Shown one piece after another: positions 1 to 64,000 of a stretch of 64,000 bases of DNA. This DNA comes from a phage, in sequence record PX880103.1. The stretch is one strand, 5' to 3'. Numbering within the stretch: position 1 is the first letter of the stretch; each line of letters opens with the position of its first letter. The notes beneath the pieces were generated by a model. The model made no database searches. It was not told the DNA's origin and was given only the letters and a program-made list of their open reading frames with translations. The position numbers were made by a program, and so were the translations under genes.

Positions 1-390
1 CATTGTATTCAAAACGATATTGGTGGGAGACTAAGAATTAATAATGGTGGAGCTATTGCAGGCGGCGGTGGCGGCGGTGGCGGCGGTAACAGGGGTAGAC
101 TATCATTTGGTGGTGGCGGTGGTCGCCCATTCGGTGCTGGCGGGTCTTCCTCTCATATGAGTTCCGGTGCAACTGCTGGCACCATTTCCGCTCCGGGTAA
201 AGGATCTGTTGGTGAGGGGTCTCTTAGTGCATATACAGGCGGTGCTGGCGGTAACGTTGGTGCTGCTGGAGGAAGATGTAATACTCAAGGTACCGGTACA
301 GAATATAACGGAGGAGCTGCTGGTTATGCCGTCATAGGGTCCGCTCCAACGTGGATAAATGTTGGAGCAATATATGGTCCAAGAGTATAA
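1..390 (+). CDS. 38: Distal tail-fibre adhesin gp38, C-terminal part (5' end outside window)
   Basis: Frame is open from nt 1 to the stop at 388-390. Translation has poly-Gly blocks (GGGGGGGGG, GGGGG, GGAGGN, GGAAG) separated by short variable segments, as in T2-type gp38 adhesins; lies directly upstream of holin t. Confidence 0.7.
   Translation, partial: HCIQNDIGGRLRINNGGAIAGGGGGGGGGNRGRLSFGGGGGRPFGAGGSSSHMSSGATAGTISAPGKGSVGEGSLSAYTGGAGGNVGAAGGRCNTQGTGTEYNGGAAGYAVIGSAPTWINVGAIYGPRV
61..87 (+). repeat. (GGC GGC GGT)x3 glycine-codon tract inside gene 38; a shorter tract follows at about 109-123
   Basis: Direct reading: ggcggcggtggcggcggtggcggcggt. Confidence 0.8.
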
Positions 391-394
391 TTTG

Positions 395-402
395 AATAAA
401 TA
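395..402 (+). promoter_or_regulatory. Late-promoter-like box AATAAATA upstream of t
   Basis: 7/8 match to T4 late consensus TATAAATA, about 19 nt before the ATG; AAAGGAGGG Shine-Dalgarno follows. Confidence 0.3.
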
Positions 403-420
403 TCCTTAAAAGGAGGGTCT

Positions 421-1077
421 ATGGCAGCACCTAGAATATCATTTTCGCCCTCTGATATTCTGTTTGGTGTTCTAGATCGCTTGTTCAAAGATAACGCTAC
501 CGGGAAAGTTCTTGCTTCCCGGGTAGCTGTCGTAATTCTTTTGTTTATAATGGCGATTGTTTGGTATAGGGGAGATAGTTTCTTTGAGTACTATAAGCAA
601 TCAAAGTATGAAACATACAGTGAAATTATTGAAAAGGAAAGAACTGCACGCTTTGAATCTGTCGCCCTGGAACAACTCCAGATAGTTCATATATCATCTG
701 AGGCAGACTTTAGTGCGGTGTATTCTTTCCGCCCTAAAAACTTAAACTATTTTGTTGATATTATAGCATACGAAGGAAAATTACCTTCAACAATAAGTGA
801 AAAATCACTTGGAGGATATCCTGTTGATAAAACTATGGATGAATATACAGTTCATTTAAATGGACGTCATTATTATTCCAACTCAAAATTTGCTTTTTTA
901 CCAACTAAAAAGCCTACTCCCGAAATAAACTACATGTACAGTTGTCCATATTTTAATTTGGATAATATCTATGCTGGAACGATAACCATGTACTGGTATA
1001 GAAATGATCATATAAGTAATGACCGCCTTGAATCAATATGTGCTCAGGCGGCCAGAATATTAGGAAGGGCTAAATAA
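421..1077 (+). CDS. t: Holin T
   Basis: 218 aa, the size of T4 holin; N-terminal TM segment (VAVVILLFIMAIVWY) then large periplasmic domain; ATG at 421 with strong SD. Confidence 0.9.
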   Translation: MAAPRISFSPSDILFGVLDRLFKDNATGKVLASRVAVVILLFIMAIVWYRGDSFFEYYKQSKYETYSEIIEKERTARFESVALEQLQIVHISSEADFSAVYSFRPKNLNYFVDIIAYEGKLPSTISEKSLGGYPVDKTMDEYTVHLNGRHYYSNSKFAFLPTKKPTPEINYMYSCPYFNLDNIYAGTITMYWYRNDHISNDRLESICAQAARILGRAK

Positions 1078-1350
1078 TTATTTGTTCGTATACATCTCTA
1101 GATATCGATATACACCCTCAAAACCCTCGTTGAATTCGTCGATGAGGGTTTTCTTATCTTCTTGGGTTAATTCAGAAACAATTTTACGGAATGAATTCTG
1201 ATTCAACTTTCTACCTTCATGCATTACTCCAATCTCATTTAGAAATGCAATAAAATTAGCACGATTCTCAACAATATCTTCTCTGGAAAATTTAATCAAA
1301 ATAGACGCAACAGTAATAATTTCACGAACTGTATCAATGTTTTTATTCAT
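1078..1350 (-). CDS. asiA: Anti-sigma70 factor AsiA
   Basis: 90 aa; sequence recognisable as AsiA (MNKNIDTVREIITVASILIKFSREDIVENRANFIAFLNEIG...); ATG confirmed at 1348-1350. Confidence 0.9.
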   Translation of the reverse strand: MNKNIDTVREIITVASILIKFSREDIVENRANFIAFLNEIGVMHEGRKLNQNSFRKIVSELTQEDKKTLIDEFNEGFEGVYRYLEMYTNK

Positions 1351-1362
1351 TAACTATACCAC

Positions 1363-1515
1363 TCAATTAGCTGACTTTGTTATAATATCATCAGACGCTT
1401 GATTTGTAAACTGGTCTGTGTTATTTTCTTCAAAAATTTTTTCTACGAATTCCTTGAACGATTCACGTTCCTGAGCTACATTATGCTCGATTACTTTTTC
1501 AAGATTATGACTCAT
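1363..1515 (-). CDS. Small hypothetical protein (50 aa, asiA.1 position)
   Basis: Below track cutoff; ATG overlaps arn stop (ATGA), ends before asiA; acidic protein MSHNLEKVIEHNVAQERESF... Confidence 0.35.
   Translation of the reverse strand: MSHNLEKVIEHNVAQERESFKEFVEKIFEENNTDQFTNQASDDIITKSAN
1382..1411 (-). promoter_or_regulatory. Early promoter (GTTTAC-N18-TATTAT) upstream of asiA
   Basis: Minus-strand GTTTAC at 1406-1411 and TATTAT at 1382-1387; approximate. Confidence 0.45.
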
Positions 1516-1790
1516 TCGAAATAATCTTCAATTTCATAATCAAGGACATAAATCATTATAGTTTTTAATACATCATCAATACTTTTTCCTGGAGCTGGAA
1601 TTACGTAAAAATATCCTGCTTTTGAGAGGTCTTTATAAGTTCCAATCAAGAAATCATTATTCTCAAGATGTAGTTCTTCAACTAATTCATTGACAATTGA
1701 ATGGTATAAATTTGGTAGAAACTTATATAGCTTTTCTAGAATATCAATTTTGATTGTGTATTGAACCACGGACTGAGAATCAATAATCAT
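1512..1790 (-). CDS. arn: Anti-restriction nuclease Arn (McrBC inhibitor)
   Basis: 92 aa, acidic, matches T4 Arn in size and position between asiA and motA; ATG with AAGGGGAAGG SD. Confidence 0.8.
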   Translation of the reverse strand: MIIDSQSVVQYTIKIDILEKLYKFLPNLYHSIVNELVEELHLENNDFLIGTYKDLSKAGYFYVIPAPGKSIDDVLKTIMIYVLDYEIEDYFE

Positions 1791-1873
1791 AGACCTTCCC
1801 CTTATGTTTCTGTTTGCGATTAGATTCTTTAAACGCTTTCTTCTTATCCTTATGAACAGAAGCTTTATTAAAA

Positions 1874-2092
1874 TTATGTTTTGCGACTAAATTGTTCATA
1901 GTGCTGAATTACCTCTCTTAAACATTTGCATGTGAATGAAAACTTTTTAGCTACACCACATTCAAATATATGTTCTCTTAAATCACGTGTATCGGTATAT
2001 CCCATCTCAACAATAAAATGCCGTATTAGATTTTTATCTTTATCATTGAGAGAATTAAAATAATCAGATTTTGAATTAATTTCCCTGGCCAA
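1874..2092 (-). CDS. Hypothetical protein (72 aa, arn.x position)
   Basis: ORF track; in the arn-motA accessory interval. Confidence 0.45.
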   Translation of the reverse strand: MAREINSKSDYFNSLNDKDKNLIRHFIVEMGYTDTRDLREHIFECGVAKKFSFTCKCLREVIQHYEQFSRKT

Positions 2093-2372
2093 ATTGAATC
2101 ACCTTCAGTTGACGTTTTAATTCTTTTATCATTTCTTCGTTCATCGCAATATAAAGATCGCGTAAAGCAGGTTTTAGCATTCCATTTACTGGAGAACTAA
2201 ATGGGCACACATAATCTTTTCCTACGAGCTTTTTAGTGAATTCCATATTACAGAACTGAAATGCCGGTTCATTGGCATAAATTCCCCATTTGGTTGACAT
2301 CATTTTATTAGCATATTCCAGCGCCTGGATTTGATTCATAATTCCATCAATTTGAAACTGTTTAATATTCAT
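2076..2372 (-). CDS. Hypothetical protein (98 aa)
   Basis: ORF track; tightly packed with neighbours. Confidence 0.5.
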   Translation of the reverse strand: MNIKQFQIDGIMNQIQALEYANKMMSTKWGIYANEPAFQFCNMEFTKKLVGKDYVCPFSSPVNGMLKPALRDLYIAMNEEMIKELKRQLKVIQFGQGN

Positions 2373-2833
2373 TAGTAAAGGTCCTCAGAGTAAAGTTCTT
2401 TTTCACTACCACCACGTTCAATACGTACTTGTCCAGCGTAAGTTGCAATAATCATTGCTTCTTCACGTGTCCAATAATTACTATATTGGTCAATAAACCC
2501 TTGGTCATCATCACAAACTTGCTGAGTAACTAATTGAGATTTAACTACATCTAAAACTTCTGCCATATCTTTAGAATAATGACGAGCACCTGGAATAATA
2601 AGAGTTCGTCCATCTTTTAATTTAAAACGGTTGGCTGCACAGACAATTCGTCGTTGATACTTTTGGTTTTCATCCCAGTACGCAGTCTGCCAACAAATTT
2701 CAGGAACTTCATCTAAAACATTTTGTTCTGTATATTCACCACCGTGAGAAGCTAATTTAGCAGCCAGACTTTCCGGAGTCTCACGCGACAAAGCTTTATC
2801 TAACAGAGCTAAACGTTCTTTAAAAGTTTTCAT
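2372..2833 (-). CDS. Hypothetical protein (153 aa)
   Basis: ORF track; stop/start overlap with flanking ORFs. Confidence 0.55.
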
Positions 2834-3159
2834 TTAAACCATCCTTTAATACGTTGCCACAAAGTTTTCTGTTGAGCTTTGTTAACACCAATTGAGCGAA
2901 TAACTGGTTGAGATTCCTGGAATTCTTTATAATCAGCAAGGTAAATTTCGTAAGCTGCATCCGTAAAGGAACTTATCGCTGCCATAAAATTATTGCGAAT
3001 ACCTACTGGAGCATCTTTACTTTCACGAATAATCATGTATTTACCAGTCTTAATCTTTACAATAGTTCCAAGATAAGCTCCATGGTACCAAATATCCCAA
3101 CCCTCTTGAGTAGGTTCTGCGCAACGACGAAGTTCATTAACAATTTCTAACTTGTTCAT
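2830..3159 (-). CDS. Hypothetical protein (109 aa, motA.1 position)
   Basis: ORF track; 4-nt overlap with upstream gene. Confidence 0.55.
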
Positions 3160-3169
3160 TATTTATTCC

Positions 3170-3805
3170 TCACAGTTCAGATGCTACAGTGATTACAGCT
3201 TCAATGTTTTCTGCCGAGCGTTTAATATCAAGATACACATTACCGTTTTTAGCGATTTTACATGACATTCCGATATCAGTAAATTTCTGAATATGATGTT
3301 CCATCATTTTGTATCCAAAAATTCGCATATTTCCATTATTGTTAATTTCAAAATTACGAATTCCGTGAGTGCGTTTTTCTAAAATAGCAAGATAGTTACT
3401 GCGATAAGTTTCAACCTTTTTAAGAACAAATCCATTTTCATCTAAAAGTTTTAACATGAGGTCTTTATCTTCTTCCATATCGGAAGTAATCTCACGAGCT
3501 TTACGAGTTGCTCGTTTTTTCAGCAGTTCCGGAGCATTTTCCTGTGCATATAAAGTTGCTGCATTTGAAATAATATCTTGAGCTTCACCAGTAATGATTA
3601 ATCCATCACCAGATTTCTCCACTAGGCCTTTTTTAATCAATACCCCAATATTACTATTAACTACCGCGTTACCTAAATCTGGATGCACCTCACGAACTTC
3701 TGCGGCTGTAATGAAATCTTTCTTAGCAATGGTAATTAAAATCGCAGCAGTTTTTTCATTCAGAACATCGTTAGAAGCTTTGATGATGTAAGTTACTTTA
3801 GACAT
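3170..3805 (-). CDS. motA: Middle-transcription activator MotA
   Basis: 211 aa, the size of T4 MotA; ATG confirmed at 3803-3805 behind a GGAG SD in the conserved leader. Confidence 0.9.
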   Translation of the reverse strand: MSKVTYIIKASNDVLNEKTAAILITIAKKDFITAAEVREVHPDLGNAVVNSNIGVLIKKGLVEKSGDGLIITGEAQDIISNAATLYAQENAPELLKKRATRKAREITSDMEEDKDLMLKLLDENGFVLKKVETYRSNYLAILEKRTHGIRNFEINNNGNMRIFGYKMMEHHIQKFTDIGMSCKIAKNGNVYLDIKRSAENIEAVITVASEL

Positions 3806-3846
3806 TTTCTAATCTCCGTAATTCTGTATCAGTAGTTGATAGTTGT

Positions 3847-3876
3847 ATAGTACCACAGTATGCTTTGGTTGTAAAC
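3847..3876 (-). promoter_or_regulatory. Early promoter for motA (GTTTAC-N18-TACTAT) with conserved leader
   Basis: Minus-strand GTTTAC at 3871-3876 and TGgTACTAT at 3847-3855, followed by leader ACAACTATCAACTACTGATACAG...GGAG. Confidence 0.7.
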
Positions 3877-3910
3877 CGTTTTGTGAAAAAAAAAATTTTA
3901 AAATAAAAAA

Positions 3911-3930
3911 GGGAGAGCCTCGGCTCTCCC
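3911..3930 (-). terminator. Hairpin plus T-run downstream of gene 52 operon
   Basis: gggagagcc..ggctctccc inverted repeat followed on the minus strand by TTTTTTATTTT. Confidence 0.65.
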
Positions 3931-3935
3931 TAAAA

Positions 3936-4085
3936 TTACTGCATGACTGTGATAACTGTCATGATAACACGTTGAATTCCAAACGCAAGAAGACCTCCTG
4001 CTACGGCTGGAACAACACCTAACCCTGCCAGTAAAATGCTACCAGATACTAATGCAGCGCTTGTAATACCAATGAATGGACTCAT
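3936..4085 (-). CDS. Small hydrophobic peptide (49 aa)
   Basis: Below track cutoff; ATG overlaps gene 52 stop; MSPFIGITSAALVSGSILLAGLGVVPAVAGGLLAFGIQRVIMTVITVMQ, one or two TM helices. Confidence 0.4.
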   Translation of the reverse strand: MSPFIGITSAALVSGSILLAGLGVVPAVAGGLLAFGIQRVIMTVITVMQ

Positions 4086-5410
4086 TTGATTTCCTCTAAA
4101 TCTTTGGTGTATTCAGTAACTACATCAGTAGTTTTCCAATATTCGTTTTCTTCTTTTTTAGCTTTAGCTTCTTCAGCAAGTTTCTTTGCTTCATCGGAAG
4201 TCATATGAAAAATATTCATTCCAACTAGTTTATCAACATAAGAAGAATACATATCGATTTTCGAAAGTTCTTCGGTCAGTTCTTTACGAGTTTTACCCTG
4301 TACAACAATTTCACCTGAAATTACTTTCTTAATGAAATGTGCCTTGGCAAAGGCTAAACGAAAAGCTGACTCAGTTTCTTTAATTTTGTTATCAATTCGT
4401 TTTTGGACATAAGTTTTACGAACTTCAACAAAGTCTTTAATTAAATCAACTACGTTATCGTAAACTTGTAGTTTTCCTTTCTCATTAATAACCGTAATAT
4501 TCTGAGAACGACGCTCAATCAACCCGAAGTCTTTCATAATTTTTGCATGGCGTTCTTCTTCGTTATCGCTCAAAGAGTATTCTTTGCGGAATTTAACTTT
4601 GAAGCCAAAACCATGCTCACCACAAGCATCATCCCATGTAATGAAGCCTTTATCTTCAAGTGGGTCTAAGATTTTACTCACATAAGTTTCACGATCATAC
4701 TTGTACGGAATCTCAGTGATATGCATTTGAGTTCGTGAAGTAAACTTATATGTTCCACGAATTTCATATTGCCCATCAATTTCAACGACTTCACCGCGAA
4801 ATTCTGGGAATTCTACCTTCGGTTTAGTTACTTTCTTTCCTTGAAGAGCTTGCAGTACAGCTTTCTTGACAGAAGAAACACTATGAGGAAGAATGTAAGT
4901 TGCATAACCAGTTGCAATACCGGAAACGCCATTAAGAAGAACAGTAGGAATAATAGGCAAATAGAAAGCAGGCGGAATGTGTTCTTTATCTTGATGTACC
5001 GGAGCATATTCAGTATCTTTATATACGTTATAGAAATTTTTACTTACACGAGCAAAAATATAACGACTTGCTGCTGCTTTTTGAACGGTACGAGAACCAA
5101 AGTTTCCTTGACCATCTAACAGAGGAAAGTTATTATTCCAGGTGTTAGCCATCAAAGCGCCCGCATCTTGTGCAGAGTTTTCGCCATGGTGATATCCAAG
5201 GTCCGCTACACCACCTGCGATAGAAGCGAGTTTGTGAAACTTATCTTTATTTCCTCGCGCCAAATCAAGAGCTCGAGCAATAACAAATCGTTGAACTGGC
5301 TTAAATCCATCAATCATATTTGGAATAGCACGATTTTCAACCGTGTACATAGCATAAGCCAATGCTTCATTATCAATGATACTTTTTAAATCGCGATTAT
5401 TCAGTTGCAT
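4082..5410 (-). CDS. 52: DNA topoisomerase II medium subunit gp52
   Basis: 442 aa as in T4 gp52; GyrA-like breakage-reunion sequence; ATG confirmed. Confidence 0.95.
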   Translation of the reverse strand: MQLNNRDLKSIIDNEALAYAMYTVENRAIPNMIDGFKPVQRFVIARALDLARGNKDKFHKLASIAGGVADLGYHHGENSAQDAGALMANTWNNNFPLLDGQGNFGSRTVQKAAASRYIFARVSKNFYNVYKDTEYAPVHQDKEHIPPAFYLPIIPTVLLNGVSGIATGYATYILPHSVSSVKKAVLQALQGKKVTKPKVEFPEFRGEVVEIDGQYEIRGTYKFTSRTQMHITEIPYKYDRETYVSKILDPLEDKGFITWDDACGEHGFGFKVKFRKEYSLSDNEEERHAKIMKDFGLIERRSQNITVINEKGKLQVYDNVVDLIKDFVEVRKTYVQKRIDNKIKETESAFRLAFAKAHFIKKVISGEIVVQGKTRKELTEELSKIDMYSSYVDKLVGMNIFHMTSDEAKKLAEEAKAKKEENEYWKTTDVVTEYTKDLEEIK

Positions 5411-5414
5411 AAAT

Positions 5415-5555
5415 TTACCATACTAGTGAATGTAGTGCCATAATAACATCAGAAATGAAAAGCACGACTTGAATTAATCCGAACATTACTCCATAATATA
5501 GTGCTACCAATAAAGTAGCAAGGGCTAATGAATAGCCCAAGATTTTCTTAATCAT
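5415..5555 (-). CDS. Small membrane peptide (46 aa, 52.1 position)
   Basis: Below track cutoff; MIKKILGYSLALATLLVALYYGVMFGLIQVVLFISDVIMALHSLVW; start overlaps upstream stop. Confidence 0.4.
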   Translation of the reverse strand: MIKKILGYSLALATLLVALYYGVMFGLIQVVLFISDVIMALHSLVW

Positions 5556-5706
5556 TAGTGGATAACAACACAAATGTTAAATATGCACACATACCCTGGG
5601 CTAAAGCTTGTGAAAACACACTGCTAGCATCGATACAGATAGTTAAAACACATGCTACTATCCAACAAATAAATGAAATAACTCCTAATAATTTTGCGAT
5701 ATTCAT
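5548..5706 (-). CDS. Small membrane protein (52 aa, ac-like by position)
   Basis: Below track cutoff; GAGGAAA SD; two hydrophobic segments; T4 ac (about 51 aa) sits between stp and 52.1. Confidence 0.45.
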   Translation of the reverse strand: MNIAKLLGVISFICWIVACVLTICIDASSVFSQALAQGMCAYLTFVLLSTND

Positions 5707-5713
5707 ATTTTCC

Positions 5714-5794
5714 TCACTGACGTCCGAATACGCCTTTGGTTTTAAGATTGTTACGATAGAACTGCATCACATGTTCGTTATGGAAATTACTCAT
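5714..5794 (-). CDS. stp: Stp peptide (26 aa; activator of host PrrC anticodon nuclease in T4)
   Basis: Translation [26 protein letters not shown]; ATG overlaps ndd stop (TAATG); matches the T4 order ndd-stp-ac. Confidence 0.6.
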
Positions 5795-6249
5795 TAATAT
5801 GCCTGTAAAACAAATTTAAAGTTATCAGCCAACATACGATTCATTTCTTCAAGTGTTTGATACTCAGAATGATGATTACGAGTAAACGCCAAAGCTAACT
5901 GACCTTTTCCAAATCCCGTCGTTAGAGGTTTCATCTTAGAAGCAGGCAAATAAAACACTGTGTATGGAACATTGTTATTTGCAATAGTACGCGCAAGTTG
6001 AGACCGGCGTTGACGAATATGACTTAAAACCGCACTGAATCCTTGCTTAGAACGCTGATTACCTACATAAAATCGTGCAGATACGCATGGATTACTAAAT
6101 GGACCACCGAGTTTACTCACTAAAAAGTAAAATCCAGGTTTAGACAAAATGTCTTTGTGCGGAGTTCCCAAAAACCACTCACCACCCTTGATTGTACCAA
6201 TAACAGTAGCGCCTGCATTATTCAGATCAATAACAGTCATATATTTCAT
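5794..6249 (-). CDS. ndd: Nucleoid disruption protein Ndd
   Basis: 151 aa from ATG at 6249 (track start at 6297 is GTG inside the upstream region); GAGGAAA SD. Confidence 0.85.
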
Positions 6250-6309
6250 ATTAATTTCCTCTAAATTATTTTCTACTCCAAGGCCGCATGAATACACACG
6301 GCCATTAAA

Positions 6310-6525
6310 TTAATCGTCGCAGTCGACGCTCAATTCCCAAAACTCTTCTACAGTATAAGTTTCAGTATCATTTTCAATACAGAAACGTTCATTACTATTG
6401 TTTGCTAAAGTAGCATTAACTGTCATTTTCTCGCTAGTGCTCTTAAGAGGTGAAATACGAATTAACTGATCACCGTTATCTAAACAGAAAATTTCACCAA
6501 CTTTTACATCTTTAAAGATTTTCAT
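6310..6525 (-). CDS. Hypothetical protein (71 aa, ndd.x position)
   Basis: ATG with GAGGTGA SD. Confidence 0.55.
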   Translation of the reverse strand: MKIFKDVKVGEIFCLDNGDQLIRISPLKSTSEKMTVNATLANNSNERFCIENDTETYTVEEFWELSVDCDD

Positions 6526-6533
6526 AATTCACC

Positions 6534-6644
6534 TCAAGGAGTATAAAATCCAAATGCAGTTGTTGACCATCCCATCCAATACGGAAAATTTGCACCGATG
6601 TAAAACACGAGAATATAAAACCAAATACCCAGTAAATTCATCAT
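6534..6644 (-). CDS. Small hydrophobic peptide (36 aa)
   Basis: Below track cutoff; MMNLLGIWFYILVFYIGANFPYWMGWSTTAFGFYTP; start overlaps upstream stop. Confidence 0.35.
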   Translation of the reverse strand: MMNLLGIWFYILVFYIGANFPYWMGWSTTAFGFYTP

Positions 6645-6838
6645 TTTACACCATTCCAAATTGTTTCAACTACTGATTTTAAACCATTTTGATGAATATC
6701 CATTCCGACTACTGCCATCAAATAGATTCCAACTACAACTGAACCTAGCGCAAAAATCAGCATGAAAATGAATAAAGCCGGAAAAATATTATCGAAAAAC
6801 CATTCCATAAATGTAAAAGCACTGCGTTTACGCTTCAT
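6641..6838 (-). CDS. Small membrane protein (65 aa)
   Basis: ATG at 6838 with GAGGAAA SD (track start at 6859 is TTG); hydrophobic core. Confidence 0.5.
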   Translation of the reverse strand: MKRKRSAFTFMEWFFDNIFPALFIFMLIFALGSVVVGIYLMAVVGMDIHQNGLKSVVETIWNGVK

Positions 6839-6845
6839 ATTTTCC

Positions 6846-6959
6846 TCACATAAATCCAAAGTAAACGTTTAACACATCAATCATTAAAACGATTGGGAAT
6901 ATACTCAAAACTATTAGTATTATAACTACATTCCATATAGCTTTAATAATCTTTTTCAT
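6846..6959 (-). CDS. Small membrane peptide (37 aa)
   Basis: True ATG follows the promoter cassette GGAGGAACAGAAA; MKKIIKAIWNVVIILIVLSIFPIVLMIDVLNVYFGFM. The track's 82-aa version is the cassette read in frame. Confidence 0.45.
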   Translation of the reverse strand: MKKIIKAIWNVVIILIVLSIFPIVLMIDVLNVYFGFM

Positions 6960-6987
6960 TTTCTGTTCCTCCGTAGTTGATAGGGTA

Positions 6988-7017
6988 ATAGTACCACGGA
7001 AGAACAGTCTTGTAAAC
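6988..7017 (-). promoter_or_regulatory. Early promoter cassette (GTTTAC-N18-TACTAT plus conserved leader)
   Basis: Minus-strand GTTTAC at 7012-7017 and TACTAT at 6988-6993. Confidence 0.6.
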
Positions 7018-7024
7018 AACTTTT

Positions 7025-7123
7025 TTAAAAATATTCGTAATAAATGTGAATACCAACTACTACCGCTGAAACCTGTGCAACCCACCACGCACAAGCAATA
7101 AGTACAGAATTCATAATTTTCAT
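7025..7123 (-). CDS. Small hydrophobic peptide (32 aa)
   Basis: Below track cutoff; SD TGAGG; MKIMNSVLIACAWWVAQVSAVVVGIHIYYEYF. Confidence 0.35.
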   Translation of the reverse strand: MKIMNSVLIACAWWVAQVSAVVVGIHIYYEYF

Positions 7124-7206
7124 AATAACCTCATTACAAAAGTAAATATTAAACAAATTACTGGAATACTAATTAACCAAACAAAACACCACCACAATGA
7201 ACTCAT
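7120..7206 (-). CDS. Small hydrophobic peptide (28 aa)
   Basis: Below track cutoff; MSSLWWCFVWLISIPVICLIFTFVMRLL; overlaps the next start. Confidence 0.3.
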   Translation of the reverse strand: MSSLWWCFVWLISIPVICLIFTFVMRLL

Positions 7207-7263
7207 AGCTCAATCTCAGCGATTTTCATTTCATTCTCCAAATCCGTATCAGTTGATAGTTGT

Positions 7264-7293
7264 ATAGTACCACGGTCCTTGTGGTATGTAAAC
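7264..7293 (-). promoter_or_regulatory. Early promoter cassette with duplicated imm.1 leader and first four codons
   Basis: Minus-strand GTTTAC at 7288-7293 and TACTAT at 7264-7269; leader ...GGAGAATGAAATGAAAATCGCT is identical to the imm.1 start region (33889-33903). Confidence 0.6.
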
Positions 7294-7308
7294 TGTTTTG
7301 TGAATTTT

Positions 7309-7866
7309 TTAAATGAAAAGATACCATCCATTGTAGTTGCTTTTTCTTACAACCTTACGAAGGTCTTCTCTGTCACCGATGAACTTCGGAGTGTACTGGA
7401 TGACACCTGGATGAATTTCTTTAGTGTTGAATATAATTATACAGTCAGCGACTTGATGATTTAGAATGGGCCCTAGATTTATTCCAGAACCGTATGGATA
7501 CTCTCCGCTGCATCCTGTTGTTACAGAAATCCAACGTGAGTCAGTTTGGTGTGTCTTAACTTCTACACGAAGCCCGCAGTATTTTGGATGTGCTAAAACA
7601 TCCCATGCATATGTGTACGGATCATCGACATCTTCTTGGCCTTTATTGACATACCCGCTTAGCCAATCTGCTACAAAAAATTCTGCGTACACAGCGATAC
7701 GGCATCTTTCGATAACTTCTGCCTTATCCTGATTTGGGTTTTGTTTTAAAGAGTATCTTGCAGTATCAGCAATTTTGGCCTTCATTTCACTAGTCAAGTC
7801 ACTGTTCGATAGGGTAAATGACGGAATCTGAAATAGTCTCTGCAAACCCGGATTCGTTTTCTGCAT
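7309..7866 (-). CDS. denB: Endonuclease IV DenB
   Basis: 185 aa as in T4 DenB, between ndd and rIIB; ATG confirmed. Confidence 0.8.
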   Translation of the reverse strand: MQKTNPGLQRLFQIPSFTLSNSDLTSEMKAKIADTARYSLKQNPNQDKAEVIERCRIAVYAEFFVADWLSGYVNKGQEDVDDPYTYAWDVLAHPKYCGLRVEVKTHQTDSRWISVTTGCSGEYPYGSGINLGPILNHQVADCIIIFNTKEIHPGVIQYTPKFIGDREDLRKVVRKSNYNGWYLFI

Positions 7867-7932
7867 TTAAACTTTCCTTTTATGTCGGAATCACTGGTAT
7901 TCATATAATAAATCATAATTTCTCTTAAAACA

Positions 7933-7950
7933 AAAGGGCCGAAGCCCTTT
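7933..7950 (-). terminator. GGGCCGAAGCCC-type hairpin
   Basis: aaagggc-cgaa-gcccttt; T-run on both strands. Confidence 0.55.
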
Positions 7951-7953
7951 ATT

Positions 7954-8148
7954 TTACTTGAATTGTGCAATTCTTTTCTCTAGACATTCAGCATAAGATT
8001 TCATTGAGATAAACTGCGAAAGCAGCAGTTCTTGCTCAACTGCACTAACTGTTAGAAACTTTGCGCTTTCTAAAAATTTACTCAGTGCATTAATTTTGAG
8101 CATTAATTGATCGTATTCTTCTTTTACTCGTGCTTGATAACCTAACAT
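7954..8148 (-). CDS. Hypothetical protein (64 aa) between rIIB and denB
   Basis: ATG with AAGGAAA SD; bracketed by two GGGCCGAAGCCC hairpins. Confidence 0.55.
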   Translation of the reverse strand: MLGYQARVKEEYDQLMLKINALSKFLESAKFLTVSAVEQELLLSQFISMKSYAECLEKRIAQFK

Positions 8149-8162
8149 AATTTTCCTTAGTT

Positions 8163-8178
8163 AAGGGCCGAAGCCCTT
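8163..8178 (-). terminator. GGGCCGAAGCCC-type hairpin overlapping rIIB stop
   Basis: aagggc-cgaa-gccctt; weak T-run, may be an RNA-stability stem rather than a terminator. Confidence 0.4.
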
Positions 8179-9115
8179 ATTTAAATTGTTCAGTAACGTC
8201 TTCAACTACTTCATATTGGCAGGTACGCATTTTAGCATCGTTGTAATCAATCGGAATTGATACTACATCGCGAGGATGAACTTTAACTTTTACAACTCGG
8301 CTGGTTGAACTACCAAAGTGACGAATATAAGATTTAGAACACACATGCAGACCACGAGAACAAGTCTGTGTATCATCGTCATTCACACGAGTACGCGGCA
8401 TTTTAACTACTTTACCCGGACTGTTATCAAAGGTATTTGAGTGACAGTCAAAGTAATTGCTACGAACTACTTTCCAAGCATAGAAGTAACCATCTTCTGT
8501 AATTTCAATATCGTTTGCTACCAAGAAATCAAAGAGTCGAGATACCGCTTTTTGGCTTGGGTTTTCCAACAGATTTTCCAAGAACGGAAAATAAAATTCA
8601 AAGTTTTCGCCTTTTTCCATCGAGTCAAGAATACGATCAACCAAACCAGACCGCAATTCAATATTTTGATAGAACAAGCTTCCACCTTCAATTCGAACAT
8701 CGCCGGAAATATATTTTTCAACAGCACGACGAACATTAATTTTTTGTGCCGCTTCTTCCAACTTATCCGCTACAAGCAGATTAAGAATTTCCTGGAAGTT
8801 TGAATGAGTATTAGGAGTTGCGTTATAAGTTACGCCATCAACAGTAATTGAAATGAATTTTTTAGATGCATTCCAAATAATGTCAGATTTAGCAACTGGA
8901 GCAATAACTGCATCGCTATTAACTTTAACTGTAATATCACCGCTAATAGTAACTTTAGGGTGTTTAGCTTCTTCAGCATTTTTCAAAACACGGCGGATTG
9001 TGTCAACCGATACACCTTGCCAATCAGCCAATTCCTGTTGGGTATAATTACCACTTGAATACAGCTTAACAATTTCAGCTTGTTCGTTTTTGGTCAGGCA
9101 TTTAATATTGTACAT
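8177..9115 (-). CDS. rIIB: rIIB protein
   Basis: 312 aa as in T4 rIIB; adjacent to rIIA; ATG confirmed. Confidence 0.9.
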   Translation of the reverse strand: MYNIKCLTKNEQAEIVKLYSSGNYTQQELADWQGVSVDTIRRVLKNAEEAKHPKVTISGDITVKVNSDAVIAPVAKSDIIWNASKKFISITVDGVTYNATPNTHSNFQEILNLLVADKLEEAAQKINVRRAVEKYISGDVRIEGGSLFYQNIELRSGLVDRILDSMEKGENFEFYFPFLENLLENPSQKAVSRLFDFLVANDIEITEDGYFYAWKVVRSNYFDCHSNTFDNSPGKVVKMPRTRVNDDDTQTCSRGLHVCSKSYIRHFGSSTSRVVKVKVHPRDVVSIPIDYNDAKMRTCQYEVVEDVTEQFK

Positions 9116-9126
9116 AATTTTCCTTA

Positions 9127-11304
9127 TTAGGCCGCAAGGGCCTTCATAGTTTTAGCGATTTGGGAAACTTCATCATCACTTAAAGAGTTGCGATAACCGA
9201 TGAAGTCGGAAACAATACGGAATTTCTTGGTAAACTCAGCAACCATTTTATCACTGTTTTTTGAAGCATTATTTGATAATACATCAAAAAGATTAGTTAC
9301 TGTCCAGATGTCATGACCGATGGTATCTTTTCCACCATTGAAATATACGCCACGTAATGAACTAACTATATTAGCGAGTCGTGTATATTCTTCAGAAACT
9401 TCATCTGTACTGAAGTACTTCATCATAAAATCTAGTTCAGGATACTTGATAATTTTATCAATATATCGTTGAGCTGAACTTGAATAACCTACATACTTAT
9501 CATAATCTACATCATCAAAAGCATCTACATATAAATCACGCAGAGTTTCAAAAATACATTGGCACTGACCGAGTTCTTTTACCTTTTTCTGTAAAAGCGG
9601 ACGAATAACATAAAATTCATTAATGCCAATAAGATTAGCCATACGAATCAAAATATTCATAGATGGATGACAAAGAGATGTAGTACCATCCATAGAGAAA
9701 ATATCAGAACGATGCATATACGCTACATAACCAGTAATTTCATCTGCTTCTGATGTGAGCGTAAATAATTCCTCTTTTTCCCAGCGCCCGTCTTTAATTT
9801 CAAACTTAAATGCTGTAGCAGCTTTAGGACGAGGAGCTTTACTTTTAACTACCTTTGGAATATAACTTTTTACTAAAGCTTCAATTTCTGACAAATAATG
9901 AATGTTAACTTCATCACTTTCAAACATCGCCATAATATCAGGAAGTAAATCAATCTGCGATTCTACTTCTGGATTAATAAACAGAAGGCGTTCGTTATGA
10001 TGAATATTCAAAGTGTTATTAAATTCACTATCATCTAACGCTCGTGCTAATCCACGAACAATATTAACACGATTTTTAATATTATCAATAACGATATTAA
10101 TTTTTGTTGTATTAATACCAAACAGACGATAACTTGATGCAACGGCTGAAGTTTCATGACTTTGCTTAATGCGCTTCAGTCGAGGGTCAAGATTTACTTC
10201 ATACACAACTCCTGCATTGCATAACTTACTGTCAGGTTCAAACATGCTCTGCATCTTTTTATATGACAGATTTTTAGTCGTGAATTTGACTGAATTACTA
10301 ATCATATAATCTCGAGCAGAATACCCCATCTTCATCAATTCACGATATGTGTGACGAGGAGATGTAGATTCTTTAAATCGTTTTACATCTTCATTAAATG
10401 CTTTCTCACTAAGTTCTTTAACTCGTTCAATAATATTTTTACGAGTACGATCATCCAGTGAAAGAGCCTCACGAGATGGAGCAATATCAAGTGAACCCAT
10501 TGGAAACTTAATGTAATTCACTTCATTGCGGATGCTTAACCAGTTACGATCTCTAATAACACCATCGATAGGATAAACAATACCGCCATAGATAGCATAT
10601 AATCCACCGCGATCAGGCCAGTATCTTTCTGGATTTACGCCGTAATAATCATCGAAATCCGGAAAATAATCAATTTCGCGGTCAAGACCATTAATGATAG
10701 CCAAATCTTTGAATGGTCGCATGATATAAGAAACTTCATAAGCAAAGTTTCTAAAGTCTTTTTCTTCAACTGGAACTACGATTTCAATACCAGTTTTATC
10801 ATCTGGACCCATTTCTTTTACGAATGTAGGTTTAATCTGTGGACCATCACCATCCATGTAAGCTACATAACCACGAATTTCACCTTTATGATACGAAGTA
10901 ATACTAAATGTATCAGTATAACTAAACGGAGATTTAGAACCTAAACCAAATCCGCCAATGAAATCGTTAGATTCAGCCTTAGATGAACTGAAGTATGAAT
11001 TATACAGTCCAGGAGAATTATCATCACCCTGAATATCAAAATCACTCATACCCGGACCAAAATCTCGACAAACAAATCGTGGATCTAAACGTCCAGGAAC
11101 TTGTATGATAAATTTTTCAGGATTTCCATTGAGAGCATGGGCATCAATCATGTTAGTAATCAATTCACGAACTACTGCGCGAATCTTGTTTGTATACAAA
11201 TCAGATGACAGAATTTTAAATACTTTAGGAGATGCTGTGATGCTAAATGCTTTTGATTTAGAACCATTACCAAGAATTGTTTCTTTTTCAGTGGTGATAA
11301 TCAT
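9127..11304 (-). CDS. rIIA: rIIA protein
   Basis: 725 aa as in T4 rIIA; ATG confirmed. Confidence 0.9.
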
Positions 11305-11314
11305 AATTTCCTCA

Positions 11315-11518
11315 TTAATTCATATTACGTTTAATAACTTCGGCAACTTCTAGTAGTTCATCTTTAGTTGCAGTGTCGGATTGAATTTTATCTCTAATAT
11401 CTTTAAAGCGGTTTTTAAATTCTTCGGCTTCTCCCATATCGAAAAAGCGTTGAATGATTCTATATTCTCGATGAACTGCTTTATCAAAAAGCTCTAAATT
11501 TACTTTATATGATTTCAT
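11315..11518 (-). CDS. rIIA.1: rIIA.1 small protein (67 aa)
   Basis: Position and size match T4 rIIA.1; ATG confirmed. Confidence 0.65.
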
Positions 11519-11543
11519 TTCAATATCCTCATTTGCCCAATTA

Positions 11544-11573
11544 ATTATACCACATCCTTGTGGTAAAGTAAAC
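11544..11573 (-). promoter_or_regulatory. Early promoter for rIIA.1/rIIA (GTTTAC-N18-TATAAT)
   Basis: Minus strand GTTTACtttaccacaaggatgtggTATAAT; -35 overlaps gene 39 stop. Confidence 0.65.
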
Positions 11574-13390
11574 TACTGGCTCATCCATTCTTTACGAAGG
11601 TCAGCATTATCTCCCATGAGCATTTCAAAAAGCTCTTTCCAGTTCTCAGGAAGTTTAACAACATCATATACTGGGTTTTGAATCATCTCACGATATTCAG
11701 ATTTTTCCAAAGAGCCAAGTCCTTTAATATAACGGATGCTATGTTTAGGTAGAGCATCTTTGGCACTCTCATATTCAGCGACTGTATAAAACCATTCTTG
11801 TTTTTTACCGACCTGAGCGATGATTACAGGAGTTTTGACAAAGCGAATTCTTCCTTGTTCAAACAGTTCTGGCCAATTACTAAAAAATCCGAGCAGAGAA
11901 GGATAAATGCTTCCTAGACCATCATGGTCAGCATCAGTCATAATAGCAATATTATGATAATTCAAGTTTTCAGCTTTTTCACCGAGAACTAATCCAGTGA
12001 TTGCGCAAATATCAAATAGTTCTTTGTTTTTAAGCATATCGGCATATGACATACCCCAGCTATTAAGAACTTTACCGCGTAATGGATAACCACCGTGAAG
12101 TTCTTTATCACGAACATCAATAAGATATCCGATAGCAGAATCACCCTCGGTTAAGAACAATGTAGTGTCAGCATCTTTACCGCAAAGATTCGCTTTAATA
12201 TGTTTATGAACCTTAGCTTTAGAAGCCTTTTTAGCTGCTTTAGTTTCTGCTGCTTTTTCTGCTGCCAATTTACGAGCTAATGCTGCTTCAATAATTGGCA
12301 TTAGAATTGCTTCATTATTTAGAATAGCGCGTGAAATCTTTTTAGCATCAAGTTGAATATGACTACGAATTTCACCAAATGGAGAAGTCAAACGCTCTTT
12401 AGTTTGAGAGTCAAATCGCATGTTTTTCATATCGCGAACAAACATAACGATAGTCAAACATTCTTTAACACGTGCTTTAGTCACATCAATTTTGAACTTA
12501 CGTTTGATTTGTGGAATAAGGTCTTCACAAATATCATCCATAACACAGTCAATGTGATGGCCACCATTCTTAGTATGAATGTTATTGACGTATGTTAATT
12601 GACGAAAACCATCCGGTGAACGACCAACCGCAATAGAACAATTTTCTTGTTCTTGAACGATAGCATGTTCATCATATTGGCGTGCGTATTTCTTAAAATT
12701 ACCCTGAACCTTTTTACCATTAAAGGTAAATTGAATATCAGGATAAACAACAGCAAGTGTTTGGAGACGATCTAGTGTAATGTCAAGATAAACTTGGGAC
12801 AGCTCATTAGTTTCAAATGACATAAAATCAGGAATGAAAGTAACACGGGTTCCTTTCCATTTTCCAGGAATATCTTCCCATGATTTATTTTCCATGCCGT
12901 TTGAACAACGAACTACAATATTATTTTGACCATCGCCAGTTTCACCAACAAACATCACAGAAAAAATGTTTGTCAAACTAGAACCAACACCATTCATACC
13001 GCCAGTGACGCGTTCTTTATCATCACCAAAGTTACCACCTGCTTTTGGAATAGTCCATGCAGCAACAGGACCAGGAATTTCTTCACCGGTAGGTGTTTTA
13101 ACCATTGCCTGCGGAATACCACGACCGTTATCTTCAACTGTTACTTGATTGTTTTTAATAGTAACATTAATTTTATTTGCGAATTTAAACTTAGTACGAA
13201 TACCTTCATCTACTGAGTTATCGATAATTTCATCAATAAGCTTAACAAGACCAGGTACATACTGAACACTTTCCCATTTACCAAACAGAAAGCGCTCATG
13301 CATTTCATTAGCAGAAGAGCCAATGTACATGCCGCTACGCTTTTTGATATGTTCAATATCGCTCAGAATTTTAATTTCATTCTTAATCAT
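11573..13390 (-). CDS. 39: DNA topoisomerase II large (ATPase) subunit, uninterrupted gene 39
   Basis: 605 aa from ATG at 13390 (track adds a GTG codon); N-terminus MIKNEIKILSDIEHIKKRSGMYIGS as in T4 gp39; continues through the region that is gene 60 in T4. Confidence 0.9.
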   Translation of the reverse strand: MIKNEIKILSDIEHIKKRSGMYIGSSANEMHERFLFGKWESVQYVPGLVKLIDEIIDNSVDEGIRTKFKFANKINVTIKNNQVTVEDNGRGIPQAMVKTPTGEEIPGPVAAWTIPKAGGNFGDDKERVTGGMNGVGSSLTNIFSVMFVGETGDGQNNIVVRCSNGMENKSWEDIPGKWKGTRVTFIPDFMSFETNELSQVYLDITLDRLQTLAVVYPDIQFTFNGKKVQGNFKKYARQYDEHAIVQEQENCSIAVGRSPDGFRQLTYVNNIHTKNGGHHIDCVMDDICEDLIPQIKRKFKIDVTKARVKECLTIVMFVRDMKNMRFDSQTKERLTSPFGEIRSHIQLDAKKISRAILNNEAILMPIIEAALARKLAAEKAAETKAAKKASKAKVHKHIKANLCGKDADTTLFLTEGDSAIGYLIDVRDKELHGGYPLRGKVLNSWGMSYADMLKNKELFDICAITGLVLGEKAENLNYHNIAIMTDADHDGLGSIYPSLLGFFSNWPELFEQGRIRFVKTPVIIAQVGKKQEWFYTVAEYESAKDALPKHSIRYIKGLGSLEKSEYREMIQNPVYDVVKLPENWKELFEMLMGDNADLRKEWMSQ

Positions 13391-13417
13391 CACTTATCCT
13401 CGTTTGGTTTCGGGAAT

Positions 13418-13443
13418 ATTATACTCCAGTAATCATAAAGCTA
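13418..13443 (-). promoter_or_regulatory. Middle-promoter-like element (MotA-box-like TAGCTTTA, 12 bp, TATAAT) upstream of gene 39
   Basis: Minus strand cctTTAGCTTTATgattactggagTATAAT directly after the 13443-13460 hairpin; one mismatch to the TGCTTtA core. Confidence 0.45.
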
Positions 13444-13460
13444 AAGGCCCGAAGGCCTTT
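13443..13460 (-). terminator. GGCCCGAAGGCC hairpin
   Basis: aaaggcc-cgaa-ggccttt; follows the stop of the lipoprotein gene. Confidence 0.5.
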
Positions 13461-13720
13461 TATTTAAAACGAATAGTCGAATCCTTGAAGAATAGTCCAG
13501 AACATACTGTTCCTTCTACTTTCTGCCCGGTAGGTCCAATAGCACGAAATCCAGTATGTTGGAAATCATTTTCAGAGCAACCGAACCAGTTATATCCAGT
13601 GATTTCAATATTAGTAAAACCACTTGAAGACAAAACTTTGGTTGCATTATCAGCATCAGTACATCCTACTAAAGACACTACTAATACTAATGCTGCGATA
13701 GAACGATTAATATATTTCAT
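13460..13720 (-). CDS. Putative lipoprotein (86 aa, 39.1 position)
   Basis: From ATG at 13720 (track start is GTG): MKYINRSIAALVLVVSLVGC, signal peptide with lipobox LVGC. Confidence 0.55.
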   Translation of the reverse strand: MKYINRSIAALVLVVSLVGCTDADNATKVLSSSGFTNIEITGYNWFGCSENDFQHTGFRAIGPTGQKVEGTVCSGLFFKDSTIRFK

Positions 13721-13725
13721 AATTT

Positions 13726-14097
13726 TCACTTAAATTTAATGGCTTGAAGAAGACTAATAACTCTCAAGCGGCTTCTTTCATCTTTAACTGTAAAGGAAAG
13801 AGGGTCACCAGATTTCATAGTGATAGTGCATCCAAAATCAAAATTTTCGGGAACTTCTTCGAAGAAGTCAAATTCTTCAGCATAAATTAGAACATTACTC
13901 TGCATACTGTGAAGAATTTTTCCATTATTTCCAGACGCTGTACTAATCATCGTAACATTATGACCTTTCATATCTTCAACGATAAATTCGCTTGTAGATA
14001 TTACAGCATTAATAGAACCATTCCTATAAATAGCAGACATTAGATATTTCTTTTCTTCGCCTTCGCGAATACGATATTTCTTACCGATTTTAAACAT
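13726..14097 (-). CDS. Hypothetical protein (123 aa, 39.2 position)
   Basis: ATG at 14097 (track start is GTG). Confidence 0.5.
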   Translation of the reverse strand: MFKIGKKYRIREGEEKKYLMSAIYRNGSINAVISTSEFIVEDMKGHNVTMISTASGNNGKILHSMQSNVLIYAEEFDFFEEVPENFDFGCTITMKSGDPLSFTVKDERSRLRVISLLQAIKFK

Positions 14098-14099
14098 AA

Positions 14100-14276
14100 T
14101 CACCCTTTAAGTAAGTCGTAAAAACCACCATTCACATGCTTAGGAGCAGAAGGCCGACGAGTAGACAAACGATGACATTTAGGGCAAACATCATTTTCTC
14201 GTTCAGAAATCTTTTTAATTTTTTCATATTCATGCCCGCAATCTTCGGATTGGCATTTATAATCATACATTGGCAT
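14100..14276 (-). CDS. Small zinc-ribbon protein (58 aa)
   Basis: Below track cutoff; MPMYDYKCQSEDCGHEYEKIKKISERENDVCPKCHRL..., CxxxxC...CxxC; fits exactly between flanking genes. Confidence 0.5.
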   Translation of the reverse strand: MPMYDYKCQSEDCGHEYEKIKKISERENDVCPKCHRLSTRRPSAPKHVNGGFYDLLKG

Positions 14277-14278
14277 AA

Positions 14279-14698
14279 TTATTCCTTAAAGTGAGCTTTC
14301 AACATCTGATACAAGGACCATGCTTGTTCATTATTTTCAATAGTAACTTTCATTACCGGGAATTCTGTGAAATCTTCTATTTGTTCTTGCTCTTCCTGCT
14401 CTTGTTCTTCAGCAGCCTGATATGGATTTTCAACTTCATCAAAGAACCCAGCTTCGTTAGTAGAGAGCCAGATAAAGTTTTCGTCAAGGATATCACCGCC
14501 GGCACAGCGTTTGAGTACACCTATGGATGTCATAATTTTAGTAGGACGCCCAAGATAATCAGCATCTAAAATTTTAAAAGGCTCCATACCTAAACGTCGT
14601 GCATAGATTCCGTTATCAGTATGGTCTTTAATAAAATTTTCTTGAGCTTGTTTATTTTTAAATTGATACCATTTATTAACTTCAAATTTAATAGCCAT
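14279..14698 (-). CDS. Hypothetical protein (139 aa; goF position)
   Basis: Size and position match T4 goF (about 141 aa) from memory only; acidic C-terminal tail. Confidence 0.5.
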
Positions 14699-14913
14699 TA
14701 ATAAATTTCCTTCCAGTAAGTTGTGCCGTCTTCAGTAATTTCACGAAATACACCGTAAATTGGCTGTTTATCACCGACTTTCTCATACACATAAACAGAA
14801 GTCAAGTGAGTAAACTTGCTAGTATGTTCCTTTTGAACTACTACCAAGTCTGGATCGAATAATACATCTTCAAATTCGTCATTAGTGCAGTTTTGAACAA
14901 TTTTACGTTTCAT
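14698..14913 (-). CDS. Hypothetical protein (71 aa; cef position)
   Basis: Size and position match T4 cef; GAGGAAA SD. Confidence 0.5.
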
Positions 14914-15012
14914 TACAATTTCCTCATTAATTGAACATTGGAGCGATGCGTTTCAGAAGAGTATCAACACCTTTAGCGAATTTTCCATTTTATTCTCCGA
15001 GTTGTTTTCTGT

Positions 15013-15055
15013 ATCAGTAGTTGATATTGATATAGTACCATAATCAACTACTGAT
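15013..15055 (-). promoter_or_regulatory. Atypical promoter inside a perfect 13-bp inverted repeat (atcagtagttgat / atcaactactgat)
   Basis: The loop carries TGGTACTAT (-10-like); followed by the conserved leader and GGAG; no canonical GTTTAC. Confidence 0.4.
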
Positions 15056-15085
15056 GTATATAGTTTTATGAAAAAATTTTAAACT

Positions 15086-15574
15086 TTATGCATAGAGAGC
15101 ATTGCTATAGTGTTTAATCCAACTTTCAGGAATGACTTTGTATGTTCCTAAAAATACCACGTTGTACAACTTAACGCCATCTTCTACCCATTGATCGGTA
15201 ATGTATCCACACATAGCGCGAGTATAAGCAGCCTTTCCATCATCTTTGATAAATTTAAATTCGCAAGGAGCAATGAACTTAATAGCTTGACCGAGTTTCC
15301 ACTTAAAGTCTACACCTACATGCGAAGTATCAATCGTTTCAATTCCTTTAGCGGGAACAGCTTTCAAAAACGCAGATTCAAGAAATTTCGCGCGAACATA
15401 ACCAAACTGGGGTTTAGACTTTCCATCTTTAGGAATGATACGAACTTTTACTTCAGAATCTTCATCTTTAACGCCATGCTTAAGCTGAATGCTTACAATT
15501 TCGACCAATTTTCCTGCTGCTTTAGAACGGGATTTATCAGATACACGAGCAATTTCACCAATATTAATAATCAT
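15086..15574 (-). CDS. motB: MotB-like DNA-binding protein (162 aa)
   Basis: Size and position (next after cef) match T4 motB; lysine-rich; ATG confirmed. Confidence 0.55.
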   Translation of the reverse strand: MIINIGEIARVSDKSRSKAAGKLVEIVSIQLKHGVKDEDSEVKVRIIPKDGKSKPQFGYVRAKFLESAFLKAVPAKGIETIDTSHVGVDFKWKLGQAIKFIAPCEFKFIKDDGKAAYTRAMCGYITDQWVEDGVKLYNVVFLGTYKVIPESWIKHYSNALYA

Positions 15575-15618
15575 AGTTATCTCTCACTTGTTAAAAAGAT
15601 TTTATACTCCACAGGACC

Positions 15619-15648
15619 ATTATACTCTGGTCCCAAGAGTTTGTAAAC
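15619..15648 (-). promoter_or_regulatory. Early promoter (GTTTAC-N18-TATAAT) for motB
   Basis: Minus-strand GTTTAC at 15643-15648 and TATAAT at 15619-15624; the -10 sits inside inverted repeat ggacca/tggtcc (15614-15633). Confidence 0.6.
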
Positions 15649-15650
15649 TA

Positions 15651-16190
15651 TTAATTCAAAATAGCTACCACTGCACTACGAGGTACTACGCTAAAATCAC
15701 CCGCATGAACAACGTTCAGAAGTTCAACACCATCTTCAATCCATTGGTCTGTTACCCAACCACAGACCGAAATAAATGGAGTCTTGATAGCTACCGCATG
15801 AGTTAGAAGGTCAGTAGGATCAACTTCTTTGAAGAGGATAAGCTCTGCTTCAAAGACTATAGTTTTAATTACTTCATCATTATCTAAGCGATGTACTCGA
15901 ATCACGTAAGCTTTATTCTTATCATGCCAGTTACTTTTTGAAAAACTTTTAACCACAAACTCGCCTTCACCAAAAGCATTAGTCAATGCTTTATAACCCA
16001 AATTTAGTTCAGTAGTTTTAATTTCAGTTTCAACCAGTTTGTAGGTTTTGCCGATTTCAATAGCGGTAGCCATAGTAGGTTCCTTAATTTCCAGTGGTTT
16101 AACAGGGCATACATAAGTGCTTACAACATCAAAATCAATCAGTTTAGCTACCGGATTTGGTATGTATTCAGGATTATAATTAAATTTCAT
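15651..16190 (-). CDS. Hypothetical protein (179 aa), MotB paralogue by C-terminal motif
   Basis: C-terminus CGWVTDQWIEDGVELLNVV parallels MCGYITDQWVEDGVKLYNVV in the 162-aa neighbour. Confidence 0.55.
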   Translation of the reverse strand: MKFNYNPEYIPNPVAKLIDFDVVSTYVCPVKPLEIKEPTMATAIEIGKTYKLVETEIKTTELNLGYKALTNAFGEGEFVVKSFSKSNWHDKNKAYVIRVHRLDNDEVIKTIVFEAELILFKEVDPTDLLTHAVAIKTPFISVCGWVTDQWIEDGVELLNVVHAGDFSVVPRSAVVAILN

Positions 16191-16192
16191 AA

Positions 16193-16693
16193 TTATCTCA
16201 TTTCAATAAAATCTACGAGTTCAGCATGCGATTTGCGGAACATTACTTGATGCCCACCAATGATAACTTCATCTTCAGGAACTTCGTATACAGCGAGATA
16301 AAATCCTTTAGAAGATAATTCTTCCCGCTCTTCTCGTGTGAACCATCTCATCATATCATATTCGCTAGCGAAAGCAAAATGATAAAGAGCTATAAACCAT
16401 CCTGGAATATGATATTCTACTCCAACATAATCTTTCTTGAACTTAGTATTAATTACTATATTAGCGTTTTTAACTAATAGTTTATCTTCGTGTGGTAAAG
16501 GAATTCTTTTATTATTATCGCTATGATGCATAAAATTAGGTCTGTCATAACCTACGTGTAATAGCCACTCTTCGCTCCATGAATCTATTATACTCCTGTA
16601 TGGCGTTATTTGAACACAAAGATTTCGACGTATTGTTATAGCATCTTCACAATTAAGAATACTAAACGATGATTCAACACGATAAATTTTCAT
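16193..16693 (-). CDS. Hypothetical protein (166 aa)
   Basis: ATG at 16693 with GAGGA SD, downstream of the 16721-16750 promoter (track start at 16732 is TTG inside the promoter). Confidence 0.55.
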   Translation of the reverse strand: MKIYRVESSFSILNCEDAITIRRNLCVQITPYRSIIDSWSEEWLLHVGYDRPNFMHHSDNNKRIPLPHEDKLLVKNANIVINTKFKKDYVGVEYHIPGWFIALYHFAFASEYDMMRWFTREEREELSSKGFYLAVYEVPEDEVIIGGHQVMFRKSHAELVDFIEMR

Positions 16694-16720
16694 TTTATTA
16701 TCCTCAGTAGCTATGGTGTT

Positions 16721-16750
16721 ATAATACCACAACTAACCGAGGAAGTAAAC
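16721..16750 (-). promoter_or_regulatory. Early promoter (GTTTAC-N18-TATTAT)
   Basis: Minus-strand GTTTACttcctcggttagttgtggTATTAT, just downstream of dexA. Confidence 0.6.
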
Positions 16751-16756
16751 AACTTT

Positions 16757-17440
16757 TTATCGTTTTGTTGGAAGAGATAGAGGATCGCATTCTTCCTCTG
16801 ATGGAGCATCTTCGAGACCCATAGCATATCGCAAAGCATACTTCATCATCAGAATATCTTTCGCACAGTCATGAATAGAATCATGCGCAACAAATCCATC
16901 TAAGGTTCCTTTTGGAAGAGGGCACGTGGTCATATCACGAACAAGCAGAAGTGCTTCAATTCTGGTACGAATATCACGCTGATTCCAGAATTTACATGGT
17001 TCTAACTTAAATGTGTCAAGCTCATTCTCAGAAACGCCGTTAAGACGTTGAATATCGCGAATGAGATCGACTAAAATTGGAAAATCAAACGACATTCCAC
17101 GGCACCAACCTTGAGATTTCCAAGGATCGATATTATGCGCATTGATGTAATCATTAAATTTTGCAATACCATCGATAGTACTTACATCTTCATCGGATGG
17201 TGCAATATTTTTTCGAGCTTCAGGAGATTGATTTTTCCACCATTCGATAGTGCTTTTAGTAAAAAGACGATGTCCTTTTTGGCTTTTTAAATCAAATTTG
17301 ATTTTAATGCCACGTGAAACTAATTCATCGAATGTTTCAACGACTTCTGGATTAGGGTCAAAAGCAATTACAGCCAAATCAATAACAGCTGCTTTTTCAC
17401 CACTTCCCATTGTTTCAAAATCTATAATAAAATCAAACAT
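16757..17440 (-). CDS. dexA: Exonuclease A (DnaQ-like 3'-5' exonuclease)
   Basis: 227 aa as in T4 DexA; N-terminal DxE motif (DFETMG); ATG confirmed. Confidence 0.85.
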   Translation of the reverse strand: MFDFIIDFETMGSGEKAAVIDLAVIAFDPNPEVVETFDELVSRGIKIKFDLKSQKGHRLFTKSTIEWWKNQSPEARKNIAPSDEDVSTIDGIAKFNDYINAHNIDPWKSQGWCRGMSFDFPILVDLIRDIQRLNGVSENELDTFKLEPCKFWNQRDIRTRIEALLLVRDMTTCPLPKGTLDGFVAHDSIHDCAKDILMMKYALRYAMGLEDAPSEEECDPLSLPTKR

Positions 17441-17682
17441 TAAACTTTCCTCGCTAAATCGCGAATTTGACCTACAGTATAGTCTTGAATATAAACTTTA
17501 TTAATAGGTTCATCAATAAATTTTGCCATAGATTCAATATCTTTTTGCATCTCTTCAAGACTGTATATTATCTTTAAAGCTTTTTCGCGAATAGTAATAT
17601 TTTCAGGACCAGAATTTTTCTCAATGACAGCTTTAACATTTGTCATAAGAGATTTAAACTGACACCAACTTAATTCAATCAT
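17440..17682 (-). CDS. Hypothetical small protein (about 80 aa), member of a tandem trio
   Basis: ATG at 17682 chosen (track start at 17715 overlaps upstream gene by 41 nt); C-terminus IQDYTVGQIRDLARKV resembles the neighbour. Confidence 0.45.
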   Translation of the reverse strand: MIELSWCQFKSLMTNVKAVIEKNSGPENITIREKALKIIYSLEEMQKDIESMAKFIDEPINKVYIQDYTVGQIRDLARKV

Positions 17683-17920
17683 TAATAACCGCCTTATAAA
17701 GATGGCTAATTTCACCTAAAACATAATCACTGATTGTAACAGTTTTTACTTCACCACAAAAGAATTCTAACGCAATTAAATCTCGTTCAATTTCTTCTAA
17801 TTGAAGCATTAACTTGCCTGATTCAGTTTTCACGTTTTTGCGATTTTTACTATAAGCTAATTCATAAATTTCATTTACTTTATCTTGAAGAAGATAAAAC
17901 TGATCTTTAGTTATTTCCAC
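17675..17920 (-). CDS. Hypothetical small protein (about 81 aa), member of a tandem trio
   Basis: GTG at 17920 with GAGGAAG SD (track start is TTG); C-terminus TISDYVLGEISHLYKAVIND. Confidence 0.45.
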   Translation of the reverse strand: MEITKDQFYLLQDKVNEIYELAYSKNRKNVKTESGKLMLQLEEIERDLIALEFFCGEVKTVTISDYVLGEISHLYKAVIND

Positions 17921-18167
17921 GAATAGCTTCCTCAAATTTAATTAGTAATTTACAGACACTTTCATCTAGTGTAATTACCGTATCTGTATTACTGTGATAT
18001 GATTGTTTTTCAATTCGTTTAATTGCTAATATAGTATCACTTATAAGATAAAGCTTATGAAGGAGCTCAGCTCCTGTTACCATAACATCGAGATTATCTT
18101 GCTTATTAGTATGCTTCCTTATACCATCTATTAGACGATTTAAATATTTTGAATTGATGTTAATCAT
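17907..18167 (-). CDS. Hypothetical small protein (86 aa), member of a tandem trio
   Basis: ORF track; similar length and charge pattern to the two downstream ORFs. Confidence 0.5.
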   Translation of the reverse strand: MININSKYLNRLIDGIRKHTNKQDNLDVMVTGAELLHKLYLISDTILAIKRIEKQSYHSNTDTVITLDESVCKLLIKFEEAIRGNN

Positions 18168-18173
18168 ATAGCC

Positions 18174-19493
18174 TCACACATAAAACACATCATAACGACC
18201 ACGGGTAACACCAACATAAAGAAGTTGTTGAGCTAATTCAGCATCTGCATAATGAATACAAGGCGTATAAATGAAAGCACGGTCTACAGACATACCCTGA
18301 GCTTTATGGAATGTTGATGCAGGAAGTGCTTTCACTTTACTAAACTGTGATTTAGCATCCCAAAAATCACTCCACGGAGCTTTTCCGCCTTTGTTCCAAT
18401 TTTTATAAGTTTCTGCCGTTTTACCTAAAAATAAGTTAAACTTATACAGCTCTTCATCAGATGAAATTATTTTAATCTTTTCACGATAATATTCATCATC
18501 GCCGTAAGTTTCTACTGTTAAATCCCAATGACGAATTAAGTATTCTCCAGAAACACCACGAGCTTTAACAAAGGTTGATGTATACTCTGCTTCTATAATA
18601 CGAACTAATTGTCCGTTATTAAAAATAATTTCTGACACAGGCTTTCCATCAATTTTATATGTTTTAATTAATGGTTCCTGCATTACAATAATTTCACCGA
18701 CAATAAAATCTTTATCAGTTTCAAAAATCTTTTTACGAATAATGCTATTTAACTTATCAACAGATTTATTCGTAAATGCCATTACACGATTTTCAAACAA
18801 ATCATCTAGTGATTTTACGATTGAAAAATAATTTACCATAAAATCACGTAAAGCGGTATCACCAGTAAATCCACGTACTCCATGCCCGTCAACAACTTTA
18901 TCATAAATCCACTTACCGTTGCGAACATCAGTAGCTACATCAATAATAGGAGCATTACTGCGTTTAACTTCAGTGAGTTCACACTGATAAAAATCTTTAT
19001 GTGTAAAGAATGGACTGATATAAGCAGTGTTTTCTCCTGGGTCAACAGGTCTGATTTGCTTATTATCACCTATTCCAATTATAGTACACCACGGCGGGAT
19101 AGTTGAAAGCAGAATTTTAAATAGCTTTCTATCATACATTGACACTTCATCGCAGATTAATACCCTGCATTTAGCTAAATCTGGTACTTCCTTCTGCTCA
19201 AAGAGGACATTTTCTTCATATGTTACCGGGTTAATTTTAAGAATACTATGAATAGTACTTGCTTCTTTCCCTGATAGTTTTGAAAGAATCTTTTTAGCCG
19301 CATGAGTAGGAGCTGCTAAAATAATACCAGTTTCACCCGTAGATATTAAAGCTTCAATGATGAACTTAGTAAGAGTAGTCTTACCAGTACCAGCAGGTCC
19401 ATTAATAGTTACATGATGTTTCTTTTCTTTAATAGCCTTCATAACAATGTTAAAGGCATTTTTCTGGCCTTCGGTCAAATCATCAAATGTCAT
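18174..19493 (-). CDS. dda: Dda DNA helicase (SF1B)
   Basis: 439 aa as in T4 Dda; Walker A GPAGTGKTT near N-terminus; ATG confirmed. Confidence 0.9.
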   Translation of the reverse strand: MTFDDLTEGQKNAFNIVMKAIKEKKHHVTINGPAGTGKTTLTKFIIEALISTGETGIILAAPTHAAKKILSKLSGKEASTIHSILKINPVTYEENVLFEQKEVPDLAKCRVLICDEVSMYDRKLFKILLSTIPPWCTIIGIGDNKQIRPVDPGENTAYISPFFTHKDFYQCELTEVKRSNAPIIDVATDVRNGKWIYDKVVDGHGVRGFTGDTALRDFMVNYFSIVKSLDDLFENRVMAFTNKSVDKLNSIIRKKIFETDKDFIVGEIIVMQEPLIKTYKIDGKPVSEIIFNNGQLVRIIEAEYTSTFVKARGVSGEYLIRHWDLTVETYGDDEYYREKIKIISSDEELYKFNLFLGKTAETYKNWNKGGKAPWSDFWDAKSQFSKVKALPASTFHKAQGMSVDRAFIYTPCIHYADAELAQQLLYVGVTRGRYDVFYV

Positions 19494-19801
19494 CGTAAAT
19501 TCCCTGCAATTGGTATACTAACAATACGCCCAGTATCTAAAATTCGCTGATATAATCTTTGTGTGTCTACGTCAGGCTTAACATGTTTAACTTCTATTTT
19601 ATTAAACCAAAACTTGCGTGGAGTCTCAACTAATCTTGGAATTCCCTTACCTAAAGCTAATTGATACTGCTCTTTAAGAGTGGTAAATACTTTATCAGCA
19701 ATCTTCCATTCAAAAAATACAGCAGGACGATGTTCATCAAGCGGAACTGGCGCTGTAAATCCGTCTTTGTCTCGGTAAACTATCGCATATACATAAACCA
19801 T
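19490..19801 (-). CDS. Hypothetical protein (103 aa, dda.1 position)
   Basis: ORF track; ATG confirmed; overlaps dda start by 4 nt. Confidence 0.55.
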   Translation of the reverse strand: MVYVYAIVYRDKDGFTAPVPLDEHRPAVFFEWKIADKVFTTLKEQYQLALGKGIPRLVETPRKFWFNKIEVKHVKPDVDTQRLYQRILDTGRIVSIPIAGNLR

Positions 19802-19802
19802 A

Positions 19803-20549
19803 TTATCCTCGGATAAGTTTAAAAATTGAACAATTTAGCGGGTATCCTCTTTTCAGTTTAAGTTTATCAATAAAAGACAAATTTTGATACCGCTCTACAC
19901 CTTGAATAATTTTATCACACATATCATATTGCATTTCTGCTTCTGACAACTTTTTCACAATTTTCCAATCCGAGCCTTTAAGAAGAACGTTCAATTTAAC
20001 AACTTCAGCACCTTCAGCTATGCGAGAACCATCAATACGTGCTTTAAGTGCTATAATTCTTAGCTTAATGTCAGAGGTCTGTTTTGATTTAGAAAGCTGA
20101 GAAATGTGCTCAATTCGGTTTTCACGTTTTTTCTGTATAGCTTTAATTTGATTATAAGTCTTTTTGATTTTAGCCCATTTCTTTTCATCTAAATTTAGTT
20201 TATGAACTTTTTTCGCAGATGAACGACCAATTCGCAAAGCAAACAAATCACGCTTTTCGATCAACTCTTCTAAAGTATAATCAGAACGAAATGTATTATA
20301 CTTTTTCTTTACTGCAATAACATTCCCTTTAATGTATCCAACGTTATTATCAAAACGTTCTAATGATAATTTCTCTCCTTCAATACGATTATCAAAAGGT
20401 TCTCCTGAATAGGCACAAACTTTTTGATCTAAAATGTTCTTAATGTAATTGAAGTCTAAGTTAAAATCTTTAGAACGTCTTTTTGCAGATGCCTGAGTAT
20501 GCTCTAAACGACGTTTAATTTTACGAATTTGATTATTAGACAGCTTCAT
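19803..20549 (-). CDS. srd: Srd-like basic protein (248 aa)
   Basis: Position between dda.1 and modA and size fit T4 srd (from memory, unverified); very lysine/arginine rich. Confidence 0.45.
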   Translation of the reverse strand: MKLSNNQIRKIKRRLEHTQASAKRRSKDFNLDFNYIKNILDQKVCAYSGEPFDNRIEGEKLSLERFDNNVGYIKGNVIAVKKKYNTFRSDYTLEELIEKRDLFALRIGRSSAKKVHKLNLDEKKWAKIKKTYNQIKAIQKKRENRIEHISQLSKSKQTSDIKLRIIALKARIDGSRIAEGAEVVKLNVLLKGSDWKIVKKLSEAEMQYDMCDKIIQGVERYQNLSFIDKLKLKRGYPLNCSIFKLIRG

Positions 20550-20585
20550 ATTTTTCTCACATCTTACGGACGGTTAACTACTTAT

Positions 20586-20615
20586 ACTATAACATTTTTA
20601 CTTTAACTTGTAAAC
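20586..20615 (-). promoter_or_regulatory. Early promoter (GTTTAC-N18-TATAGT) for srd
   Basis: Minus-strand GTTTAC at 20610-20615 and TATAGT at 20586-20591. Confidence 0.6.
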
Positions 20616-20629
20616 AACTTTATGAAAAA

Positions 20630-20654
20630 TGCTTTAAAACTTTCATGGTATAAT
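20630..20654 (+). promoter_or_regulatory. Plus-strand middle-promoter-like element (TGCTTTA, 12 bp, TATAAT), antisense to modA
   Basis: aTGCTTTAaaactttcatggTATAAT read on the plus strand; points into the 3' end of modA. Confidence 0.35.
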
Positions 20655-20671
20655 GAATCTAAGTCCTTCCA

Positions 20672-21274
20672 TTATAGATTAAATCCTTCAAAATCAAGAG
20701 TATAGATAGTGTATGTTGAATACTTTTTGTACTCATATCTGTCTGCAATTCTAAATACACTTCCAGCTGGTATCATTACTTCTTGTTCATCTGAAACTAA
20801 TTCCATATTACGATAACGATGGCTATCCGGAAACTTAAAGTTTGGATTGTATTCTTTACAGCGTAGAGCTTTTATAGCATACTCCTGGAAATTGAATACC
20901 ATAGGAGCTTTGAATTCAAAAATAACTTGTGTGTTATACTCTAAACCGGAAGCAAAATGTAGAGCTATATTTTTATCATATGAAGCTGATACTACTTTAT
21001 CAAATGTAATAATATCAATTCCTTGATTTAATACTTGTTTAGTCTCAGCTGGAACACCTCTCCAAAGAGGTTTATCGTTTGGAACCAAACGAGATTTGAT
21101 TATTTCATTTAACCAAGAATGATCGTCTGGTTTATTAGTAATACAATGAATTAAAAGTTCAATTTCAGATAAATTAAACCCTTCAGAAAGTAATTCTTCA
21201 CGAATAGAAGCACGCACCGATGCATCCATTGATTTTATTTTAAAATCTTTTAGTTGCATTACTGAGTATTTCAT
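20672..21274 (-). CDS. modA: ADP-ribosyltransferase ModA
   Basis: 200 aa as in T4 ModA; adjacent paralogue modB; ATG confirmed. Confidence 0.8.
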   Translation of the reverse strand: MKYSVMQLKDFKIKSMDASVRASIREELLSEGFNLSEIELLIHCITNKPDDHSWLNEIIKSRLVPNDKPLWRGVPAETKQVLNQGIDIITFDKVVSASYDKNIALHFASGLEYNTQVIFEFKAPMVFNFQEYAIKALRCKEYNPNFKFPDSHRYRNMELVSDEQEVMIPAGSVFRIADRYEYKKYSTYTIYTLDFEGFNL

Positions 21275-21894
21275 TCAACTACCTCAATATCATAAACTTT
21301 AAATGTTCCAAATGAATCGTGTAATTTTTCTTTTGAAATAGAAGTTATTCTATACTTTCCAATTGGAATCATCCATTCTTGTTCACGCACAATCATCATT
21401 AAGTTATCAGTACGCTCTGAATCTAGCCCATCAGTATCTTCATATGTGTACTTAAACTCAGTATTAGGAGAAGAAAGTATAATATCGCTGATATGGTCAG
21501 AATAATTAAAAGCTTTATTAGTTTTTAAGCGAAGTATTATTTTAGTAAAATATTCAGCATAAGAAAAAGAACATGCTGTGAGCAAACTAGTAGTAAATGA
21601 ATCTACTCTATTCGTTGAAAACACTTCTCCAACTTGTAAATCTTTAATAAGTTCTTCTGTTGATTTTGATATACCACGATATAACTGATAAGGCGATTTA
21701 GTTAAATGCTTTTTAATGATTTTATTCAACTGCCTATGAAGAGCTTCATTCTTTTTGGCTTCCATACATTGCCAAAGAATGGATTGTTCAAAGTCGGTAA
21801 ATTTTTCACAGACCTTTTTATACATATCATATTGAAAATCGACGCTTTCAGCTTTTATAGATAACTGTTCAACATCTGTAAGATTAATAATCAT
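21271..21894 (-). CDS. modB: ADP-ribosyltransferase ModB
   Basis: 207 aa as in T4 ModB; GGAGG SD; ATG confirmed. Confidence 0.8.
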   Translation of the reverse strand: MIINLTDVEQLSIKAESVDFQYDMYKKVCEKFTDFEQSILWQCMEAKKNEALHRQLNKIIKKHLTKSPYQLYRGISKSTEELIKDLQVGEVFSTNRVDSFTTSLLTACSFSYAEYFTKIILRLKTNKAFNYSDHISDIILSSPNTEFKYTYEDTDGLDSERTDNLMMIVREQEWMIPIGKYRITSISKEKLHDSFGTFKVYDIEVVE

Positions 21895-21920
21895 GATAGC
21901 CTCCGTATACTTCAGAAGCT

Positions 21921-21950
21921 ATCATATCATCGTTAGAAAGGAAAGTAAAC
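21921..21950 (-). promoter_or_regulatory. Early promoter (GTTTAC-N18-TATGAT) for modB
   Basis: Minus-strand GTTTAC at 21945-21950 and TATGAT at 21921-21926. Confidence 0.55.
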
Positions 21951-21961
21951 AACTTTTTGAA

Positions 21962-22144
21962 TTATTTTGCCCAGGGAGCCCAGGGCGGAGGGTCAAGATG
22001 GTATGAAGCTAGTTCTTCTAGAAGAGCATCTGGGGCTTCAATTCCATAATTCTGTAATACTATACGGTACTCTTTCTTATAATCACTAGAATCATTCTGG
22101 ATATTCGTAGTATGATTATCTTCTAACATCTCAAATAAATCCAT
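21962..22144 (-). CDS. Hypothetical protein (60 aa)
   Basis: ORF track; ATG confirmed; proline/tryptophan-rich C-terminus (PPPWAPWAK). Confidence 0.45.
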   Translation of the reverse strand: MDLFEMLEDNHTTNIQNDSSDYKKEYRIVLQNYGIEAPDALLEELASYHLDPPPWAPWAK

Positions 22145-22152
22145 ATTAATTC

Positions 22153-22623
22153 CTAGCGATAAAAACCAAAATGACGATTAGCTTCAATAATCTTTCTTTC
22201 TTCTTCGGACATTCTCCAGCGTAGTCCAACATCAAAATGAGCCCAGACCATCTTAACAAATGCGTGTATGTCTTTAATATCTTCAATAATGAATGTTTTA
22301 CTTTTCGAAGGTTGACTCGCTAATTTAACTTTATCATCTTCAAACAGGTCAAAAAGACCATATTCATGAGCTCTTTTATAGCCTTTAATAATTAAAGCTT
22401 CAGAAGAAGAAAACGGTGAATCAGTATTCTGCAAAATATCTTCAGTATGCTTTATAATTAGAATAACATTTTCTGGATATTTTCTTTCTTTTATATCTTT
22501 AATTAAAATATCCGGATTTTCTGCTAAAGGAATAATTAATGAACAATTTTTATCAAGCGTATTTACTGATTTACCTTCTTTAGACATAAATTCTATTGAA
22601 TAATGTTTTGCTACTTCAATCAT
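22153..22623 (-). CDS. Hypothetical protein (156 aa)
   Basis: ORF track; ATG confirmed. Confidence 0.5.
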
Positions 22624-22768
22624 GTGATTTCCTTTTGCCTACTAATGGACCGTCAGGAATTTTGTTTTCCTGGATATATTTCTCATTTTCTTCCATCATT
22701 TTACTGCCAATTTTAAGAAGCAAATCCATTGCTTCATTTGCTTTAGCTTTAGCCTCTTCTAACGTCAT
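22616..22768 (-). CDS. Hypothetical small protein (50 aa)
   Basis: Below track cutoff; [33 protein letters not shown]...; overlaps next start by 8 nt; weak SD. Confidence 0.3.
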
Positions 22769-22776
22769 ATCTCTGT

Positions 22777-22980
22777 TCACGATTTATCCCCATAGATGTC
22801 TCTCATTAATTTAAGCGCTGAGCGTTCTAATTTCTTTTCTTTCTCAGCACTAATCATTGATTTCATCCATTCTTCTGATTCGTTCTGCATTTCTTTATTT
22901 GCTTGTTCAATCCAACCATCATCAATATACATTGAGTTTGGTCTATTGAACCATTCAAGAATCTTCTTGAGAGCTTTCAT
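22777..22980 (-). CDS. Hypothetical protein (67 aa)
   Basis: ORF track; ATG confirmed. Confidence 0.5.
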
Positions 22981-23440
22981 TTGTTTTACCTAAAACGATA
23001 GTATGGACACCGTCAAATTCATGAATTTTTAGCAAATTTGGATTTAAATTATTCCATAAAGAGGTAATAAAATATGATAGCGCACTTTCGTCCGTAATTA
23101 TAAATTTATTTCCTTTATCTATTTTCCAATCATATATTGAATCGTATGAATAGAAGGATAACGGTTTATTATTATAGTATGCTTCAGCAACATCAATATA
23201 GTTAGATTTAGTAAATGCTTGAATTGCCATAAATGGAGAATTTTGTACAGTTTCAATAATTCCGATCTTTTTAAGTTTTATTTCAACATCTTCTGGAACT
23301 GGCATTGAAATAAAATCTTCTACTAGATACATGTCATTGTCATATCTTTTATCAATCATTACTGCTACTGTAATTGGAACATCCTTGACAAACGCCATAC
23401 TAATACTATTGATAGACATTTCAAACAAAATCGCTTCCAT
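22955..23440 (-). CDS. Hypothetical protein (161 aa)
   Basis: ATG at 23440 with GAGGAAA SD (track start at 23473 overlaps upstream ORF). Confidence 0.5.
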
Positions 23441-23448
23441 AATTTTCC

Positions 23449-23787
23449 TCAATCGCAAGATGTAGATGAACAACTAGAATCACAAGAACTTCCACATGAA
23501 TCGCCCGTCCATACATGAACAGGAACATTAGTATCATATGAATCAGAACTAGACTGTGTATTCTGCGTATTAGATGATGTAGGTGTTGACCAGCGCCAAG
23601 GATTTTTATAATATTCTTGGGCTTCTTCATAAGTCATAGTAACTGCTTCTACTGTTCCATCTCCCATATAAACATATTCAACTACAGTTAAAGGAAGATA
23701 GTCATTTGAAATAGGAACTACACCTTCCCCAGGAGTCGTAGAGAAAAAATCCGTAAAGAAACTTTTAAACCAATTAAAGATAAACAT
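23449..23787 (-). CDS. Hypothetical protein (112 aa) with Ser/Cys-rich C-terminus
   Basis: C-terminus ...[20 protein letters not shown] preceded by a Ser/Thr/Gln-rich linker; ATG confirmed. Confidence 0.5.
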
Positions 23788-23993
23788 TACAAAAAGCCTC
23801 TTTTGAATTCGACTTGCTTCTCACCATAATCATACCGAATCTCTGCATTAAACTCAACAGAACCATCTGCGTACATCATAAATGAATGCACGACAACTTC
23901 TGTAGACCATGGTTGCAATTCATATTTCTTCATTACATGCCGTGAAATGATAATATCTAAATCTTCATTTGGTTTAATCCAACGATTTAACAT
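23787..23993 (-). CDS. Hypothetical protein (68 aa)
   Basis: ATG with GAGGAGAG SD, downstream of the 24020-24049 promoter. Confidence 0.5.
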   Translation of the reverse strand: MLNRWIKPNEDLDIIISRHVMKKYELQPWSTEVVVHSFMMYADGSVEFNAEIRYDYGEKQVEFKRGFL

Positions 23994-24019
23994 AGTGCTC
24001 TCCTCTATAAGATAATTCT

Positions 24020-24049
24020 ATTATACCATACTCATTTTGGAAAGTAAAC
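24020..24049 (-). promoter_or_regulatory. Early promoter (GTTTAC-N18-TATAAT)
   Basis: Minus strand GTTTACtttccaaaatgagtatggTATAAT. Confidence 0.65.
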
Positions 24050-24065
24050 CAGTAAAATGAAAAAA

Positions 24066-24083
24066 GGACTCCCGAAGGAGTCC
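24066..24083 (-). terminator. Hairpin plus T-run after soc
   Basis: ggactcc-cgaa-ggagtcc followed on the minus strand by TTTTTTCATTTT. Confidence 0.65.
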
Positions 24084-24091
24084 TTAAATTA

Positions 24092-24328
24092 TTAACCACC
24101 TATTTCTGTAGGGGTAAACATTGCAGCATTCTTAGTTTTCCAATCAGCTGCATCAGAAACTACGGTAGAATATGCTGCCTTTTCAGAAGGAAAGATCTGA
24201 TAATGAGAATCTGCGATACGATGCTCGTTAGAATAAATTTCAAACGGAACAGAAACTTCCATACCTTTAACTTCTTTGCCTTCACCTGCTGGATGAGTAA
24301 AGGTCTTGATGTTAACGAAACCACCCAT
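24092..24328 (-). CDS. soc: Small outer capsid protein Soc
   Basis: 78 aa; resembles T4 Soc (GFVNIKTF...EGKE..AHYQIFPSEKAAYSTV). Confidence 0.8.
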   Translation of the reverse strand: MGGFVNIKTFTHPAGEGKEVKGMEVSVPFEIYSNEHRIADSHYQIFPSEKAAYSTVVSDAADWKTKNAAMFTPTEIGG

Positions 24329-24370
24329 AATAAACTCCTTTATTGTTTAATTACAGGTGTATTTATATCA

Positions 24371-24889
24371 TCAATAACCTCGGTCTTGACGAGCGAAGTT
24401 TTCAGCATTTTTCAGATAATAAAGTTTAAAGATTTCTTCAGCCGTAAGACCGAGACCTTGGAACATGTTCAGAACGAAATGAAGAATATCAATCATTTCG
24501 AATTTAATTTCCAACTGGTCTTGTGGAGATAAGTCAGTAATCAGAGTTTCACGACGTTCACCGTGTTGCGACTTCCAAGGCTTCCATACAGCAGATGCAT
24601 CTTTTTCGCCATTGCTCATACCACCAAGAGAAGTCAGAAGTTCGCGGAATTCATCATCAATATAATCTTTCTGATTACGCAGCCAATCAACAACTTCACC
24701 TGCAGTAGCCAAATCATCAGGATGACGGTTATATTCAGGTTTATCTTTAGCTAAACGAACCTGCAGAGATTTCTGCATATCAAGCATAACTTGCAACGGA
24801 TCTTTTTCATCACCGAGAATATCCCAGTATTCATTTTGAGCTTTATCAGCGCCTTCGATCAGTTGACTACATTCGTTGAAATGTGGCAT
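24371..24889 (-). CDS. 56: dCTP pyrophosphatase (dCTPase/dUTPase) gp56
   Basis: 172 aa as in T4 gp56; MazG-like acidic motifs; ATG confirmed. Confidence 0.85.
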   Translation of the reverse strand: MPHFNECSQLIEGADKAQNEYWDILGDEKDPLQVMLDMQKSLQVRLAKDKPEYNRHPDDLATAGEVVDWLRNQKDYIDDEFRELLTSLGGMSNGEKDASAVWKPWKSQHGERRETLITDLSPQDQLEIKFEMIDILHFVLNMFQGLGLTAEEIFKLYYLKNAENFARQDRGY

Positions 24890-24890
24890 G

Positions 24891-25541
24891 TTATTTTTCC
24901 TTTCTTATGAAGTTTTCTATCATATGTCTATAGCAGATATTAGGATAACCTGCCTTGACAGCTATTTTATTAAATTTTGTGCGCTTAGGTCTATTATTAT
25001 AAACCCATAATTCATAAAGCGCATCATAACTATTCCATATTTCTCCTCGCCTAGGATTTGGTAAACCATATCGAGGTGAATTTTTACCGCTAAATCTTCC
25101 TTTTCGGGCTTTACTCATATTAGCCTTGGCTTCATCGGATATAATTTTACCTTTATGAGCTAGACGCATTTTGGCTTTAGTTTCTTCTGGGGTCTTTTTG
25201 CCTTTAATCCATGACGGCTTGCCATATCTAGGATTATTTTCACCCGAGAAAAGAACAGAGTTTTGGATTTTAAGGGTTTCTATTAATCTACTTGTTAATT
25301 TAACACCTTTATTATATCGCATTAAATTTACAGCATAATGCAATCCTCTCACATCTGGATATATTTTAGTTAATAATCTATGAGCTATAAAATGCTCACG
25401 CGCAGTTAACTCAACAAGATTGTTTTTGTCATCTGCTCCTCCTATACATCTAGGAATTATATGATGGCGTTCTTTATATCCGCCAAGATGCCGGCATTTA
25501 GCTTTTGTAATTAAAGCCGAGTAAATTTTTTGGTAATTCAC
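24891..25541 (-). CDS. Free-standing HNH homing endonuclease with NUMOD-like repeats
   Basis: GTG start with AAAGGA SD; HNH core GGYKERHHIIPRCIGGADDKNNLVELTAREHFIAH; repeated GxNxPxYGK / K(A/G)K motifs; C-terminus paralogous to 41877..42731. Confidence 0.75.
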   Translation of the reverse strand: MNYQKIYSALITKAKCRHLGGYKERHHIIPRCIGGADDKNNLVELTAREHFIAHRLLTKIYPDVRGLHYAVNLMRYNKGVKLTSRLIETLKIQNSVLFSGENNPRYGKPSWIKGKKTPEETKAKMRLAHKGKIISDEAKANMSKARKGRFSGKNSPRYGLPNPRRGEIWNSYDALYELWVYNNRPKRTKFNKIAVKAGYPNICYRHMIENFIRKEK

Positions 25542-25574
25542 ATATATCCTTTCAATTCATGGGTTAGTAGATTA

Positions 25575-25598
25575 ATTATACAATAAATATATAAAGCA
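25575..25598 (-). promoter_or_regulatory. Middle-promoter-like element (TGCTTTA, 11 bp, TATAAT) upstream of the HNH gene
   Basis: Minus strand tTGCTTTAtatatttattgTATAAT; overlaps the plus-strand AATAAATA box of the divergent small ORF. Confidence 0.45.
25582..25589 (+). promoter_or_regulatory. Late-promoter-like AATAAATA box upstream of plus-strand ORF 25612..25812
   Basis: 7/8 match to TATAAATA, about 22 nt before the ATG; strong AAGGAGGA SD follows. Confidence 0.3.
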
Positions 25599-25611
25599 AT
25601 AAGGAGGACAT

Positions 25612-25812
25612 ATGGTACAAAAATTAATGGCACTTGTTAATGCCATCAAAGGTAATAAGAAACGTATAGCTTTTACTATTTCTGCTATGGTAGGAATTTT
25701 ACTCTGGAATTTTGTTTTATCGCCAATTGCTATTGCTCATGGCGTTAATATTCCAGTAATTACTCTTGATACATTCGTAGATTTAGCATTTGCTTTAGTT
25801 GGGTTAATTTAA
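25612..25812 (+). CDS. Small membrane protein (66 aa), plus-strand
   Basis: Strong SD AAGGAGGA 6 nt before ATG; two hydrophobic segments; the only plus-strand ORF inside the minus-strand early block. Confidence 0.5.
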   Translation: MVQKLMALVNAIKGNKKRIAFTISAMVGILLWNFVLSPIAIAHGVNIPVITLDTFVDLAFALVGLI

Positions 25813-26837
25813 ATCTTAGCATATTTAGATAGCCGCATTTTAGCCATCAACCCTTGAGCAATATTATTTTTCATATATTCCATAATTTGTTCAGGGGTTG
25901 CACCTTCCTTTCTAATCATATCATTAACATCTTTTGATTTCCAGGGAGATTTGTCCCAAAACATAACCCTTTCTCCTGCATCAACTAATTTAGTCATTCG
26001 TTTAATAGTGTCAGGGTGACGAGGTTCATTATCTAAAACCCATACACGTCTATCTTTAAATGGAACAATTTCTAGGTCTAATTGACCACCCGTAATAGCT
26101 ATACCATTTTCAATAAAAAGTGAATCTATAGGTCCTTCTAGAACATATACATCACCATCTTTAACTCGTTCGACTCCATATATTTTTGTTGCCTCAGGAT
26201 AAGCTTTAATGGTGATATATTTTTGGGGAGCATCTTTCTTTAATGCACGTCCTTGAAAAGACTCAGCTTTTCCATTAGCATTATAAATTGGAATAACAAG
26301 ACGAGGCTCAGAAATTTCCTTTTTATATGTTCCCGGTGCTATGCTATTAACCAATTTAGGCCATTCGGTTGTAAACCAAAGATATTTCCATTTATCCTTT
26401 GGAATACAACGAGCTTTTACATATTTTATAATTGGATGGTCTTCCGTCAGTTTATCTAATCTAACACATGACGGAAGAGATTTAATTATTTTCTTCTCAG
26501 GTTGTTTAGGAAGTTCTTTAGGTTTTTCTACTGGACGACTTTTACCTTTTTCTTTTCTTATTTCAAAGATATACTCACGATATAAATCAGGTTCAAACTC
26601 CTTTAAATATATTCCGATTGGTGCATGATAGTTGCAGTTATAACAATGAATATTTCCTTCATTATTATCACCATAATACCATCCACGAGCTTTATTCTGG
26701 TCGGTTTTTGAATCTCCACAAACAGGGCATCTAAACCGTAATTTAAAAGTTGAACTATTATTTACTTGTGTGAATTTAGGTAAATGAGCTAATGCACGAT
26801 ACGCAAACTCATTATCAATCCAAGGTATTGATGACAT
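25809..26837 (-). CDS. 61: DNA primase gp61
   Basis: 342 aa as in T4 gp61; N-terminal zinc ribbon CPVCGDSK...CYNCNYH; ATG confirmed. Confidence 0.9.
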   Translation of the reverse strand: MSSIPWIDNEFAYRALAHLPKFTQVNNSSTFKLRFRCPVCGDSKTDQNKARGWYYGDNNEGNIHCYNCNYHAPIGIYLKEFEPDLYREYIFEIRKEKGKSRPVEKPKELPKQPEKKIIKSLPSCVRLDKLTEDHPIIKYVKARCIPKDKWKYLWFTTEWPKLVNSIAPGTYKKEISEPRLVIPIYNANGKAESFQGRALKKDAPQKYITIKAYPEATKIYGVERVKDGDVYVLEGPIDSLFIENGIAITGGQLDLEIVPFKDRRVWVLDNEPRHPDTIKRMTKLVDAGERVMFWDKSPWKSKDVNDMIRKEGATPEQIMEYMKNNIAQGLMAKMRLSKYAKI

Positions 26838-26839
26838 TT

Positions 26840-27004
26840 TTACTCTTCTTTTTCTTTAGATTCCTCTTTTTTCTTTTTAGGAATCTGTTCAGGACCTTTA
26901 TTTACTACAGCGCCTGATGTTGTTCCAGTAGAGATATTTTCAGGATTACCACCTGAATCTCCAGCGACCATATCTTCTTTGATAAATTCTTTATATGTTT
27001 TCAT
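26840..27004 (-). CDS. Small protein (54 aa, 61.1 position)
   Basis: Below track cutoff; SD AGAGG; fits exactly between 61.2 stop and primase start; lysine/glutamate-rich tail. Confidence 0.45.
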   Translation of the reverse strand: MKTYKEFIKEDMVAGDSGGNPENISTGTTSGAVVNKGPEQIPKKKKEESKEKEE

Positions 27005-27005
27005 A

Positions 27006-27632
27006 TTAACCTCTATTCATAAAAGCATTAAAAATTTGGTCATCAATAGAAACATTTACTTTAGACTGTTTTTCTGATGGTAATTCATATCCACATATTA
27101 CAATTTTGTGATCAATATCAAAATACACAGAAGCAATATGATTAATGATGTTTTCAGTAAAGTCTAAATCAACATCAATATCTTTTTGACCACAGCCCAA
27201 AGGATAAATAATGCGAGTAATTCGATTATCTTTAACAAAGATTCCACCGACATACTCTGTGCTGCGTTTAAAGTCTACACGCCGACGAAATGAAAAATAT
27301 TCAGGCTCTTTATGAGCTCGGCTCATAGGGCACAACGAATAACTAGAATAAGAGATGTCAAATCCTACGCCTTCAATATGAACTAAATTGTCATGATTAA
27401 ACCAATTATAATCATATGCCAAGTCCATTAGATTGTCATATGTGAAAGGCACCGGATTAACATCATTGGTCACAAGCATATAATTAGCAACTGCTATAAT
27501 TTCATTATTTTTAACGAATACAAACCGTGATTGATGCGAATGACCTGGACCTGCGTTTTCACGATTAATGATATAACACTGGGCACCTTTATATTTGTAC
27601 GTGTCTTTACACTTGTGCATTTGATAAAGCAT
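27006..27632 (-). CDS. Hypothetical protein (208 aa, 61.2 position)
   Basis: ORF track; ATG confirmed. Confidence 0.6.
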   Translation of the reverse strand: MLYQMHKCKDTYKYKGAQCYIINRENAGPGHSHQSRFVFVKNNEIIAVANYMLVTNDVNPVPFTYDNLMDLAYDYNWFNHDNLVHIEGVGFDISYSSYSLCPMSRAHKEPEYFSFRRRVDFKRSTEYVGGIFVKDNRITRIIYPLGCGQKDIDVDLDFTENIINHIASVYFDIDHKIVICGYELPSEKQSKVNVSIDDQIFNAFMNRG

Positions 27633-27925
27633 TATTCACCTACCACTTCAGCGATGATATTTTTATTATTAAAGTTTTTATCGCAATACAGAACATAATT
27701 ATACTGCATTACACCACCAGACTTAAGCTGTTTTTGCACTTCAGCTTTCATTTCAGGACGATCGCGCTCAACGATATTCATAATATCTGCTTCAATTTGG
27801 GTTTCAACTTCAATCTGATCTGCAGACATAGACCATTCACACAAATCTTTATCATAACCTGCCATAGCAGGCTGAGCAGCACAAGAAGCTAAAGCAAAAA
27901 TTGTAGCAAAGATAAATTTTTTCAT
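27632..27925 (-). CDS. sp: Spackle periplasmic protein (superinfection exclusion/lysozyme inhibitor in T4)
   Basis: 97 aa with signal peptide MKKFIFATIFALASCAAQPAMA; size and position match T4 sp (61.3). Confidence 0.7.
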   Translation of the reverse strand: MKKFIFATIFALASCAAQPAMAGYDKDLCEWSMSADQIEVETQIEADIMNIVERDRPEMKAEVQKQLKSGGVMQYNYVLYCDKNFNNKNIIAEVVGE

Positions 27926-27985
27926 GATAATCTCCTCAGTAGTTTATGTTTATATAGTATCTCAATTTCCAACAAAAGTAAACAG

Positions 27986-28243
27986 TTATTTTAAAACTTC
28001 TGCGTAATCACATGTTACAAACTGTTTCTCTAGCTTGACGATTTTACGAAAGTATCTTTTGCATTGACGAATCTGTCGCTTCGTAGGGCGAACAGCAAAC
28101 TTAATAAATTCCACTCGACCAAATGGAGGACTTTCTTCTGCTGGAATATCTAGCACCAATTCCCACGTATCTGCAATAAGTGCTTTGAATTGCGTATTTT
28201 TCCTGACGTTATACGGAGTAGGTTTAAATAAAACAATATGCAT
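27986..28243 (-). CDS. Hypothetical protein (85 aa, 61.4 position)
   Basis: ATG at 28243 with GAGGA SD, one nt after dmd stop (track start is TTG and overlaps dmd). Confidence 0.5.
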   Translation of the reverse strand: MHIVLFKPTPYNVRKNTQFKALIADTWELVLDIPAEESPPFGRVEFIKFAVRPTKRQIRQCKRYFRKIVKLEKQFVTCDYAEVLK

Positions 28244-28244
28244 A

Positions 28245-28427
28245 TTATCCTCGGCAATCCACTTCACACACTTTCTTGTCATCAATGAAAGCTTTAACTA
28301 ATGCTTTATTAACTTCAGCATATTGAGTAGTAGCCCATTGAACGTCATCTTTCATCATTGTGGTTTCTTTAGTAAACATACTTTCATTCTTAAACCACCC
28401 CATAAAAACTACCTTTACCAATTCCAT
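28245..28427 (-). CDS. dmd: Dmd antitoxin (inhibitor of host RnlA/LsoA RNase toxins)
   Basis: 60 aa; sequence MELVKVVFMGWFKNESMFTKE...KKVCEVDCRG recognisable as T4 Dmd; GAGGAG SD. Confidence 0.8.
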   Translation of the reverse strand: MELVKVVFMGWFKNESMFTKETTMMKDDVQWATTQYAEVNKALVKAFIDDKKVCEVDCRG

Positions 28428-28456
28428 AACAATCTCCTCATTTAACCAACAAGACT

Positions 28457-28486
28457 ACTATACCATAGTCTTGTCAGCTTGTAAAC
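28457..28486 (-). promoter_or_regulatory. Early promoter (GTTTAC-N18-TATAGT) for dmd
   Basis: Minus-strand GTTTAC at 28481-28486; the -10 lies in the loop of inverted repeat acaagact/agtcttgt (28449-28474). Confidence 0.6.
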
Positions 28487-29913
28487 TAAAATTTTAATTC
28501 ATTTGCCAAAGCATCTAACTGAGCTCGAGCTGATTCGTTTCTTTGATAGCGATTCTGCTCAGCCTGAATCTGCTGTGAACCTGCTACCTCACTCACTTCA
28601 GTTGGAGTAGAATCTTGTTCAATTTCTACCCATTTCTGATTTCCTTTTTGAACACCCATCAAAAACTTATTCCATTTGTTCTTATCGCCATATCGTGATT
28701 TGATTTGCTTAATGAGTTGTTGCTCAGCAGCTGCCAACTCCTCGGTTTCAATGACCGCAAGCATAAAATCGGCTGTTGCTGGAAGACCGGCAGATTCTGC
28801 AATATCGCTCATGTTAACATCAGAAGAGTCCCAAGCTTGCTTACCAACCTGTGCTGCAGTCCAAAGAACAGTTTCGGTTTCAACAGCAAGAGCACGCAAT
28901 TCCTCTGCAATAGCTTTAACAGTTGTGTAACTATTTTCTGAATAAACTCTGATGCGGCAAGATTTACAAATACCTAGATAGTCGACAATAATGATTGTTG
29001 GAACAAAATTCTTTTTGAGCTTCAATTCGTTTAAAAGTGATCGAAATGTATTAGCATCTGCTCCGCCAGTAGGATACTGTTTAACGATTAAACGACCGAG
29101 AGTAGATTTCTCACGCCATTTTTCCATTTTTCCTTTATACTCAGCGTAAGAAATATGCCCATCATCAATGTCATCAAGAGAAACATCAAGCATATTAGCA
29201 TCAATACGTTTAGCACAGACTTCTTCTGCCATTTCCATGGAAATGTAAAGAACATTATGTCCGAGCTGCAAATAATCTGCTGCCAATGAACACAGACCTA
29301 ATGACTTACCAACGTTAACGCCAGCCATTAAAACGTTCAGTGTTCCAGTCTCAGCTCCGCCTTTAGTAATTTTGTTTAGAATTCTGAGTTTAAATGGAAC
29401 CTTACGAGCTTTATTCATATAAGATAGCCAACGTGCTTCGTAGTCATCCATCCAATCATGACCAACGTAGCTATCAAATGAAATAGATAATGCTTGGCGC
29501 ATGATGTCAGGAATAGCACCAACGTCCGGCATTTTCTTATTTCGTTTTTCCGGAGGAAGCTCAGCATTAGTTTGAATTTCGATTATTTTAGACGTAGCAT
29601 TAAACATCGCCCTTTGCTGAACATATTTTTCTGTTTCTTTTATTAACCAGCTGTGGTCTTCCGGAGAATCAGCTAGTTTTGAAATAAGTGTTTTTACACC
29701 AGAATATTCTGTTTCAGTAAATGAACTATTTTCTAATGCAACATTTAACGCATTAATAGATGGAACGCTATGATACTCATTGACATGAGATTTAATTAAT
29801 TTGAATGTATTTTTAGCTGGACCACTTTCAAAATATTCTGAATCCATATATGGCCAAACTTTTGAAAAATAAGCTTGATCAAATATGAGATGAGAAAGAA
29901 TAATTTCTACCAC
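28486..29913 (-). CDS. 41: Replicative DNA helicase gp41 (DnaB-like)
   Basis: 475 aa as in T4 gp41; Walker A GVNVGKS; GTG start per track. Confidence 0.9.
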   Translation of the reverse strand: MVEIILSHLIFDQAYFSKVWPYMDSEYFESGPAKNTFKLIKSHVNEYHSVPSINALNVALENSSFTETEYSGVKTLISKLADSPEDHSWLIKETEKYVQQRAMFNATSKIIEIQTNAELPPEKRNKKMPDVGAIPDIMRQALSISFDSYVGHDWMDDYEARWLSYMNKARKVPFKLRILNKITKGGAETGTLNVLMAGVNVGKSLGLCSLAADYLQLGHNVLYISMEMAEEVCAKRIDANMLDVSLDDIDDGHISYAEYKGKMEKWREKSTLGRLIVKQYPTGGADANTFRSLLNELKLKKNFVPTIIIVDYLGICKSCRIRVYSENSYTTVKAIAEELRALAVETETVLWTAAQVGKQAWDSSDVNMSDIAESAGLPATADFMLAVIETEELAAAEQQLIKQIKSRYGDKNKWNKFLMGVQKGNQKWVEIEQDSTPTEVSEVAGSQQIQAEQNRYQRNESARAQLDALANELKF

Positions 29914-29922
29914 ACTTACTCC

Positions 29923-30267
29923 TTAAAAGAATTTAAATTTTTTCTTTGACCTTTTATTAAATGCATCTTGCAGTTGCATTGTAATACATTTTTCTACATG
30001 AGGAGCTAACTCAGCTTTTCTTTCTTGGTCAAGAACAGCAAAGTCCATTACAACCTTTCCATCAACCCAATCCAGTTTAGTTACATACACTATATGTGTA
30101 GAACCATCTTCTAGTTTAATGACAATCTCCTGGATAACATTTTCCATAGCGGATTTAATTATCTTAAGAGACTCATTAAAAAGACGTTCTTTTCTTTCTT
30201 CTTCCCCCTCCGAAGAGGGGGATTCATCGATAATTTCTAGATCTAAATCTAAATCATCTTTATTCAT
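29923..30267 (-). CDS. 40: gp40-like head vertex assembly protein (114 aa from ATG)
   Basis: Position between 41 and uvsX; ATG at 30267 preferred over the GTG track start at 30285; acidic N-terminus. Confidence 0.5.
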   Translation of the reverse strand: MNKDDLDLDLEIIDESPSSEGEEERKERLFNESLKIIKSAMENVIQEIVIKLEDGSTHIVYVTKLDWVDGKVVMDFAVLDQERKAELAPHVEKCITMQLQDAFNKRSKKKFKFF

Positions 30268-31441
30268 TAAATTCTTCCATATCACTTAACTGTTCGAGGT
30301 CAGTTTCTAAATCAGCTGCTGATTTACTTTTACTTTCTGGAGATTTAAATTTTTCAACCTTTGAGTTAATCAATTCATCAACTTCAGCTTCAACAATTTC
30401 ATTACTATCAATAGCACCTAACTGATAAGCACGTTTAATAGCATCTCGGAATGGTTGATGTTTAAATAAAGGACCCCAGAATGTAGTGCAGTTGGTATCT
30501 TTTGCACGCCAAGATTTTTCTTCACGAATCATCTCGCCGGTTTCTTCATCAAGAAATTCACGAGCATACCAACCGTTCTTAGGTTTTACCACAAATCCTA
30601 ATTCTAGAGCCATATCTAACAATCCAGAATAAGGATCGATACCACCGTCAAATTTAACATCAATAAAGAATTTACTTTTTTCTTTAACGGTACGAGATTT
30701 TTCTACATTTAGAACAAATTGATACCCTTGAAGATCGGAACCATCTTTAATCTGGCGCTTACCGATAATGAATACAGTATCAGCCGAATACATTACGCCT
30801 GTACCACCTGTCATCACGGTTTTACTAAACATTTCAATTGTTTCAATTGTATGGTTAACCGCAACACATGGAATATTTTTAATGCTAAAATAAGGAGTAA
30901 CAATACGGAATAATGACTTCAGTGATTTAGCACGAGTCATATCTGCCACAGATTTTTCATTCAAGGCATCTTCCGTTTCTTTCTTAGAAGCCATATTACC
31001 GATTGAGTCGATGAATACAATAACCTTTTCACCACGCTCAATAGCTTCAAGCTGGTTCACCATATCAATTTTCAGCTGTTCAACTGACTGGATTGGCGTA
31101 TGAATTACTCGTTCCGGGTCAACTCCCATGGATCGCAAATAAGCTGGAGTAATACCAAATTCGCTATCATAGAATAGACAAACCGCGTCAGGATATTTGT
31201 TCAAATATGCCGCAACCATAGTCAAAGACATATTTGATTTAAAGTGTTTAGAAGGTCCTGCGAAAATAGTTAAACCAGACTGCATACCGCCATCAATCGC
31301 GCCAGAAATAGCGATATTAAGCATTGGGATTTTTGTACGGATTACATCCTTTTCATTAAAGAATTTAGACGTAGTCAGTTCAGCAGTCATTTTAGAAGTG
31401 GAAGCTTTAATCAAACGGGATTTTAAATCTGCAATAGACAT
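30260..31441 (-). CDS. uvsX: RecA-like recombinase UvsX
   Basis: 393 aa; RecA fold with Walker A GPSKHFKS; size as T4 UvsX; ATG confirmed. Confidence 0.9.
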   Translation of the reverse strand: MSIADLKSRLIKASTSKMTAELTTSKFFNEKDVIRTKIPMLNIAISGAIDGGMQSGLTIFAGPSKHFKSNMSLTMVAAYLNKYPDAVCLFYDSEFGITPAYLRSMGVDPERVIHTPIQSVEQLKIDMVNQLEAIERGEKVIVFIDSIGNMASKKETEDALNEKSVADMTRAKSLKSLFRIVTPYFSIKNIPCVAVNHTIETIEMFSKTVMTGGTGVMYSADTVFIIGKRQIKDGSDLQGYQFVLNVEKSRTVKEKSKFFIDVKFDGGIDPYSGLLDMALELGFVVKPKNGWYAREFLDEETGEMIREEKSWRAKDTNCTTFWGPLFKHQPFRDAIKRAYQLGAIDSNEIVEAEVDELINSKVEKFKSPESKSKSAADLETDLEQLSDMEEFNE

Positions 31442-31518
31442 TCATTTTTTCCATAGGCATCATTATATTTTCCTCACTGGTTAAAGATAGAGTAATTATA
31501 ACACAATAAATTTAGGCA

Positions 31519-32361
31519 TTAATCAACTGCTATTGGATGAATAGCATTAAACTTATGAAATGCTTCTGATTTTTCTTTACGCGAAACACACATGCGAAGA
31601 ACCTTTAGTGGTTCATCTTCTTCACCCAACGATTTTCGTTTTTCAATATTCGATGTTTTCCAACGAGCTTGCTCTGGAAACTCTCTATTGATTTGCTCAA
31701 GCGCTCTATTATGTTTAGAATTACTACGAATTGAACTGCACCCGCCAGGAGCTTGTGCTTTTCCAGATACAACCAGATATTTGAACAAGGCCAAATGCGG
31801 ATAACCTTGATTAATTAAATTGAGAAATGCATACATATCTTCGCATAAATCAATTTTTCCATACCCAATTTGTTCTGTCGTAAGTTTTCCGAGGTCATAC
31901 CATGTATTCGTGAATCCATATGAATTTTCACGATAATTACCCCAAGATGAAGTAATTTTAAAAATTGGTAAACGAGCATGACCATGATAATACCCGCAAT
32001 CCATGGCATCTTCAACGTATTGAATCAATTCATAGAACTGTTCACGAGTTAATTGATTAACTTTATCCACACAACGACGATCATCTCGTTTTCGCATTGA
32101 ACTCATACGAATAGTAGTATCATCGTCAATCATCCAGATTCGTTGACCTGCATACATATCAGTAATTGCTTTACGAGTACCGGCAATTCCGTTTACATCA
32201 TCAGGAATAGTTATAATTTTAGCTCTAGACCCATAGGCATCATAATAAGCTTTTTCTTCATGTTCACGCACTACAATATGCGGTTCATAATCAGTCGGAA
32301 ACATATCAAGGGCAGAAACTGCCCCTACGCGCTGATAACTTGGAATTACAAATTGAATCAT
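31519..32361 (-). CDS. Putative DNA glycosyltransferase, GT-A fold (DxD), in the beta-gt position
   Basis: About 280 aa from ATG at 32361 (overlaps gene 42 stop); N-terminal VIPSYQR and WMIDDDTTI motifs typical of family-2 glycosyltransferases; does not resemble T4 beta-gt. Confidence 0.5.
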   Translation of the reverse strand: MIQFVIPSYQRVGAVSALDMFPTDYEPHIVVREHEEKAYYDAYGSRAKIITIPDDVNGIAGTRKAITDMYAGQRIWMIDDDTTIRMSSMRKRDDRRCVDKVNQLTREQFYELIQYVEDAMDCGYYHGHARLPIFKITSSWGNYRENSYGFTNTWYDLGKLTTEQIGYGKIDLCEDMYAFLNLINQGYPHLALFKYLVVSGKAQAPGGCSSIRSNSKHNRALEQINREFPEQARWKTSNIEKRKSLGEEDEPLKVLRMCVSRKEKSEAFHKFNAIHPIAVD

Positions 32362-33098
32362 TTCCACTCACCGTTATAATCTTTTTTCACAATATGAGTT
32401 TCGCCAGTATTCCACCAATGATCAACCAAGTAAAAATGACGAGAATATACATGAAGACTTCCAACATTCCATATAATAGAACCTGCTTTATACTGACGAG
32501 TTGAATCGCCTGCATTCAAATCAGATACTAATTTATCTAATACGTATTTTTGCCATGCATAATCATTACGGAATCCGAAGACTACGTCATTTGAACGCAT
32601 GCTTACTACTGCATTGACTTTCTTATCACGAATCAGGTACTGTACTGTATTCGTACACATGAAATCTGACATACCATCTTTATTGTAGTCAAACTGCATG
32701 GATGGACGAGTATAAATCATGATACCGCGTCGAGAATCAGGATTTTGACCAAGTTCAGCTAAACACATATCATACTGGGCATAGTTATCTTCTGACCAGA
32801 TAGCCCAACCATAATTCGAGTTAATTTCACCTTTAGAAGATGCTACTTGTTGCCAAATCTTCGGTGTTTCACCCGGAATATCTTTAACGAACAAGCTCTT
32901 AGATTTATACCATTCAAGTTCACGCTGAATGTATTCATCATTAAGAGCGCCAAAAATAAACGGTTCATCTGCTATAAATGATGCGCCAATAATTTCAATA
33001 GTTTTAACACCAGTTTTATCAACTACGAAATCTTTTTCTTTTAATGCAAGCCCCAAATGAAGACGGATTTCTTCAACTGTCATAGAGTCACTAATCAT
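32358..33098 (-). CDS. 42: dCMP hydroxymethylase gp42
   Basis: 246 aa as in T4 gp42; thymidylate-synthase-like; ATG confirmed. Confidence 0.9.
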   Translation of the reverse strand: MISDSMTVEEIRLHLGLALKEKDFVVDKTGVKTIEIIGASFIADEPFIFGALNDEYIQRELEWYKSKSLFVKDIPGETPKIWQQVASSKGEINSNYGWAIWSEDNYAQYDMCLAELGQNPDSRRGIMIYTRPSMQFDYNKDGMSDFMCTNTVQYLIRDKKVNAVVSMRSNDVVFGFRNDYAWQKYVLDKLVSDLNAGDSTRQYKAGSIIWNVGSLHVYSRHFYLVDHWWNTGETHIVKKDYNGEWK

Positions 33099-33251
33099 TT
33101 AAACCTCAATTGATACATTCATATTTAACTTGTAACAGTAATAAACTCCAACCTAAAATAATAGTTGGAATCATAAGAGGAACCGTTACACTATAGTATA
33201 TACTTATTATAACCATCAAGATTAAAAGCAACACTGCTATAATTTTGCTTT

Positions 33252-33503
33252 TCATTCCTTCTCTCTGATGATAATTACTTGATTTGGCTGTGCAGACTTT
33301 TTAGTTTCACCCGCAATTGACCAAATAAATGTAATAAACCAACCAATAATTGACCAGTTAAACAGTAAAGACGTGAAAAAGATTCCTACTGTCGATTTTG
33401 ACCCACGCATCAAGGCGATAAACCACGGAAGCATGTATATAATAATAGCCAACACACCTGAAACTAAAACCATAAAAATTGAACCTGCTATTAAAGTTTC
33501 CAT
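33252..33503 (-). CDS. imm: Immunity protein Imm (superinfection exclusion)
   Basis: 83 aa, two TM helices; size as T4 Imm; ATG confirmed. Confidence 0.8.
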   Translation of the reverse strand: METLIAGSIFMVLVSGVLAIIIYMLPWFIALMRGSKSTVGIFFTSLLFNWSIIGWFITFIWSIAGETKKSAQPNQVIIIREKE

Positions 33504-33510
33504 GTTTTCC

Positions 33511-33891
33511 TCACTTAATCAAATTTTTTACACATGAATTATAAGAATTCACTACATACTCCATCGGAGCATTTTTACCAGTACGCCACTGGTAATTATT
33601 AGCCCAATTTGCCCAAAGTTCTGCGCAGTAGTTTTCAATTTTTTCTTCGCGTGTAATTACATCAGAATTACGATATGCTTGAGCAGATTCATCTGGACGA
33701 ATAGCTTCGTCAAAATTCGCCTGCATTTGTTCTACTGTCTGTTTTGGAGCTTCTTTATAACACTTGACATTAGGATTATAAAATTTGCTTGAACAGTTTA
33801 CAATTTTTCCTACATCAGACTGATTTATTACCGGTCCTTGAGCTACACAACCAGTAAGACCTAATGCAATAACCAAAATAGCGATTTTCAT
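33511..33891 (-). CDS. Putative lipoprotein (126 aa, imm.1 position)
   Basis: ATG at 33891 after leader GGAG (track start at 33903 is TTG in the leader); signal peptide MKIAILVIALGLTGC with lipobox. Confidence 0.6.
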   Translation of the reverse strand: MKIAILVIALGLTGCVAQGPVINQSDVGKIVNCSSKFYNPNVKCYKEAPKQTVEQMQANFDEAIRPDESAQAYRNSDVITREEKIENYCAELWANWANNYQWRTGKNAPMEYVVNSYNSCVKNLIK

Positions 33892-33925
33892 TTCATTCTC
33901 CAAATCCGTATCAGTTGATAGTTAT

Positions 33926-33955
33926 ATAGTACCATAGAAGAACAGTCTTGTAAAC
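33926..33955 (-). promoter_or_regulatory. Early promoter cassette (GTTTAC-N18-TACTAT plus conserved leader) for imm.1
   Basis: Minus-strand GTTTAC at 33950-33955 and TACTAT at 33926-33931. Confidence 0.65.
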
Positions 33956-34044
33956 AGTTTTGTGAAAAAATTTTTTAGGGAATTCTAAAGGTCCAGAATC
34001 ATCTGTTTTTCATAAGTATAGATTTATATTACTTGTATGAAAAA

Positions 34045-34060
34045 GGGACCCGGAGGTCCC
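34045..34060 (-). terminator. Hairpin plus T-run after gene 43
   Basis: gggacc-cgga-ggtccc followed on the minus strand by TTTTTCAT. Confidence 0.65.
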
Positions 34061-34073
34061 TAGATTTATTCTA

Positions 34074-36770
34074 TCAGCCAAACAGGAAGTCTAACGAAGC
34101 TTTTTCCTCATAGTCCATACCCGCCGATTCACACATACCCGCAAGCGGTTTAACAAACGATTTTTGGAACAAAGTTGAGTAGTCAATCCAAGACAGTACG
34201 TCAGAACGAATTTCCTTTGGAAGTTCTGTACCCGACGGCCAAGCAATACACTTGTCACCAAATGGATTTCCTTCACGTAATGGAAGAACCATTACTTTAT
34301 TTCCATCCAAAATTGGAGCTACACCTAAACCACTAACAGCTCGACGATAAGTTAGCACACCACGAATATGGAACGGGCATTTAAATCCTGGCCAACCTTT
34401 ATCATCATATTTCGCTATATCGTTCGCAGTTTTTACTTCAGCAATAACTTTATAGTCAAGTTGACGATATTCTTTCTCGAAGTTCTTGTAATATTCTTGG
34501 ACAGACTCTTCACCTTCCTGAAGAATACGACGAATACTTTCTTCGAGAGCTTCTTGCACTGCCTTTGGTGTTGAACTCTGCTGAGTTTCCATACCCATGA
34601 TTTTTAGATGCGGTTCAGCAAATCGCTTATCTTCCATATCATAAACGTTCAGAGCATAACGCTTTTTCGCTTTCCAAAATCCACCAACACCCTTTGAACC
34701 AAGTGGAGGGCAAGAAATAGCTTCACGGTCCATATGCATCAGATGCTCGCGGTTATTCATATAATCACATAACTCACGATATGCAACATCAATCATAGGT
34801 TCCATCTTTTTCTTACCGAACTGATTCATGAATTCAACCAAATCGTTCTGCTCTTTGAATCGGTCAAGACCTACTTTTTCAATAACTTTATCTACGCAAA
34901 CATATACCGAATCAGTATCACCTGCTGCAATGAAATCTTCACCATTAGTTCCGCATACTTTATTCAGATATTCATTAATTTTACGAGCAATCCACTGAAT
35001 ACCAACTTGGCCGAAAATTGTGATAGCAGTAGCATTTCGCAAATCATAGTAACGGAAATGAATATTACCAAGAGCACCATAAAGACTGTTAATAAGAATT
35101 TTACGGTTCAGCTGATTTGTGTTAGCAAGTGTAGCTGCTTTTTCACATTCCTCAATCAGACTATTGAGAACAGATTCAGTATAATTCGATAGCTCATTTA
35201 AGAAATCATCACTGAACTTAACATATCGTTCAACTTCTGGTTTAGTTGAACAGGACCCTGCGCCTTTCATAATAATCTTTTTAATAGCTTCGGCATTCAT
35301 TTCTTCAGCGAACATTTTCTTTTTCCAATCTTTACGCTGGAAAAATACTTTAGCAATTTCCTTTGGAATGATACCTTCTTGATGCTTATCATACATCCAT
35401 CCATTCGGAGAACAAGAATATTCATCACTCGGTTTAGGAGCTGTTCCTGCGATATATTCATGAATTGGATGAACTTTAAACTGCCCACGAATAGTCTCAG
35501 GACTAATGTTAACCTGACGAATAATGCTCGGATACAGAGACGTCAAGTCAAAACTCATAATATATCGACGAGCAATTGGTTTAGGTTCAAATACAAATGC
35601 ACCCGGAAAACTTTGTTTAACGTGCGAACCTTGTTGAGGAATAACCTTATGTTCACCTTTCAATGAGTTAAAAATAATAGCATCCCAAGTTTTAATAGGA
35701 CTCATTACACCAGAAAAAGGCATTTTAGCATAATAAGACATACTTAAAACTAGATCGATAAACCCGCGAATTTTATCAATTGCTTGAACTGATTCTACGT
35801 CAATGATGTTATAACTAATGTATCGTTGATGATTAGTCTCACGAAGTTTATTAATAGGGCCATCATATGGTAATTTACCTTTTTTGGTTTCATGTTGAGC
35901 AACTGATTCCAAAGAGAATGACGGCAAATTAGTAAAAGCGAATTTCTTGTATAAATCTAAATAATCAAGAATAGATACGCCATCAATAGAATAAATTTCT
36001 TTGCTACCGTACATATTTTGAATTAGTTTAGATTTTACTCGACCGATTGGAGAGAAGCGTTTCATACTGCGTTCACCTAGAATCATTTTAACACGATTCA
36101 TGATATATGGAACGTCAAATCCCTCAATATTCCAACCAGTAAAAATAGCAGGTCGTTTCTGTTCCCAGAGATTGATATATTCCATGAGCATATCACGCTC
36201 ATTATCGAATGGCATATAAATTACTCGGTCAAGAATTTCTTGAGGAACTTCATCACCACCTTCACAGTCAAGCTTAGCAGCTAACTTTGCATCCCATTTT
36301 GATACTGAGCCGTACATTGAATTCAAAAGGTCGAAAACATAAAAACGGTCGTCAATTGAATCATAATGAGTGATAGCATCAATTTCATATTCTGCTTTCA
36401 TTGGGTCAGGAAATTTATCACCAGTAACCTCAATGTCACAGTTAGCTACACGAACAAATTTTCGGTCATAAACAATTTCTGAACCATATGTATCACTGAT
36501 ATAAGCGAGTTTAAAATCGTTCATACCGAGAGCTTCGAGACCGATGTCTTCCATTCGCTTCATCCAATCTCGAGCATCTTTCATTGATGGAAATTTTTGA
36601 GGAGCGCAGTTTTTACCATAGATGTCTTTGTATTTTGACTCTTCCTTACAATGCCTAAACATAGTTGGAAGATATTCTACTTCACGAGTACGTTCCTTTC
36701 CATTTTCATCAATATAGCGTTCAACAATATTATTTCCGACTGTTTCGATAGAGATATAAAATTCTTTCAT
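34074..36770 (-). CDS. 43: DNA polymerase gp43 (family B)
   Basis: 898 aa as in T4 gp43; exonuclease and polymerase motifs (e.g. YGDTDS); ATG confirmed. Confidence 0.95.
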   Translation of the reverse strand: MKEFYISIETVGNNIVERYIDENGKERTREVEYLPTMFRHCKEESKYKDIYGKNCAPQKFPSMKDARDWMKRMEDIGLEALGMNDFKLAYISDTYGSEIVYDRKFVRVANCDIEVTGDKFPDPMKAEYEIDAITHYDSIDDRFYVFDLLNSMYGSVSKWDAKLAAKLDCEGGDEVPQEILDRVIYMPFDNERDMLMEYINLWEQKRPAIFTGWNIEGFDVPYIMNRVKMILGERSMKRFSPIGRVKSKLIQNMYGSKEIYSIDGVSILDYLDLYKKFAFTNLPSFSLESVAQHETKKGKLPYDGPINKLRETNHQRYISYNIIDVESVQAIDKIRGFIDLVLSMSYYAKMPFSGVMSPIKTWDAIIFNSLKGEHKVIPQQGSHVKQSFPGAFVFEPKPIARRYIMSFDLTSLYPSIIRQVNISPETIRGQFKVHPIHEYIAGTAPKPSDEYSCSPNGWMYDKHQEGIIPKEIAKVFFQRKDWKKKMFAEEMNAEAIKKIIMKGAGSCSTKPEVERYVKFSDDFLNELSNYTESVLNSLIEECEKAATLANTNQLNRKILINSLYGALGNIHFRYYDLRNATAITIFGQVGIQWIARKINEYLNKVCGTNGEDFIAAGDTDSVYVCVDKVIEKVGLDRFKEQNDLVEFMNQFGKKKMEPMIDVAYRELCDYMNNREHLMHMDREAISCPPLGSKGVGGFWKAKKRYALNVYDMEDKRFAEPHLKIMGMETQQSSTPKAVQEALEESIRRILQEGEESVQEYYKNFEKEYRQLDYKVIAEVKTANDIAKYDDKGWPGFKCPFHIRGVLTYRRAVSGLGVAPILDGNKVMVLPLREGNPFGDKCIAWPSGTELPKEIRSDVLSWIDYSTLFQKSFVKPLAGMCESAGMDYEEKASLDFLFG

Positions 36771-36788
36771 AGATATTCCTTAGTTTAT

Positions 36789-36806
36789 AGCCCGAGTTAT
36801 TAGGCT
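36789..36806 (-). promoter_or_regulatory. Gene 43 translational operator hairpin (autogenous repression site)
   Basis: Minus strand AGCC-UAAUAACUC-GGCU hairpin just 5' of the AAGGAA SD, matching the T4 gp43 operator arrangement. Confidence 0.5.
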
Positions 36807-36829
36807 TTGATATATTATACTCCAAATAA

Positions 36830-36843
36830 GGGGCCGAAGCCCC
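36830..36843 (-). terminator. GGGGCCGAAGCCCC hairpin between regA and gene 43
   Basis: ggggc-cgaa-gcccc. Confidence 0.5.
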
Positions 36844-36847
36844 TTGC

Positions 36848-37216
36848 TTAATTACCAATCGTATATTTAGGAACAAGTTTCCATTCATGTTTTTGTTTAA
36901 AAGAAATAACTCGGAAGTTATTAGTTAAATCTTTCATAAAAGTTCTTTGACCAGGAACGATTTCAATCAGTCCCCAATCTTCTAATAGCCATGCAATCGA
37001 ATCACGACGAACTTCATCTTCTTCTGTCATTTCAACTTGGCGACCATCCATACGAAGCATTTCTTTAAAATGAACGATATAGTATAGTCCTTTTTTCTGA
37101 AGAATATGACAGGACTGATACAGAACTTTATCTTTATTATTAGCAATTCCCATACGAGTCAAAGTTTCTTTTACTTTCAGAAAATCTTCAGGTTTTTTAA
37201 GAGTAATTTCAATCAT
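36848..37216 (-). CDS. regA: Translational repressor RegA
   Basis: 122 aa as in T4 RegA; ATG confirmed. Confidence 0.85.
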   Translation of the reverse strand: MIEITLKKPEDFLKVKETLTRMGIANNKDKVLYQSCHILQKKGLYYIVHFKEMLRMDGRQVEMTEEDEVRRDSIAWLLEDWGLIEIVPGQRTFMKDLTNNFRVISFKQKHEWKLVPKYTIGN

Positions 37217-37217
37217 T

Positions 37218-37781
37218 TTACCATTCCAATGCTAGTTTTTTGAGTTGTTTCTGTTCTTTTACGTTCTTAGTCACTTCTTTCAAAAAATCATCCGTGACTA
37301 AACCTTTTAGTTCTTTTAATACTAAAGGTAGTTTTCCGTTTTTAGTAAGAATTGATTTATAGTTAATTGCATCATTTGTATTAACTTGATACCGCTTAGC
37401 AAGTAACTTAATAATCAATACTTCGGTGGAATCTTCAACCAGTTTTGCCCATTTACCATATCTTTTACCACGAGGAACTGCAGCCATTAGATAATTAAAA
37501 TGAGCTTCATCACTTAAGCCTGATCCAATTAAATTCATAGCATATACAGCTGGCATGCACTCTGGAAATTGTGATAATGCATTTTCAACCATGAATTTTG
37601 AATAATCCTTTTGAGCAATAGAGCATTTAGTTTTATTATTGATAGCTCCAATTATTTCAAAAAATTCATTTTCAGCTTTTTCTTTAAAAGAATCAGCAGC
37701 GGATTGGACAGCTGTCCAATCTTTTGAATACCAAGCAACTTGATGCTCGTTTAATTGAATATCATCTTCAAATAAGCTCAT
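37218..37781 (-). CDS. 62: Clamp-loader subunit gp62
   Basis: 187 aa from ATG at 37781 ([14 protein letters not shown]...), one nt after gene 44 stop; track start is further upstream. Confidence 0.85.
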
Positions 37782-37782
37782 A

Positions 37783-38742
37783 TCACTTCCACTGCATTTC
37801 ACATGCTAATTGAATGAAAAGATAAACTAAATGCAATTCAGTATTAGCTGCAATACCATGATACTGATTATTTTCGCCAACAATTTCGTACATACGAATA
37901 ATACTCTGTGGAGTTACACGTGAATAGATTTCTTCGGCAAGTTTACCCACGAACCACGAATAATCAGCCGCATATTTTGGTGCTAAAGCTCTGAGTTGTT
38001 TAACATCTTTATTTTTGAGAGACTCAAGAACATCATCAATAGCACCACGATCGTTAGTAACCAGTGATAAAATACCAGCATCCAAAACACCTTTAGATGA
38101 ATAACTATCGAGCTCGCCAATAGTTTTACGAAAATCAGGAAAATTCTTTTTAACCAAAGCTGCTACAACTTTCATATCAGCTATAGCAATTCCTTCATGC
38201 TTACAGATTTCAGTCAATCGACGAATCATCTGCTTCATCATTTCAATTTTATCTTCATCGGTCGGTTGACCGAATGTAATAACTCGACAGCGTGACTGAA
38301 GTGGTTTAATAATACCATCAATATTGTTAGCAGTAATAATAATACTACAGTTTGAACTATAAGCTTCCATAAAGGAACGAAGATGTCGCTGAGACTCTGC
38401 TAACCCTGAGCGGTCAAATTCATCAATAACGATTACTTTTTGACGACCATCAAATGAAGCGGCGCTGGCAAAATTAGTCAAAGGACCACGAACGAAATCA
38501 ATTTTACAATCTGATCCATTCACAAACATCATATCAGCATTTACATCATGACACAATGCTTTTGCTACAGTTGTTTTACCTGTTCCTGGAGAAGGAGAAT
38601 GAAGAATAATATGTGGAATCTTACCTTTACTTGTAATAGATTTAAAGGTTTCTTTATCAAAGGCGGGAAGAATACATTCATCGATAGTAGATGGACGATA
38701 TTTCTGTTCAAGAATGTGTTCTTTTTCATTTACGGTAATCAT
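37783..38742 (-). CDS. 44: Clamp-loader ATPase gp44
   Basis: 319 aa from ATG at 38742 with GAGGAAA SD ([13 protein letters not shown]...); Walker A GTGKTT. Confidence 0.9.
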
Positions 38743-38774
38743 AATTTCCTCATTCAAGTTTTAGTGTAAATTAT

Positions 38775-38792
38775 AAAGGGCCGAAGCCCTTT
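38775..38792 (-). terminator. GGGCCGAAGCCC hairpin between genes 45 and 44
   Basis: aaagggc-cgaa-gcccttt. Confidence 0.5.
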
Positions 38793-38793
38793 A

Positions 38794-39480
38794 TTAAAAA
38801 TCGTGGGTAGAATCAGCTTCAAGAGCTACTACATAATTCGCGTGTTCACCTTCAAATTTAGCAGCACCTTGTTTACCTTTTGCCCAGAGCAGAAGTTTAT
38901 AATTTCCTGGTTGCATTTTCATATTTGCCATATTGATAATGAAATTAAATGTATTTTCACCATCATAATCACCAAGAGTCAAAGAATATTTAACACGGGT
39001 CAGAGCAGAATCTTCTACTTTATTAAAACCGTTAATTACGATTTTACCTTCTTTTACCGTGATAGCAATTGTATCAATTTGCAGACCACGAGATACACGC
39101 AACAGTTGTTGAAGGTCTTCAGCTTTAATTTCAGTAACAACAGATGCTACTGGGAATGGAATTGGTTTATTAGGAGCAACTACTGTACTCGGATCGGCTG
39201 CTGGCCAAAAAATTGTTGAGCGGGCATCAGCAATTTTAATATTTCCATCTTCTGACTGGGAAATTTCTGCATCATCATTAACTAGAGACAGAATACCGAG
39301 AAAACCGTTCAAATCGTAAATTGCTACATCAAAATCAATAACGTCAGAAATATTTGCTTCCGCGTAAGTTGTACCATTAACTGCGCGAGTCATAATAAAT
39401 TGACCGGATTTAAGCATAATGCCAGAGTTAATAGTAGCGAAATTTTTAAGCAGAGCAGTAGTATCTTTAGACAGTTTCAT
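38794..39480 (-). CDS. 45: Sliding clamp gp45
   Basis: 228 aa as in T4 gp45; ATG confirmed. Confidence 0.9.
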   Translation of the reverse strand: MKLSKDTTALLKNFATINSGIMLKSGQFIMTRAVNGTTYAEANISDVIDFDVAIYDLNGFLGILSLVNDDAEISQSEDGNIKIADARSTIFWPAADPSTVVAPNKPIPFPVASVVTEIKAEDLQQLLRVSRGLQIDTIAITVKEGKIVINGFNKVEDSALTRVKYSLTLGDYDGENTFNFIINMANMKMQPGNYKLLLWAKGKQGAAKFEGEHANYVVALEADSTHDF

Positions 39481-39535
39481 GTAATTTCCTTCAATTCAAA
39501 TGAGATTTAATTTTATAACTAATTTAATAAAGCAA

Positions 39536-39925
39536 TTAACGATTAAAATCAGCCGCAATTGTTTCCGCAACAATTTGAGCAGCAACAATTAGACGTTCAT
39601 CTGCATTACCGCAATAATCATCTTCAAGGCGTTCACCACATGAAGTCATAATAAATTTAGCACCGGCGTTTAGGGATTCTGCAGTATGTTTGCGCATTAG
39701 TTCAATCCATTTATTACTTACTTCACGATCGATAGCTTCATAATACGCATGACGAGCAGGTGCAGATTTAATTTTGTTCTGAATAACTTCCATCGCGTTA
39801 TCAGAAAGAGACAAAACCCACGCTCGACGAATTTTATTTTGGTTTTGTGGATTTGATTCAGAACGCACGTGTTTTGGCTGAATATCTTTTACATCAACAG
39901 TATAATTCACAGTAATTTTAGTCAT
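39536..39925 (-). CDS. rpbA: RNA polymerase-binding protein RpbA
   Basis: 129 aa; position between 45 and 46 as T4 rpbA; ATG confirmed. Confidence 0.65.
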
Positions 39926-39934
39926 AATACACCT

Positions 39935-40123
39935 TTAGTCATAATAATCAGTAACAGTCCAAGCTTCATTTCTATTGGACATTATTTTTGTATATTCTGC
40001 TTTAAATGCATTCCTAAGCATAGATTCAGTAACTATATGCTCTTCATTAGAAAAATTATTTCTCAGAATATATCGTTTTATTTCAGGAATAGTTAATAGA
40101 TGCTGTCCAGTTGAATATTCCAT
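39935..40123 (-). CDS. Hypothetical protein (62 aa, 45.2 position)
   Basis: ORF track; ATG confirmed. Confidence 0.5.
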   Translation of the reverse strand: MEYSTGQHLLTIPEIKRYILRNNFSNEEHIVTESMLRNAFKAEYTKIMSNRNEAWTVTDYYD

Positions 40124-40178
40124 GTTTTTCCTCCATAGAGATTATACTCTAATAAATTAAAGCATAATCTCTTATAAA

Positions 40179-41861
40179 TTAAACCATTACAGTAAATCGA
40201 CCAACTTTCTTCATTTGAAGATGCTGACCGTATGCTTGCGGGTCATGGTCTCTATGCGAAATAACAAAAACGTTAGTATTTTTTAAACTATCTAAAATAG
40301 TTGAAATAGCTTTTACACCTTCAACGTCGGTCGCTGAATCAAAAACTTCGTCAAGAATTAGCGTGTTTATTTTAACACCTGAAACTTTTTCAGCAATATC
40401 ACGCCAAGTAAATAAAAGAGCAATATCAATTCGTGCTTTTTCACCTTGACTGAATGAAGCATAACTAAAATCTTCACGACCACGGGATTTAATTGTCTCA
40501 TTAAATTCTTCATCTAATGTAAACACATAATCCGCTTCCATTATTTTAAGATAATGGTTAATCTGCTTATTAAATAATGGAATGTACTTTTTAATAATAG
40601 CACCTTTAATACCAGAATCTTTGAGCATATCAGTCAAAATTCCTCGGTGGTATTTTTCCATTACTAAATTAGTTTTTGTCTTAACAATTTTATCAAGTTC
40701 TTCTTGAAGCAGTGCTATTTCATCAGCATGGTCAATAAACTCAGAAGATGCTTTTTCTATAGCCGCTTTAACTTTTTTAGCTTTATCTACCGTCGTGATT
40801 AGAGATTGCTTTTTATTGCGAATATCATTTGCCAACGACTGTTGGGTTTTAATATTATCTCGGTATTCATCAACAAGAACTTTTAAATTATCACGGTGTG
40901 TTGAAAGCTGTTCAAACGAATACGTACATTCAGAAACTTTATCTTTAATTTTGGAAACAACTTTATCACCGGAACTCAATTGCGACAAACAGGTTGGACA
41001 TAATCCACCTTCGTGATACATATTAATGACTTTATTATACGAGTCAATTTTTGATTTAATTAAAACTGCTTCTTGACCGATTTTATTAAATGCATCAGTC
41101 GGGTCTTCATCTAAAACAATATTAACTAATCTTTCATTAGCTTCTTCTATTTCCGATTTTAGCGTTCTAGCTTCTTTTGCCAAATCATCATACATATTTT
41201 GCAGACGAGTAAGGTTGTCACCAGTTAATTTTTTCTGGCGTTCAACATTATCATTATATATTTTAATTTGTTGGATAATACTATCTTTTTTAACATCAAG
41301 CACTTGGTTCTGTGAATTTAATTCACGTATTAGTGCTTTGTTAAGCTTATCCATTTCAGCTAATGTTCCTACCTCAAGCAGGTCTTCCACAAGCTTTCTT
41401 CGCACAGGGGTCGACAAACCCATGAAAGGGGTATACCCTGCTGTACCAAGGACAACAATCTGCTTGAAACTGGCATATGACATTCCGATAAGCTGTTCAA
41501 ATTCTGCTTGGAAATCTTTACTGCTGGCAGATTCATTAAGACGTGTACCGTTAACGGTGATTTCGAAAACGTTTGGTTTTTGTCCTCTTTTGATATAGTA
41601 CTTTTTCTCATCATATTCCATCCACAGTTCAACTAAAAGTTCTTTCTTATTTGTGCTGTTTATTAATTGACCTTTCTTTACATCACGAAATGGCTTGCCA
41701 AAAAGCCCAAATGTGATGGCTTCTAACATAGTAGACTTACCACCGCCATTTCGTCCAGTAATAAGAGTTTTTTGAACCTTATCTAATTGAATGTCAACTC
41801 CATTTTGACCAACTGACATTATATTTTTATATTTTACTCTATTAAGTTTAAATGATTTCAT
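40179..41861 (-). CDS. 46: Recombination nuclease subunit gp46 (SbcC/Rad50-like)
   Basis: 560 aa as in T4 gp46; Walker A GRNGGGKST, coiled-coil middle, CPTC zinc hook; ATG confirmed. Confidence 0.9.
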   Translation of the reverse strand: MKSFKLNRVKYKNIMSVGQNGVDIQLDKVQKTLITGRNGGGKSTMLEAITFGLFGKPFRDVKKGQLINSTNKKELLVELWMEYDEKKYYIKRGQKPNVFEITVNGTRLNESASSKDFQAEFEQLIGMSYASFKQIVVLGTAGYTPFMGLSTPVRRKLVEDLLEVGTLAEMDKLNKALIRELNSQNQVLDVKKDSIIQQIKIYNDNVERQKKLTGDNLTRLQNMYDDLAKEARTLKSEIEEANERLVNIVLDEDPTDAFNKIGQEAVLIKSKIDSYNKVINMYHEGGLCPTCLSQLSSGDKVVSKIKDKVSECTYSFEQLSTHRDNLKVLVDEYRDNIKTQQSLANDIRNKKQSLITTVDKAKKVKAAIEKASSEFIDHADEIALLQEELDKIVKTKTNLVMEKYHRGILTDMLKDSGIKGAIIKKYIPLFNKQINHYLKIMEADYVFTLDEEFNETIKSRGREDFSYASFSQGEKARIDIALLFTWRDIAEKVSGVKINTLILDEVFDSATDVEGVKAISTILDSLKNTNVFVISHRDHDPQAYGQHLQMKKVGRFTVMV

Positions 41862-41876
41862 TTTGTATCCAATTGT

Positions 41877-42731
41877 TCACAATGAAGAAAATTCTTTAAC
41901 TAAAGCCTGTAATGAAGCCTCTATTGGATATCCATTCTTAACTAACATTTTTCTAAACATCACATGTTTAGGACGATTATATGATATCCACAATTCATAC
42001 AATTTATCTTTATTATCCCAATGATAGCCTTTTCGTCGAGACGCTATATGAGCTTTTCTAATCTCCGGATTTTTCCAACTAGCAGCTACTGAATTTGATA
42101 TAGCTATTTTATATTCAGGTTTTGATAAAGCAGCACGAACAGCCTTTTGGTGTTTAATTTTATTTTCTTCGTTATTAAACCATTCCCTTGAAGCCATTGA
42201 AATTTTTTGTTTTGTTTTAAAATTATTTAATCTTTCTTTGTTATCTTTCCTATTTTTTGCTACTGAAAAATATTTTAATGCCCTTTCTCTAGCAGCATTT
42301 CTATTTTGTGGATTTGAATAATACTGTTGAAGCCTTTTTGATATTGTGTCACTTACATCCTGTCTTATAAAACTATATTCAGCAGCTATTAAATCAACTT
42401 CGGCTAAAGATAAATTTTTATATGTTTTTCCTGACATCATTCTATTTAAAGCATTTAGCATTTTTCCATTTTTACCTTTTGCTAATAAGAAATGTGCTTT
42501 GAAATGATTAAAATGACTTAAATTAACTAAATTCCATGTAGATTTTAAATATTCAGGAAATATTGATTTAGGAAGCACGTGGTGTGCTTCCGTTTTACCT
42601 GGAGTTTTAACAGTTGAATTCATAGAAATAAAATTAATGTAAGACTTGGCGTCTTCTTCACTCAACGCTAATTTTTCAACTAATTCCTTTATTAAAAATT
42701 CATCATTAATATCAAGTTTAAAATTCTTCAC
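41877..42731 (-). CDS. Free-standing HNH homing endonuclease (second copy)
   Basis: 284 aa, GTG start with AAAGGA SD; HHVLPKS...HFNHFKAH core; C-terminus KDKLYELWISYNRPKHVMFRKMLVKNGYP parallels the 24891..25541 protein. Confidence 0.7.
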   Translation of the reverse strand: MKNFKLDINDEFLIKELVEKLALSEEDAKSYINFISMNSTVKTPGKTEAHHVLPKSIFPEYLKSTWNLVNLSHFNHFKAHFLLAKGKNGKMLNALNRMMSGKTYKNLSLAEVDLIAAEYSFIRQDVSDTISKRLQQYYSNPQNRNAARERALKYFSVAKNRKDNKERLNNFKTKQKISMASREWFNNEENKIKHQKAVRAALSKPEYKIAISNSVAASWKNPEIRKAHIASRRKGYHWDNKDKLYELWISYNRPKHVMFRKMLVKNGYPIEASLQALVKEFSSL

Positions 42732-42943
42732 AAAAGATTCCTTTTAATGTATCTTTTAGACCATTCTATCATATCATCATAATCTAAAAAGTATTCATCA
42801 AATTCAGCCATGCAAACAACGCCTTGTGCTGTTTTTGATGTAATATAAATTATTCCAACATATCTAGAATCTTCTTCGGTATAATCAATGTTTGCTATGA
42901 ATTCATCATTAATGTCAAATGTCGAAAACTTCACAGTATGCAT
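42728..42943 (-). CDS. Hypothetical protein (about 71 aa, 46.1 position)
   Basis: ATG at 42943 chosen to reduce overlap with the upstream ORF (track start at 42991); start uncertain. Confidence 0.4.
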   Translation of the reverse strand: MHTVKFSTFDINDEFIANIDYTEEDSRYVGIIYITSKTAQGVVCMAEFDEYFLDYDDMIEWSKRYIKRNLL

Positions 42944-43178
42944 CCTTAATACAAGATACAGCCATATCTCGCAATGATTTAGGTGTGTCATTATCTAAAA
43001 TGTTGAAGTTAAAGGATACAGCCCAGTCAGTGCAGACCGTAACTTTTTTAATACAATTATCTTCAACTTCTAGTGGTTCAAACCAGTATTCAATAATTTC
43101 TTTATGACCAATATCATCTTTTACTTCACATTCAAAATGCTGACTCATCATAACATTTTTAAATTCATCAAAAGTCAT
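42915..43178 (-). CDS. Hypothetical protein (87 aa, 46.2 position)
   Basis: ORF track; overlaps gene 47 stop by 4 nt. Confidence 0.5.
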   Translation of the reverse strand: MTFDEFKNVMMSQHFECEVKDDIGHKEIIEYWFEPLEVEDNCIKKVTVCTDWAVSFNFNILDNDTPKSLRDMAVSCIKDAYCEVFDI

Positions 43179-44194
43179 TGTGTTGCCTCTACATATAACT
43201 GATTTGCATATTGAATAAGTGCTTCACGGTCAGAATCAGTGATGTCTGGAATTGCATTAATGTATTCTTCCATCAATGTCTGAAGCGATTGAACTTCAAC
43301 TTCTTCACTGTCATCTGACTCGACAGAGTTATCAATCTTTGACACAACTCGTAATGAATGCACAACTTTCTCTAGTTCAGATTCGAACTTCGTCAGATTT
43401 TTGTCTACTTCAGTTACTATAACACGTACTGATAGATTTGTAAAATCTTTATAGTCAATTTTTCCTTTAAATGGATAATGAATTCTACGATGCCAAGTAG
43501 TATTGTTTGGAATAAATTCCATTCGTTCTGTTTCTGTATCAAACATCCAGAACCCGCGGGGGTCATTCTCGTCACCTGCAGTTAGTGTCCATGGTGTCCC
43601 AATATATCTGACGTTAGCAGCCTCAGAGATAGTATGGAAGTGACCAGACCACACTTCTTTGTAAGTCTTAAGGAAATCAGGTTCAAGACCGTGAGATTTC
43701 ATTCCTTTATAAAAATAAAATCCATTCAGTTCCCAGTGACCGACACAATAAGAAGCAGATGAAGTTTTGATATGCTCAAGAATTTCACCAGTATTTTCTT
43801 CGCACATCCAAGGAATCAAATCAATCAAACATCCGTCAAAATCTACTGTAGTAGGCTTATCATATACTTTAACATTAGGATATTTAGCCAAAAGCTCAGT
43901 AGAGGCATTTGGAGTTAAAGTATTTTTAAAGTGCATATCATGGTTTCCTACAACAGTATGTAGGGTAATACCAGCATCATCAAGCATTTGAACTATTTCA
44001 CGGGCGAACTCCATAGTTTTATGCGTGATTGCTTTTCGCACATCAAAAATATCGCCGTATTGAATCCAGGTAGTAATTCCATTTTTCTTAGAATATTCTA
44101 TCGCTTGCTTAATTCCATCCAACTGAATGGATTGAACCCACTCGTCATCGGCTTTAACGCCTAAATGCCAATCACCTAAATTTAAAATTTTCAT
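43175..44194 (-). CDS. 47: Recombination nuclease subunit gp47 (SbcD/Mre11-like)
   Basis: 339 aa as in T4 gp47; phosphoesterase motifs (GDWH, GNHD); ATG confirmed. Confidence 0.9.
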   Translation of the reverse strand: MKILNLGDWHLGVKADDEWVQSIQLDGIKQAIEYSKKNGITTWIQYGDIFDVRKAITHKTMEFAREIVQMLDDAGITLHTVVGNHDMHFKNTLTPNASTELLAKYPNVKVYDKPTTVDFDGCLIDLIPWMCEENTGEILEHIKTSSASYCVGHWELNGFYFYKGMKSHGLEPDFLKTYKEVWSGHFHTISEAANVRYIGTPWTLTAGDENDPRGFWMFDTETERMEFIPNNTTWHRRIHYPFKGKIDYKDFTNLSVRVIVTEVDKNLTKFESELEKVVHSLRVVSKIDNSVESDDSEEVEVQSLQTLMEEYINAIPDITDSDREALIQYANQLYVEATQ

Positions 44195-44329
44195 ATATCA
44201 AGAACCGTCATTGAAATGCAAAATAAAATTATTGAAATAAATCCATCTGGAGTGCTAAAGAACCCAATCCAACATGCTCTAGTGAATAGATAAAATGCAA
44301 GAAAAAGTATCACATATCCAAGAAATATC

Positions 44330-44355
44330 ATTATATCAAACTCTGTATAAAGCTA
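44330..44355 (-). promoter_or_regulatory. Middle-promoter-like element (TAGCTTTA, 12 bp, TATAAT) upstream of gene 47
   Basis: Minus strand cccTTTAGCTTTATacagagtttgaTATAAT directly after the 44355-44372 hairpin; same arrangement as 13418-13460. Confidence 0.45.
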
Positions 44356-44372
44356 AAGGGCCGAAGCCCTTT
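44355..44372 (-). terminator. GGGCCGAAGCCC hairpin overlapping alpha-gt stop
   Basis: aaagggc-cgaa-gcccttt. Confidence 0.5.
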
Positions 44373-45573
44373 ATTTTGTAATAATGTCAAACTGTTCTTT
44401 AAAGCAGAAGCTTGAATCTTGATGCTGATACAAAAATTCATATGCTTTTTCTCGCTCACGGTCATAAAGAGCTCGGTCAGATGACAGTTCTTTAATACGT
44501 TCAAATGTTGATTCCATATCATTTTCATCAAACCAAATGATACCGCTATCATGCGAGGTCAAAGGAGTATTATCAACACGGAATTTTAAATTTTCGCCAG
44601 TAGATTTCCAAAATACTGGAATTGTTCCACATGCACCAAGCTCGAGGTGAGTATATTCTAAAGAACGTTGTAGATATTTTTTATCCAACTTACTCAACTG
44701 ATAACCAAATCCGGATTTACTCATGCGTTCAAGCATTTCGCTATTTACATAGCGATCGAGAATTTGCGTTGGCAAATTAGGAGCAATTTTAATTTGGTCT
44801 ACTTGATGAAGACGATAATACTCGTATGGAATTCCTTTTTCTTTAATAGGAATGAACGCTGGAGAACGTTCCAGACCTTCCATAATAGTACTTAGTCCTG
44901 CAGGTTTAAGATGTTTTTCGTGAAAATCAAACATCTGATAAAAACCTTTCCATGTAGTCGTACGACCAATCCAACGGTTGACATTCATGTTAATTTCAGA
45001 AACATCTTTCCAGTAGGTTGACCGAACCTTCGCAATATCCATAGGAGGCTGAAAGTTATATACTGTCGGCGCTTCTTCAATATCATCAAACAAAGAAACT
45101 GTTTCAGGATACCATTCTTTCATCAGAACTTTATTAAAATCACCATTATCAGAATGGCTAAAAATAACATCAGCTCGACGAACAGTTTCTTCTAATCCCA
45201 AATTTCGGCGCAAAGAAAGAGAAGAATGGTCATGCTGATAAACTACAACACGAACAGAAGGTTTAATGTTATCAATAATTTTTTTATAGTTATTAATAGT
45301 GTCTTCTTCAACTGAAGTAGCAGGAACTGAATTGATAATTAGAATATCACAATCATTTACCAGCTTAAGTGTTTTATCGTATTCTTTTGCCAATAAAACC
45401 GGAATTGAAAATGATTTATAATCATGCGCACAGTTACGAGTAAATGATTTATCTTTGGCATAAACCAAAGTTACTTCATGACCATTTTTAATAAACCAAT
45501 CACGTTGCTCAAGAGAAAATTTAGTTACACCACAACCTTCAAGACCTCGAGCCATAAAAATACATACTTTCAT
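44371..45573 (-). CDS. a-gt: DNA alpha-glucosyltransferase
   Basis: 400 aa; long stretches match T4 alpha-gt (CIFMARGLEGCGVTKFSLEQRDWFIKNGHEVTLVYAKDKSF...); ATG confirmed. Confidence 0.9.
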   Translation of the reverse strand: MKVCIFMARGLEGCGVTKFSLEQRDWFIKNGHEVTLVYAKDKSFTRNCAHDYKSFSIPVLLAKEYDKTLKLVNDCDILIINSVPATSVEEDTINNYKKIIDNIKPSVRVVVYQHDHSSLSLRRNLGLEETVRRADVIFSHSDNGDFNKVLMKEWYPETVSLFDDIEEAPTVYNFQPPMDIAKVRSTYWKDVSEINMNVNRWIGRTTTWKGFYQMFDFHEKHLKPAGLSTIMEGLERSPAFIPIKEKGIPYEYYRLHQVDQIKIAPNLPTQILDRYVNSEMLERMSKSGFGYQLSKLDKKYLQRSLEYTHLELGACGTIPVFWKSTGENLKFRVDNTPLTSHDSGIIWFDENDMESTFERIKELSSDRALYDREREKAYEFLYQHQDSSFCFKEQFDIITK

Positions 45574-45626
45574 TTAATATCCTCATTGTTTTGGTTTATT
45601 TTACCAAAAATTTATAAAGCAATATA

Positions 45627-45640
45627 GGAGCCGAAGCTCC
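45627..45640 (-). terminator. GGAGCCGAAGCTCC hairpin
   Basis: ggagc-cgaa-gctcc; no clear T-run, possibly an RNA-stability stem. Confidence 0.35.
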
Positions 45641-45816
45641 TATCCGCATAATACGCCATACAAAGGCTCATTAGAGCTTCTAAATTTTATGCGCTTATAT
45701 GTTATAGTTCCTTCTGCTTTAGCTTTATCATGAGACTCTTTAAAGCGTCTCATCATTTCCTCTTTAGAGGAACGAATTTTATTATAATCTATTTCAGAAG
45801 TCTGGGTGTTCATCTT

Positions 45817-46020
45817 TCATAACTGCCACCATTTTTTAACTTGATAAGAATCAACCCACACTTTCATATTAGGGTCTGCTCTTACAATAGGAGGATTAAC
45901 TTCTTTAATTGAACTATCATGGTATTCTTTTTCAGAAATTTTCACACAAAGATGACCATTCAAAGATTCAGTAAATCCTGCATTAATTTTAAGACGCTTG
46001 AATTTTACGTGTGTAAGCAT
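45817..46020 (-). CDS. Hypothetical protein (67 aa)
   Basis: ATG at 46020 (track start is TTG); overlaps upstream ORF; doubtful. Confidence 0.35.
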   Translation of the reverse strand: MLTHVKFKRLKINAGFTESLNGHLCVKISEKEYHDSSIKEVNPPIVRADPNMKVWVDSYQVKKWWQL

Positions 46021-46306
46021 CAATCATATCCTCAATCTGCGATCTAGTAGTCTTCCAAAGAATACTGATGAGTTCATCGTTATATGGCTGTTTTAGAATA
46101 TCCCGACTTTTCTTGATAGCATATTCGTATTGAGCAAAATTATTGTTTTCAGCTGCAATCTGAGCGTGCTTATAAAGACGGTTCAGTTCGCGTTTGTTTT
46201 TAGATAATAACTTATTTGCTTTTCTTTCTGCTTCAAGACGGTTCTTTTCTTCAATAGAAGAAATAAGCTTTTCCACTTCATCATTAATTTCGGGTTTATC
46301 AGTCAT
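45989..46306 (-). CDS. Hypothetical protein (105 aa)
   Basis: ORF track; helical, charged. Confidence 0.5.
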   Translation of the reverse strand: MTDKPEINDEVEKLISSIEEKNRLEAERKANKLLSKNKRELNRLYKHAQIAAENNNFAQYEYAIKKSRDILKQPYNDELISILWKTTRSQIEDMIDAYTRKIQAS

Positions 46307-46307
46307 A

Positions 46308-46526
46308 TTATTTCTCTAATATAAAATAAAAATCATCATCTGTTAAATGATACCGATAGTTTAATTCTACACCATTAGATTTAAAAGCGGTATCATACGG
46401 ATTTTCTGGATCAATATCAATGTCAAGAGCTAAAACTTCCCTGAGATACATTTTAAGTAAATAGGGAATAGCTTCAACTTCAGGTATTTCTTCCAAGAAT
46501 CCGGAGAGGTTAATCGTTAGCCTCAT
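46308..46526 (-). CDS. Hypothetical protein (72 aa)
   Basis: ORF track; ATG confirmed. Confidence 0.5.
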
Positions 46527-47067
46527 ATAAAAAATCCAAACTAGGAGAATCGTCTACAACACTTTTCTTTTCAGCCCCCGGTGTTCTATAGGTTGATTCT
46601 TCGTAATGCGTCATTTTATCGTAGATGTCTTGAATAAAAGTTTCATCTACTAACGCAACCATATCGTCGTCACGGCTGTCATAGACATTGTGAACGAAGT
46701 AACTATATTTCTTTGCAACTTCCTTACGTTCTTTTTTAATACGTTGGACGAATGCATTAAAACAAGCTTGAGTTATATACGCATGTGGGTTTTTATATTT
46801 CGTTTCATCAAAATTGTGAAGCCCCTTAATAGAAGCTTCTATACCATCTGCAATCATTTCTTGTTTCCAAGACTGGGTGTATCCTGAAAAGTTGAAACGT
46901 TTAGATAAGCCTTCTGCAATAAGCATAATGGCTAATCCGATAGTATCATTCTGACGAACTACTTTATTTGGGTCTTTATTATTTGCTAATTCTGTTTTCC
47001 AATCAATAATAGCTTGTAAAAGCTCTTTATTGTTTACGTAATTATATTTAGGCTTAGTTTCTGACAT
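46510..47067 (-). CDS. 55: Late-transcription sigma factor gp55
   Basis: 185 aa from ATG at 47067 ([23 protein letters not shown]...), as T4 gp55; track start is GTG two codons upstream. Confidence 0.9.
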
Positions 47068-47149
47068 TTTCACCTCTTAGCTCAATTCATAGATCTATTA
47101 TATCATAATATTTGAAGATCTATCTTAAAGCACAGAGGATGAATCAATT

Positions 47150-47365
47150 TCAAGCATTCATCAGCTTAGCTGCTCCAAGAGCTGCATCTAGTGAATCAAA
47201 TTGGTCAACATATTCAATCAATTCGCCGTAATTAGCATATAACCACCATTGGCTAAATTCATACTCAAGGATGAATCCGTTTCCTTCAATTTGAGTTAAA
47301 CCAATGCCATTTGTATTTACTTCATATCCAGCAAGACGTAAATCGTTAATAAGAGCTTCGTTCAT
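47150..47365 (-). CDS. Hypothetical protein (71 aa, 55.x position)
   Basis: ORF track. Confidence 0.5.
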   Translation of the reverse strand: MNEALINDLRLAGYEVNTNGIGLTQIEGNGFILEYEFSQWWLYANYGELIEYVDQFDSLDAALGAAKLMNA

Positions 47366-47367
47366 AA

Positions 47368-47694
47368 TTATACCTTAGTAATTTTCAGGTCTGCAAATTT
47401 TTTCTTGCGTTGATTTTTCATGCGACGAATAGTTTTATCGGAAATTTCATGCTTTTGATAAGCTTTAGATTCTACACCAAAAGCTTTAACATCAAATTCT
47501 GACAAGATATATTGAACCAGCAATTCACGGACAGTATTGCGTCCAATCTTCTGATCATTCTGTTTCATCATCTGATGAAGCTCTTTTTCCCATTTATCCA
47601 AAATTTGAGGAGTTACAATATCGCCTTTTTCTAACAAAGAAACTACTTTATCATATGCGTAAGAATTGATGGCGTTTTTAATTTGAATAGTCAT
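47368..47694 (-). CDS. Hypothetical protein (108 aa)
   Basis: ORF track; GAGGA SD; basic C-terminus. Confidence 0.5.
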   Translation of the reverse strand: MTIQIKNAINSYAYDKVVSLLEKGDIVTPQILDKWEKELHQMMKQNDQKIGRNTVRELLVQYILSEFDVKAFGVESKAYQKHEISDKTIRRMKNQRKKKFADLKITKV

Positions 47695-47732
47695 ACATTA
47701 TCCTCAATTACGTTAAAATTTTATTATCCAAA

Positions 47733-47748
47733 AAGGGCCGAAGCCCTT
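47733..47748 (-). terminator. GGGCCGAAGCCC hairpin plus T-run
   Basis: aagggc-cgaa-gccctt followed on the minus strand by TTTTTGGATAAT. Confidence 0.55.
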
Positions 47749-47947
47749 AGCTAAACTTTTTGGCACCCTTCCAGCCTTCATACATCATTGCGGCTGATAT
47801 TAATATTGCTCCTGAGCAACTTGAATATTTGTGATTCCAAAACCAGTTCAGAAAAACTTCGTCATCAATACCTTGGGCTATCATATTTTCAAAGAACTGA
47901 CGACGAGCTTCAGCAATTCGCTGCGATAATTTAGATTCAGGATTCAT
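47747..47947 (-). CDS. Hypothetical protein (66 aa)
   Basis: ORF track. Confidence 0.45.
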   Translation of the reverse strand: MNPESKLSQRIAEARRQFFENMIAQGIDDEVFLNWFWNHKYSSCSGAILISAAMMYEGWKGAKKFS

Positions 47948-48082
47948 TTAAATTTCCCACCAATTGCCATTTTCATCAATAAATTTAATCCAGTCATTTA
48001 CTGACCACTTAGTTGTATCGCCTTTTGGAGTAACATTTAAAGTGTATAACCCTTGTTTAAAAAGCATTCGTTTAATATTCAT
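47948..48082 (-). CDS. Hypothetical small protein (44 aa)
   Basis: ATG at 48082 with GAGGAAA SD; the track's longer version overlaps the upstream ORF. Confidence 0.35.
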   Translation of the reverse strand: MNIKRMLFKQGLYTLNVTPKGDTTKWSVNDWIKFIDENGNWWEI

Positions 48083-48089
48083 ATTTTCC

Positions 48090-48383
48090 TCAGCTGTAAC
48101 GATAACACTCGTTTGATTTACGTTTAGCAACTCGTTGAGAAGTATTATAATCAAAATCATCGTCAATGTAAACTGATTTTTTCAACTTTCTTACTTCACC
48201 GCGTAATTGACGATTTAGCTCATCTTTAACTTCTGAATCAATGCCTTTCATTCTACGCCATTTATCTGAGCGAAAAATGTTTTCAACCATATCTTTATGA
48301 CTTACCCCATCAGGAGCTTTACGCTTTCCGAAATAGTCATAATCACGCACTTTTAAGTCTTTACGACGATACGTTTTACCCAT
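48090..48383 (-). CDS. Highly basic hypothetical protein (97 aa)
   Basis: ATG at 48383 (MGKTYRRKDLKVRDYDYFGKRK...); the track N-terminus is upstream read-through. Confidence 0.45.
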   Translation of the reverse strand: MGKTYRRKDLKVRDYDYFGKRKAPDGVSHKDMVENIFRSDKWRRMKGIDSEVKDELNRQLRGEVRKLKKSVYIDDDFDYNTSQRVAKRKSNECYRYS

Positions 48384-48552
48384 GGAGTTTAATTTCCTTA
48401 GCAACTGAACTAAATACAGCACGATCACAAATCATACGTTTGTTCCATTTAATCACAGTATAATGAACATCTAGATCATCGACTGCTGTAACAATAACGA
48501 TATGTCCGTTAACACGATAATACTGGTCAATTTTAATCTCTTTATCAACCAT
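48376..48552 (-). CDS. Hypothetical small protein (58 aa)
   Basis: Below track cutoff; first ORF after the 48583-48612 promoter; SD GAGGAA. Confidence 0.4.
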   Translation of the reverse strand: MVDKEIKIDQYYRVNGHIVIVTAVDDLDVHYTVIKWNKRMICDRAVFSSVAKEIKLHG

Positions 48553-48582
48553 ATCAATTCCTCAAAGGTAATTCATATGTTA

Positions 48583-48612
48583 ATAATACCATAGTTTGAA
48601 CTTGTTGTAAAC
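48583..48612 (-). promoter_or_regulatory. Early promoter (GTTTAC-N18-TATTAT)
   Basis: Minus strand GTTTACaacaagttcaaactatggTATTAT. Confidence 0.6.
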
Positions 48613-48693
48613 AACTTTGTGAAAAATATTTTAGGGAATGATAAGAAAGGAACGATAGCTTAGAATGGTAATATACAGAATGCGAGAAAGAAA

Positions 48694-48706
48694 GGCCCAG
48701 AGGGCC
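48694..48706 (-). terminator. GGCCC/GGGCC hairpin plus T-rich tail after nrdH
   Basis: ggccc-aga-gggcc followed on the minus strand by TTTCTTTCTC. Confidence 0.5.
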
Positions 48707-48710
48707 CGTC

Positions 48711-49019
48711 TTAATCTTCTATGATATCTCTATCATATCCAAGTGAAATGAGAGTTTCTTTGAAGTGTTTAATGTTCTTTTGTCTAGAATCATTAATGAA
48801 AATGACTGGATAACGAATGTTAAGAGATGTGAATCCAGCGCGTTTAGCAAGAGATACAATCAGCGGACGATCATACTCAATCTTACCATTATTTGTAAGA
48901 ACTTTATAGAAAGTAAAAGGAGCATTGAGCTCCTTTAGAAGTTTTGTAACTGATTGACATCCAGGACAACGACCTACTTCATCTGGAATTCCATAGACTT
49001 CAATCTTATTTTGTTTCAC
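48711..49019 (-). CDS. nrdH: Glutaredoxin-like protein NrdH
   Basis: 102 aa; redox motif CPGC near N-terminus; position upstream of nrdG/nrdD. Confidence 0.75.
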   Translation of the reverse strand: MKQNKIEVYGIPDEVGRCPGCQSVTKLLKELNAPFTFYKVLTNNGKIEYDRPLIVSLAKRAGFTSLNIRYPVIFINDSRQKNIKHFKETLISLGYDRDIIED

Positions 49020-49021
49020 AA

Positions 49022-49234
49022 CTATTCCTTACTAAGAGCAGCATTCAACTTGTTAGTAATTTTATCCAGACGCTCATTGAACTCGCTAGAAGATAAACCC
49101 TTTTCTGGAGAAATCAAACTAATCACGAAAAATATAGCAATAAAAGGAATAAGGAAAATAGCTCCAACTGCCATAAACAGAAAGAATGTTACAGTTGTAA
49201 GAAAATCAGCTAAACCTTTACGAAATTTATACAT
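49022..49234 (-). CDS. Small membrane protein (70 aa)
   Basis: ORF track; long hydrophobic stretch. Confidence 0.5.
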   Translation of the reverse strand: MYKFRKGLADFLTTVTFFLFMAVGAIFLIPFIAIFFVISLISPEKGLSSSEFNERLDKITNKLNAALSKE

Positions 49235-49352
49235 TTACATTTACCCTTAATTGATTAACCAAGCATTGATAAGCACTAAACTATACTGTGAATAAAATTC
49301 TGGACCAAAATGAAAAATCATATCATTTATAGTATCCATAATATAATTCAAT

Positions 49353-49823
49353 TTAATCATGTTTCCACACCCCATCGGTATTTGACCAAAGTCGCTGATT
49401 ATCTGATCCTCGCCACAGCTTTTTAGTCGGAAGATTTTTCTCATACTTCCCATCAATAATAACATCAACATATTTAAGCATTTCTAGTTGTTTAATATCT
49501 TCAAACTTATATCCTGTCCACAACCAAATGCTTTTATTGGGATAAAGATTTTTTACTGTTTGAACAATGCAATGAATAACATCTCGGTTATCAGGATAGA
49601 GAGGGTCTCCTCCAGTTATAGTTAATCCTTCTATATAATCATTATCCAAACATTCAATTAATTGTTCTAGTGTTTCACCGGTGAATGGAATACCATTTCT
49701 AGCATTCCATGTTGATTTATTATAACACCCTTCGCATTTATGCAAACAACCTGTAACGAAAAGAACGACCCTGCAACCAGGGCCATTCACAAAATCGCAA
49801 GGATAAAATCTATCATAATTCAT
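49353..49823 (-). CDS. nrdG: Anaerobic ribonucleotide reductase activase NrdG (radical SAM)
   Basis: 156 aa as in T4 NrdG; CLHKCEGC cluster motif. Confidence 0.9.
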   Translation of the reverse strand: MNYDRFYPCDFVNGPGCRVVLFVTGCLHKCEGCYNKSTWNARNGIPFTGETLEQLIECLDNDYIEGLTITGGDPLYPDNRDVIHCIVQTVKNLYPNKSIWLWTGYKFEDIKQLEMLKYVDVIIDGKYEKNLPTKKLWRGSDNQRLWSNTDGVWKHD

Positions 49824-51637
49824 TGGTGTTTAACCCTATGCATGATTTCTTTATTTTTACCGAGATTAAATCCGCGCTCGTTCGGATTTCCCAAATAACC
49901 ACATGTTCTTCTTATGGTATTCATCTTTTTAGGATCAGTTTCTCCACAAATAGAACAAACAAATCCATTTTCAGTAGGAGTCATTTCATGGGTACTTCCA
50001 CATGTAAAACATTTATCTACTGGCATATTAACACCAAAATAATCTAAATGTTGTGCAGCATAATCCCATACGGCCTCAAGACCTTTTAAGTTATTTTTCA
50101 TATCAGGAAGTTCAACATAAGAAATGTGACCACCTGTCGCAATGAAATGATACGGCGCTTCACGAGAAATCTTTTCAAACGGAGTAATATTTTCTTCTAC
50201 TGAAACATGGAAACTGTTAGTGTACCAGCCTTTATCGGTAACATCTTTTACACTTCCATATTTTTCTGTATCAAGTTTACAGAAGCGATAACAAAGGTTT
50301 TCAGCAGGAGTCGAATATAAACTAAAAGCAAATCCGGTTCTTTCAGTCCACTGTTTAAGATGAGCATTCATTTTAGTTAAAATTTCTCGTCCAATATCAC
50401 GACCGACAAGAATATTCAATTCGTGAATACCAATGTATCCTAAAGACACTGAACTTCTACCGTTTTTAAATAACTCAATTATGTCGTCATCAGGTTTAAG
50501 ACGAACCCCGAATGCACCTTCTTGGTAAAGAATAGGAGCAACAGTTGCTTTAACTCCTTTTAAGGAACTAATTCTACACATCAAAGCTTCAAAACACAAA
50601 TCCATTCGTTCATTGAATAATTCAACAAATTTCTGTTCATTGAACTGTGTTCCAATATAAGAATCTAACGCAATGCGAGGAAGATTCAGTGTTACAACAC
50701 CAAGATTATTACGTCCATCAAGAATTTCATTGCCAGTCGAATCTTTCCATACGCTCAAAAAACTACGGCAACCCATTGGAGAAACAGGAACAGATGAACC
50801 AGTGATAGCTTTATTGTTCTTAGCTGAAATAATATCAGGATACATCCTTTTGCTTGCACACTCTAGAGCAAGCTGCTTAATATCATAGTTCGGATCGTCT
50901 TTATAAAGATTAACACCTTCTTCAACGAACATAACAAGCTTAGGGAAAATAGGAGTTATTCCATCACGACCAAGACCTTTAATACGATTTTTCAGAATTG
51001 CTTTCTGAATCATTCGTTCAGTCCAGTCAGTTCCCGTACCAAATGTAATTGTTACAAAAGGAGTCTGTCCGTTTGAACTAAAGAGAGTATTTACTTCATA
51101 TTCATAAGCTTGGAATGCATCGTATACGTCTTTTTCTGTTTTAGATTGAGCATAATTCAACGCATCAGCGATTTGCCATTTTTCTGCATCCTCAATATGT
51201 TTTGCATAGGTGCGTTTAACATAAGGAGAAAGTACTTTATCTACATTCGCAAAAGTCGTTCCGCCATATTGGTGAGAAGCAACTTGTGCAGTAATTTGTG
51301 CCATAATTGCAGTAGCAACGCCAATTGATTTAGGAGTTTCAATCTGTGCATTACCTAGCTTAAATCCGTTCTCAAGCATTCCTTTTAAATCTACTAAACA
51401 GCAATTAGTAAATGGAAGAGCAGGGGAATAATCAATATCATGGAAATGAATAATTCCGCTTTCATGCGCTTTCATAATAAAAGACGGGACCATATTTTTG
51501 GCAATGTGTTTAGACACAATACCAGCCATAAGGTCCCGTTGAGTTGGAAAAACACGAGAATCTTTATTAGCATTCTCGTTTAAAAGGTCTTTATTAGTTT
51601 TATGAATCAATCCTTCAATTTCTTTTTCAATTGTCAT
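49820..51637 (-). CDS. nrdD: Anaerobic ribonucleotide reductase NrdD, uninterrupted
   Basis: 605 aa; C-terminal glycyl-radical motif RRTCGYLG and zinc ribbon CFTCGS...CSICG; no intron interruption. Confidence 0.95.
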   Translation of the reverse strand: MTIEKEIEGLIHKTNKDLLNENANKDSRVFPTQRDLMAGIVSKHIAKNMVPSFIMKAHESGIIHFHDIDYSPALPFTNCCLVDLKGMLENGFKLGNAQIETPKSIGVATAIMAQITAQVASHQYGGTTFANVDKVLSPYVKRTYAKHIEDAEKWQIADALNYAQSKTEKDVYDAFQAYEYEVNTLFSSNGQTPFVTITFGTGTDWTERMIQKAILKNRIKGLGRDGITPIFPKLVMFVEEGVNLYKDDPNYDIKQLALECASKRMYPDIISAKNNKAITGSSVPVSPMGCRSFLSVWKDSTGNEILDGRNNLGVVTLNLPRIALDSYIGTQFNEQKFVELFNERMDLCFEALMCRISSLKGVKATVAPILYQEGAFGVRLKPDDDIIELFKNGRSSVSLGYIGIHELNILVGRDIGREILTKMNAHLKQWTERTGFAFSLYSTPAENLCYRFCKLDTEKYGSVKDVTDKGWYTNSFHVSVEENITPFEKISREAPYHFIATGGHISYVELPDMKNNLKGLEAVWDYAAQHLDYFGVNMPVDKCFTCGSTHEMTPTENGFVCSICGETDPKKMNTIRRTCGYLGNPNERGFNLGKNKEIMHRVKHQ

Positions 51638-52107
51638 TTTAAACTCTTTCTAAGCTGCTTCTTAAATGAAGCTATTAACTGTGTTTTGGTGTCAGATTCA
51701 TTATATTCAAATCCTCTTTGAAGCATCTCGGCCATCATTTCCTCTTTTCCTAAACGAGAAAATTCCTTTGATTTATCTCCAACAAAGTTAGGGTGAATAT
51801 TATTTTGGGTGTAATCGGATTTTAAATAAGTAAGTAAATTTTCTAACCATTCAAGATAATCAACACCTTGTCCCTTTAAGCCAGAACGATTAAATTTGTG
51901 CTTCATTTGACCTTCTGCAGCATTGCAGAGATTACAAAGCAATCCACGCACCTTTCCTGCTTTTGGTCCATTTAATTCATGGTCATGGTCGAGGTGATTA
52001 GCTTGAACATCAGGATTTAGTTCTCGTTGGCAAATTAAGCATTTACCGTTTTGTGCATCATAAAATTTCTGTTTTTCTTCTTTATATAATTTGCCAGTCA
52101 ATAACAT
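51634..52107 (-). CDS. 49: Endonuclease VII (Holliday junction resolvase) gp49
   Basis: 157 aa as in T4 endo VII; zinc/His-Cys region CLICQRELNPDVQANHLDHDHELNGPK...CNLCN. Confidence 0.85.
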   Translation of the reverse strand: MLLTGKLYKEEKQKFYDAQNGKCLICQRELNPDVQANHLDHDHELNGPKAGKVRGLLCNLCNAAEGQMKHKFNRSGLKGQGVDYLEWLENLLTYLKSDYTQNNIHPNFVGDKSKEFSRLGKEEMMAEMLQRGFEYNESDTKTQLIASFKKQLRKSLK

Positions 52108-52148
52108 AATAAACCCTTACCTTAAATAGATAAGGGTATTTATTATTT

Positions 52149-52634
52149 TCAAGTATTGTAAAACATTTGATGCAATCGCTTATATTGCCGAATCTTTTGG
52201 TCAGAAAAAGAAATTTGAGTTTCAAGCCATTCAATGTACTCTGCGGCAGCTTGCATCAGGTTACCTTCATAGCCATCGTTATTTTCTTGTGCAGCTAATT
52301 TAGCTAATGCGTATGAAATGCGTTCACCTTGAAAATCGGCTTTAGGCTTCTGAACAACTTGATTAGTTCGCTCTACAACTTCTTCAATTTCGCCATTTTC
52401 GACTGATTCAGTATTCCACAAACACCAGTACGTAATTGGCTTATCGTAGATGTTAATAATCTTTCCGTCGGAAAGTTCAATTTCAATAATTCCAGTGTCA
52501 GGCTCTATATCATCTTCGCATTCTTTTGCAAGTTCACGAACTTTAAAGACAGTACCTGCACTAAGTTCTGGCCAGTAATTACACAGCCCTGTATCAACAC
52601 GATTAATTCTAAACCACTTATCTACTGTAATCAT
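52149..52634 (-). CDS. pin: Pin-like protein (inhibitor of host Lon protease in T4)
   Basis: 161 aa from ATG at 52634, the size and position of T4 pin; identity rests on synteny and size only. Confidence 0.55.
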   Translation of the reverse strand: MITVDKWFRINRVDTGLCNYWPELSAGTVFKVRELAKECEDDIEPDTGIIEIELSDGKIINIYDKPITYWCLWNTESVENGEIEEVVERTNQVVQKPKADFQGERISYALAKLAAQENNDGYEGNLMQAAAEYIEWLETQISFSDQKIRQYKRLHQMFYNT

Positions 52635-52757
52635 GTCCCATCTCCATATCAATTAAGTCATTTATCGTTGGTTCATTATATACTGTTTCTTCATCAGTGT
52701 AAACCGGTTCTTCCGGCTCTGGCTCTACAGTTTCCCATCTAGCCGCCCACCAAGGTT

Positions 52758-53078
52758 TTATAGCGTAATCCATTCTCGTACTGTCTGAGTTACTACACGT
52801 TCTCGAAGCTCAACCAGTTCAACGGTAGGAACTGCATAATACCAGTCAGAATGATAAGAACCTGAGCGAGATTCATTTACAGCCACATGTACATTATGTT
52901 TTGGACTAAAATAAACACACTGACGATATTGGCATTTACCATCTTGCACCCAGTCTTCTATTTCGATAGGTTTAAGATAATCGGAAAAATCGAAATCATA
53001 GTTTTCTGAAAATGCATCGTGGTCTTCGATGATTTCGCTCAGAACTGCATCAACATCTAATTTATTTTCAATAGTCAT
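52758..53078 (-). CDS. Hypothetical protein (106 aa)
   Basis: ORF track; acidic. Confidence 0.5.
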   Translation of the reverse strand: MTIENKLDVDAVLSEIIEDHDAFSENYDFDFSDYLKPIEIEDWVQDGKCQYRQCVYFSPKHNVHVAVNESRSGSYHSDWYYAVPTVELVELRERVVTQTVREWITL

Positions 53079-53089
53079 TTTTTCACCAA

Positions 53090-53299
53090 TTAATTTCGCA
53101 ATTTATTAAGTTCTTCATAATCAATCCAGGATTCTAATCCTGATGGCAAATCAGATTCAATTTCCCAAAGAAGTTCTTCAATTTTATGAAGACGATCTAG
53201 TTCTTCAGCTGGAATAGTAACCATTGATGGAGTTCTTGATACACTAATATCGTAAATCATATTTACCCCAGTTTGACCATACAATCGCCGTATTTCCAC
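53090..53299 (-). CDS. Hypothetical protein (69 aa)
   Basis: ORF track. Confidence 0.45.
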   Translation of the reverse strand: MEIRRLYGQTGVNMIYDISVSRTPSMVTIPAEELDRLHKIEELLWEIESDLPSGLESWIDYEELNKLRN

Positions 53300-53478
53300 T
53301 TAGAAATAGACTTTTCGCCATTAGAATAATAAACTTCAAGTTTAGCACGGTTATTTTTAATTTGAATAACCTTTGCTGTCATCAAAGTTCCATACCCATA
53401 ATAAACTGCAACTTCATCACCTACATATACCGCGCTTCCGCGGTAGTCATGGATATAATCAGTTCCTTCGAGCATCAT
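53263..53478 (-). CDS. Hypothetical protein (71 aa)
   Basis: ORF track; overlaps neighbours. Confidence 0.45.
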   Translation of the reverse strand: MMLEGTDYIHDYRGSAVYVGDEVAVYYGYGTLMTAKVIQIKNNRAKLEVYYSNGEKSISKWKYGDCMVKLG

Positions 53479-53738
53479 TTAAAGTATTCCCGCAATTGGT
53501 CAAATCCACCAATATGACTTCCATCAGGAGCAAATACCTGAGGCATTGTCAAGCCGATTTGAGTATCACGACCTAGTTTAGTCAGAAGCTCAGCGATTTT
53601 TTCATCATCAAAAACACCTTTTTCCGGCATAATGTTGATAAATTCAAACGGCTGTTTCTTCACGGTCAAAAGACGTTTTGCATTATCACAATACACACAT
53701 TTATGGATGTTGCTATCATAACCATATACTTTAAACAT
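53475..53738 (-). CDS. nrdC: Thioredoxin/glutaredoxin NrdC
   Basis: 87 aa as in T4 NrdC; active site CVYC. Confidence 0.85.
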   Translation of the reverse strand: MFKVYGYDSNIHKCVYCDNAKRLLTVKKQPFEFINIMPEKGVFDDEKIAELLTKLGRDTQIGLTMPQVFAPDGSHIGGFDQLREYFK

Positions 53739-53739
53739 A

Positions 53740-53982
53740 TTATTCCTTAATTCCTAGTACTTGTTTAAAAGTCTCATCGTAATCAAGACTTTGGCCCGTC
53801 TGTTCTTTATGTTTGTATATAATATCACTTACTTCTGATAGCATATTTTTATATGAACGAGTTAAAGCAGATTTAAGCACGCTGTATCTATCAGGAAATT
53901 TACCATGTTCATTATAATACGCTATTGCTAATTCACGGACTGCCTTTTCAGCAGTCTCCATATATTCTTTACGCTTTGTCAT
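53740..53982 (-). CDS. Hypothetical protein (about 80 aa, nrdC.1 position)
   Basis: Internal ATG at 53982 preferred; the track's 127-aa version overlaps the upstream zinc-ribbon ORF; start uncertain (alternative ATG at 53961). Confidence 0.4.
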
Positions 53983-54283
53983 TTTCTTCTCGGTCAAATC
54001 GGTGTTTACAATGGCGGCATTTATAACGAAGATTACTAGTCTGCCAATGGACCAATTGCACCTGTTCAGTTCCACATTCAGGGCAATTAGGAACGTTTTT
54101 AGAAGCACGTTCGCGACGTTCAACCATAACCATTACAGAATCCCAATTAACAGGAGGGCTATAATCATCACAACCATGAATCTTTCCACGCATTTCCAGA
54201 TCGTCTTCTTCACCAGCCATAATAATTTTAATTAGACTAGAATTACTTGAAGCTGCAATGTCTTCTAATAAACGCTTTTTCAT
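53969..54283 (-). CDS. Zinc-ribbon protein (104 aa)
   Basis: CPECGTEQ...17 aa...CRHCKH, TFIIS-like C4 ribbon; ATG confirmed. Confidence 0.55.
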
Positions 54284-55206
54284 TTCAATACCTCAATAGC
54301 ATTACGTAAACCATTTGCTTTGGCGGTTAAAGCCTTGAGAACTTTAGTATGCTCTTCAATTTGTTTTTCAACTTCAACCAAACGAGCATTGAGATATTCG
54401 CGTTCTTCTTTCATAGTATCATTCCCATGATTGGATTTTGGCGTAGGTTTAAATTCACTAGGGTCCTTTAACTTAATAACAAATTTAGTTTCAAACAGTG
54501 AAAGACCATAATTCGTATTATCATCAAAGGATTTGACTACATCCATATCAGATAATAACACGCGCAAATTATAAGCCAAAGAACTAATAGTTTCATTGTG
54601 TTTATTAGCTTCGCGGGGTTTCATATACGGAAGATTTTTATATATCTCGTGCGGAGCGCAAATTATAATTGACAATTCAAATTGCCCATTCTGGGACGAT
54701 GGAGTGAATTTAGCTGTAACCCAGTCTTTTACATTCACATTAATAGTACGGTTATCACCATGACAAAACAGTCTACGAGAATGCTTAAAAAGCATATTCA
54801 CGTTATTATTGAATTCGTGTGAAAATTCACTAGCAAATTTTTCTTTACTATCTTTAGAAAACCATTCTTCTAAATAAGTTCTTTTCACGTCGTTAATAAT
54901 ATTAAATGTAACAACACTAGCATTTGATACATTAGTCTCAATGTAGCTTGGATACATAAATTTTTTAACATTATTAACAGCTATCACAGAAGATAGTAAT
55001 CGGGAACGTTTGAACCACTCGAGCAAAGAACCAAGAGAATGTGAATACGCATTTTGTGTATCTTTACAAATATGGTTTTCCCATCCAATATAGTCTAAAA
55101 AATCACGAAGAATATTATTGATTACTGCTCTGTGTCCTATCTGATAATTACGATGTTTAGTAATAAGACTGTCAAAATAATCAATATAATGTTTACGAGT
55201 TTTCAT
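54280..55206 (-). CDS. Paralogue family member A (308 aa), C-terminal coiled coil
   Basis: N-terminus MKTRKHY...; C-terminus [41 protein letters not shown]; see finding. Confidence 0.6.
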   Translation of the reverse strand: MKTRKHYIDYFDSLITKHRNYQIGHRAVINNILRDFLDYIGWENHICKDTQNAYSHSLGSLLEWFKRSRLLSSVIAVNNVKKFMYPSYIETNVSNASVVTFNIINDVKRTYLEEWFSKDSKEKFASEFSHEFNNNVNMLFKHSRRLFCHGDNRTINVNVKDWVTAKFTPSSQNGQFELSIIICAPHEIYKNLPYMKPREANKHNETISSLAYNLRVLLSDMDVVKSFDDNTNYGLSLFETKFVIKLKDPSEFKPTPKSNHGNDTMKEEREYLNARLVEVEKQIEEHTKVLKALTAKANGLRNAIEVLK

Positions 55207-55257
55207 GTTCTTCTCACTTGTTAATGATTTATACTCCGAGCCATCCTTGGCTTTAAA

Positions 55258-56259
55258 TTACTTAATTAACTGTAAAGCTTGTTCAAGACGATCCAAGCGA
55301 TTAACAGATTCTTCCCAAATCCTTTTAGCCTGCTCATATTCTTTCTGCGCTTTATTAGAAATTTCTAGAACTTCTTTATAAGCTTTTTCTAGTGCAATAA
55401 CTTCTGGACGAATTTCTACCGATTCAGGTGAATCGTCAAGACATTCCATTAGTTCCTCAAGGGTAGTTTCTTCTTTAGGAGTATTCACAATTTCATCACA
55501 TTTTTGTTGATAAATTTCTTTATCAGTAGGTGAGTACGCGCACTTTACTTCACGAAGACTAATTACAATTTTATATCCTTCCCAACCGCATATATTCTTA
55601 AAAGGATATGTATGAATATTTTCTACTGTTTCCATACAAAGTAATGCGGTCTCTAATTGACGAGTTATAGTGCTAGCAATTGAGAAAAATTTATTAATAT
55701 TCTTTTGGTTAGTTTCTGGTGTAAAAAATCCATAATTCACAAAAATAGCTACTTTATTTTTATCAAGCTCATATTCTTTTATGATAATCATATCAGAAGC
55801 CAAAGGATGAATTTGACGATAATCGCCATAACATAATTTAGAAGCTGATTTTAGAATTTGCTTCTTAAAAAGTCTGAAATTACTAATCCAACGACGAGTA
55901 AAAATATTCTCAGGGTCTTCTTTGACATTAAGATGATAAGAATTAACATCACCGAACCAATTATATCCTACTACATCTTTGGTTCGTTTAATTTCTTTCC
56001 CAAAATTACCAAGAATATCCCGATTAACCAAATATGAAAGAAGACGAGACTCTTTAAAGGTTTTCTTGATATTATCTTTATCTACACGGCTAGAAATTTT
56101 ACGAATTTCATGAATAAATTTAGCAGAAGAAACAATACCTGCATCAACACTATTGAGCCATTGATTGATAATAGAAAGAACGCTATTTTGGCCAAACATC
56201 GGTATAGCTTTATCATCAATAACGCTATTGAATGATTTGATATATTCGTTACGAGTCAT
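55258..56259 (-). CDS. Paralogue family member B (333 aa), C-terminal coiled coil
   Basis: ATG at 56259 with GAGGAG SD after the 56288-56317 promoter (track N-terminus is the promoter translated); contains FRLFKKQILKSASKL. Confidence 0.6.
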   Translation of the reverse strand: MTRNEYIKSFNSVIDDKAIPMFGQNSVLSIINQWLNSVDAGIVSSAKFIHEIRKISSRVDKDNIKKTFKESRLLSYLVNRDILGNFGKEIKRTKDVVGYNWFGDVNSYHLNVKEDPENIFTRRWISNFRLFKKQILKSASKLCYGDYRQIHPLASDMIIIKEYELDKNKVAIFVNYGFFTPETNQKNINKFFSIASTITRQLETALLCMETVENIHTYPFKNICGWEGYKIVISLREVKCAYSPTDKEIYQQKCDEIVNTPKEETTLEELMECLDDSPESVEIRPEVIALEKAYKEVLEISNKAQKEYEQAKRIWEESVNRLDRLEQALQLIK

Positions 56260-56287
56260 AATAATCTCCTCAGTAGAAAGTAAGAAC

Positions 56288-56317
56288 ATTATACCACATC
56301 CTTGTGGCAAAGTAAAC
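56288..56317 (-). promoter_or_regulatory. Early promoter (GTTTAC-N18-TATAAT) for paralogue B
   Basis: Minus strand GTTTACtttgccacaaggatgtggTATAAT; nearly identical to the rIIA.1 promoter. Confidence 0.65.
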
Positions 56318-57336
56318 TAGTTCAGTGCATTTAGTGCATTGTTCAGTTTAGAACGTTGCTTTGTCAGATTTTGAACCCTTGACTGAGCTTGTTCTAACAC
56401 CTTTTCAGCTTCTAGCACTTCATTGGTCGCTTTAATGAGTTCAGCATCTACTGCCTTAAGAGACTTCTCAATCGCGTCAGCGTGCCATTTTTCTACAGGT
56501 TTAAAATTTGAATTTTCAGTAGGAAGAAAACTCACTTTATTAAGTTTACATGCATCTATATTGCTTGAGCTATACATCCAAAATTTAGGATCGTTTGATG
56601 AGTAATTGGATAAATTTAAGATATCTTGCACTTCCTGCTTTTTCTCTCGCGGGACTTCGTCCTTTCTCAAAAAATCGTATTTAAATGAAACGATCATATC
56701 AAGTTCATATGTTGTTGTGTCTAATTTAAATCGCTCAAAACGAGGTAAAATCTTAGACTGAACAGCGGCAACAACATCCATATACTTAAATGCTTCTGTC
56801 AACTGCGATTTAAGGCATTCGCAAATTGAAAGAGAATTTTTTGTATTAGGTTTAAAGCTAATTCGTGCAGTTCTGTTATTTTCTTTTAATGGTCTTACTT
56901 CCATCTGAAGAGTATAACCATCAAATTTCAGATTCTTTAAGTTAATATCAGAACCTTTTAATCGACTAGCCGTCGACAAAATTTGCTTTAATTGTTTACG
57001 GAATAGAGCAATAAATCTCCATTCAATACGATAATGATTTGGATTGAAAAATCCAGATGATAAATCGACCTTACTCTGACCAACACCTTGAACAAATAGA
57101 GGATTTTTATAATCAATAGTTTTACAGAAATCAACGAGCTGCTCACGAGCCGTCATTTGTGTAATATACCCTGCTTCGTTAAAATGACGTAACCATTCAC
57201 TGCTATTCATATACTTAAAGTGAATGGAACTATTAACTCTATCAGGGTCTAAATTATTTTCACACAAAAATGTCATAACATCACGAGTATAACTGGCATT
57301 ACGAACCATATCTTCAATTTGAGAACGAGTTTTCAT
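56317..57336 (-). CDS. Paralogue family member C (339 aa), C-terminal coiled coil
   Basis: N-terminus MKTRSQ...; contains FRKQLKQILSTASRLKG; C-terminus LEAEKVLEQAQSRVQNLTKQRSKLNNALNALN. Confidence 0.6.
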   Translation of the reverse strand: MKTRSQIEDMVRNASYTRDVMTFLCENNLDPDRVNSSIHFKYMNSSEWLRHFNEAGYITQMTAREQLVDFCKTIDYKNPLFVQGVGQSKVDLSSGFFNPNHYRIEWRFIALFRKQLKQILSTASRLKGSDINLKNLKFDGYTLQMEVRPLKENNRTARISFKPNTKNSLSICECLKSQLTEAFKYMDVVAAVQSKILPRFERFKLDTTTYELDMIVSFKYDFLRKDEVPREKKQEVQDILNLSNYSSNDPKFWMYSSSNIDACKLNKVSFLPTENSNFKPVEKWHADAIEKSLKAVDAELIKATNEVLEAEKVLEQAQSRVQNLTKQRSKLNNALNALN

Positions 57337-57344
57337 GGTGTTCC

Positions 57345-58259
57345 TTAAGATTTAAGTAAATCAACAATTTTAATTAACTTTTCACGCTCAGATTTAGCTT
57401 TACTACTCAGTCCAGATAGTCTGAAAATTTCATCATCATATTGCTGAATAGAAATATTCAGCTCTTCAATCTGCTTATTAAAATAATCAATTTGTTCAGA
57501 ATGTTTTTCGTTACTACGAAATGGTACAGGTTTTGTAGGCAATTTAGTTAAACTGGATTCATCCGGGCGATAAATTAAAATACAATTTGAACCAATCGGG
57601 CATTTTGCCCCAGATGAATATTCTAATGTTCCAGCTTCTTTTAAAATTTCAAAAGCTAAACAGAGATGATGCCCCATATTAACATAATCTGTAGAGTGAG
57701 CTCTGACGTAATAATCATCTCCACGAGTGCTAAATTTAAAGCATTTAAGGTCTTCTGTATTATTGGTCTTAAAAATCATTTGTTTATCTAGACCTTTAGC
57801 TAATCGAGCGCCTAATGCTAATAATCGTCGTTGATTTTCCCACAAATCCGCAATCATTTGATCGAATGATAATTTCGGCATTAGTCGACCATAAAGGTCA
57901 TATCCTTTATTATAATTGCGAAGGATTTCACTCGCATTAATACGAGACAACGCTCCAATTTTATTAAGGGCTTTCATGATGCGATTAGATAAACTCATTC
58001 CAGACCCATTTGTTCGCTGTAAATGTTTTTCTAATCCAAATCCAATATCAACTTTAAATTTATCTAAAATTTTGGCATGAACATCTCTGTCAATAACATT
58101 CAAATCCAAAGTTGGGTTAAATCTATGAAAAAATTTATCTGGCTCTCCACGACGAAGTACAGTCCATTCATTCATCATTTTTTTATTAACTAAGGATTTA
58201 ATTACTGCATTGACATTATTAATTACTACTGACATATTTTCCTCACTCAATTTTACCAA
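57345..58259 (-). CDS. Paralogue family member D (304 aa), C-terminal coiled coil
   Basis: Contains LALGARLAKGLDKQ; C-terminus QIEELNISIQQYDDEIFRLSGLSSKAKSEREKLIKIVDLLKS. Confidence 0.6.
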   Translation of the reverse strand: MVKLSEENMSVVINNVNAVIKSLVNKKMMNEWTVLRRGEPDKFFHRFNPTLDLNVIDRDVHAKILDKFKVDIGFGLEKHLQRTNGSGMSLSNRIMKALNKIGALSRINASEILRNYNKGYDLYGRLMPKLSFDQMIADLWENQRRLLALGARLAKGLDKQMIFKTNNTEDLKCFKFSTRGDDYYVRAHSTDYVNMGHHLCLAFEILKEAGTLEYSSGAKCPIGSNCILIYRPDESSLTKLPTKPVPFRSNEKHSEQIDYFNKQIEELNISIQQYDDEIFRLSGLSSKAKSEREKLIKIVDLLKS

Positions 58260-58644
58260 TTACGCGGAATAAGATTGAACAAACTATATAAGTACCACAT
58301 ATAGATTGAACTAATGCCATTCCAAAGAACCAAACAATATTATCAAACCATGTCTGTTTTACGTCGAAAGGACGTAAACTTACAGTAATATTATCGCCTT
58401 TTTCTATTGAAGAATACATCTCCGGTGAAATATATTCGCTAAATCTATAACCGTCTTTGAGTTCATATACAGCAATAAACGATAAACTAGACCCCTTTCC
58501 TTGAGTTCCTGTAAGGGTATTAACTACAGTAACATCATAATCTTTATAATGCATATAATCATTAATAGCATAATAACCATATGCAACTACTATACATAAA
58601 CAACATATCAATAAATTCAATCTTTTAATTATCAACTGTTTCAT
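58243..58644 (-). CDS. Membrane protein (133 aa)
   Basis: N-terminal TM LLICCLCIVVAYGYYAI and C-terminal TM VWFFGMALVQSICGTYIVCSILF. Confidence 0.5.
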   Translation of the reverse strand: MKQLIIKRLNLLICCLCIVVAYGYYAINDYMHYKDYDVTVVNTLTGTQGKGSSLSFIAVYELKDGYRFSEYISPEMYSSIEKGDNITVSLRPFDVKQTWFDNIVWFFGMALVQSICGTYIVCSILFRVIGKIE

Positions 58645-58699
58645 AATAATCTCAATTAAAAGGGCTTAGAACCATTATACCATCCTTGGTATAAAGCGG

Positions 58700-59227
58700 T
58701 TATGCGAGTACCGTCTTTAACCGTTCTTCAAACTTCCGAAGAGTATTCTGGCGTTCAGCTCTTTGCTTTTTGTAAGTTTCAATACGCTCTGAAATGAGAG
58801 TGTATCGTTCATTTACTGATTCTTTCATAAAATCAGGAATTTCACGAGAAGCTTTAATCTCATCAAATTTATCAATAACAGCTTGCTCTTCAGCAATTAA
58901 GTTATCATACATCAAAATATCTTTCTTGATGAACTCAATATCTTCTTGAGTTACACGAGATAATTTAGATGCTTTATCCTTTTTGTACTGTTCGTTAGTA
59001 TCACGAGACCAGTGTAATGTACGATTTTTATTCGTATTCTTGTAAATTTCTACAATACCAATCTCATCAATAATAACGATCCAATTCCAACGGGATTTGT
59101 AAATTTGTCCTCCATCAACCGTGATTTCACCTCCGATTGAGATGTCATTAAAGAACTTGCTTTGTGCTTCTGATTTAAATTTACCATCGTTGTAATTTAC
59201 CAGGTTGAAAATATCTTTAGCGTTCAT
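58700..59227 (-). CDS. Hypothetical protein (175 aa)
   Basis: ATG at 59227 after leader GGAGGAACACAAA (MNAKDIFNLV...); the track N-terminus is the translated cassette. Confidence 0.55.
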   Translation of the reverse strand: MNAKDIFNLVNYNDGKFKSEAQSKFFNDISIGGEITVDGGQIYKSRWNWIVIIDEIGIVEIYKNTNKNRTLHWSRDTNEQYKKDKASKLSRVTQEDIEFIKKDILMYDNLIAEEQAVIDKFDEIKASREIPDFMKESVNERYTLISERIETYKKQRAERQNTLRKFEERLKTVLA

Positions 59228-59255
59228 TTTGTGTTCCTCCGTAGTTGATAGTTGT

Positions 59256-59285
59256 ATAGTACCACAGAGGAACGGTCTTGTAAAC
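59256..59285 (-). promoter_or_regulatory. Early promoter cassette (GTTTAC-N18-TACTAT plus conserved leader)
   Basis: Minus-strand GTTTAC at 59280-59285 and TACTAT at 59256-59261. Confidence 0.65.
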
Positions 59286-59287
59286 AA

Positions 59288-59602
59288 CTAAAAGAAACTT
59301 CTTTCACAATTTTTTCCACTGAACCACGCGCTCACTGCTTTCTTAGTCTCAGGAGCAGTGTTATCCATAAACCATTCAAAAGCAGCCTTTTTATGATTCT
59401 GGAGGGCTTCTCGGGCTTTAATCTGCTCACGGTCTATTAACACTAACATATGAGCCTTTCTTGTCACCAGGGGCTTCTTATGATTTTTTGAATACTCCCA
59501 ATCATTTGTCCATCGCATCGTTGTTGCGAATTGAAGTACAGCTTCTTTAATCTTAGTTTCGTAAATTTCACGAGCCTTTGAGTATAACATCATTACCTCC
59601 AT
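59288..59602 (-). CDS. Hypothetical protein (104 aa)
   Basis: ORF track; its 3' end runs into the promoter cassette. Confidence 0.45.
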   Translation of the reverse strand: MEVMMLYSKAREIYETKIKEAVLQFATTMRWTNDWEYSKNHKKPLVTRKAHMLVLIDREQIKAREALQNHKKAAFEWFMDNTAPETKKAVSAWFSGKNCERSFF

Positions 59603-59691
59603 TTACCAGTTTAATTTTAGTCATCTTTTTGATGGCAGTCCATATAATCTATTTCTGAACTGCCTTTTTGTCATAGAAGTCCTCTTATGAA

Positions 59692-60660
59692 TTATTTCAG
59701 AAGAGTAACCTCAGCAATTTCTTCCCAACCGTTTTTGTCGGTCATAATAAAGTCAGCAAGATAAAGAGCGGTACGCAGTGAAACATTGCGTAAACGGTTA
59801 ACATTGACTTTCATCCATGATAATGCTTTATAAGTTTCTTCATCAGAAAGACCGCGCTTTTGCATCATGTCGGTTGAAAGAATAACATCTTCAACCCTGA
59901 CCATAATTTCTTCATTAGTGTGAACACCCAAATCTAAATAAACTGAGCGGGACACTAATGCTTGTAAATGTGGAGCAAGTTTAGTACCACGGTCTAATTC
60001 GCGGTCAATATCAACGTTTGTGATAAAAACAATTGTTCCTTTAAATTCAAACTCACGATCAATGCCTTTTTCTTCTAAGTAAGAAGATGCAGTGCTCCAG
60101 CAGACTTTACGGGTCTCTCCAGTGTCCAGAGCAGCTTTCAGAAGATTAAGAATGTCCATATCAGAAAAAACATCCACATCATCAATCAAAAGGACAGAAT
60201 TCTCTTCACGATTATTCCAAAGCTGCTCATAAAGACCGATACCAGAGATTTTACCATTAATGCTTTTATACTCAATGTATCCAATATCATTTGCTTTATT
60301 CAAAGCTTTATCTAAAGAATACGTTTTACCAATACCCGCCGCACCAGAGATAATTAATGAACGAATATTTCCGTTAATAATACCATTCGTCATCATTCCC
60401 ATAACATTAAATCTTTTATTAATGCGGGTTTTCATATCTTCATATGATTCTTTAACTTCTTCAACTTTTACACCATCATATGAAATGTCTGATTTATAAA
60501 CCCAAACACCGCGACGTTTACCATCAATTTCAACAAAAACTTTACCGTCTCCTTGTGCATCTACCGGAGCATTATCTGGGAACCATTCGCCTAAGAGTTC
60601 AAAGGTTCCAGAGATTTCTTTACCGAAGTAGATACCCTTATTGATAGTTACAGTTTTCAT
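59692..60660 (-). CDS. P-loop ATPase (322 aa; Walker A GAAGIGKT, Walker B LLIDDVD)
   Basis: ATG at 60660 after leader GGAGAATAAA (MKTVTINKG...); the track N-terminus is the translated cassette. Confidence 0.6.
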   Translation of the reverse strand: MKTVTINKGIYFGKEISGTFELLGEWFPDNAPVDAQGDGKVFVEIDGKRRGVWVYKSDISYDGVKVEEVKESYEDMKTRINKRFNVMGMMTNGIINGNIRSLIISGAAGIGKTYSLDKALNKANDIGYIEYKSINGKISGIGLYEQLWNNREENSVLLIDDVDVFSDMDILNLLKAALDTGETRKVCWSTASSYLEEKGIDREFEFKGTIVFITNVDIDRELDRGTKLAPHLQALVSRSVYLDLGVHTNEEIMVRVEDVILSTDMMQKRGLSDEETYKALSWMKVNVNRLRNVSLRTALYLADFIMTDKNGWEEIAEVTLLK

Positions 60661-60694
60661 TTTATTCTCCAAATCCGTATCAGTTGATAGTTGT

Positions 60695-60724
60695 ATAGTA
60701 CCATAAAGCTTTATGCTTGTAAAC
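60695..60724 (-). promoter_or_regulatory. Early promoter cassette (GTTTAC-N18-TACTAT plus conserved leader) for the ATPase gene
   Basis: Minus-strand GTTTAC at 60719-60724 and TACTAT at 60695-60700. Confidence 0.65.
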
Positions 60725-60754
60725 AACTTTGTGAAAAATTTTTGAAATAAAAAA

Positions 60755-60772
60755 GGGAGCCCGAAGGCTCCC
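60755..60772 (-). terminator. Hairpin plus T-run after the nucleotidyltransferase gene
   Basis: gggagcc-cgaa-ggctccc followed on the minus strand by TTTTTTATTT. Confidence 0.65.
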
Positions 60773-60774
60773 TA

Positions 60775-61788
60775 TCATTTATAATAACTTCGATGGTTTT
60801 CAAGATAGACCTTCTCAAGGAAGTCATCCCAGAAACTCATGTCTACTTTTTGCTGCATACCGTTCTTAGAAGCTTCAGTAGATGCTGCTTCTACTTGATC
60901 GACCACATCTTCCAAAAACTCTTGAACCGTTTTAAATGGATGTTTACCCAACTTCACGTCGAGAATAAATGGAGCATCTTGGAGTGGATAAATCAAGTCG
61001 CCAGTTTTGTAAATTTCCAATAGTTGGAGTCCACCACGACAAGCATGGCTCAGAGCTTTCCAGTCAATACCTTCGTTGGCTTCGGCCTTACGAGCACGTT
61101 CACCATATTCAGCATCTAATTTGTTCAGTGACTGCTTAAGCTCAATAAGAGAAAGCGTTGTCTGATATTTACGACCCAACACAGTGTAGAACGTTTGTGG
61201 GCCTGTTTTCTCATGATTATGGAACACCCATTCACAGAATTCGTTTTCTGGAAGACGATGCTTAATATCTTCAACTTTAGTGCGACGCTGCTTAATAGAA
61301 CCATCTTCTTGGTAATCAACCCATTGCTCAGGGATTTGATTAACTACTTTCAATACATCACGTAATGCAGCCAAACGAGAACCCTTGACACCGTATTTAG
61401 AAGCTTGCTTGCGGACATATCCTAAATATGATTTCATGTTAGTCGTATAAAAACGAGAACGGTTGTCTTGAATAAACTTCCACACATCAGGCAAATCAGA
61501 TTTAACCACTAGTTCAGGTGGAGTGTGAAGCATATCTAATGCTACGGTTTCACCATCTGCTGCTAATTTAAAGAAATATTTAAGACTGTATAGTTCATGG
61601 TCAATATCATCTTTAGTGTTTTTAGATGATGTGTTGTTAGTGTTTTTACTCATGTGCTCTTTGACATTTCCGATAAGAATATCACGAGCAGGAGGAACAA
61701 AAATTTCTTTAAAATCTACATCAGATTCTGGGGTAGAAGTTCCATAAAGATGACTACCAAAATAGCTTTTCATTACTGTTTTCATCAT
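60775..61788 (-). CDS. Nucleotidyltransferase-fold protein (337 aa)
   Basis: N-terminal FGSHLYGTSTPESDVDF fits the GS-x(9-13)-DxD signature of the Pol-beta nucleotidyltransferase superfamily. Confidence 0.55.
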   Translation of the reverse strand: MMKTVMKSYFGSHLYGTSTPESDVDFKEIFVPPARDILIGNVKEHMSKNTNNTSSKNTKDDIDHELYSLKYFFKLAADGETVALDMLHTPPELVVKSDLPDVWKFIQDNRSRFYTTNMKSYLGYVRKQASKYGVKGSRLAALRDVLKVVNQIPEQWVDYQEDGSIKQRRTKVEDIKHRLPENEFCEWVFHNHEKTGPQTFYTVLGRKYQTTLSLIELKQSLNKLDAEYGERARKAEANEGIDWKALSHACRGGLQLLEIYKTGDLIYPLQDAPFILDVKLGKHPFKTVQEFLEDVVDQVEAASTEASKNGMQQKVDMSFWDDFLEKVYLENHRSYYK

Positions 61789-62246
61789 TCAGCCTTATAT
61801 TCAATAACAGGACATACTTTAGCTTTACGAGCTTTTAAAAATTCGACGATAATCGATTTCTTGGGTTGAATAGGAGGTAAACCTTTATACGCTCTATCAA
61901 TATTTTCTACGTGTAAAGCATAATCCTTTTTCCATTTATAATCTTTATATTTTTCATGCAAATGTGCAGGAATAACAAATGAACCGATAATAAGTAAAAC
62001 AACCAAAAGCGCAAGTATAAATGCCGATGGAAGAAGAGTCCATAAACTACCGAAAATAAGCCAACGTTGTAGGCTTTCTGCACAAATAATTGTTAGCCCT
62101 ACGAGTATAGCACATCCAAAAATAGAAACGAAAAATGTAGGAATGGCAATAGACCAAAAATATGCGCATAGTGTCTTAGGTCGTTGCCATTCATCGTTAA
62201 ACAATTTGAATAATTTATAATGCCAAGAGTTTTCATTAATAATCAT
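61785..62246 (-). CDS. Membrane protein (153 aa)
   Basis: At least three hydrophobic helices. Confidence 0.5.
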   Translation of the reverse strand: MIINENSWHYKLFKLFNDEWQRPKTLCAYFWSIAIPTFFVSIFGCAILVGLTIICAESLQRWLIFGSLWTLLPSAFILALLVVLLIIGSFVIPAHLHEKYKDYKWKKDYALHVENIDRAYKGLPPIQPKKSIIVEFLKARKAKVCPVIEYKAE

Positions 62247-62248
62247 AA

Positions 62249-62770
62249 TTATCCTTTCATTGAAGGCGTAACGGTTGTTAAATACTTAATCATAGCTTCA
62301 GCTTCTGATTTTGATAATGAAATTTCTCCATTGTTTTGACGAATAGAAATAAAATCCGGATGACGGTCACCACCAGCTTTTAAAACACACATATAAGTAT
62401 CAGTTTCACCTTCAATATTTGAAATGATTGAAGCAGTTCCACATGAATGCGGTTTTTGATAAATCAATGCAGCTTTTCTTCCGCCATTTGACTGCTCATA
62501 GGCTTTTAATACATCAAGCAAATCAGTTCTTTTATCAATAGCTAAAATGTTATTTTCATCTTCAATGTTAAATCCTTCGGATACTTCATAAAGTGTTACC
62601 CATAAATCACTAATGTCAATAACAGCATTTACTTTTCCACGGCTTTCAAGAGTATGACAAATTTTCTTGATTTCGTCATAACTCATTTTAATAATATCAT
62701 CTCCTTGACTAAGGAAGATGTCATTTTTAAATTCAACACGAATTAAACCGCTTCCACTTGAAATAAACAT
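62249..62770 (-). CDS. Hypothetical protein (173 aa), paralogue of 62777..63322
   Basis: Shared motifs EGFNIEDE / PGFNIESE and C-terminus EAEAMIKYLTTVTPSMKG / DEAIALKTYLDSVIPTMISK. Confidence 0.5.
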   Translation of the reverse strand: MFISSGSGLIRVEFKNDIFLSQGDDIIKMSYDEIKKICHTLESRGKVNAVIDISDLWVTLYEVSEGFNIEDENNILAIDKRTDLLDVLKAYEQSNGGRKAALIYQKPHSCGTASIISNIEGETDTYMCVLKAGGDRHPDFISIRQNNGEISLSKSEAEAMIKYLTTVTPSMKG

Positions 62771-62776
62771 ATTTCC

Positions 62777-63322
62777 TCACTTTGAAATCATAGTTGGAAT
62801 AACAGAATCAAGATAAGTTTTTAGTGCAATAGCTTCGTCTTTGGTAAATGTGACAATATGTGCTCGAAAATCGTCAATTTGACGAATAGTTAAGACATCT
62901 CCATCTTCATAACATTTTGATACGTTTAAAACAGTTTCATCATTCTGATTGCAAGCGTTAGTAATAATAGCATTGCAATTTTTAAACCATTTTAAACTAT
63001 GTTTTCTTTCATTAGAATAATAAAAATATTTAATCTTATCTATAAAACTATCCCAATGGATAACTGATAAGCATATTGACTCGCTTTCAATATTAAATCC
63101 TGGGCATGAAGAATAAAAATGAATTTTATGCTCATCATTAATGCTTACAATTTTATCAGTATAAGGATTTTCAATTTTGGTTAAATGAATGATTTCACTA
63201 GGCGTAAAATACAGCATATCGTCTTCTTGTGTCAAACGATACATATTATTTACTTTTTCTATAGCCAATTCACCAAAAAGTGAACTAACTTCTAATACTA
63301 ATCGTTTCGCCGCTACCGTCAT
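62777..63322 (-). CDS. Hypothetical protein (181 aa), paralogue of 62249..62770
   Basis: See neighbour; ATG with GAGGAG SD. Confidence 0.5.
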   Translation of the reverse strand: MTVAAKRLVLEVSSLFGELAIEKVNNMYRLTQEDDMLYFTPSEIIHLTKIENPYTDKIVSINDEHKIHFYSSCPGFNIESESICLSVIHWDSFIDKIKYFYYSNERKHSLKWFKNCNAIITNACNQNDETVLNVSKCYEDGDVLTIRQIDDFRAHIVTFTKDEAIALKTYLDSVIPTMISK

Positions 63323-63426
63323 TACATACTCCTCTGAATCATATCAATAATGTTGTTCACCAAATTATAAGTAAACATTGGGTAATTATATTGAATCATC
63401 ACATACACAACAAACAAAACTTTCAT
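63322..63426 (-). CDS. Small peptide (34 aa)
   Basis: Below track cutoff; first ORF after the 63455-63484 promoter, GGAG SD; may be a leader peptide. Confidence 0.3.
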   Translation of the reverse strand: MKVLFVVYVMIQYNYPMFTYNLVNNIIDMIQRSM

Positions 63427-63454
63427 TCTCTTCTCCTTGGCAGTTGACAAGATT

Positions 63455-63484
63455 ACTATATCATAACCTTGCCAACTTGTAAAC
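63455..63484 (-). promoter_or_regulatory. Early promoter (GTTTAC-N18-TATAGT)
   Basis: Minus strand GTTTACaagttggcaaggttatgaTATAGT. Confidence 0.6.
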
Positions 63485-63649
63485 CATTAAATGACGTTTT
63501 CAATAAAATTCTGAAGCTTTGTGTGAGCATCAACCATGATTTTCATTTCTTCTTTGGCGAAAGCTGTACCTCTTTCCCGAGAAGAACATTCATAGTCAGA
63601 AACTGCGTTAGCATATTCTTCAATTAGTTTCATTAAAAACATCTGCTTT

Positions 63650-63844
63650 TCAGTTTTCATTATTCCACCTAATCATTTCAAGATATTGAACTAACTTAGC
63701 TTTAGATTTATCCAAATCCTTTTTAGCTGCTTCTATACCGTCGTATGAATATCCTTCACAATGCTCAACTGCTAATTGATATGAATCTATTTCAATATCA
63801 CGTGCTAATTTAATGATTTTTTCAAACTGTTCGCGTGTTAGCAT
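63650..63844 (-). CDS. Hypothetical protein (64 aa)
   Basis: ORF track; ATG confirmed. Confidence 0.4.
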   Translation of the reverse strand: MLTREQFEKIIKLARDIEIDSYQLAVEHCEGYSYDGIEAAKKDLDKSKAKLVQYLEMIRWNNEN

Positions 63845-63846
63845 AC

Positions 63847-64000
63847 TTAAACTCTCGTATTATGATCGATAATTTCATCAAGAAACATATCTAACGCTTC
63901 TAAAGCATTATCAACTTTAGCTTCAAATTCTTCAATACCTGATAAGGCAAAGTTAATGCGCTCCTCATCTGCTTTACGAATTAAAGCTACCAATTCCTTA
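63847..64000 (-). CDS. Hypothetical protein, C-terminal part (5' end outside window)
   Basis: Minus-strand frame open from the window edge to TAA at 63847-63849 (...ALEALDMFLDEIIDHNTRV). Confidence 0.4.
   Translation of the reverse strand, partial: KELVALIRKADEERINFALSGIEEFEAKVDNALEALDMFLDEIIDHNTRV

What the first reader, a model, noticed from the sequence alone, without database searches (positions are those of the whole stretch)
20630..20654. Plus-strand middle-promoter-like element pointing antisense into modA
On the plus strand, aTGCTTTA-aaactttcatgg-TATAAT is a perfect MotA box with 12-bp spacer and a consensus -10 that also reads as extended TGGTATAAT. It lies between srd and modA and would start a transcript at about 20661 running antisense through the 3' end of modA, in a region where every annotated gene is on the minus strand. 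An antisense RNA could shut off the ADP-ribosyltransferase genes in the middle period.
Basis: seen in the sequence. Interest (0 to 1): 0.4.

Follow-up and report, generated by a model that had tools for sequence, protein, structure and literature searches.

The report
Conserved antisense middle promoter behind modA
A textbook-perfect T4 "middle" promoter sits just behind the toxic ADP-ribosyltransferase gene modA and points backwards into it; it is kept in every MotA-encoding T4 relative examined, so it is very probably a working antisense promoter, although nobody has yet shown its transcript.

Summary
On the + strand, AAATGCTTTA (20627-20636), a 12-bp spacer and TGG-TATAAT (20646-20654) form a perfect MotA box plus extended -10. 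They lie in the srd-modA gap of a T4-like phage, and this gap is 100% identical to T4.

On its own the match is only modestly unlikely: 0.07 strict matches are expected in the window.

Comparison makes the case. In 41 of 41 srd loci from MotA-encoding Tevenvirinae (about 10 genera) one such element lies just 3' of the last mod gene and points into it. The two boxes are kept (1.6-2 bits per position) while the spacer and the rest of the gap diverge.

Krischvirus has the same mod-srd gene order but no motA, and it lacks the element. Where an extra ORF separates mod from srd, the element stays with mod.

I found no conserved RNA structure, antisense ORF, intrinsic terminator or clear unwinding element.

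Best reading: a genuine MotA/AsiA-dependent promoter that makes an untranslated transcript antisense to mod. In most genomes it also competes physically with the srd early promoter.

It is absent from the list of 58 mapped T4 middle promoters. Its RB69 counterpart was predicted computationally in 2006. The transcript and its function remain untested.

The parts
20627..20636 (+). MotA box AAATGCTTTA (core TGCTTTA at 20630-20636), centred about -30 of the predicted start
   Evidence: It matches the consensus quoted in PMC2988021. TGCTTT carries 1.6-2.0 bits per position across 15 clade representatives.
20637..20648 (+). 12-bp spacer; its last three bases, TGG (20646-20648), form the extended -10 TGn
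   Evidence: Spacer length is 12 or 13 in all relatives, but the spacer sequence is not conserved (0-0.7 bits).
20649..20654 (+). sigma-70 -10 hexamer TATAAT
   Evidence: It is invariant (2 bits at every position) in 15 clade representatives, and the following G is invariant as well.
20661..20661 (+). Predicted transcription start (A, 7 nt after the -10), equivalent to T4 coordinate 11897
   Evidence: Inferred from promoter geometry. The -6 to +3 region (GAATCT|AAG) is conserved among relatives and resembles other MotA-box promoters in the window, whose predicted starts are at 51693 and 25568.
20661..21894 (+). Predicted untranslated antisense transcript across modA and possibly modB; its 3' end is unknown
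   Evidence: Inference. No conserved intrinsic terminator lies within 1.5 kb. There is no consistent ORF or Shine-Dalgarno sequence, no Rfam match and no conserved structure.
20672..21274 (-). modA (RNA polymerase alpha ADP-ribosyltransferase); its stop codon lies 11 nt from the predicted antisense start
21271..21894 (-). modB (ADP-ribosyltransferase), overlapping modA by 4 nt
20586..20614 (-). Early promoter of srd: TTTACA (20614-20609), 17 bp, TGt-TATAGT (20591-20586), start about 20579. It is back-to-back with the element, with predicted starts 82 bp apart, and the MotA box lies at -51 to -57 of this promoter (its UP-element zone).
   Evidence: The depositors of X98695 annotated the same -35 and -10 signals. 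Minus-strand sequence.
19803..20549 (-). srd (the gene served by the adjacent early promoter)
3170..3805 (-). motA, the activator that reads MotA boxes (trans-acting factor encoded in the same window)
   Evidence: An identical protein, P0001, carries the Pfam domains PF09158 and PF09114.
1078..1350 (-). asiA, the co-activator / anti-sigma factor needed for sigma appropriation

Best explanation
This is a genuine T4-type middle promoter: a MotA box replaces the -35 element and a sigma-70 -10 follows. Once MotA and AsiA have remodelled host RNA polymerase, it starts transcription at about 20661 on the plus strand.

The transcript encodes no protein and has no defined terminator. It runs antisense through the 3' end of modA and probably further into modA and modB.

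Its most likely role is local silencing of the toxic ADP-ribosyltransferase gene(s) at the early-to-middle switch. This could work by pairing with mod mRNA, by head-on interference with early transcription entering from upstream of modB, or by both.

Polymerase bound here also occupies the UP-element zone of the srd early promoter in T4. In several other genera it occupies the srd promoter itself.

What is shown: the sequence anatomy; the conservation; the link to motA; and the link to the 3' end of mod. What is inferred: that the promoter fires in vivo; its MotA/AsiA dependence; its timing; and its effect on mod and srd. My rough breakdown is about 0.8 that it is a functional MotA-type promoter or polymerase-binding site, and about 0.45-0.5 that its purpose is to down-regulate mod.
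For: (1) The match to the consensus is perfect, includes TGn, and has no -35.

(2) The phage encodes MotA and AsiA.

(3) Phylogenetic footprint. The element is present in Tequatrovirus, Mosigvirus, Dhakavirus, Gaprivervirus, Karamvirus, Winklervirus, Gelderlandvirus, Jiaodavirus, Tegunavirus and further IMG/VR clades. That is 41 of 41 loci and 33 distinct sequences. The boxes carry 1.6-2 bits per position and the spacer about 0-0.7 bits, with spacing always 12-13.

(4) Co-occurrence with motA. The contigs that carry the element also carry motA wherever the contig is long enough to tell (L026 and L039 lie on partial contigs); motA was found on the same contig, for L023 on another contig of the same assembly, and in Gaprivervirus by annotation in a GenBank genome of that genus. 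Krischvirus keeps the mod-srd-dda.1-dda gene order but lacks both motA and the element. The literature also reports no motA in RB49 (PMC1524935).

(5) Natural experiment. In L041, L042 and L057 a 63-aa ORF separates mod from srd, and the element stays 3' of mod.

(6) Its position relative to the srd early promoter flips between clades (upstream in some, downstream in others), while its orientation into mod never changes.

(7) Within about 503 Tequatrovirus records the 45-nt core is at least 95% identical in 502. The adjacent 45 nt reaches that level in only 259.

(8) Alternatives tested negative: no RNA structure, ORF, terminator or Rfam family.

(9) An HMM scan independently called the RB69 counterpart a middle promoter: Pm:12081, + strand, '1 bp ins'.
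Against: No transcript evidence was available to me.

The site is absent from the table of 58 experimentally identified T4 middle promoters. The depositors of the modA/modB record annotated only the sense-strand early promoters.

[quoted passage not shown] From memory, Stoskiene et al. 2007 also state that some good consensus matches give no transcript; I could not retrieve that paper.

A T4 dRNA-seq study reports 22 antisense start sites, but its table is not held, so I could not check this site.

From memory, the dexA-56 region can be deleted from T4 without loss of viability, so any role is accessory.

T4 early mRNAs are already short-lived, which makes a dedicated antisense shut-off less obviously necessary.
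Confidence: 0.55

Rival explanations
1. The element is a polymerase and MotA docking site, and its job is promoter competition rather than RNA production. When the sigma-appropriated polymerase binds here in the middle period, it blocks the srd early promoter. Any antisense RNA is a by-product.
For: In T4, Mosigvirus, Dhakavirus and Gaprivervirus the MotA box lies at about -51 to -57 of the srd early promoter, inside its UP-element zone, and the two predicted starts are 82 bp apart.

In the Karamvirus, Winklervirus and Gelderlandvirus-type genomes the two promoters face each other. Their -10 hexamers lie 13-14 bp apart and the predicted starts fall on the same or adjacent base pair, so both cannot be occupied at once (worked out by hand from the sequences).
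Against: In L041, L042 and L057 the element is about 260 bp from the srd early promoter and still sits at the mod stop codon. Adjacency to srd is therefore not the invariant feature.

AsiA already inhibits -35-dependent promoters, and Alt/ModA modification of alpha already disables UP-element use (PMC2988021). Extra occlusion seems redundant.
Confidence: 0.2
2. The element is a silent look-alike. It is an AT-rich UP element of the srd early promoter that happens to read as a MotA box plus -10 on the other strand.
For: By eye, the minus-strand sequence from -59 to -38 of the srd promoter (TTTAAAGCATTTTTCATAAAGT) matches 8 of 11 positions of the distal UP subsite consensus (sequence).

The site is not in the table of mapped middle promoters. 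Some consensus-like sites in T4 are reported to be inactive.
Against: In at least five genera the same two boxes lie downstream of the srd early promoter, where a UP element has no meaning.

The G and C of the GCTT core are invariant, which is unexpected for a UP element. The TATAAT lies at -70 to -75, outside any UP element, yet is invariant.

The element is absent exactly where motA is absent.
Confidence: 0.07
3. The element is an origin-type middle promoter. Like oriF (uvsY) and oriG (gene 34), its transcript would form an R-loop that primes leading-strand DNA synthesis.
For: T4 origins oriF and oriG consist of a MotA-dependent promoter plus a downstream unwinding element. An orphan middle promoter with no gene to serve fits that pattern (PMC3016281).
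Against: The mapped origin nearest this site, oriA, is placed near soc in the review. From memory, that is roughly 4 kb away in T4.

The DNA downstream is only slightly more AT-rich than the locus average in T4 (72-76% against 68%), and the excess is not consistent in other clades.

The tight link to the 3' end of mod is not explained by this idea.
Confidence: 0.05
4. The conserved blocks act in the sense-strand RNA (the mod 3' UTR or the srd 5' UTR), for example as a processing or protein-binding site. Alternatively, the promoter serves an unannotated small plus-strand gene.
For: The sense transcript must pass through the element. Conservation extends a few bases beyond the -10 (TATAATG.T..A.G).
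Against: RNAalifold finds no conserved pairing on either strand, and the mean single-sequence folding z-scores are +0.9 and -0.1. There is no Rfam match.

Two conserved blocks separated by a spacer of variable sequence but fixed length are the signature of a promoter, not of an RNA motif.

Four clades have no antisense ORF of at least 20 aa starting within 200 nt, and none has a consistent Shine-Dalgarno sequence.
Confidence: 0.05

Closest known systems
T4 MotA/AsiA-dependent middle promoters (sigma appropriation), e.g. PuvsX, P56/69
   Same: It has the same 10-bp MotA box, the same 12-13 bp spacing, the same sigma-70 -10 (here with TGn) and no -35. Even the -6 to -1 bases (GAATCT) recur at other MotA-box promoters in the window. 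The phage encodes both activators.
   Different: All 58 mapped T4 middle promoters are named after a T4 gene or tRNA. This one has no gene downstream and points against a block of early genes. Its activity has not been demonstrated.
Lambda OOP RNA (and similar cis-antisense RNAs such as P22 sar) - comparison recalled from general knowledge
   Same: The promoter sits just beyond the 3' end of a regulatory or toxic gene (cII in lambda) and fires back into it, giving an RNA fully complementary to the end of the target mRNA.
   Different: OOP is a discrete 77-nt RNA ended by an intrinsic terminator and acts through RNase III. Here no terminator is found within 1.5 kb in most clades, so the product would be long or heterogeneous. 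The promoter is also activator-dependent and temporally gated.
RB69 predicted middle promoter 'Pm:12081' (Nolan et al. 2006, Additional file 4)
   Same: It is the orthologous site. It lies in the RB69 srd-modA gap, on the + strand, with a 13-bp spacer ('1 bp ins'). I verified this on the RB69 sequence.
   Different: It was only a line in a supplementary list of HMM hits (score 7.9). The passages I retrieved from the paper's text do not discuss it, and the word 'antisense' does not occur in the paper.
T4 R-loop origins oriF (uvsY) and oriG (gene 34)
   Same: Each uses a middle-mode promoter whose transcript need not encode anything.
   Different: Those origins have a defined AT-rich unwinding element and mapped origin activity. 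Neither is evident at this site.

Membership tests
T4-type middle promoter (MotA/AsiA, sigma appropriation) | MotA box (a/t)(a/t)(a/t)TGCTTtA centred near -30 | tested here: met
   AAATGCTTTA at 20627-20636 matches 10 of 10 positions. The consensus is taken from PMC2988021.
T4-type middle promoter (MotA/AsiA, sigma appropriation) | sigma-70 -10 element TAtaaT lying 12+/-1 bp downstream of the box | tested here: met
   TATAAT at 20649-20654 after a 12-bp spacer, preceded by TGG (extended -10).
T4-type middle promoter (MotA/AsiA, sigma appropriation) | No sigma-70 -35 hexamer; the MotA box takes its place | tested here: met
   The hexamers 16-18 bp upstream (AAATGC, AAAATG, AAAAAT) match TTGACA at 0-1 of 6 positions by eye. 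The sigma-70 scan lists no + strand site here.
T4-type middle promoter (MotA/AsiA, sigma appropriation) | The genome encodes MotA and AsiA | tested here: met
   motA at 3170-3805(-) and asiA at 1078-1350(-). MotA carries PF09158 and PF09114.
T4-type middle promoter (MotA/AsiA, sigma appropriation) | A transcript that starts 7+/-1 nt after the -10 and depends on MotA and AsiA in vivo or in vitro | not testable with these tools
   No RNA data are accessible. The site is not in the table of 58 mapped promoters. The dRNA-seq start-site table is not held.
T4-type middle promoter (MotA/AsiA, sigma appropriation) | The element co-varies with the presence of MotA across relatives (a comparative proxy for dependence) | tested here: met
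   41 of 41 loci from MotA-encoding phages carry it. It is absent from MotA-less Krischvirus, which has the same gene order.
Discrete cis-antisense regulatory RNA (lambda OOP type) | The promoter lies beyond the 3' end of the target gene and fires back into it | tested here: met
   The predicted start lies 11 nt from the modA stop codon, and about 23-41 nt from the mod stop in four other clades counted by hand. The orientation is always into mod.
Discrete cis-antisense regulatory RNA (lambda OOP type) | A short RNA of defined length ended by an intrinsic terminator | tested here: not met
   No hairpin plus U-tract lies within 1.5 kb in 12 of 15 clades, and none is at a conserved distance. There are only two weak hairpins at 21056-21092 in the window.
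Discrete cis-antisense regulatory RNA (lambda OOP type) | Duplex-dependent (RNase III) decay or repression of the target mRNA | not testable with these tools
   This needs RNA analysis in rnc+ and rnc- hosts.
T4 R-loop replication origin (oriF/oriG type) | An A+T-rich DNA unwinding element directly downstream of the middle promoter | tested here: inconclusive
   AT content at +1 to +100 is 72-76% against a 68% locus mean in the T4-like locus. The excess is small or absent in other clades.
T4 R-loop replication origin (oriF/oriG type) | Mapped origin activity at the locus | not testable with these tools
   The review places oriA near soc and names no origin at this site.
UP element of the srd early promoter | A fixed position at -40 to -60 upstream of the -35 across relatives | tested here: not met
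   In Karamvirus, Winklervirus, Gelderlandvirus, Jiaodavirus and Tegunavirus the element lies next to the srd start codon. Where the early promoter was recognised (the first three), that is downstream of it. In L041-type genomes it is about 260 bp away.

The most novel reading that the evidence does not exclude
The element is the RNA-producing half of a conserved, direction-flipping switch. Early in infection, unmodified polymerase uses the srd early promoter. Once AsiA and MotA appropriate sigma-70, the same stretch of DNA fires the other way. This silences the toxic mod gene(s) by antisense transcription and shuts the srd promoter by occlusion. It would be the first cis-antisense control tied to sigma appropriation, and a concrete local mechanism for the still-unexplained shut-off of T4 early genes.
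Probability: 0.35. Interest if true: 0.65.

Novelty: new member of a known kind. Interest (0 to 1): 0.5.

Why it matters
T4 middle transcription is the textbook case of sigma appropriation, and its mapped promoters have been catalogued as serving genes. Here is a middle promoter that serves no gene, points against an early operon and has been kept for the whole history of the MotA-bearing Tevenvirinae. That suggests MotA is used to turn genes off as well as on.

The Hinton review notes that the phage must have unknown strategies to stop early transcription, because neither modA nor asiA mutants prevent the shut-off. This site offers a small, precisely mutable test case. One or two base changes in the -10 or the MotA box, in a dispensable region, would show whether middle-mode antisense transcription limits expression of a toxic early enzyme.

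It also flags one specific line to check in existing T4 dRNA-seq data.

Tried and rejected
(1) I looked for annotated promoters in the T4 records. AF158101 and NC_000866 carry only CDS features in this region. X98695 annotates only the sense-strand early promoters.

(2) Literature. The site is not in the 58-promoter table. No paper in the library combines MotA box, AsiA and antisense beyond that review. The T4 dRNA-seq preprint reports 22 antisense start sites, but the table is not held as text. Miller 2003, Tiemann 1999 and 2004, and Stoskiene 2007 are not held.

(3) Origin hypothesis. oriA maps near soc, not here, and there is no clear unwinding element. Rejected as the main reading.

(4) Small antisense RNA with a terminator. 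None is conserved.

(5) Antisense small protein. There is no consistent ORF or Shine-Dalgarno sequence.

(6) Structured RNA on either strand. RNAalifold finds nothing and Rfam finds nothing.

(7) A scan of IMG/VR with a Mod protein alignment failed because the alignment was too diverse. I therefore could not test MotA-encoding phages that lack an srd hit (Aeromonas, Proteus, Serratia PS2 and Erwinia Cronus types).

(8) A late promoter on the + strand nearby. There is none; TATAAATA is depleted across the window.

Full report
**What the window is.** The region around the finding is a T4-like (Tequatrovirus) genome. A 2.1-kb query spanning srd-modA-modB matches 503 phage records at 90-99% identity. 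The srd-modA intergenic region is identical, base for base, to T4 AF158101. T4 coordinate equals window coordinate minus 8764. The ORFs are dda, dda.1, srd (19803-20549), modA (20672-21274) and modB (21271-21894), all on the minus strand. The same window encodes the two factors that read middle promoters: motA (3170-3805, -) and asiA (1078-1350, -).

**The observation.** On the plus strand the sequence reads AAATGCTTTA (20627-20636), then aaactttcatgg (12 bp), then TATAAT (20649-20654).
- This is a 10-of-10 match to the published MotA box (a/t)(a/t)(a/t)TGCTTtA, which sits 12+/-1 bp from a sigma-70 -10 TAtaaT (PMC2988021).
- The three bases before the -10 are TGG, giving an extended -10.
- There is no -35 hexamer (and by eye).
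- An A lies 7 nt downstream, at 20661, which is 11 nt from the modA stop codon.
- The strict pattern occurs 3 times in the 64-kb window against 0.07 expected. The other two hits are on the coding strand.
- With a relaxed pattern there are 18 hits against 5.1 expected, 13 of them on the minus strand.

On one sequence alone, however, the statistics are only moderately persuasive.

The minus strand carries the srd early promoter: TTTACA (20614-20609), 17 bp, TGt-TATAGT (20591-20586). The depositors of the original modA/modB record annotated the same -35 and -10. The two promoters are back to back, with predicted starts 82 bp apart. The MotA box lies at -51 to -57 of the early promoter, in its UP-element zone. 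This raised an obvious rival: the "MotA box" might be merely an AT-rich UP element read on the other strand.

**Comparative test.** The gene order mod-srd-dda.1-dda is kept well beyond Tequatrovirus. I examined two sets of loci.
- GenBank loci from Mosigvirus, Dhakavirus, Gaprivervirus, Karamvirus, Winklervirus, Gelderlandvirus, Jiaodavirus, Tegunavirus and Krischvirus.
- 50 IMG/VR loci found with an Srd alignment.

In every MotA-encoding phage, one MotA-box/-10 pair lies on the antisense strand directly 3' of the last mod gene. This holds although the intergenic DNA has diverged beyond blastn alignment. Examples:
- Mosigvirus: TGCTTTAATTTTTTATGTGTTATAAT
- Dhakavirus: TGCTTTAAATTTTCGACGGTATAAT
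- Karamvirus: TGCTTTTGCGAAAGTAGCGGTATAAT
- Jiaodavirus: TGCTTTCGTCTTACGGACGGTATAAT
- Tegunavirus: TGCTTTATAATTAAACGTGTTATAAT
- Gaprivervirus: a CGCTTTT box

In all, 41 of 41 such loci (33 distinct sequences) carry it. Across the roughly 279 kb of loci scanned, the antisense strand has 42 hits, and 41 of them are this site.

Across 15 clade representatives, information content is as follows:
- TGCTTT: 1.6-2.0 bits per position.
- TATAATG: 2.0 bits per position.
- The spacer: 0-0.7 bits, with length fixed at 12-13.

That is the signature of a promoter.

Within about 503 Tequatrovirus records the 45-nt core is at least 95% identical in 502. The neighbouring 45 nt of the same intergenic region reaches that level in only 259.

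**Link to MotA.** I matched contig names between the Srd scan and a MotA scan.
- The contigs that carry the element also carry motA wherever the contig is long enough to tell; L026 and L039 lie on partial contigs. For L023, motA lies on another contig of the same assembly.
- Gaprivervirus was missed by the peptide patterns, but a GenBank genome of that genus has an annotated motA and asiA.
- Krischvirus (the RB49 group) keeps an ADP-ribosylase gene directly upstream of srd. It has neither motA nor the element. This agrees with the published failure to find motA or middle promoters in RB49 (PMC1524935).
- Other MotA-negative contigs lack mod next to srd and also lack the element. They are less informative.

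**Link to mod rather than srd.** Two facts point this way.
- The position of the element relative to the srd early promoter is not fixed. In T4, Mosigvirus, Dhakavirus, Gaprivervirus and the L053-L055 clades it lies upstream of the early promoter (back to back). In the Karamvirus, Winklervirus and Gelderlandvirus-type genomes it lies between the early promoter and the srd start codon, facing the early promoter. There the two -10 hexamers are 13-14 bp apart and the predicted starts fall on the same or adjacent base pair (worked out by hand). In Jiaodavirus and Tegunavirus it also lies next to the srd start codon, but no early promoter matched my pattern there. A UP element cannot explain a site downstream of the promoter, so that rival fails.
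- In L041, L042 and L057 a 63-aa ORF has been inserted between mod and srd. The element stays within about 30 nt of the mod stop codon, and srd keeps its own early promoter about 260 bp away.

The invariant features are therefore the position immediately beyond the 3' end of mod and the orientation into mod.

**What the transcript would be.**
- There is no Rfam hit.
- RNAalifold finds no conserved secondary structure on either strand.
- There is no consistent antisense ORF or ribosome-binding site; four clades have no ORF of at least 20 aa starting within 200 nt.
- No conserved intrinsic terminator lies within 1.5 kb. The window has only two weak hairpins, at 21056-21092.
- The downstream DNA is only marginally more AT-rich than the locus mean.

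The product is therefore best pictured as an untranslated transcript of heterogeneous length, complementary to mod mRNA. It is not a discrete small RNA, a gene, or an obvious origin primer. T4 origins of the oriF/oriG type do use middle promoters, but the nearest mapped origin, oriA, lies near soc rather than here.

**Mechanism.** I propose that the site is inactive, or only weakly active through its TGn/-10, until AsiA and MotA remodel sigma-70. It then fires into mod. Two consequences follow from the geometry.
- Antisense pairing with mod mRNA, together with head-on interference with early transcription entering from the promoter upstream of modB.
- Competition with the srd early promoter: by occupying its UP-element zone in T4, or by mutual exclusion where the start sites coincide.

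The L041-type genomes make the first consequence the conserved one. ModA is described as highly toxic to E. coli. The review also notes that the mechanism of early shut-off remains unknown, since modA and asiA mutants still shut off early transcription. All of these functional steps are inference.

**Prior knowledge.**
- The site is not among the 58 experimentally identified T4 middle promoters; the nearest are Pdda.1 at 11138 and P56/69 at 16813.
- The RB69 orthologue appears as "Pm:12081, + strand, 1 bp ins, score 7.9" in a supplementary list of HMM predictions from 2006. I confirmed on the RB69 sequence that this is the same site. The passages I retrieved from that paper's text do not discuss it.
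- A T4 dRNA-seq study reports 22 antisense start sites, but I could not access its table.
- The review reports that T4 has GATT-box middle-promoter look-alikes with excellent -10 elements that are not active. From memory, Stoskiene et al. 2007 also caution that some good consensus matches are silent. This is why activity cannot be assumed from sequence alone.

**Verdict.** The interpretation as a promoter is strongly supported by conservation, by co-occurrence with motA and by linkage to mod. The proposed regulatory purpose is plausible but untested. The element belongs to a known kind (a MotA-type middle promoter producing a cis-antisense transcript), but it is an unusual and apparently undescribed member of that kind.

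Noticed in passing
window 20568-20580 (- strand); also L009-L014, and inside the promoter spacer in L019/L050-L052: An 11-13-nt motif, CGTCCGTAAGA(T/C)G, is conserved. As RNA it would form a 4-bp stem CGUC/GA(U/C)G with a CGUAA loop. In T4, Mosigvirus, Dhakavirus and Gaprivervirus it lies in the srd 5' leader. In Jiaodavirus the same motif sits between the MotA box and the -10 of the antisense promoter (TGCTTTCGTCTTACGGACGGTATAAT). Its function is unknown.
   Followed up: no
L007 (RB18), intergenic region 1710-1832: RB18 carries TGACTTTA instead of TGCTTTA (a 1-bp insertion), which gives an ACTT-centred box. The review describes the ACTT box of P46 as poorly bound by MotA on unmodified DNA but active on T4 DNA. 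This is a natural variant that could be used to test the promoter.
   Followed up: no
L041 2251-2442 (also L042, L057): A 63-aa ORF (MHKFLIMLWYTIDGEHYHSS...) is inserted between mod and srd in one clade of MotA-encoding phages. It has no early promoter of its own, and the antisense element sits directly upstream of its ribosome-binding site.
   Followed up: partly
whole window; hits at 14025-14032 (+) and 24360-24367 (-): The late-promoter core TATAAATA is strongly depleted: 2 occurrences against 10.1 expected from shuffles. This is consistent with selection against stray late promoters in this mostly early/middle region. The + strand copy at 14025 would be antisense to early genes.
   Followed up: no
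window 25575-25598 (-) and 40141-40164 (-): These are the two other perfect TGCTTTA-N-TATAAT matches, both on the coding strand. The first (predicted start about 25568, T4 about 16804) is probably P56/69, the promoter that the literature associates with oriA. It and the promoter whose predicted start is at 51693 share the -6 to -1 bases (T/G)AATCT with the element studied here.
   Followed up: partly
window 21056-21092 (+): Two adjacent weak hairpins (ACCTCTCCAAAGAGGT and TCGTTTGGAACCAAACGA) lie about 400 nt downstream of the predicted antisense start, inside modA. They did not pass a stricter terminator test and are not conserved in other clades.
   Followed up: partly
RB69 record, about 54516 (+) (Nolan 2006 Additional file 4): The same supplementary list holds three other plus-strand predicted middle promoters in RB69 (Pm:54516, score 7.5; Pm:79256; Pm:88491). 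I did not check whether any of them is antisense or conserved.
   Followed up: no

Follow-up and report, generated by a model that had tools for sequence, protein, structure and literature searches.

The stretch of phage DNA between modB and soc analysed here very likely represents the canonical T4 early cluster mrh.2-mrh.1-mrh-srh-modA.4-modA.3-modA.2 in a Tequatrovirus, as judged from comparison of its genes with those of T4. The block is already known, and annotations of the T4 reference have included it for decades. One of its members, Mrh.1, is a real, selected, and modular small protein, and a sharper description of T4 Mrh.1 is the useful yield of the analysis. All positions given below refer to the window, which is the whole stretch of 64,000 nucleotides of sequence record PX880103.1.

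Layout of the Block

Positions 21962-23993 contain seven consecutive open reading frames, all coding on the minus strand, as found both from the list of reading frames and from the sequence itself. In the direction of transcription soc lies upstream of the block and modB downstream. The genes, in this direction, are the following:

24092-24328, minus strand: soc, flanking gene, Pfam Soc match
23787..23993, minus strand: mrh.2, 68 amino acids, 98.5% identical to T4 Mrh.2, PHROG 1873
23449..23787, minus strand: mrh.1, 112 amino acids, 98.2% identical to T4 Mrh.1, PF23836, PHROG 2031
22955..23440, minus strand: mrh, 161 amino acids, 95.0% identical to T4 Mrh, PF24070, PHROG 1234
22777..22980, minus strand: srh, 67 amino acids, 95.5% identical to T4 Srh, PHROG 2441
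22616..22780, minus strand: modA.4, 54 amino acids from a GTG start, 96.3% identical to T4 ModA.4, PHROG 2681
22153..22623, minus strand: modA.3, 156 amino acids, 94.2% identical to T4 ModA.3, PF24070
21962..22144, minus strand: modA.2, 60 amino acids, 96.7% identical to T4 ModA.2, PHROG 1647
21271-21894, minus strand: modB, flanking gene, 94.7% identical to T4 ModB

The original prediction had described seven reading frames of 60, 156, 50, 67, 161, 112, and 68 codons as filling the space between modB and soc, and this description agrees with the list and the sequence; the length of modA.4 is 50 amino acids if it is counted from the first ATG instead of the GTG. The genes are tightly packed. 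The stop codon of mrh.2 and the start codon of mrh.1 overlap by one nucleotide (TAATG), the end of mrh overlaps the start of srh by 26 nucleotides, the stop of srh overlaps the GTG start of modA.4 by four nucleotides (GTGA), and modA.4 and modA.3 overlap by eight nucleotides. The two remaining junctions, from mrh.1 to mrh and from modA.3 to modA.2, are gaps of eight nucleotides each. Because of this tight packing and the several overlapping ends, the seven genes of the block are probably translationally coupled.

Comparison with T4 and Occurrence in Other Phages

The T4 reference sequence (NC_000866) lists seven genes in the interval from modB to soc, namely modA.2 (183 nucleotides), modA.3 (471), modA.4 (165), srh (204), mrh (486), mrh.1 (342), and mrh.2 (207). 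This T4 cluster (positions 13198-15232, T4p022-T4p028) is like that of the window in its seven genes, their order, strand, and overlaps, and in its flanks, and it has an early promoter and a terminator after soc in equivalent places. The proteins share 94-98.5% amino acid identity across the seven and are of equal length except for Mrh.1, which has 112 amino acids in the window and 113 in T4, the linker in the window having one threonine less. A few further differences were seen. The modA.4 gene starts with GTG in the window and with ATG at the equivalent position in T4, the soc gene of the window is a divergent allele whose product is 42% identical to T4 Soc, and segF, which T4 carries between soc and gene 56, is absent from this place in the window.

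The block was compared to other phages by megablast, which matched 570 phage records; in 498 of these the match spans 80% of its length or more. The best matches were wV7 and the UFV phages (UFV09), with about 97% identity over the region. Even in divergent metagenomic T4-like contigs the gene order soc, mrh.2, mrh.1, srh, modA.4, MRH, modA.2, and Mod ADP-ribosyltransferase is kept, with one or two MRH paralogues. From the match to all seven genes of T4 and the 498 records it follows that the window belongs to an ordinary Tequatrovirus and that the block is standard.

These data bear directly on the idea that the interval is a lineage-specific expansion of accessory genes which is absent from T4 and which brought in a novel cysteine-rich metal-binding protein. 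The idea had its origin in the view that T4 carries no more than three genes, those of the mrh group, at this place, which had no tool support and which the seven genes listed for T4 contradict. All seven occur in T4 in unchanged order, the block is present in 498 records and mrh.1 in 502, so that the probability of such an expansion is practically nil. Comparison of synteny with T4-like genomes, proposed at the same time as a check, recovered the complete set from T4 in the order of the window. Related phages also carry these reading frames with annotated functions in the case of mrh and srh, and in the case of modA.3 by way of its family. The apparent expansion arose from an error about the gene content of T4, and the block has little weight as a discovery.

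Transcription Signals

Four features which may govern expression of the block and of the genes next to it were located:

24064..24085, minus strand: intrinsic terminator of soc, made up of a GC-rich hairpin of 9 bp closed by a UUCG loop and a T-run behind it
24020..24048, minus strand: T4-type early promoter for mrh.2 through modA.2, GTTTACTTTCC ... TG-TATAAT
21921..21949, minus strand: second early promoter, ahead of modB, found as a scan match
21892..21926, minus strand: hairpin over the Shine-Dalgarno sequence and the ATG of modB, found by folding

An early promoter and a terminator hairpin had been predicted to bound the block, and both are present, the promoter reading from 24048 to 24020 and the hairpin from 24085 to 24064. 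The promoter is of the form TTTACT-17-TATAAT with an extended -10 TG, and its hexamers match at 10 of 12 positions in the scan. The terminator hairpin has a folding energy of -15 kcal/mol (z = -4.1), which none of 200 shuffled sequences equalled, and in phage e11/2 a terminator is annotated at the equivalent place. The block would be transcribed by the host RNA polymerase from this T4-type early promoter just past the soc terminator, while modB-modA would be served by the second early promoter downstream of the block. The two promoters form a direct repeat with 72% identity over 32 nucleotides, and this related pair was the sole finding of a repeat search.

The -10 element of the second promoter lies within the 5' arm of the hairpin in the modB leader (21926..21892). 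This hairpin folds with -20.8 kcal/mol (z = -6.9), which drops to -1.4 kcal/mol when the 5' arm is left out, and its arms show compensatory changes in two further loci, L003 and L005. A scan of positions 20500-25600 with Rfam matched no RNA family.

Families and Roles of the Other Genes

Each of the seven reading frames matched a family in PHROGs. Three of the seven matches carry a name, twice that of the Mrh transcription modulator and once "decoy of host sigma32". In Pfam, T4_MRH (PF24070) was matched end to end by mrh (E = 7e-41) and by modA.3 (E = 8e-38), with scores of 139.8 bits for the protein of 161 amino acids and 130 bits for that of 156 amino acids at a gathering cut-off of 24.4. 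Mrh and ModA.3 are distant paralogues with 23% identity. Genetic evidence for a role is available for Mrh alone of the two: according to PMC6070864, which refers to Frazier & Mosig 1990, it modulates late transcription under heat shock and in an rpoH mutant background. Srh matched PHROG 2441 over its full length (E = 6e-40), and its role as a sigma-32 decoy is called "postulated" in the T4 record. Precomputed Pfam assignments of relatives give PF26878 for mrh.2 and PF26838 for modA.2. By the annotations and the literature, the products of the block are accessory proteins of host takeover: Srh, which is sigma-32-like, the two MRH-family paralogues Mrh and ModA.3, and a further four small proteins. 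A scan of all seven reading frames with the PADLOC defence models gave nothing beyond a spurious 12-bit match of Mrh.2 to BrxC.

Family and Architecture of Mrh.1

Mrh.1 is a member of the DUF7206 family (PF23836), which it matches with 98.9 bits at a cut-off of 25.6, residues 3-112 covering positions 1-107 of the 107 positions of the model. To T4 Mrh.1 (NP_049642; DUF7206, PHROG 2031) it is identical at 111 of 113 aligned positions. It occurs in 502 phage records, with an identity of 80% or more in each, and in a set of 1.84 billion representative proteins a profile search yielded only 28 relatives, 96-144 amino acids long. All 28 representatives share the architecture, and reading frame and architecture persist even where identity has fallen to about 31%. 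The coupling of the mrh.2 stop to the mrh.1 start, too, was seen in every locus examined, including the window, T4, L003, and L005.

Four parts can be told apart in the protein. The N-terminus is an amphipathic helix (MIxWLKxLF) with a hydrophobic moment of 0.5-0.8, after which comes the motif (T/K)PGEG(V/M)VPIS common to the relatives. The core, EYVYMGDG(T/M)xEEV, is a beta-hairpin followed by a helix. It is joined to the tail by a highly variable linker, which is rich in Ser, Thr, Lys, and Arg across the relatives and in Ser, Thr, and Gln in the window. The tail has the form ...SSYDSG..SSCDSG..xSCD across the family and is located in the window as follows:

23452..23511, minus strand: tail of Mrh.1, codons 93-112, Ser/Cys-rich C-terminus

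The prediction of a reading frame of 112 amino acids ending in a Ser/Cys-rich tail after a Ser/Thr/Gln-rich linker thus agrees with the sequence. The tail differs from that of T4 in a single residue, threonine 94 in the window versus alanine 95 in T4, right after the tryptophan.

Structure prediction with AlphaFold2 was run with 8 and with 28 sequences, and both runs agree. They suggested a helix at residues 4-14, strands at 34-40 and 46-52, a helix at 53-61, and disorder elsewhere, including residue 62 to the end. The mean pLDDT was 53 with 8 sequences and 60 with 28, with values of 76-83 for the core and 46-50 for the tail. A search of the PDB by sequence gave no match at E <= 1. With Foldseek the model (pLDDT 59.7) matched nothing in the PDB at E <= 0.001, and the matches in BFVD were confined to its own family apart from weak ones to EcS1 and RB69ORF025c. 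As the confidence of the model is low, these Foldseek outcomes weigh little.

Two further relationships were considered and rejected. Mrh.1 and Mrh.2 have a hairpin motif xxDG(T/S)VE in common, which raised the possibility that they are paralogues, and comparison with hhalign yielded a probability of 0.3% and E = 0.18. The N-terminus and the tail were also considered as RiPP-like, clamp-binding, or capsid-targeting elements, and these readings were dropped, as no motif fitted. A search of the main texts of the literature for Mrh.1 (T4p027, P20706) and DUF7206 found nothing relevant.

Selection on the Tail

Rates of nonsynonymous and synonymous change were determined for mrh.1 from eight Tequatrovirus sequences. 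For the N-terminus together with the core, pN was 0.008 and pS 0.116, a ratio of about 0.07. The linker had a pN of 0.114 and a pS of 0.209 (ratio about 0.55) and gains and loses TQN-like units among the eight sequences. In the tail the values returned to a pN of 0.012 and a pS of 0.159, a ratio of about 0.08. By this measure strong purifying selection acts on the tail while the linker is relaxed, so that the tail is taken to be a functional element under selection whose tether evolves freely. The cysteine-rich reading frame is well conserved, and a lack of conservation, which had been named as an observation that would speak against it, is not seen.

The composition of the tail is 42% serine, 14% aspartate, 12% glycine, 9% cysteine, and 7% tyrosine, and it contains no lysine or arginine. 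A terminal Cys-Asp occurs in 27 of the 28 family representatives. Across the family the only conserved cysteines are the one of this motif, at position -1, and one at -7 to -12 from the C-terminus. The tail with four cysteines is confined to the T4 subgroup, and two of its cysteine positions are tyrosine elsewhere. Within the eight Tequatrovirus sequences all four cysteines are invariant in every one, synonymous changes notwithstanding. The local profile search of 1.84 billion proteins found no protein which has the tail alone.

Expression and Knockdown in T4

In the supplement to a time-resolved study of T4 infection (PMC9697503) all seven genes of the block appear as early RNAs, and ModA.3, ModA.4, Srh, Mrh, and Mrh.2 are listed among the proteins detected. 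Mrh.1 is not detected in the proteome table of this supplement, and the essential gp56 is likewise undetected there and given as "NA". Knockdown of T4 mrh.1 by CRISPRi-ART led to its classification as "Semi-Fit" with function unknown (PMC11879866, Supplementary Discussion A). Five mrh.1 guides are contained in the non-fit file of that work, each called "Not Fit". Their scores are small, and clearly above zero in four cases (0.68-1.15). The effect of mrh.1 knockdown is mild. With its selected tail, the two cysteines and the Cys-Asp terminus, the hypervariable linker, and this mild knockdown phenotype, Mrh.1 is a reasonable small target for dissecting the early host-takeover genes of T4.

Possible Functions of Mrh.1

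It has to be considered whether mrh.1 functions as a protein gene at all or whether the tail is an artefact that arises when DNA of low complexity is translated. The low complexity of the sequence and the missing detection of Mrh.1 in the time-resolved T4 proteome would fit an artefact, but essential gp56 is "NA" in the same proteome table. The strong purifying selection on core and tail, the frame and architecture kept to about 31% identity, the coupling of its start with the end of mrh.2 throughout the loci examined, and the "Semi-Fit" outcome of the knockdown all argue against it, and make an artefact highly improbable. For a protein which is real, the reading closest to the original prediction of a metal-binding cysteine-rich tail is a site of four cysteines (C-x3-C-x3-C-x4-C) which would hold zinc or an iron-sulfur cluster and fold only on metal binding. 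In the T4 subgroup the tail is like zinc knuckles and ribbons and metallothionein-like tails in having four close-set cysteines in a short Gly/Ser-rich segment. The invariance of the four cysteines in all eight Tequatrovirus sequences is in line with such a site; so is the tyrosine at two of these positions in distant relatives, which can ligate metal, and the interleaved aspartate. However, with only two cysteines conserved family-wide the site would need dimerisation, and a set of four cysteine ligands conserved across the homologues was not found. In contrast to zinc knuckles and ribbons the tail is dominated by aspartate and serine, has no histidine, and is predicted to be disordered. The Pfam scan of Mrh.1 returned DUF7206 as the sole match and no zinc or iron-sulfur family, no known metal-binding family or fold was recovered from Pfam, the PDB, or Foldseek, and the AlphaFold2 models, in which the pLDDT of the tail stays below 50, contain no organised cluster. 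The spacing of the cysteines, moreover, does not fit the common CxxC knuckles, which also counts against the site. The original prediction of metal binding is neither borne out nor contradicted: the tail is strongly conserved, but only two cysteines are kept family-wide, disorder is predicted, and a match to a metal-binding family is missing. Binding of metal by all four cysteines is unlikely.

A tail so rich in the nucleophiles serine, tyrosine, and cysteine might alternatively be a decoy or pseudosubstrate, or a peptide which is modified post-translationally. An enzyme of host or phage, for instance a kinase, a transferase, or a thiol-disulfide oxidoreductase, would then be sequestered by the tail or act on it. 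The build of the protein, in which a conserved N-terminal module is followed by a variable linker and a conserved Ser/Cys/Tyr tail, resembles a leader followed by a core, and the abundance of serine, aspartate, cysteine, and tyrosine without lysine or arginine also suits this reading. Absence from tryptic proteomics could be expected of a long peptide free of lysine and arginine, or of a modified one. On the other hand, no modifying enzyme is encoded adjacent to the gene in the loci examined, and no similarity to precursor families of modified peptides emerged from the Pfam scan. This alternative is purely an analogy and appears somewhat less probable still than the site of four cysteines.

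The reading which we prefer, though only tentatively, is broader: the tethered tail may be the working end of an early effector, with a metal ion as its ligand or else a host protein that depends on metal or thiols. Searches of Pfam, the PDB, and Foldseek revealed no homology which ties the tail to a metal or a partner. The proposal is weakened in that only two cysteines are conserved, that AlphaFold2 gives no organised site, and that neither the sequence nor the fold finds a match in the PDB. It is weakened further by Mrh.1 not being detected in the T4 proteome and by the listed guides being individually "Not Fit". In this mechanism the acidic tail, made of S-(C/Y)-D-S-(G/S)-like units free of lysine and arginine and finishing in Cys-Asp, would present thiol, carboxylate, and hydroxyl groups for binding to the metal ion or the host protein. 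The N-terminal helix and the core would provide localisation or docking, and the co-translated Mrh.2 possibly acts together with Mrh.1. It is conceivable, at a similarly tentative level, that Mrh.1/DUF7206 represents a type of early effector limited to T4-like phages, in which the tail is either a decoy or a site of metal binding or redox activity; if true, the weak effect of T4 mrh.1 knockdown on fitness would be explained.

Leader region of modB

An early promoter and a hairpin precede modB and were located by a promoter scan and by RNA folding:

21892-21949, minus strand: early promoter and hairpin before modB

On folding, the hairpin reached -20.8 kcal/mol (z = -6.9) and was found to bury the Shine-Dalgarno sequence as well as the ATG of modB, and the -10 element of the promoter lies within its 5' arm. 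RNAs begun at this promoter would be devoid of the 5' arm, and a leader lacking this arm folded to -1.4 kcal/mol. As the arm would be absent only from promoter-started RNAs, transcripts reading through from upstream may not be translated into the toxic ModB protein. Sequence comparison showed co-variation of the hairpin arms in two T4-like contigs from Logan metagenomes (L003 and L005).

Start of modA.4

22778-22780, minus strand: GTG start codon of modA.4, overlapping the srh stop codon as GTGA

In T4 this start codon is ATG and the overlap reads ATGA. In the window, a GGGG Shine-Dalgarno-like run is located 7 nt upstream of the GTG. The length of 50 codons in the original prediction is correct when counting from the next in-frame ATG, but the gene begins earlier, at the GTG.

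Variation of the block and of Mrh.1

All relatives of Mrh.1 with less than 80% identity came from uncultured T4-like contigs of the Logan metagenomes (L003, L004, and L005); none occurred in a collection of 50,697 phage genome records. One MRH paralogue is absent from L003, and in L005 both stand side by side downstream of modA.4. The related phage e11/2 (NC_024125, 1854-3134) has mrh broken into two coding sequences and retains a mere 99-nt remnant of modA.3, so that single genes of the block can decay, in line with the view that the modA.2-mrh.2 genes can be dispensed with in the laboratory.

Compared to the window protein (23449-23787), some Tequatrovirus variants of Mrh.1 carry an insertion of about 52 amino acids in the linker (…AGNVGAGALPLNSKKLKEHLDSRR…TAPIITATAVSSW), examples being P0003 from Escherichia phage 235Ecol030PP and the fPS-90 protein in BFVD (164 amino acids each). 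As this insertion matches the linker found in remote members of the family, P0011 among them, the sequences suggest either that T4-type Mrh.1 is a deletion derivative or that the linker is swapped by recombination.

The soc region

24092-24370: soc region
24367..24360: late-promoter motif TATAAATA near soc
24891-25541, minus strand: HNH/NUMOD3 homing-endonuclease-like reading frame (216 amino acids), directly upstream of gene 56

Soc of the window shares only 42% identity with T4 Soc, with genes on either side being 94-99% T4-like. It appears to be a mosaic allele of the kind called RB69-like in the annotation of the close relative wV7. T4 has the homing endonuclease gene segF between soc and gene 56, whereas the window lacks segF there. 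The stretch of soc, gene 56, and endonuclease is covered to at least 80% in only 40 of the 793 matching phage records, mostly Yersinia phages fPS-2 and PYPS2T.

Gene names in public records

Wrong labels for homologues of 21962-22780 have spread among public records. In many GenBank phage records, homologues of modA.2, modA.3, and modA.4 carry the label [quoted passage not shown]; the bacterial gene name modA is the probable source of this mix-up. In the T2 record they appear as "prohead core scaffold protein" and "baseplate hub subunit and tail lysozyme".

Follow-up and report, generated by a model that had tools for sequence, protein, structure and literature searches.

Gene organization of the gene 56–gene 61 interval

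The window analyzed here is a 64,000-nt stretch of a Tequatrovirus (sequence record PX880103.1). In this window, an HNH/NUMOD3 open reading frame (HNH ORF) and a small membrane-protein ORF (small ORF) lie between the dCTPase gene 56 and the primase gene 61. The features of the locus are as follows (minus and plus denote the strand).

24371–24889, minus: gene 56 (dCTPase), 3′ of the HNH ORF and predicted to be co-transcribed with it
24891–25541, minus: HNH/NUMOD3 ORF, 216 codons, GTG start, putative Mob-family homing endonuclease
24898–24904, minus: downstream copy of the 7-bp direct repeat GAAAGGA, in the last HNH codons (AGAAAGGAAAAATAAC ATG); gene-56 Shine-Dalgarno sequence
24905–25553, equally 24898–25546, minus: 649-bp insertion relative to empty-site relatives, essentially comprising the HNH ORF and a 5-nt leader
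25547–25553, minus: upstream copy of GAAAGGA, the resident gene-56 Shine-Dalgarno sequence, now apparently serving the HNH ORF (GAAAGGATATAT GTG)
25575–25598, minus: candidate MotA-type middle promoter of the P56 type; TGCTTTA (25598–25592), 11 nt, TATAAT (25580–25575)
25582–25589, plus: late-promoter-like AATAAATA, within the spacer between the MotA box and TATAAT and ahead of the small ORF; resident, outside the insertion
25601–25608, plus: Shine-Dalgarno sequence of the small ORF, AAGGAGGA
25612–25812, plus: small membrane-protein ORF, 66 codons, phrog_2024, RB32ORF030w type; resident, outside the insertion
25614–25649, minus: intrinsic-terminator-like hairpin with T run, antisense to the 5′ end of the small ORF
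25809–26837, minus: primase gene 61

The small ORF and the HNH ORF are separated by an intergenic region of 70 bp (25542–25611), not by the 40 bp given in the initial annotation, and the small ORF is convergent with gene 61, which it overlaps by 4 nt. Both the 66-codon plus-strand membrane ORF with its strong Shine-Dalgarno sequence and the MotA-box TGCTTTA-N11-TATAAT overlapping the late-promoter-like motif are present as that annotation described, the two motifs being candidate promoters. Additionally, in line with the reported lack of methyltransferase motifs in the interval, tblastn with T4 Dam revealed no homologue anywhere in the 64 kb (best E = 0.63) and no DPPY motif lies inside any long ORF. 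As for the arrangement given for T4, dam is indeed located between 56 and 61, but gene 69 (now segF) is found between soc and 56. The hairpin at 25614–25649, at whose equivalent position a terminator is annotated in fPS-2, would stop the gene-61 transcript just ahead of the middle promoter.

The HNH ORF product resembles Mob-family endonucleases

The HNH ORF carries KERHHIIPRCIGGADDKNNLVELTAREHFIAH, and the motif G(E/K)N(N/S)PRYG occurs in it twice; its product is divided as follows.

Residues ~22–57: HNH core
Residues ~100–165: NUMOD3 repeats
Residues ~166–215: helical C-terminal module

The HNH catalytic motif of the beta-beta-alpha-metal type is present with its conserved His, Asn, and His. 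Residues H26, H27, N41, H50, and H54 are invariant across 75 homologues, and the structure model shows a beta-beta-alpha core with pLDDT above 90. NUMOD3 (PF07460) matches two stretches of the HNH ORF with 29.3 bits (cut-off 20.4), while the Pfam HNH model (PF01844) reaches 18.8 bits and stays under its gathering threshold of 21.4. This sub-threshold score concerns only the generic Pfam model, and most of the Mob-like homologues examined are likewise annotated with NUMOD3 alone. NCBIfam provides a model for neither the HNH protein nor the small-ORF protein.

In BLASTP searches, the protein shows 45% identity to T6 MobE over residues 1–165 (E = 3e-36) and 35% identity to RB7 MobD over the full length (E = 2e-35); it also matches the 'homing endonuclease' family phrog_655 (E = 1.3e-59). 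These matches bear out the initial reading of the 216-codon, GTG-start ORF as an HNH homing-endonuclease gene. An identical protein is already deposited in GenBank as "homing endonuclease"; G4498 and fPS-90 encode this identical protein, and one GenBank record calls the ORF 'putative mobile endonuclease D'. The similarity to MobE of T4 and T6 (nrdA/nrdB) covers the complete HNH core as well as the first NUMOD-like repeats, whereas the C-terminal third is unlike. In contrast, the C-terminal module W..YD.LY.LW...NRPKR..F.....GYP...Y is common to the HNH ORF product and MobD of T4 and RB7 (nrdC.11/mobD.1), although the latter occupies another locus and its central repeat region has diverged. MobD has no known target (PMC2988022).

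Similar to the DNA-binding modules of I-HmuI and I-TevI, which are extended minor-groove binders of the NUMOD3 type, the HNH ORF product passes the NUMOD3 threshold, and a search with the family profile hit 1I3J, the DNA-binding domain of I-TevI (E = 0.006). However, the HNH ORF is not intron-encoded, and the catalytic domain of I-TevI is of the GIY-YIG type and not HNH. Sequence and fold searches gave no significant whole-model match to solved homing endonucleases and did not retrieve I-HmuI; among them were PDB sequence searches with the HNH protein and with the family profile. The ORF is intergenic, lying in neither a group I intron nor an intein, and the corresponding empty site consists of nothing more than an intergenic leader. 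Collectively, these comparisons indicate that the product is a free-standing homing endonuclease of the Mob family and a putative nuclease. It is an ordinary, previously uncharacterised example of the known Mob-type endonucleases.

With a dN/dS of 0.06–0.19, the HNH ORF is under strong purifying selection. Such selection might also mean that the protein owes its retention mainly to a host-beneficial or regulatory role and not to active homing, for example, to exclude competitors by cutting gene 56 without efficient self-transfer, or to bind the leader or promoter and thereby tune HNH and gene 56, as I-TevI does at its operator. Such a role would agree with the autorepression documented for T4 intron endonucleases (PMC2988022), with the half of the conserved GAATTGAAAGGA leader that is kept upstream of the HNH start, and with the in-frame HNH-gp56 fusions found in two database entries. 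However, an active homing enzyme equally predicts purifying selection, and the horizontal spread described below means that the gene does move; we consider it unlikely that such a role is the main reason for retention.

Boundaries and distribution of the cassette

The insertion was delimited by comparison with relatives that lack it. In-silico removal of 24905–25553 created an 80-nt junction with an exact match in Shigella phage Sf23 and in phage CHD94UKE2, and the alignment with pSs-1 shows a gap identical to the 649-bp insertion. Because of the terminal repeat, the coordinates can be written in two ways. The junctions are identical in six HNH-positive genomes, and empty sites equal to the precise deletion product occur in at least 24 records. 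The empty allele carried by the majority is distinguished by a 2-nt 'ac' and by nt 4–12 of gene 56, which rules out simple deletion of the cassette as its origin.

Among approximately 790 phage records with the locus, the cassette is found in approximately 58. It forms a 649-bp presence/absence polymorphism among otherwise near-identical genomes, and its distribution is sporadic, with close relatives lacking it, as expected of the insertion initially proposed. Moreover, the cassette is found in both dam-positive and dam-negative contexts with identical junctions; in IME537 and ELT1, dam, or dam and another gene, lies between the HNH ORF and the small ORF. HNH homologues with identities down to 56% are located directly 5′ of the gene-56 homologue at all 10 loci compared. 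The cassette of the Jiaodavirus L048 shows 90.5% nucleotide identity to that of the window, with identity rising and falling abruptly where the HNH ORF begins and ends, whereas the surrounding sequences share only 65% (gene 61), 46% (small ORF), 54% (intergenic region), and 75% (gene 56). Furthermore, segments of the cassette differ in their closest relatives, which indicates recombination between cassette variants. Taken together, the comparisons indicate that the cassette moves horizontally.

The same distribution might instead be explained by an HNH gene that was ancestral at this site and was lost repeatedly, with vertical descent and deletion in place of homing. Precise deletion could readily proceed through the 7-bp direct repeat, and the empty sites of the precise-deletion type are compatible with such losses. 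Nevertheless, vertical descent does not agree with a cassette more similar between genera than the flanking essential genes (65–75%) and bounded by sharp steps, with identical junctions in two upstream contexts, with recombination between variants within the cassette, or with the different sequence of the majority empty allele. Repeated loss is therefore very improbable as the origin of the pattern.

The promoters and the small ORF appear to be resident

The MotA middle-promoter consensus is (a/t)3TGCTTtA at 12 ± 1 bp from TAtaaT (PMC2988021). The site at 25598–25575 on the minus strand, which reads ATTTGCTTTA, 11 nt, TATAAT, agrees with this consensus, spacing included. MotA-type patterns occur 18 times in the window versus 5.1 expected, so the motif is present beyond chance, and in fPS-2 the site is annotated as a 'predicted middle promoter'. 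T4 P56/69, near oriA, has been mapped experimentally with a start site at 16813 (PMC2988021). This start falls 7 nt past the aligned TATAAT, and the transcription start in the window is predicted near 25568. The MotA box, the −10 element, and the leader are positional homologues of those of P56/69; in contrast to T4, 649 bp of endonuclease gene lie between promoter and gene 56 here. The middle promoter is also present in the HNH-less pSs-1 and others. In pSs-1, gene 56 lies immediately behind it, and the intergenic region matches in promoter, late motif, and Shine-Dalgarno sequence. These alignments identify the site as the likely resident gene-56 promoter, the positional homologue of T4 P56/69, and this putative MotA-dependent promoter would drive the HNH ORF, gene 56, and probably soc. 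Unlike mobE, the cassette contains no detectable internal terminator or embedded promoter for the downstream gene; no MotA-type site and only weak sigma-70-like matches at background rate were found in it. Therefore, expression of gene 56 needs read-through. A 10-bp complementarity, by which read-through RNA could hide the ribosome-binding site of the HNH ORF, is probably fortuitous, being missing in the dam-positive context.

On the plus strand, AATAAATA matches seven of the eight positions of the late element TATAAATA, which in T4 late promoters lies approximately 6 nt upstream of the start site. The motif N-ATAAATA is kept in all 14 homologous loci at 12–22 nt 5′ of the start codon with differing flanks, and its first base is not T in any of them. 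ATAAATA is depleted approximately 6-fold in the window (7 copies versus 40.8 expected), which makes each remaining copy informative; another copy, just before the soc-like gene, is part of a complete TATAAATA. The small ORF itself shows a dN/dS of 0.12–0.36 and a hydropathy peak of 1.96 at residues 19–37, and the Sf23 annotation lists its product as a predicted membrane protein. Together with N-ATAAATA, it is conserved in the 14 loci, which include T4 and other genera. In T4 (NC_000866), it occupies approximately 17738–17935 on the plus strand, and the T4 RefSeq record leaves it unannotated. The literature on small or unannotated T4 ORFs yielded nothing relevant to it, and a five-genome comparison of T4-like phages does not mention the locus. 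The small ORF is probably expressed late.

The HNH-less phages pSs-1, L004, L006, and Sf23 have the small ORF together with the entire intergenic region in almost unchanged form. Thus, the stable conserved block that had been named beforehand as speaking against a mobile insertion with its own regulation was found for the small ORF and the intergenic region, both in pSs-1 and across the 14 loci. A self-contained mobile module comprising the HNH ORF, the small membrane ORF, and the overlapping promoter pair, replacing dam, is suggested by the compact adjacency of these elements and by the missing dam in the interval and the entire window, but we regard it as already refuted by the presence of the small ORF in T4 and, with the intergenic region, in HNH-less phages, by the dam genes that part HNH from the small ORF in IME537 and ELT1, by the sharp drop in identity right outside the HNH ORF in the Jiaodavirus, and by the homology of the promoter to T4 P56/69. 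Comparison of the interval with relatives did delimit an insertion, as anticipated, yet at 649 bp it leaves out the small ORF and the promoters that had been assigned to it. Collectively, the alignments show that the mobile unit is the 649-bp promoter-less ORF only; outside it, the middle promoter and the small ORF with its putative late promoter belong to the conserved resident sequence.

The gene-56 allele and the candidate target

The first 34 nt of gene 56 are common to all six genomes with a 92–100% version of the cassette. In comparison with pSs-1, the differences in gene 56 cluster at nt 4–12, and none occur at nt 200–519. The first 12–34 nt of gene 56 (ATGCCACATTTC...) thus appear to be an allele that travels with the HNH cassette. 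The encoded MPHFNEC was also considered as a strict cassette marker and rejected. This allele also occurs in at least 24 records without the cassette, and three diverged cassette variants adjoin MAHFNEC alleles; consequently, the polymorphisms fix neither the target nor the basis of immunity. Among the empty sites, that of pSs-1 is of the MAY type and that of Sf23 of the MPH type.

The gene-56 initiation region, GAATTGAAAGGA...ATG GCN CAY TTY AAY GAR TG, is conserved across genera, and the cleavage target in HNH-less phages is probably the gene-56 start region. A precedent is provided by SegF of T4, whose gene lies between soc and 56. It is likewise a free-standing homing-endonuclease gene abutting gene 56, a mosaic gene-56 segment is tied to each endonuclease, and cleavage of T2 gene 56 by SegF is proven (PMC2988022, Table 1). 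In contrast to the HNH ORF product, SegF is an unrelated protein of the GIY-YIG type, and its gene abuts gene 56 on the other side, at the 3′ end; it is absent from the window (best tblastn E = 0.7).

A more speculative reading, which we regard as possible but somewhat doubtful, is that the endonuclease recognises the gene-56 initiation region and that the 2-nt 'ac' insertion and the changes at nt 4–12, which give A2P and Y/H3H in the near-universal MAHFNEC, amount to an immunity allele that the selfish gene has imposed on an essential enzyme. If true, SegF, the HNH cassette, and another HNH gene located at the 3′ end would split gene 56 into independently homing modules, and the insertion would shift the primer promoter of the T4-type oriA by 649 bp relative to where it normally lies. 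The RefSeq entry for T4 places oriA 22 nt inside gene 56, so that this point is moved away from the promoter here.

Proposed mechanism and implications

Weighing the above, we consider it likely that the locus carries a promoter-less 649-bp homing cassette of the Mob type, placed in the gene-56 leader between the resident promoter and ribosome-binding site and the gene-56 start codon, with the nuclease action inferred. Seven free-standing endonuclease genes of T4 are promoter-less cassettes on upstream host promoters (PMC2988022). MobE offers a parallel in organization: it is free-standing, promoter-less, co-transcribed with neighboring host genes, and directly 5′ of its target gene, as the HNH ORF would be with respect to gene 56, although MobE belongs to nrdA/nrdB. 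Its gene precedes nrdB, and the enzyme nicks T2 nrdB at nt 122–126, in the 5′ part of that gene (PMC2790892).

In the proposed mechanism, transcription from the resident P56 would produce an HNH-56(-soc) message. The endonuclease would be translated, probably at a low level, from its GTG start behind the old gene-56 Shine-Dalgarno sequence, and gene 56 would be translated by means of the second Shine-Dalgarno copy in the last HNH codons. During mixed infection, the enzyme may nick or cut cassette-less DNA at or near the conserved gene-56 translation start, and recombinational repair would copy the cassette and approximately 12–34 nt of the gene-56 5′ end into the recipient. Finally, recombination between the 7-bp repeats could excise the cassette precisely.

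The main gain is a corrected annotation logic: the endonuclease is a passenger that brings no promoter, and both the promoter pair and the small ORF count among the conserved resident features of T4-like phages, in agreement with what is established for the seg and mob genes. As a by-product, a conserved gene for a 66-residue membrane protein missing from the T4 reference annotation is brought to light. The locus adds one more homing endonuclease at gene 56, already the proven target of SegF. Moreover, the empty MAY/MAH sites, the occupied sites, the empty MPH sites, and the inter-genus copy provide a natural series for the cycle of gain, spread, and loss.

Organization of the gene 56–61 locus

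Based on its sequence, the phage is T4-like and belongs to the genus Tequatrovirus, and the 2.6 kb around the locus is 97–98% identical to Yersinia phage fPS-2, Escherichia phages IME537 and G4498, and many others. The ORFs of the initial annotation are all present, and its promoter motifs occur at the claimed places; the intergenic region between the divergent ORFs measures 70 bp, compared with the 40 bp given there.

Features of the locus
24371–24889, minus strand: gene 56 (dCTPase)
24891–25541, minus strand: HNH ORF, 216 codons, GTG start
25575–25598, minus strand: MotA-type middle promoter, TGCTTTA-N11-TATAAT
25582–25589, plus strand: late-promoter-like AATAAATA, within the MotA-box/-10 spacer
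25612–25812, plus strand: small ORF, 66 codons, preceded by AAGGAGGA
25624–25649, minus strand: terminator-like hairpin and T run, antisense to the 5' end of the small ORF
25809–26837, minus strand: primase gene 61

The absence of dam was confirmed, as neither a Dam homologue nor a long ORF with DPPY was found across the 64-kb window. In T4, dam does occupy the 56–61 interval, as the initial annotation states; gene 69 (now segF), also placed there, instead lies between soc and 56.

The HNH protein belongs to the Mob family

Sequence comparisons identify the 216-aa protein as a Mob-family free-standing HNH homing endonuclease. It contains the HNH core quoted initially and two G(E/K)N(N/S)PRYG motifs, passes the Pfam threshold for NUMOD3, and scores 18.8 bits against Pfam HNH, just below the 21.4 cut-off. 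It shares 45% identity with T6 MobE over residues 1–165 (E = 3e-36) and 35% with RB7 MobD across its full length (E = 2e-35), and it matches phrog_655, "homing endonuclease", at E = 1.3e-59. Approximately 2,700 homologues were found at E <= 1e-5, the majority annotated with NUMOD3 alone, and His26, His27, Asn41, His50, and His54 are invariant in an alignment of 75 of them. Moreover, dN/dS among the variants is 0.06–0.19, indicating purifying selection.

In the AlphaFold model (mean pLDDT 78; >90 at residues 1–70), the HNH motif is predicted to form two strands followed by a helix. Fold searches returned local likeness only, to the HNH cores of Cas8-HNH, GVE2 HNH, and McrA, and I-HmuI was not among the matches. 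With the family profile, matches were obtained to the HNH domains of McrA and of a group II intron maturase and, through the NUMOD3-like repeats, to the DNA-binding domain of I-TevI. The gene is a member of a well-known kind, already so annotated in many records; GenBank holds the identical protein as "homing endonuclease" from phage G4498 and others.

A second Mob-like HNH ORF (284 aa; 41877–42731, minus strand) is flanked by the genes for the gp46-like and gp47-like recombination nucleases. Its product has 28% identity with the 216-aa protein, and the two have a common C-terminal W..LYELW..NRPK...GYP module.

The insertion consists of the ORF only

The initial annotation proposed a compact mobile insertion that carries its own regulation and includes the small ORF. 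The mobile endonuclease gene is borne out by close relatives without the ORF and by identity steps at the cassette ends; the other two elements are not part of the insertion. Shigella phage pSs-1 has no HNH ORF; there, a 71-bp intergenic region separates gene 56 from the small ORF, and gene 61 follows. This region matches window 25542–25611 nearly base for base, and the MotA box, the -10 element, AATAAATA, and the Shine-Dalgarno all fall within the alignment. Because pSs-1 keeps the intergenic region and the small ORF without the HNH ORF, the insertion is the ORF only.

Removal of 24905–25553 (649 bp) from the window yields an 80-nt junction that has exact matches in Shigella phage Sf23 and in phage CHD94UKE2. 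Both cassette ends carry the 7-bp direct repeat GAAAGGA (coding strand). Upstream, the repeat is the resident Shine-Dalgarno of gene 56, now serving the GTG of the HNH ORF; the downstream copy, inside the final HNH codons (AGA AAG GAA AAA TAA C ATG), serves gene 56. Two 390-aa database proteins (P0141, from Shigella phage SSE1, and P0142) are in-frame HNH-gp56 fusions (...FIRKENNMPHFNEC...) that arise by the loss of one A from the junction GAAAAATAAC run; they may be genuine or may stem from a sequencing error in the homopolymer.

The middle promoter is resident

The window contains 18 copies of the MotA-type pattern where 5.1 would be expected, and the motif is thus more frequent than by chance. 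The site agrees with the published consensus (a/t)3TGCTTtA, 12+/-1 bp from TAtaaT, and the fPS-2 RefSeq record annotates a "predicted middle promoter" at the same place. Its positional homologue is the T4 middle promoter P56/69, whose start site was mapped at 16813 (Table 1, PMC2988021), 7 nt past the aligned TATAAT. Similarly, gene 56 of HNH-less phages in other genera is preceded by MotA-box and -10 arrangements. Collectively, these comparisons indicate that the predicted middle promoter is resident and was not delivered by the cassette, which in this phage puts 649 bp between it and gene 56. According to the T4 RefSeq record, oriA lies 22 nt into gene 56 and has the P56/69 transcript as its primer RNA; a review mentions some evidence that the oriA primer depends on MotA (PMC3016281).

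A leader, (A/C)TGAATTGA(A/T)AGGA (25545–25562, minus strand), is conserved just 5' of gene 56 in several T4-like genera and forms a two-codon mini-ORF, ATG AAT TGA, in many of these phages; its possible roles are those of a translational operator or of the homing site. In the minus-strand RNA of 25541–25615, a 10-bp pairing is possible between CAUAUGUCCU, the antisense of the small-ORF Shine-Dalgarno and start, and AGGAUAUAUG, the HNH-ORF Shine-Dalgarno and start. It can form only in gene-61 read-through transcripts, not in middle-promoter ones, and is missing in the dam+ context; the fold of the whole region has z = -2.2. The hairpin at 25649–25624 probably ends the gene-61 transcript just ahead of the middle promoter.

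The small membrane ORF is resident as well

Homologues of the small ORF adjoin gene 61 at the 14 loci examined, including HNH-less phages, which places the small ORF outside the insertion as a resident gene. In the dam+ phages among them, dam, with or without a 186-codon ORF, lies between the small ORF and the HNH gene or gene 56. Identity is 37–54% in other genera and 94% in T4, where the 66-aa homologue occupies 4239–4436 (plus strand) of the compared locus, ~NC_000866.4 17738–17935, within the 310-bp dam–61 gap. The T4 RefSeq record annotates no feature between dam and 61, and no NCBI accession exists for the exact T4 protein.

A strong Shine-Dalgarno and N-ATAAATA 12–22 nt upstream are kept in every homologue, and the flanking sequence varies. 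ATAAATA, the T4 late-promoter core, occurs 7 times in the window compared with 40.8 expected from shuffles. The heptamer is thus under strong avoidance except at functional sites, and its presence here, like that of the MotA-type pattern, is more than chance; another copy, TATAAATA, lies 5' of the soc-like late gene. Furthermore, dN/dS is 0.12–0.36, and residues 19–37 form a hydrophobic segment. The small ORF (phrog_2024) therefore most likely encodes a real, late-expressed small membrane protein.

Evidence for mobility

The HNH version at >=80% identity is present in ~58 phage records, compared with ~790 carrying the locus. Identical cassette junctions occur behind the small ORF (window, fPS-2, 235Ecol030PP) and behind dam (IME537, ELT1). 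In Klebsiella phage 15882-6-1 (Jiaodavirus), the cassette is 90.5% identical to the window at the nucleotide level, compared with 65% for gene 61, 46% for the small ORF, 54% for the intergenic region, and 75% for gene 56. Identity rises from ~0.65 to >0.9 at the HNH start and falls from 0.98 to 0.68 just within gene 56. Isolates and metagenomes supplied homologues at 80%, 79%, and 56% identity, which also lie directly 5' of a gene-56 homologue, as in 10/10 loci. The HNH gene (24891–25541) is itself mosaic: its 5' catalytic part has the Jiaodavirus copy as closest relative (97–100% identity), and its central NUMOD3 part has a VR5-like copy (97–100% identity), which suggests domain-level recombination among the variants.

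The dam cassette is also presence/absence polymorphic. IME537 (2178–3517 of its locus) and locus L005 carry dam and the 186-codon ORF, T4 retains a 21-codon remnant of that ORF (4149–4211 of its locus), and the window and pSs-1 have neither. In one metagenomic locus (L036, 1500–5700; IMG/VR UViG 2974741249), the HNH cassette is followed by two copies of gene 56, the first short and divergent (139 aa) and the second truncated at its 5' end (residues 39–172), and then by another HNH ORF (265 aa) and soc; gene 61 is fragmented with an internal duplication. This layout could be an endonuclease-linked rearrangement or an assembly artefact.

Candidate target site and relation to T4 homing genes

MobE nicks the 5' region of its downstream gene (PMC2790892), and by analogy the cut site probably lies in the 5' region of gene 56. 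The first 34 nt of gene 56 (ATGCCACATTTCAACGAATGTAGTCAACTGATCG) and the 2-nt "ac" before its ATG are common to 6/6 genomes with the 92–100% cassette version. The pSs-1 and window genes differ at nt 4, 7, 9, and 12 (A2P, Y3H) and are identical over nt 200–519; the differences next to the cassette have the appearance of a very short co-conversion tract or of an immunity allele. However, because the MPH allele (N-terminus MPHFNEC) also occurs without the cassette and three diverged cassette variants adjoin MAHFNEC alleles, the picture is not clean. The cassette-less MPH records, at least 24 in the dam- context and a few in the dam+ context, may have lost the cassette precisely via the 7-bp repeat or may represent target sites that are still naive. 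For the recognition site, the obvious candidate is the conserved GAATTGAAAGGA leader together with the near-universal sequence coding for M-A-H-F-N-E-C.

Among phages otherwise 98–99% identical, gene 56 shows strong mosaicism; between the window and T4, gp56 identity is 73% and gp61 identity 99%. Gene 56 is a proven SegF target (PMC2988022), and SegF lies at the opposite end of the gene from the HNH cassette. The T4-type 3' part of gene 56 moves together with segF; in CHD94UKE2, for example, both occur with an MPH 5' end. In fPS-2, a further 278-aa "HNH endonuclease" overlaps the gene-56 3' end by 11 bp, the same overlap as that of segF. Finally, seven free-standing endonuclease genes of T4 are cassettes that lack a promoter and become part of an existing host transcript (PMC2988022), and the HNH cassette agrees with this rule.

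Follow-up and report, generated by a model that had tools for sequence, protein, structure and literature searches.

The locus between gene 42 and uvsX

The locus between gene 42 and uvsX raises the question of which enzyme this phage encodes at the place where T4 has its beta-glucosyltransferase (beta-gt or b-gt), and of which sugars the hydroxymethylcytosine (hmC) in its DNA would carry. The initial annotation of the window, by which we mean the whole stretch of 64,000 nucleotides analysed here (record PX880103.1), described a glycosyltransferase-like protein of about 280 codons in this slot. The description stands: the reading frame beside gene 42 codes for 280 aa, its product matches PHROG 842 ("beta-glucosyl-HMC-alpha-glucosyltransferase", E=6.4e-89), and its DNA segment is matched in 539 phage records. 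We put the probability at about 0.93 that the gene is a T2/T6-type beta-glucosyl-HMC-alpha-glucosyltransferase gene (ba-gt or ggt) of the Pfam family TAGT, the predicted activity of the product being drawn from near-identity to described enzymes. The argument refers to the following features, given in window positions.

30260..31441, minus strand: uvsX recombinase (Pfam T4_UVSX_C, E=4.7e-39), downstream of ba-gt past a 77-nt spacer
31430..32375, minus strand: cassette differing from T4, with ba-gt and a spacer here and b-gt, a spacer and segA in T4
31519..32361, minus strand: ba-gt (also ggt; Pfam TAGT; beta-glucosyl-HMC-alpha-glucosyltransferase gene), 280 aa plus stop
31837..31842, minus strand: E174-D175, candidate for the catalytic base in an inverting GT-A mechanism (D175 100% and E174 83% conserved)
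32119..32127, minus strand: DDD (residues 79-81) within WMIDDDTTI (residues 76-84 of the ba-gt product)
32329..32349, minus strand: VIPSYQR, residues 5-11 of the ba-gt product, with I6, P7 and R11 conserved across the family
32358..32361, minus strand: ATGA overlap, its TG being common to the ba-gt start codon ATG and the gene 42 stop codon TGA
32358..33098, minus strand: gene 42, dCMP hydroxymethylase, 246 aa (Pfam Thymidylat_synt, E=1.2e-15)
44371..45573, minus strand: alpha-gt (a-gt), 400 aa (Pfam AGT, E=3.9e-237; PHROG 2888, E=1.4e-222)

Counted from an upstream GTG, the open reading frame extends over 31519..32367 on the minus strand and codes for 282 aa; starting at the in-frame ATG at 32361 instead, it codes for 280 aa, as in the RB3 and T2 annotations. 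The ATG is preferred because it is the start annotated in T2 and RB3, because it lies at a proper distance from a Shine-Dalgarno-like GGTGAG (7-12 nt upstream), and because it forms the ATGA overlap with gene 42; the GTG at 32367 was dropped as a start. The overlap, already pointed out in the initial annotation, is real: by direct reading, the minus strand at the junction of both genes is GGTGAGTGGAAATGATT, with the gene 42 stop TGA at 32360..32358 and the ba-gt ATG at 32361..32359. The same 4-nt overlap appears in the annotations of RB3 and T2, and the ATGA overlap is common to T2, T6 and RB3. The arrangement suggests that expression of ba-gt is probably coupled translationally to that of gene 42. 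Promoter-like sites show no excess within 31000..33600 (11 versus 11.3 expected from shuffled sequence), and the one terminator-like hairpin on the ba-gt strand in the same interval lies inside the coding region. This hairpin (GGGCAG-TTT-CTGCCC, window 32307..32327, minus strand), in codons 13-18 of ba-gt and ~35 nt past the start codon, is G+C-rich, which is unusual for A+T-rich DNA, and is found in T6 too.

The layout, with ba-gt between gene 42 and uvsX, is the same in RB3, T2 and T6, and the counterpart of gene 42 is annotated as dCMP hydroxymethylase in all three. The 77-nt spacer between ba-gt and uvsX holds a mini-ORF of 7 codons (ATGATGCCTATGGAAAAAATGA, window 31442..31464, minus strand) that stops one base ahead of the uvsX ATG (TGAATG); the corresponding position of T4 holds segA. 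On the other side, between gene 42 and imm, a hydrophobic ORF of 49 aa (window 33106..33255, minus strand) corresponds to 42.1 in the RB3 annotation and is unannotated in the T4, T2 and T6 records examined. The 400-aa alpha-gt named in the initial annotation proves genuine by its Pfam match, and reads on the minus strand; the plus strand of 44371..45573 contains 16 stops.

Identity and distribution of the gene

The ba-gt product is 98.9-99.6% identical to the beta-glucosyl-HMC-alpha-glucosyltransferases of T6, T2 and RB3, all of 280 aa. The RB3 protein differs at 1 of 280 residues (V101I) and the T2 protein (MH751506, LC348380) at 2 of 280 (R11H, P251S); the T6 protein (MH550421) differs by Y40N, D55G and R106H, together with an amber codon at position 10. 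This degree of identity bears out the suggestion that the enzyme is of the T2/T6 gentiobiose type, as a predicted activity. The alignment to T4 beta-gt that had been proposed as a check was run as well, and the enzyme is distinct: no alignment of both proteins is obtained, the best BLASTP match having E=5.7 over 8 residues, and the good alignment that the initial annotation named as grounds for refutation is absent.

A megablast search with the 1.1-kb ba-gt segment matched 539 phage records, 473 of which cover at least 80% of the segment; 444 have 95-99% identity. Many of the matched records name a beta-glucosyl-HMC-alpha-glucosyltransferase or a beta-alpha-glucosyltransferase. The T2/T6-type ba-gt is already known: gene, position, fold and product are all described, and the gene is annotated in hundreds of genomes. 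All three 24-kb thirds of the window are ~100% covered by known Tequatrovirus genomes at 95-97% identity, and no unusual or unmatched DNA was found when the 64-kb window was compared with known genomes. The window is a mosaic whose closest relatives are Paracelsus and ECO4 (1-24000), vB_Eco-B1.1 (20000-44000) and T2 (40000-64000), as is typical of recombination in Tequatrovirus.

Family membership, fold and putative catalytic residues

The initial annotation referred to "family-2 glycosyltransferase" hallmarks, namely the motifs VIPSYQR and WMIDDDTTI. Both motifs are present (residues 5-11 and 76-84), and the part of the claim that concerns a GT-A fold is supported by a match of the predicted model; membership in GT2 at the level of sequence is not. 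The single Pfam match of the ba-gt product is TAGT (PF20691, TET-associated glycosyltransferase), with 38.9 bits versus a gathering cutoff of 27.5 and a profile match spanning positions 2-205 of 205, and PF00535 (Glycos_transf_2) gives no match to the product at E<=1. The same holds for relatives: TAGT is matched by all 78 diverse homologues scanned, and only one of the 78 reaches E=0.0078 with PF00535. The product is therefore a member of the TAGT family and not a formal, sequence-level member of GT2. In a published clustering of structures, TAGT has a GT-A fold and forms a sister group of GT2 (PMC13216743).

A word-indexed protein search gave 11 relatives only; the wider family came to light when 1.84 billion cluster representatives were searched exhaustively, which yielded 336 relatives (clusters) at E<=0.001. 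Of the listed matches, 144 were aligned to compute conservation, and a second alignment comprises 78 sequences. Among the 144 homologues D80, D175 and G207 are conserved at 100%, D79 and G206 at 99%, G186 at 97%, R11 at 96%, R212 at 95%, R63 and D81 at 94% and E174 at 83%; the 78-sequence alignment shows no variation at R11, D80, D175 and G207. The window protein has all of the family residues (R11, R63, DDD 79-81, E174-D175, G186, G206-G207 and R212).

An AlphaFold2 model of the product, based on an alignment of 10 sequences, reaches moderate quality (pLDDT 69.7, pTM 0.72): the N-terminal 80 residues reach a pLDDT of 85-95, and residues 126-151, 203-211 and the C-terminus remain below 50. The model matches solved GT-A glycosyltransferases and consists of a single Rossmann-like nucleotide-sugar-binding domain. 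Sequence searches of the PDB gave no significant solved relative, either for the protein or for the profile of the 78-sequence family, and the best glycosyltransferase match of the family profile is the GT2-like 9jma (E=0.98); the fold assignment therefore rests on the predicted model. According to this model, the ba-gt product is a DxD-type glycosyltransferase of the GT-A fold, and presumably depends on a metal. Its mechanism is presumably inverting, since the donor is alpha-linked and the product beta-linked; this suits a GT2-like GT-A enzyme. Since the family has no solved structure and no significant match in the PDB, roles of single residues are assigned by analogy. The DDD at 79-81 is ~100% conserved and comes after a predicted beta strand (E74-77); given the GT-A fold match, it is expected to bind the metal and the diphosphate of the UDP-sugar. 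E174-D175 is a candidate for the catalytic base, by its likeness to the ED/TED motif found in GT2 enzymes of the inverting type.

Comparison with the T4 locus

In a blastn comparison with T4, the homology of the window runs through gene 42 with 96.4% nucleotide identity, stops at ~32376, and resumes with 86.9% identity at ~31429, 12 nt inside uvsX. The exchanged cassette between these points comprises 946 nt in the window versus 1,941 nt in T4, where segA also sits between uvsX and b-gt and where b-gt lies 23 nt from gene 42. A T4-type beta-gt was sought with tblastn in the 64-kb window (of a genome of ~168 kb) and none was found (best E=1.4). The TAGT gene has been described as syntenic with T4 beta-gt (PMC13390438). 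The vast majority of 753 phage genomes with such glucosyltransferases pair an alpha-gt or a beta-gt with a TAGT gene, and all three types occur in only one of the 753 phages (PMC13216743). As judged from the 539 matched records and from the latter survey, the ba-gt arrangement is that of the majority in Tequatrovirus, and T4 with its beta-gt is the outlier (PMC13216743). Hence the proposal that T4 beta-gt is replaced here is right in that the slot holds a different gene, but the direction implied by it is not: ba-gt is common, and T4 is the exception.

The last 22 nt of ba-gt together with its stop (TTCATCCAATAGCAGTTGATTAATG, window 31517..31541, minus strand) match 24 of 25 positions in T4 (AF158101, 7239..7263; blastn E=5.6e-6). 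In T4 the stretch is located directly upstream of the segA start codon and downstream of b-gt. It looks, from the sequence, like a relic of the ba-gt 3' end, which would suggest that ba-gt was present at the locus before b-gt, or that it was brought in with segA.

Predicted pathway and alternative readings

The proposed pathway has three steps. The product of gene 42 (gp42), encoded directly upstream of ba-gt, would make hydroxymethyl-dCMP for incorporation into the phage DNA; alpha-gt would move glucose from UDP-glucose onto hmC in alpha linkage; and the ba-gt product would place the glucose of a second UDP-glucose on the 6-OH of the first in beta linkage (beta-1,6), giving gentiobiosyl-hmC. 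Both genes for the supply of the acceptor, gene 42 and alpha-gt, are encoded in the window along with ba-gt. In T2 and T6 the TAGT enzyme adds glucose to alpha-glucosylated cytosine, which results in gentiobiosyl-methylcytosine (PMC13216743), and the predicted activity follows from this stated role and from a sequence 99% identical to the enzymes of T2 and T6. Tequatrovirus phages with alpha-gt and TAGT contain hmdC, alpha-glc-mdC and alpha-5-gentiobiosyl-mdC, and no beta-glc-mdC, by HPLC/MS (PMC13390438).

It is highly unlikely that the ba-gt product acts directly on unmodified hmC, replacing T4 beta-gt in function and making beta-monoglucosyl-hmC. The gene does fill the T4 beta-gt slot, and an inverting GT-A enzyme, as inferred from the fold match, would give a beta linkage either way; but the protein is 99% identical to an enzyme described as acting on cytosine that already carries alpha-glucose (PMC13216743), no beta-glc-mdC was seen by HPLC/MS in phages that have this gene set (PMC13390438), and ba-gt has neither sequence nor fold in common with the GT-B T4 beta-gt (PMC13216743). 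That the reading frame is an inactive remnant or pseudogene, retained by linkage alone, is extremely unlikely. Two deposited T6 records (MH550421 and AP018814) do carry apparent lesions in ba-gt, which implies that the gene can be damaged in laboratory stocks, but the window gene is of full length and has all family-invariant residues, an undamaged start codon and a Shine-Dalgarno-like sequence. The T2/T6-type activity on alpha-glucosylated hmC remains the preferred reading.

The T6 lesions are of two kinds. In MH550421 (5138..5980) codon 10 is changed from CAG to an amber TAG and the protein is annotated from Met20, with 261 aa; in AP018814 (5135..5974) one Asp of the DDD is lost in frame, turning WMIDDDTTI into WMIDDTTI in a product of 279 aa. 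Gentiobiosylation is reported to be highest in T6, and these lesions may have arisen by mutation in laboratory stocks or by sequencing error.

Extent of gentiobiosylation

How much of the hmC would be diglucosylated is a question of degree. The reported gentiobiosylation is ~5% for T2 (PMC13390438) and ~72% for T6, with nearly identical enzymes, and the diglucosylated fraction can therefore not be read from the sequence. Among the Durham phages, one class contains hmdC, alpha-glc-mdC and gentiobiosyl-mdC at ~1:2:2 (gentiobiosyl ~2 parts in 5), and a second class contains about one third hmdC and about two thirds gentiobiosyl-mdC (PMC13390438).

The window enzyme might contribute little, as in T2, so that the DNA would carry alpha-monoglucosylated and free hmC with a few percent gentiobiosyl-hmC and would differ from that of T4 mainly by having no beta-glucose. 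Such an outcome we regard as rather unlikely. T2 has a nearly identical gene and is reported to gentiobiosylate only ~5% of its cytosines (PMC13390438), and the side of the window with alpha-gt is closest to T2 (97.4% over 24 kb). Against this, both T2 records carry R11H and P251S, and the window, T6 and RB3 keep the consensus at both positions; moreover, all ten Durham Tequatrovirus phages measured have large gentiobiosyl fractions, ~2 parts in 5 or about two thirds of the modified cytosines (PMC13390438). In both T2 records (MH751506, 5286..6128; LC348380, 795..1637) R11H affects an arginine that never varies among the 78 aligned family sequences. Speculatively, R11H and P251S might be related to the low gentiobiosyl content of T2 (~5%), and the consensus R11 and P251 of the window enzyme hint weakly at a T6-like, high level. 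A tentative extension, possible though doubtful, is that natural or laboratory variation in ba-gt, and not its mere presence, sets the diglucosylated share, and that this phage is then rich in gentiobiose like T6. If this were true, changes of one residue in ba-gt would adjust the sugar pattern, and with it the sensitivity to glucose-directed defences.

Significance

Which host defences a T-even phage evades or sets off is decided by the sugars on its hmC; these defences are the type IV systems McrBC and McrA, the GmrSD-family enzymes and the Brig1 glycosylase (PMC13216743, PMC13390438). The gene set of alpha-gt and TAGT predicts gentiobiosyl-hmC and no beta-glucosyl-hmC in this phage, a prediction that is useful for annotation, for the prediction of host range and for the choice of restriction or sequencing methods. 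The finding is correct but ordinary, and involves no new biology.

Relation to known systems

Besides the T2/T6 enzyme, three known systems can be compared with the one described here. T4 beta-glucosyltransferase (CAZy GT63), like ba-gt, adjoins gene 42 in its coding position, uses UDP-glucose, forms a beta linkage and modifies hmC-containing DNA. The two differ in fold, which is GT-B for T4 beta-gt and GT-A for ba-gt (PMC13216743), and their sequences are without similarity; they also differ in the acceptor, hmC for T4 beta-gt versus alpha-glucosyl-hmC as predicted for the ba-gt product. The inverting GT-A enzymes of CAZy GT2 and PF00535, such as BcsA, TarP and GlfT2, have an identity to the ba-gt product of 6-17% in structural alignments. 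The third is the TAGT family itself, in which the motif set of R, DDD, ED and GG..R is common to the window protein and 144 distant homologues. The family takes its name from members found together with a TET/JBP dioxygenase; for these, the predicted target of glycosylation is the hydroxymethyl base itself. In the present phage, by contrast, the hydroxymethyl group would come from gp42, a hydroxymethylase acting at the nucleotide level, and the acceptor would be a sugar already on the base.
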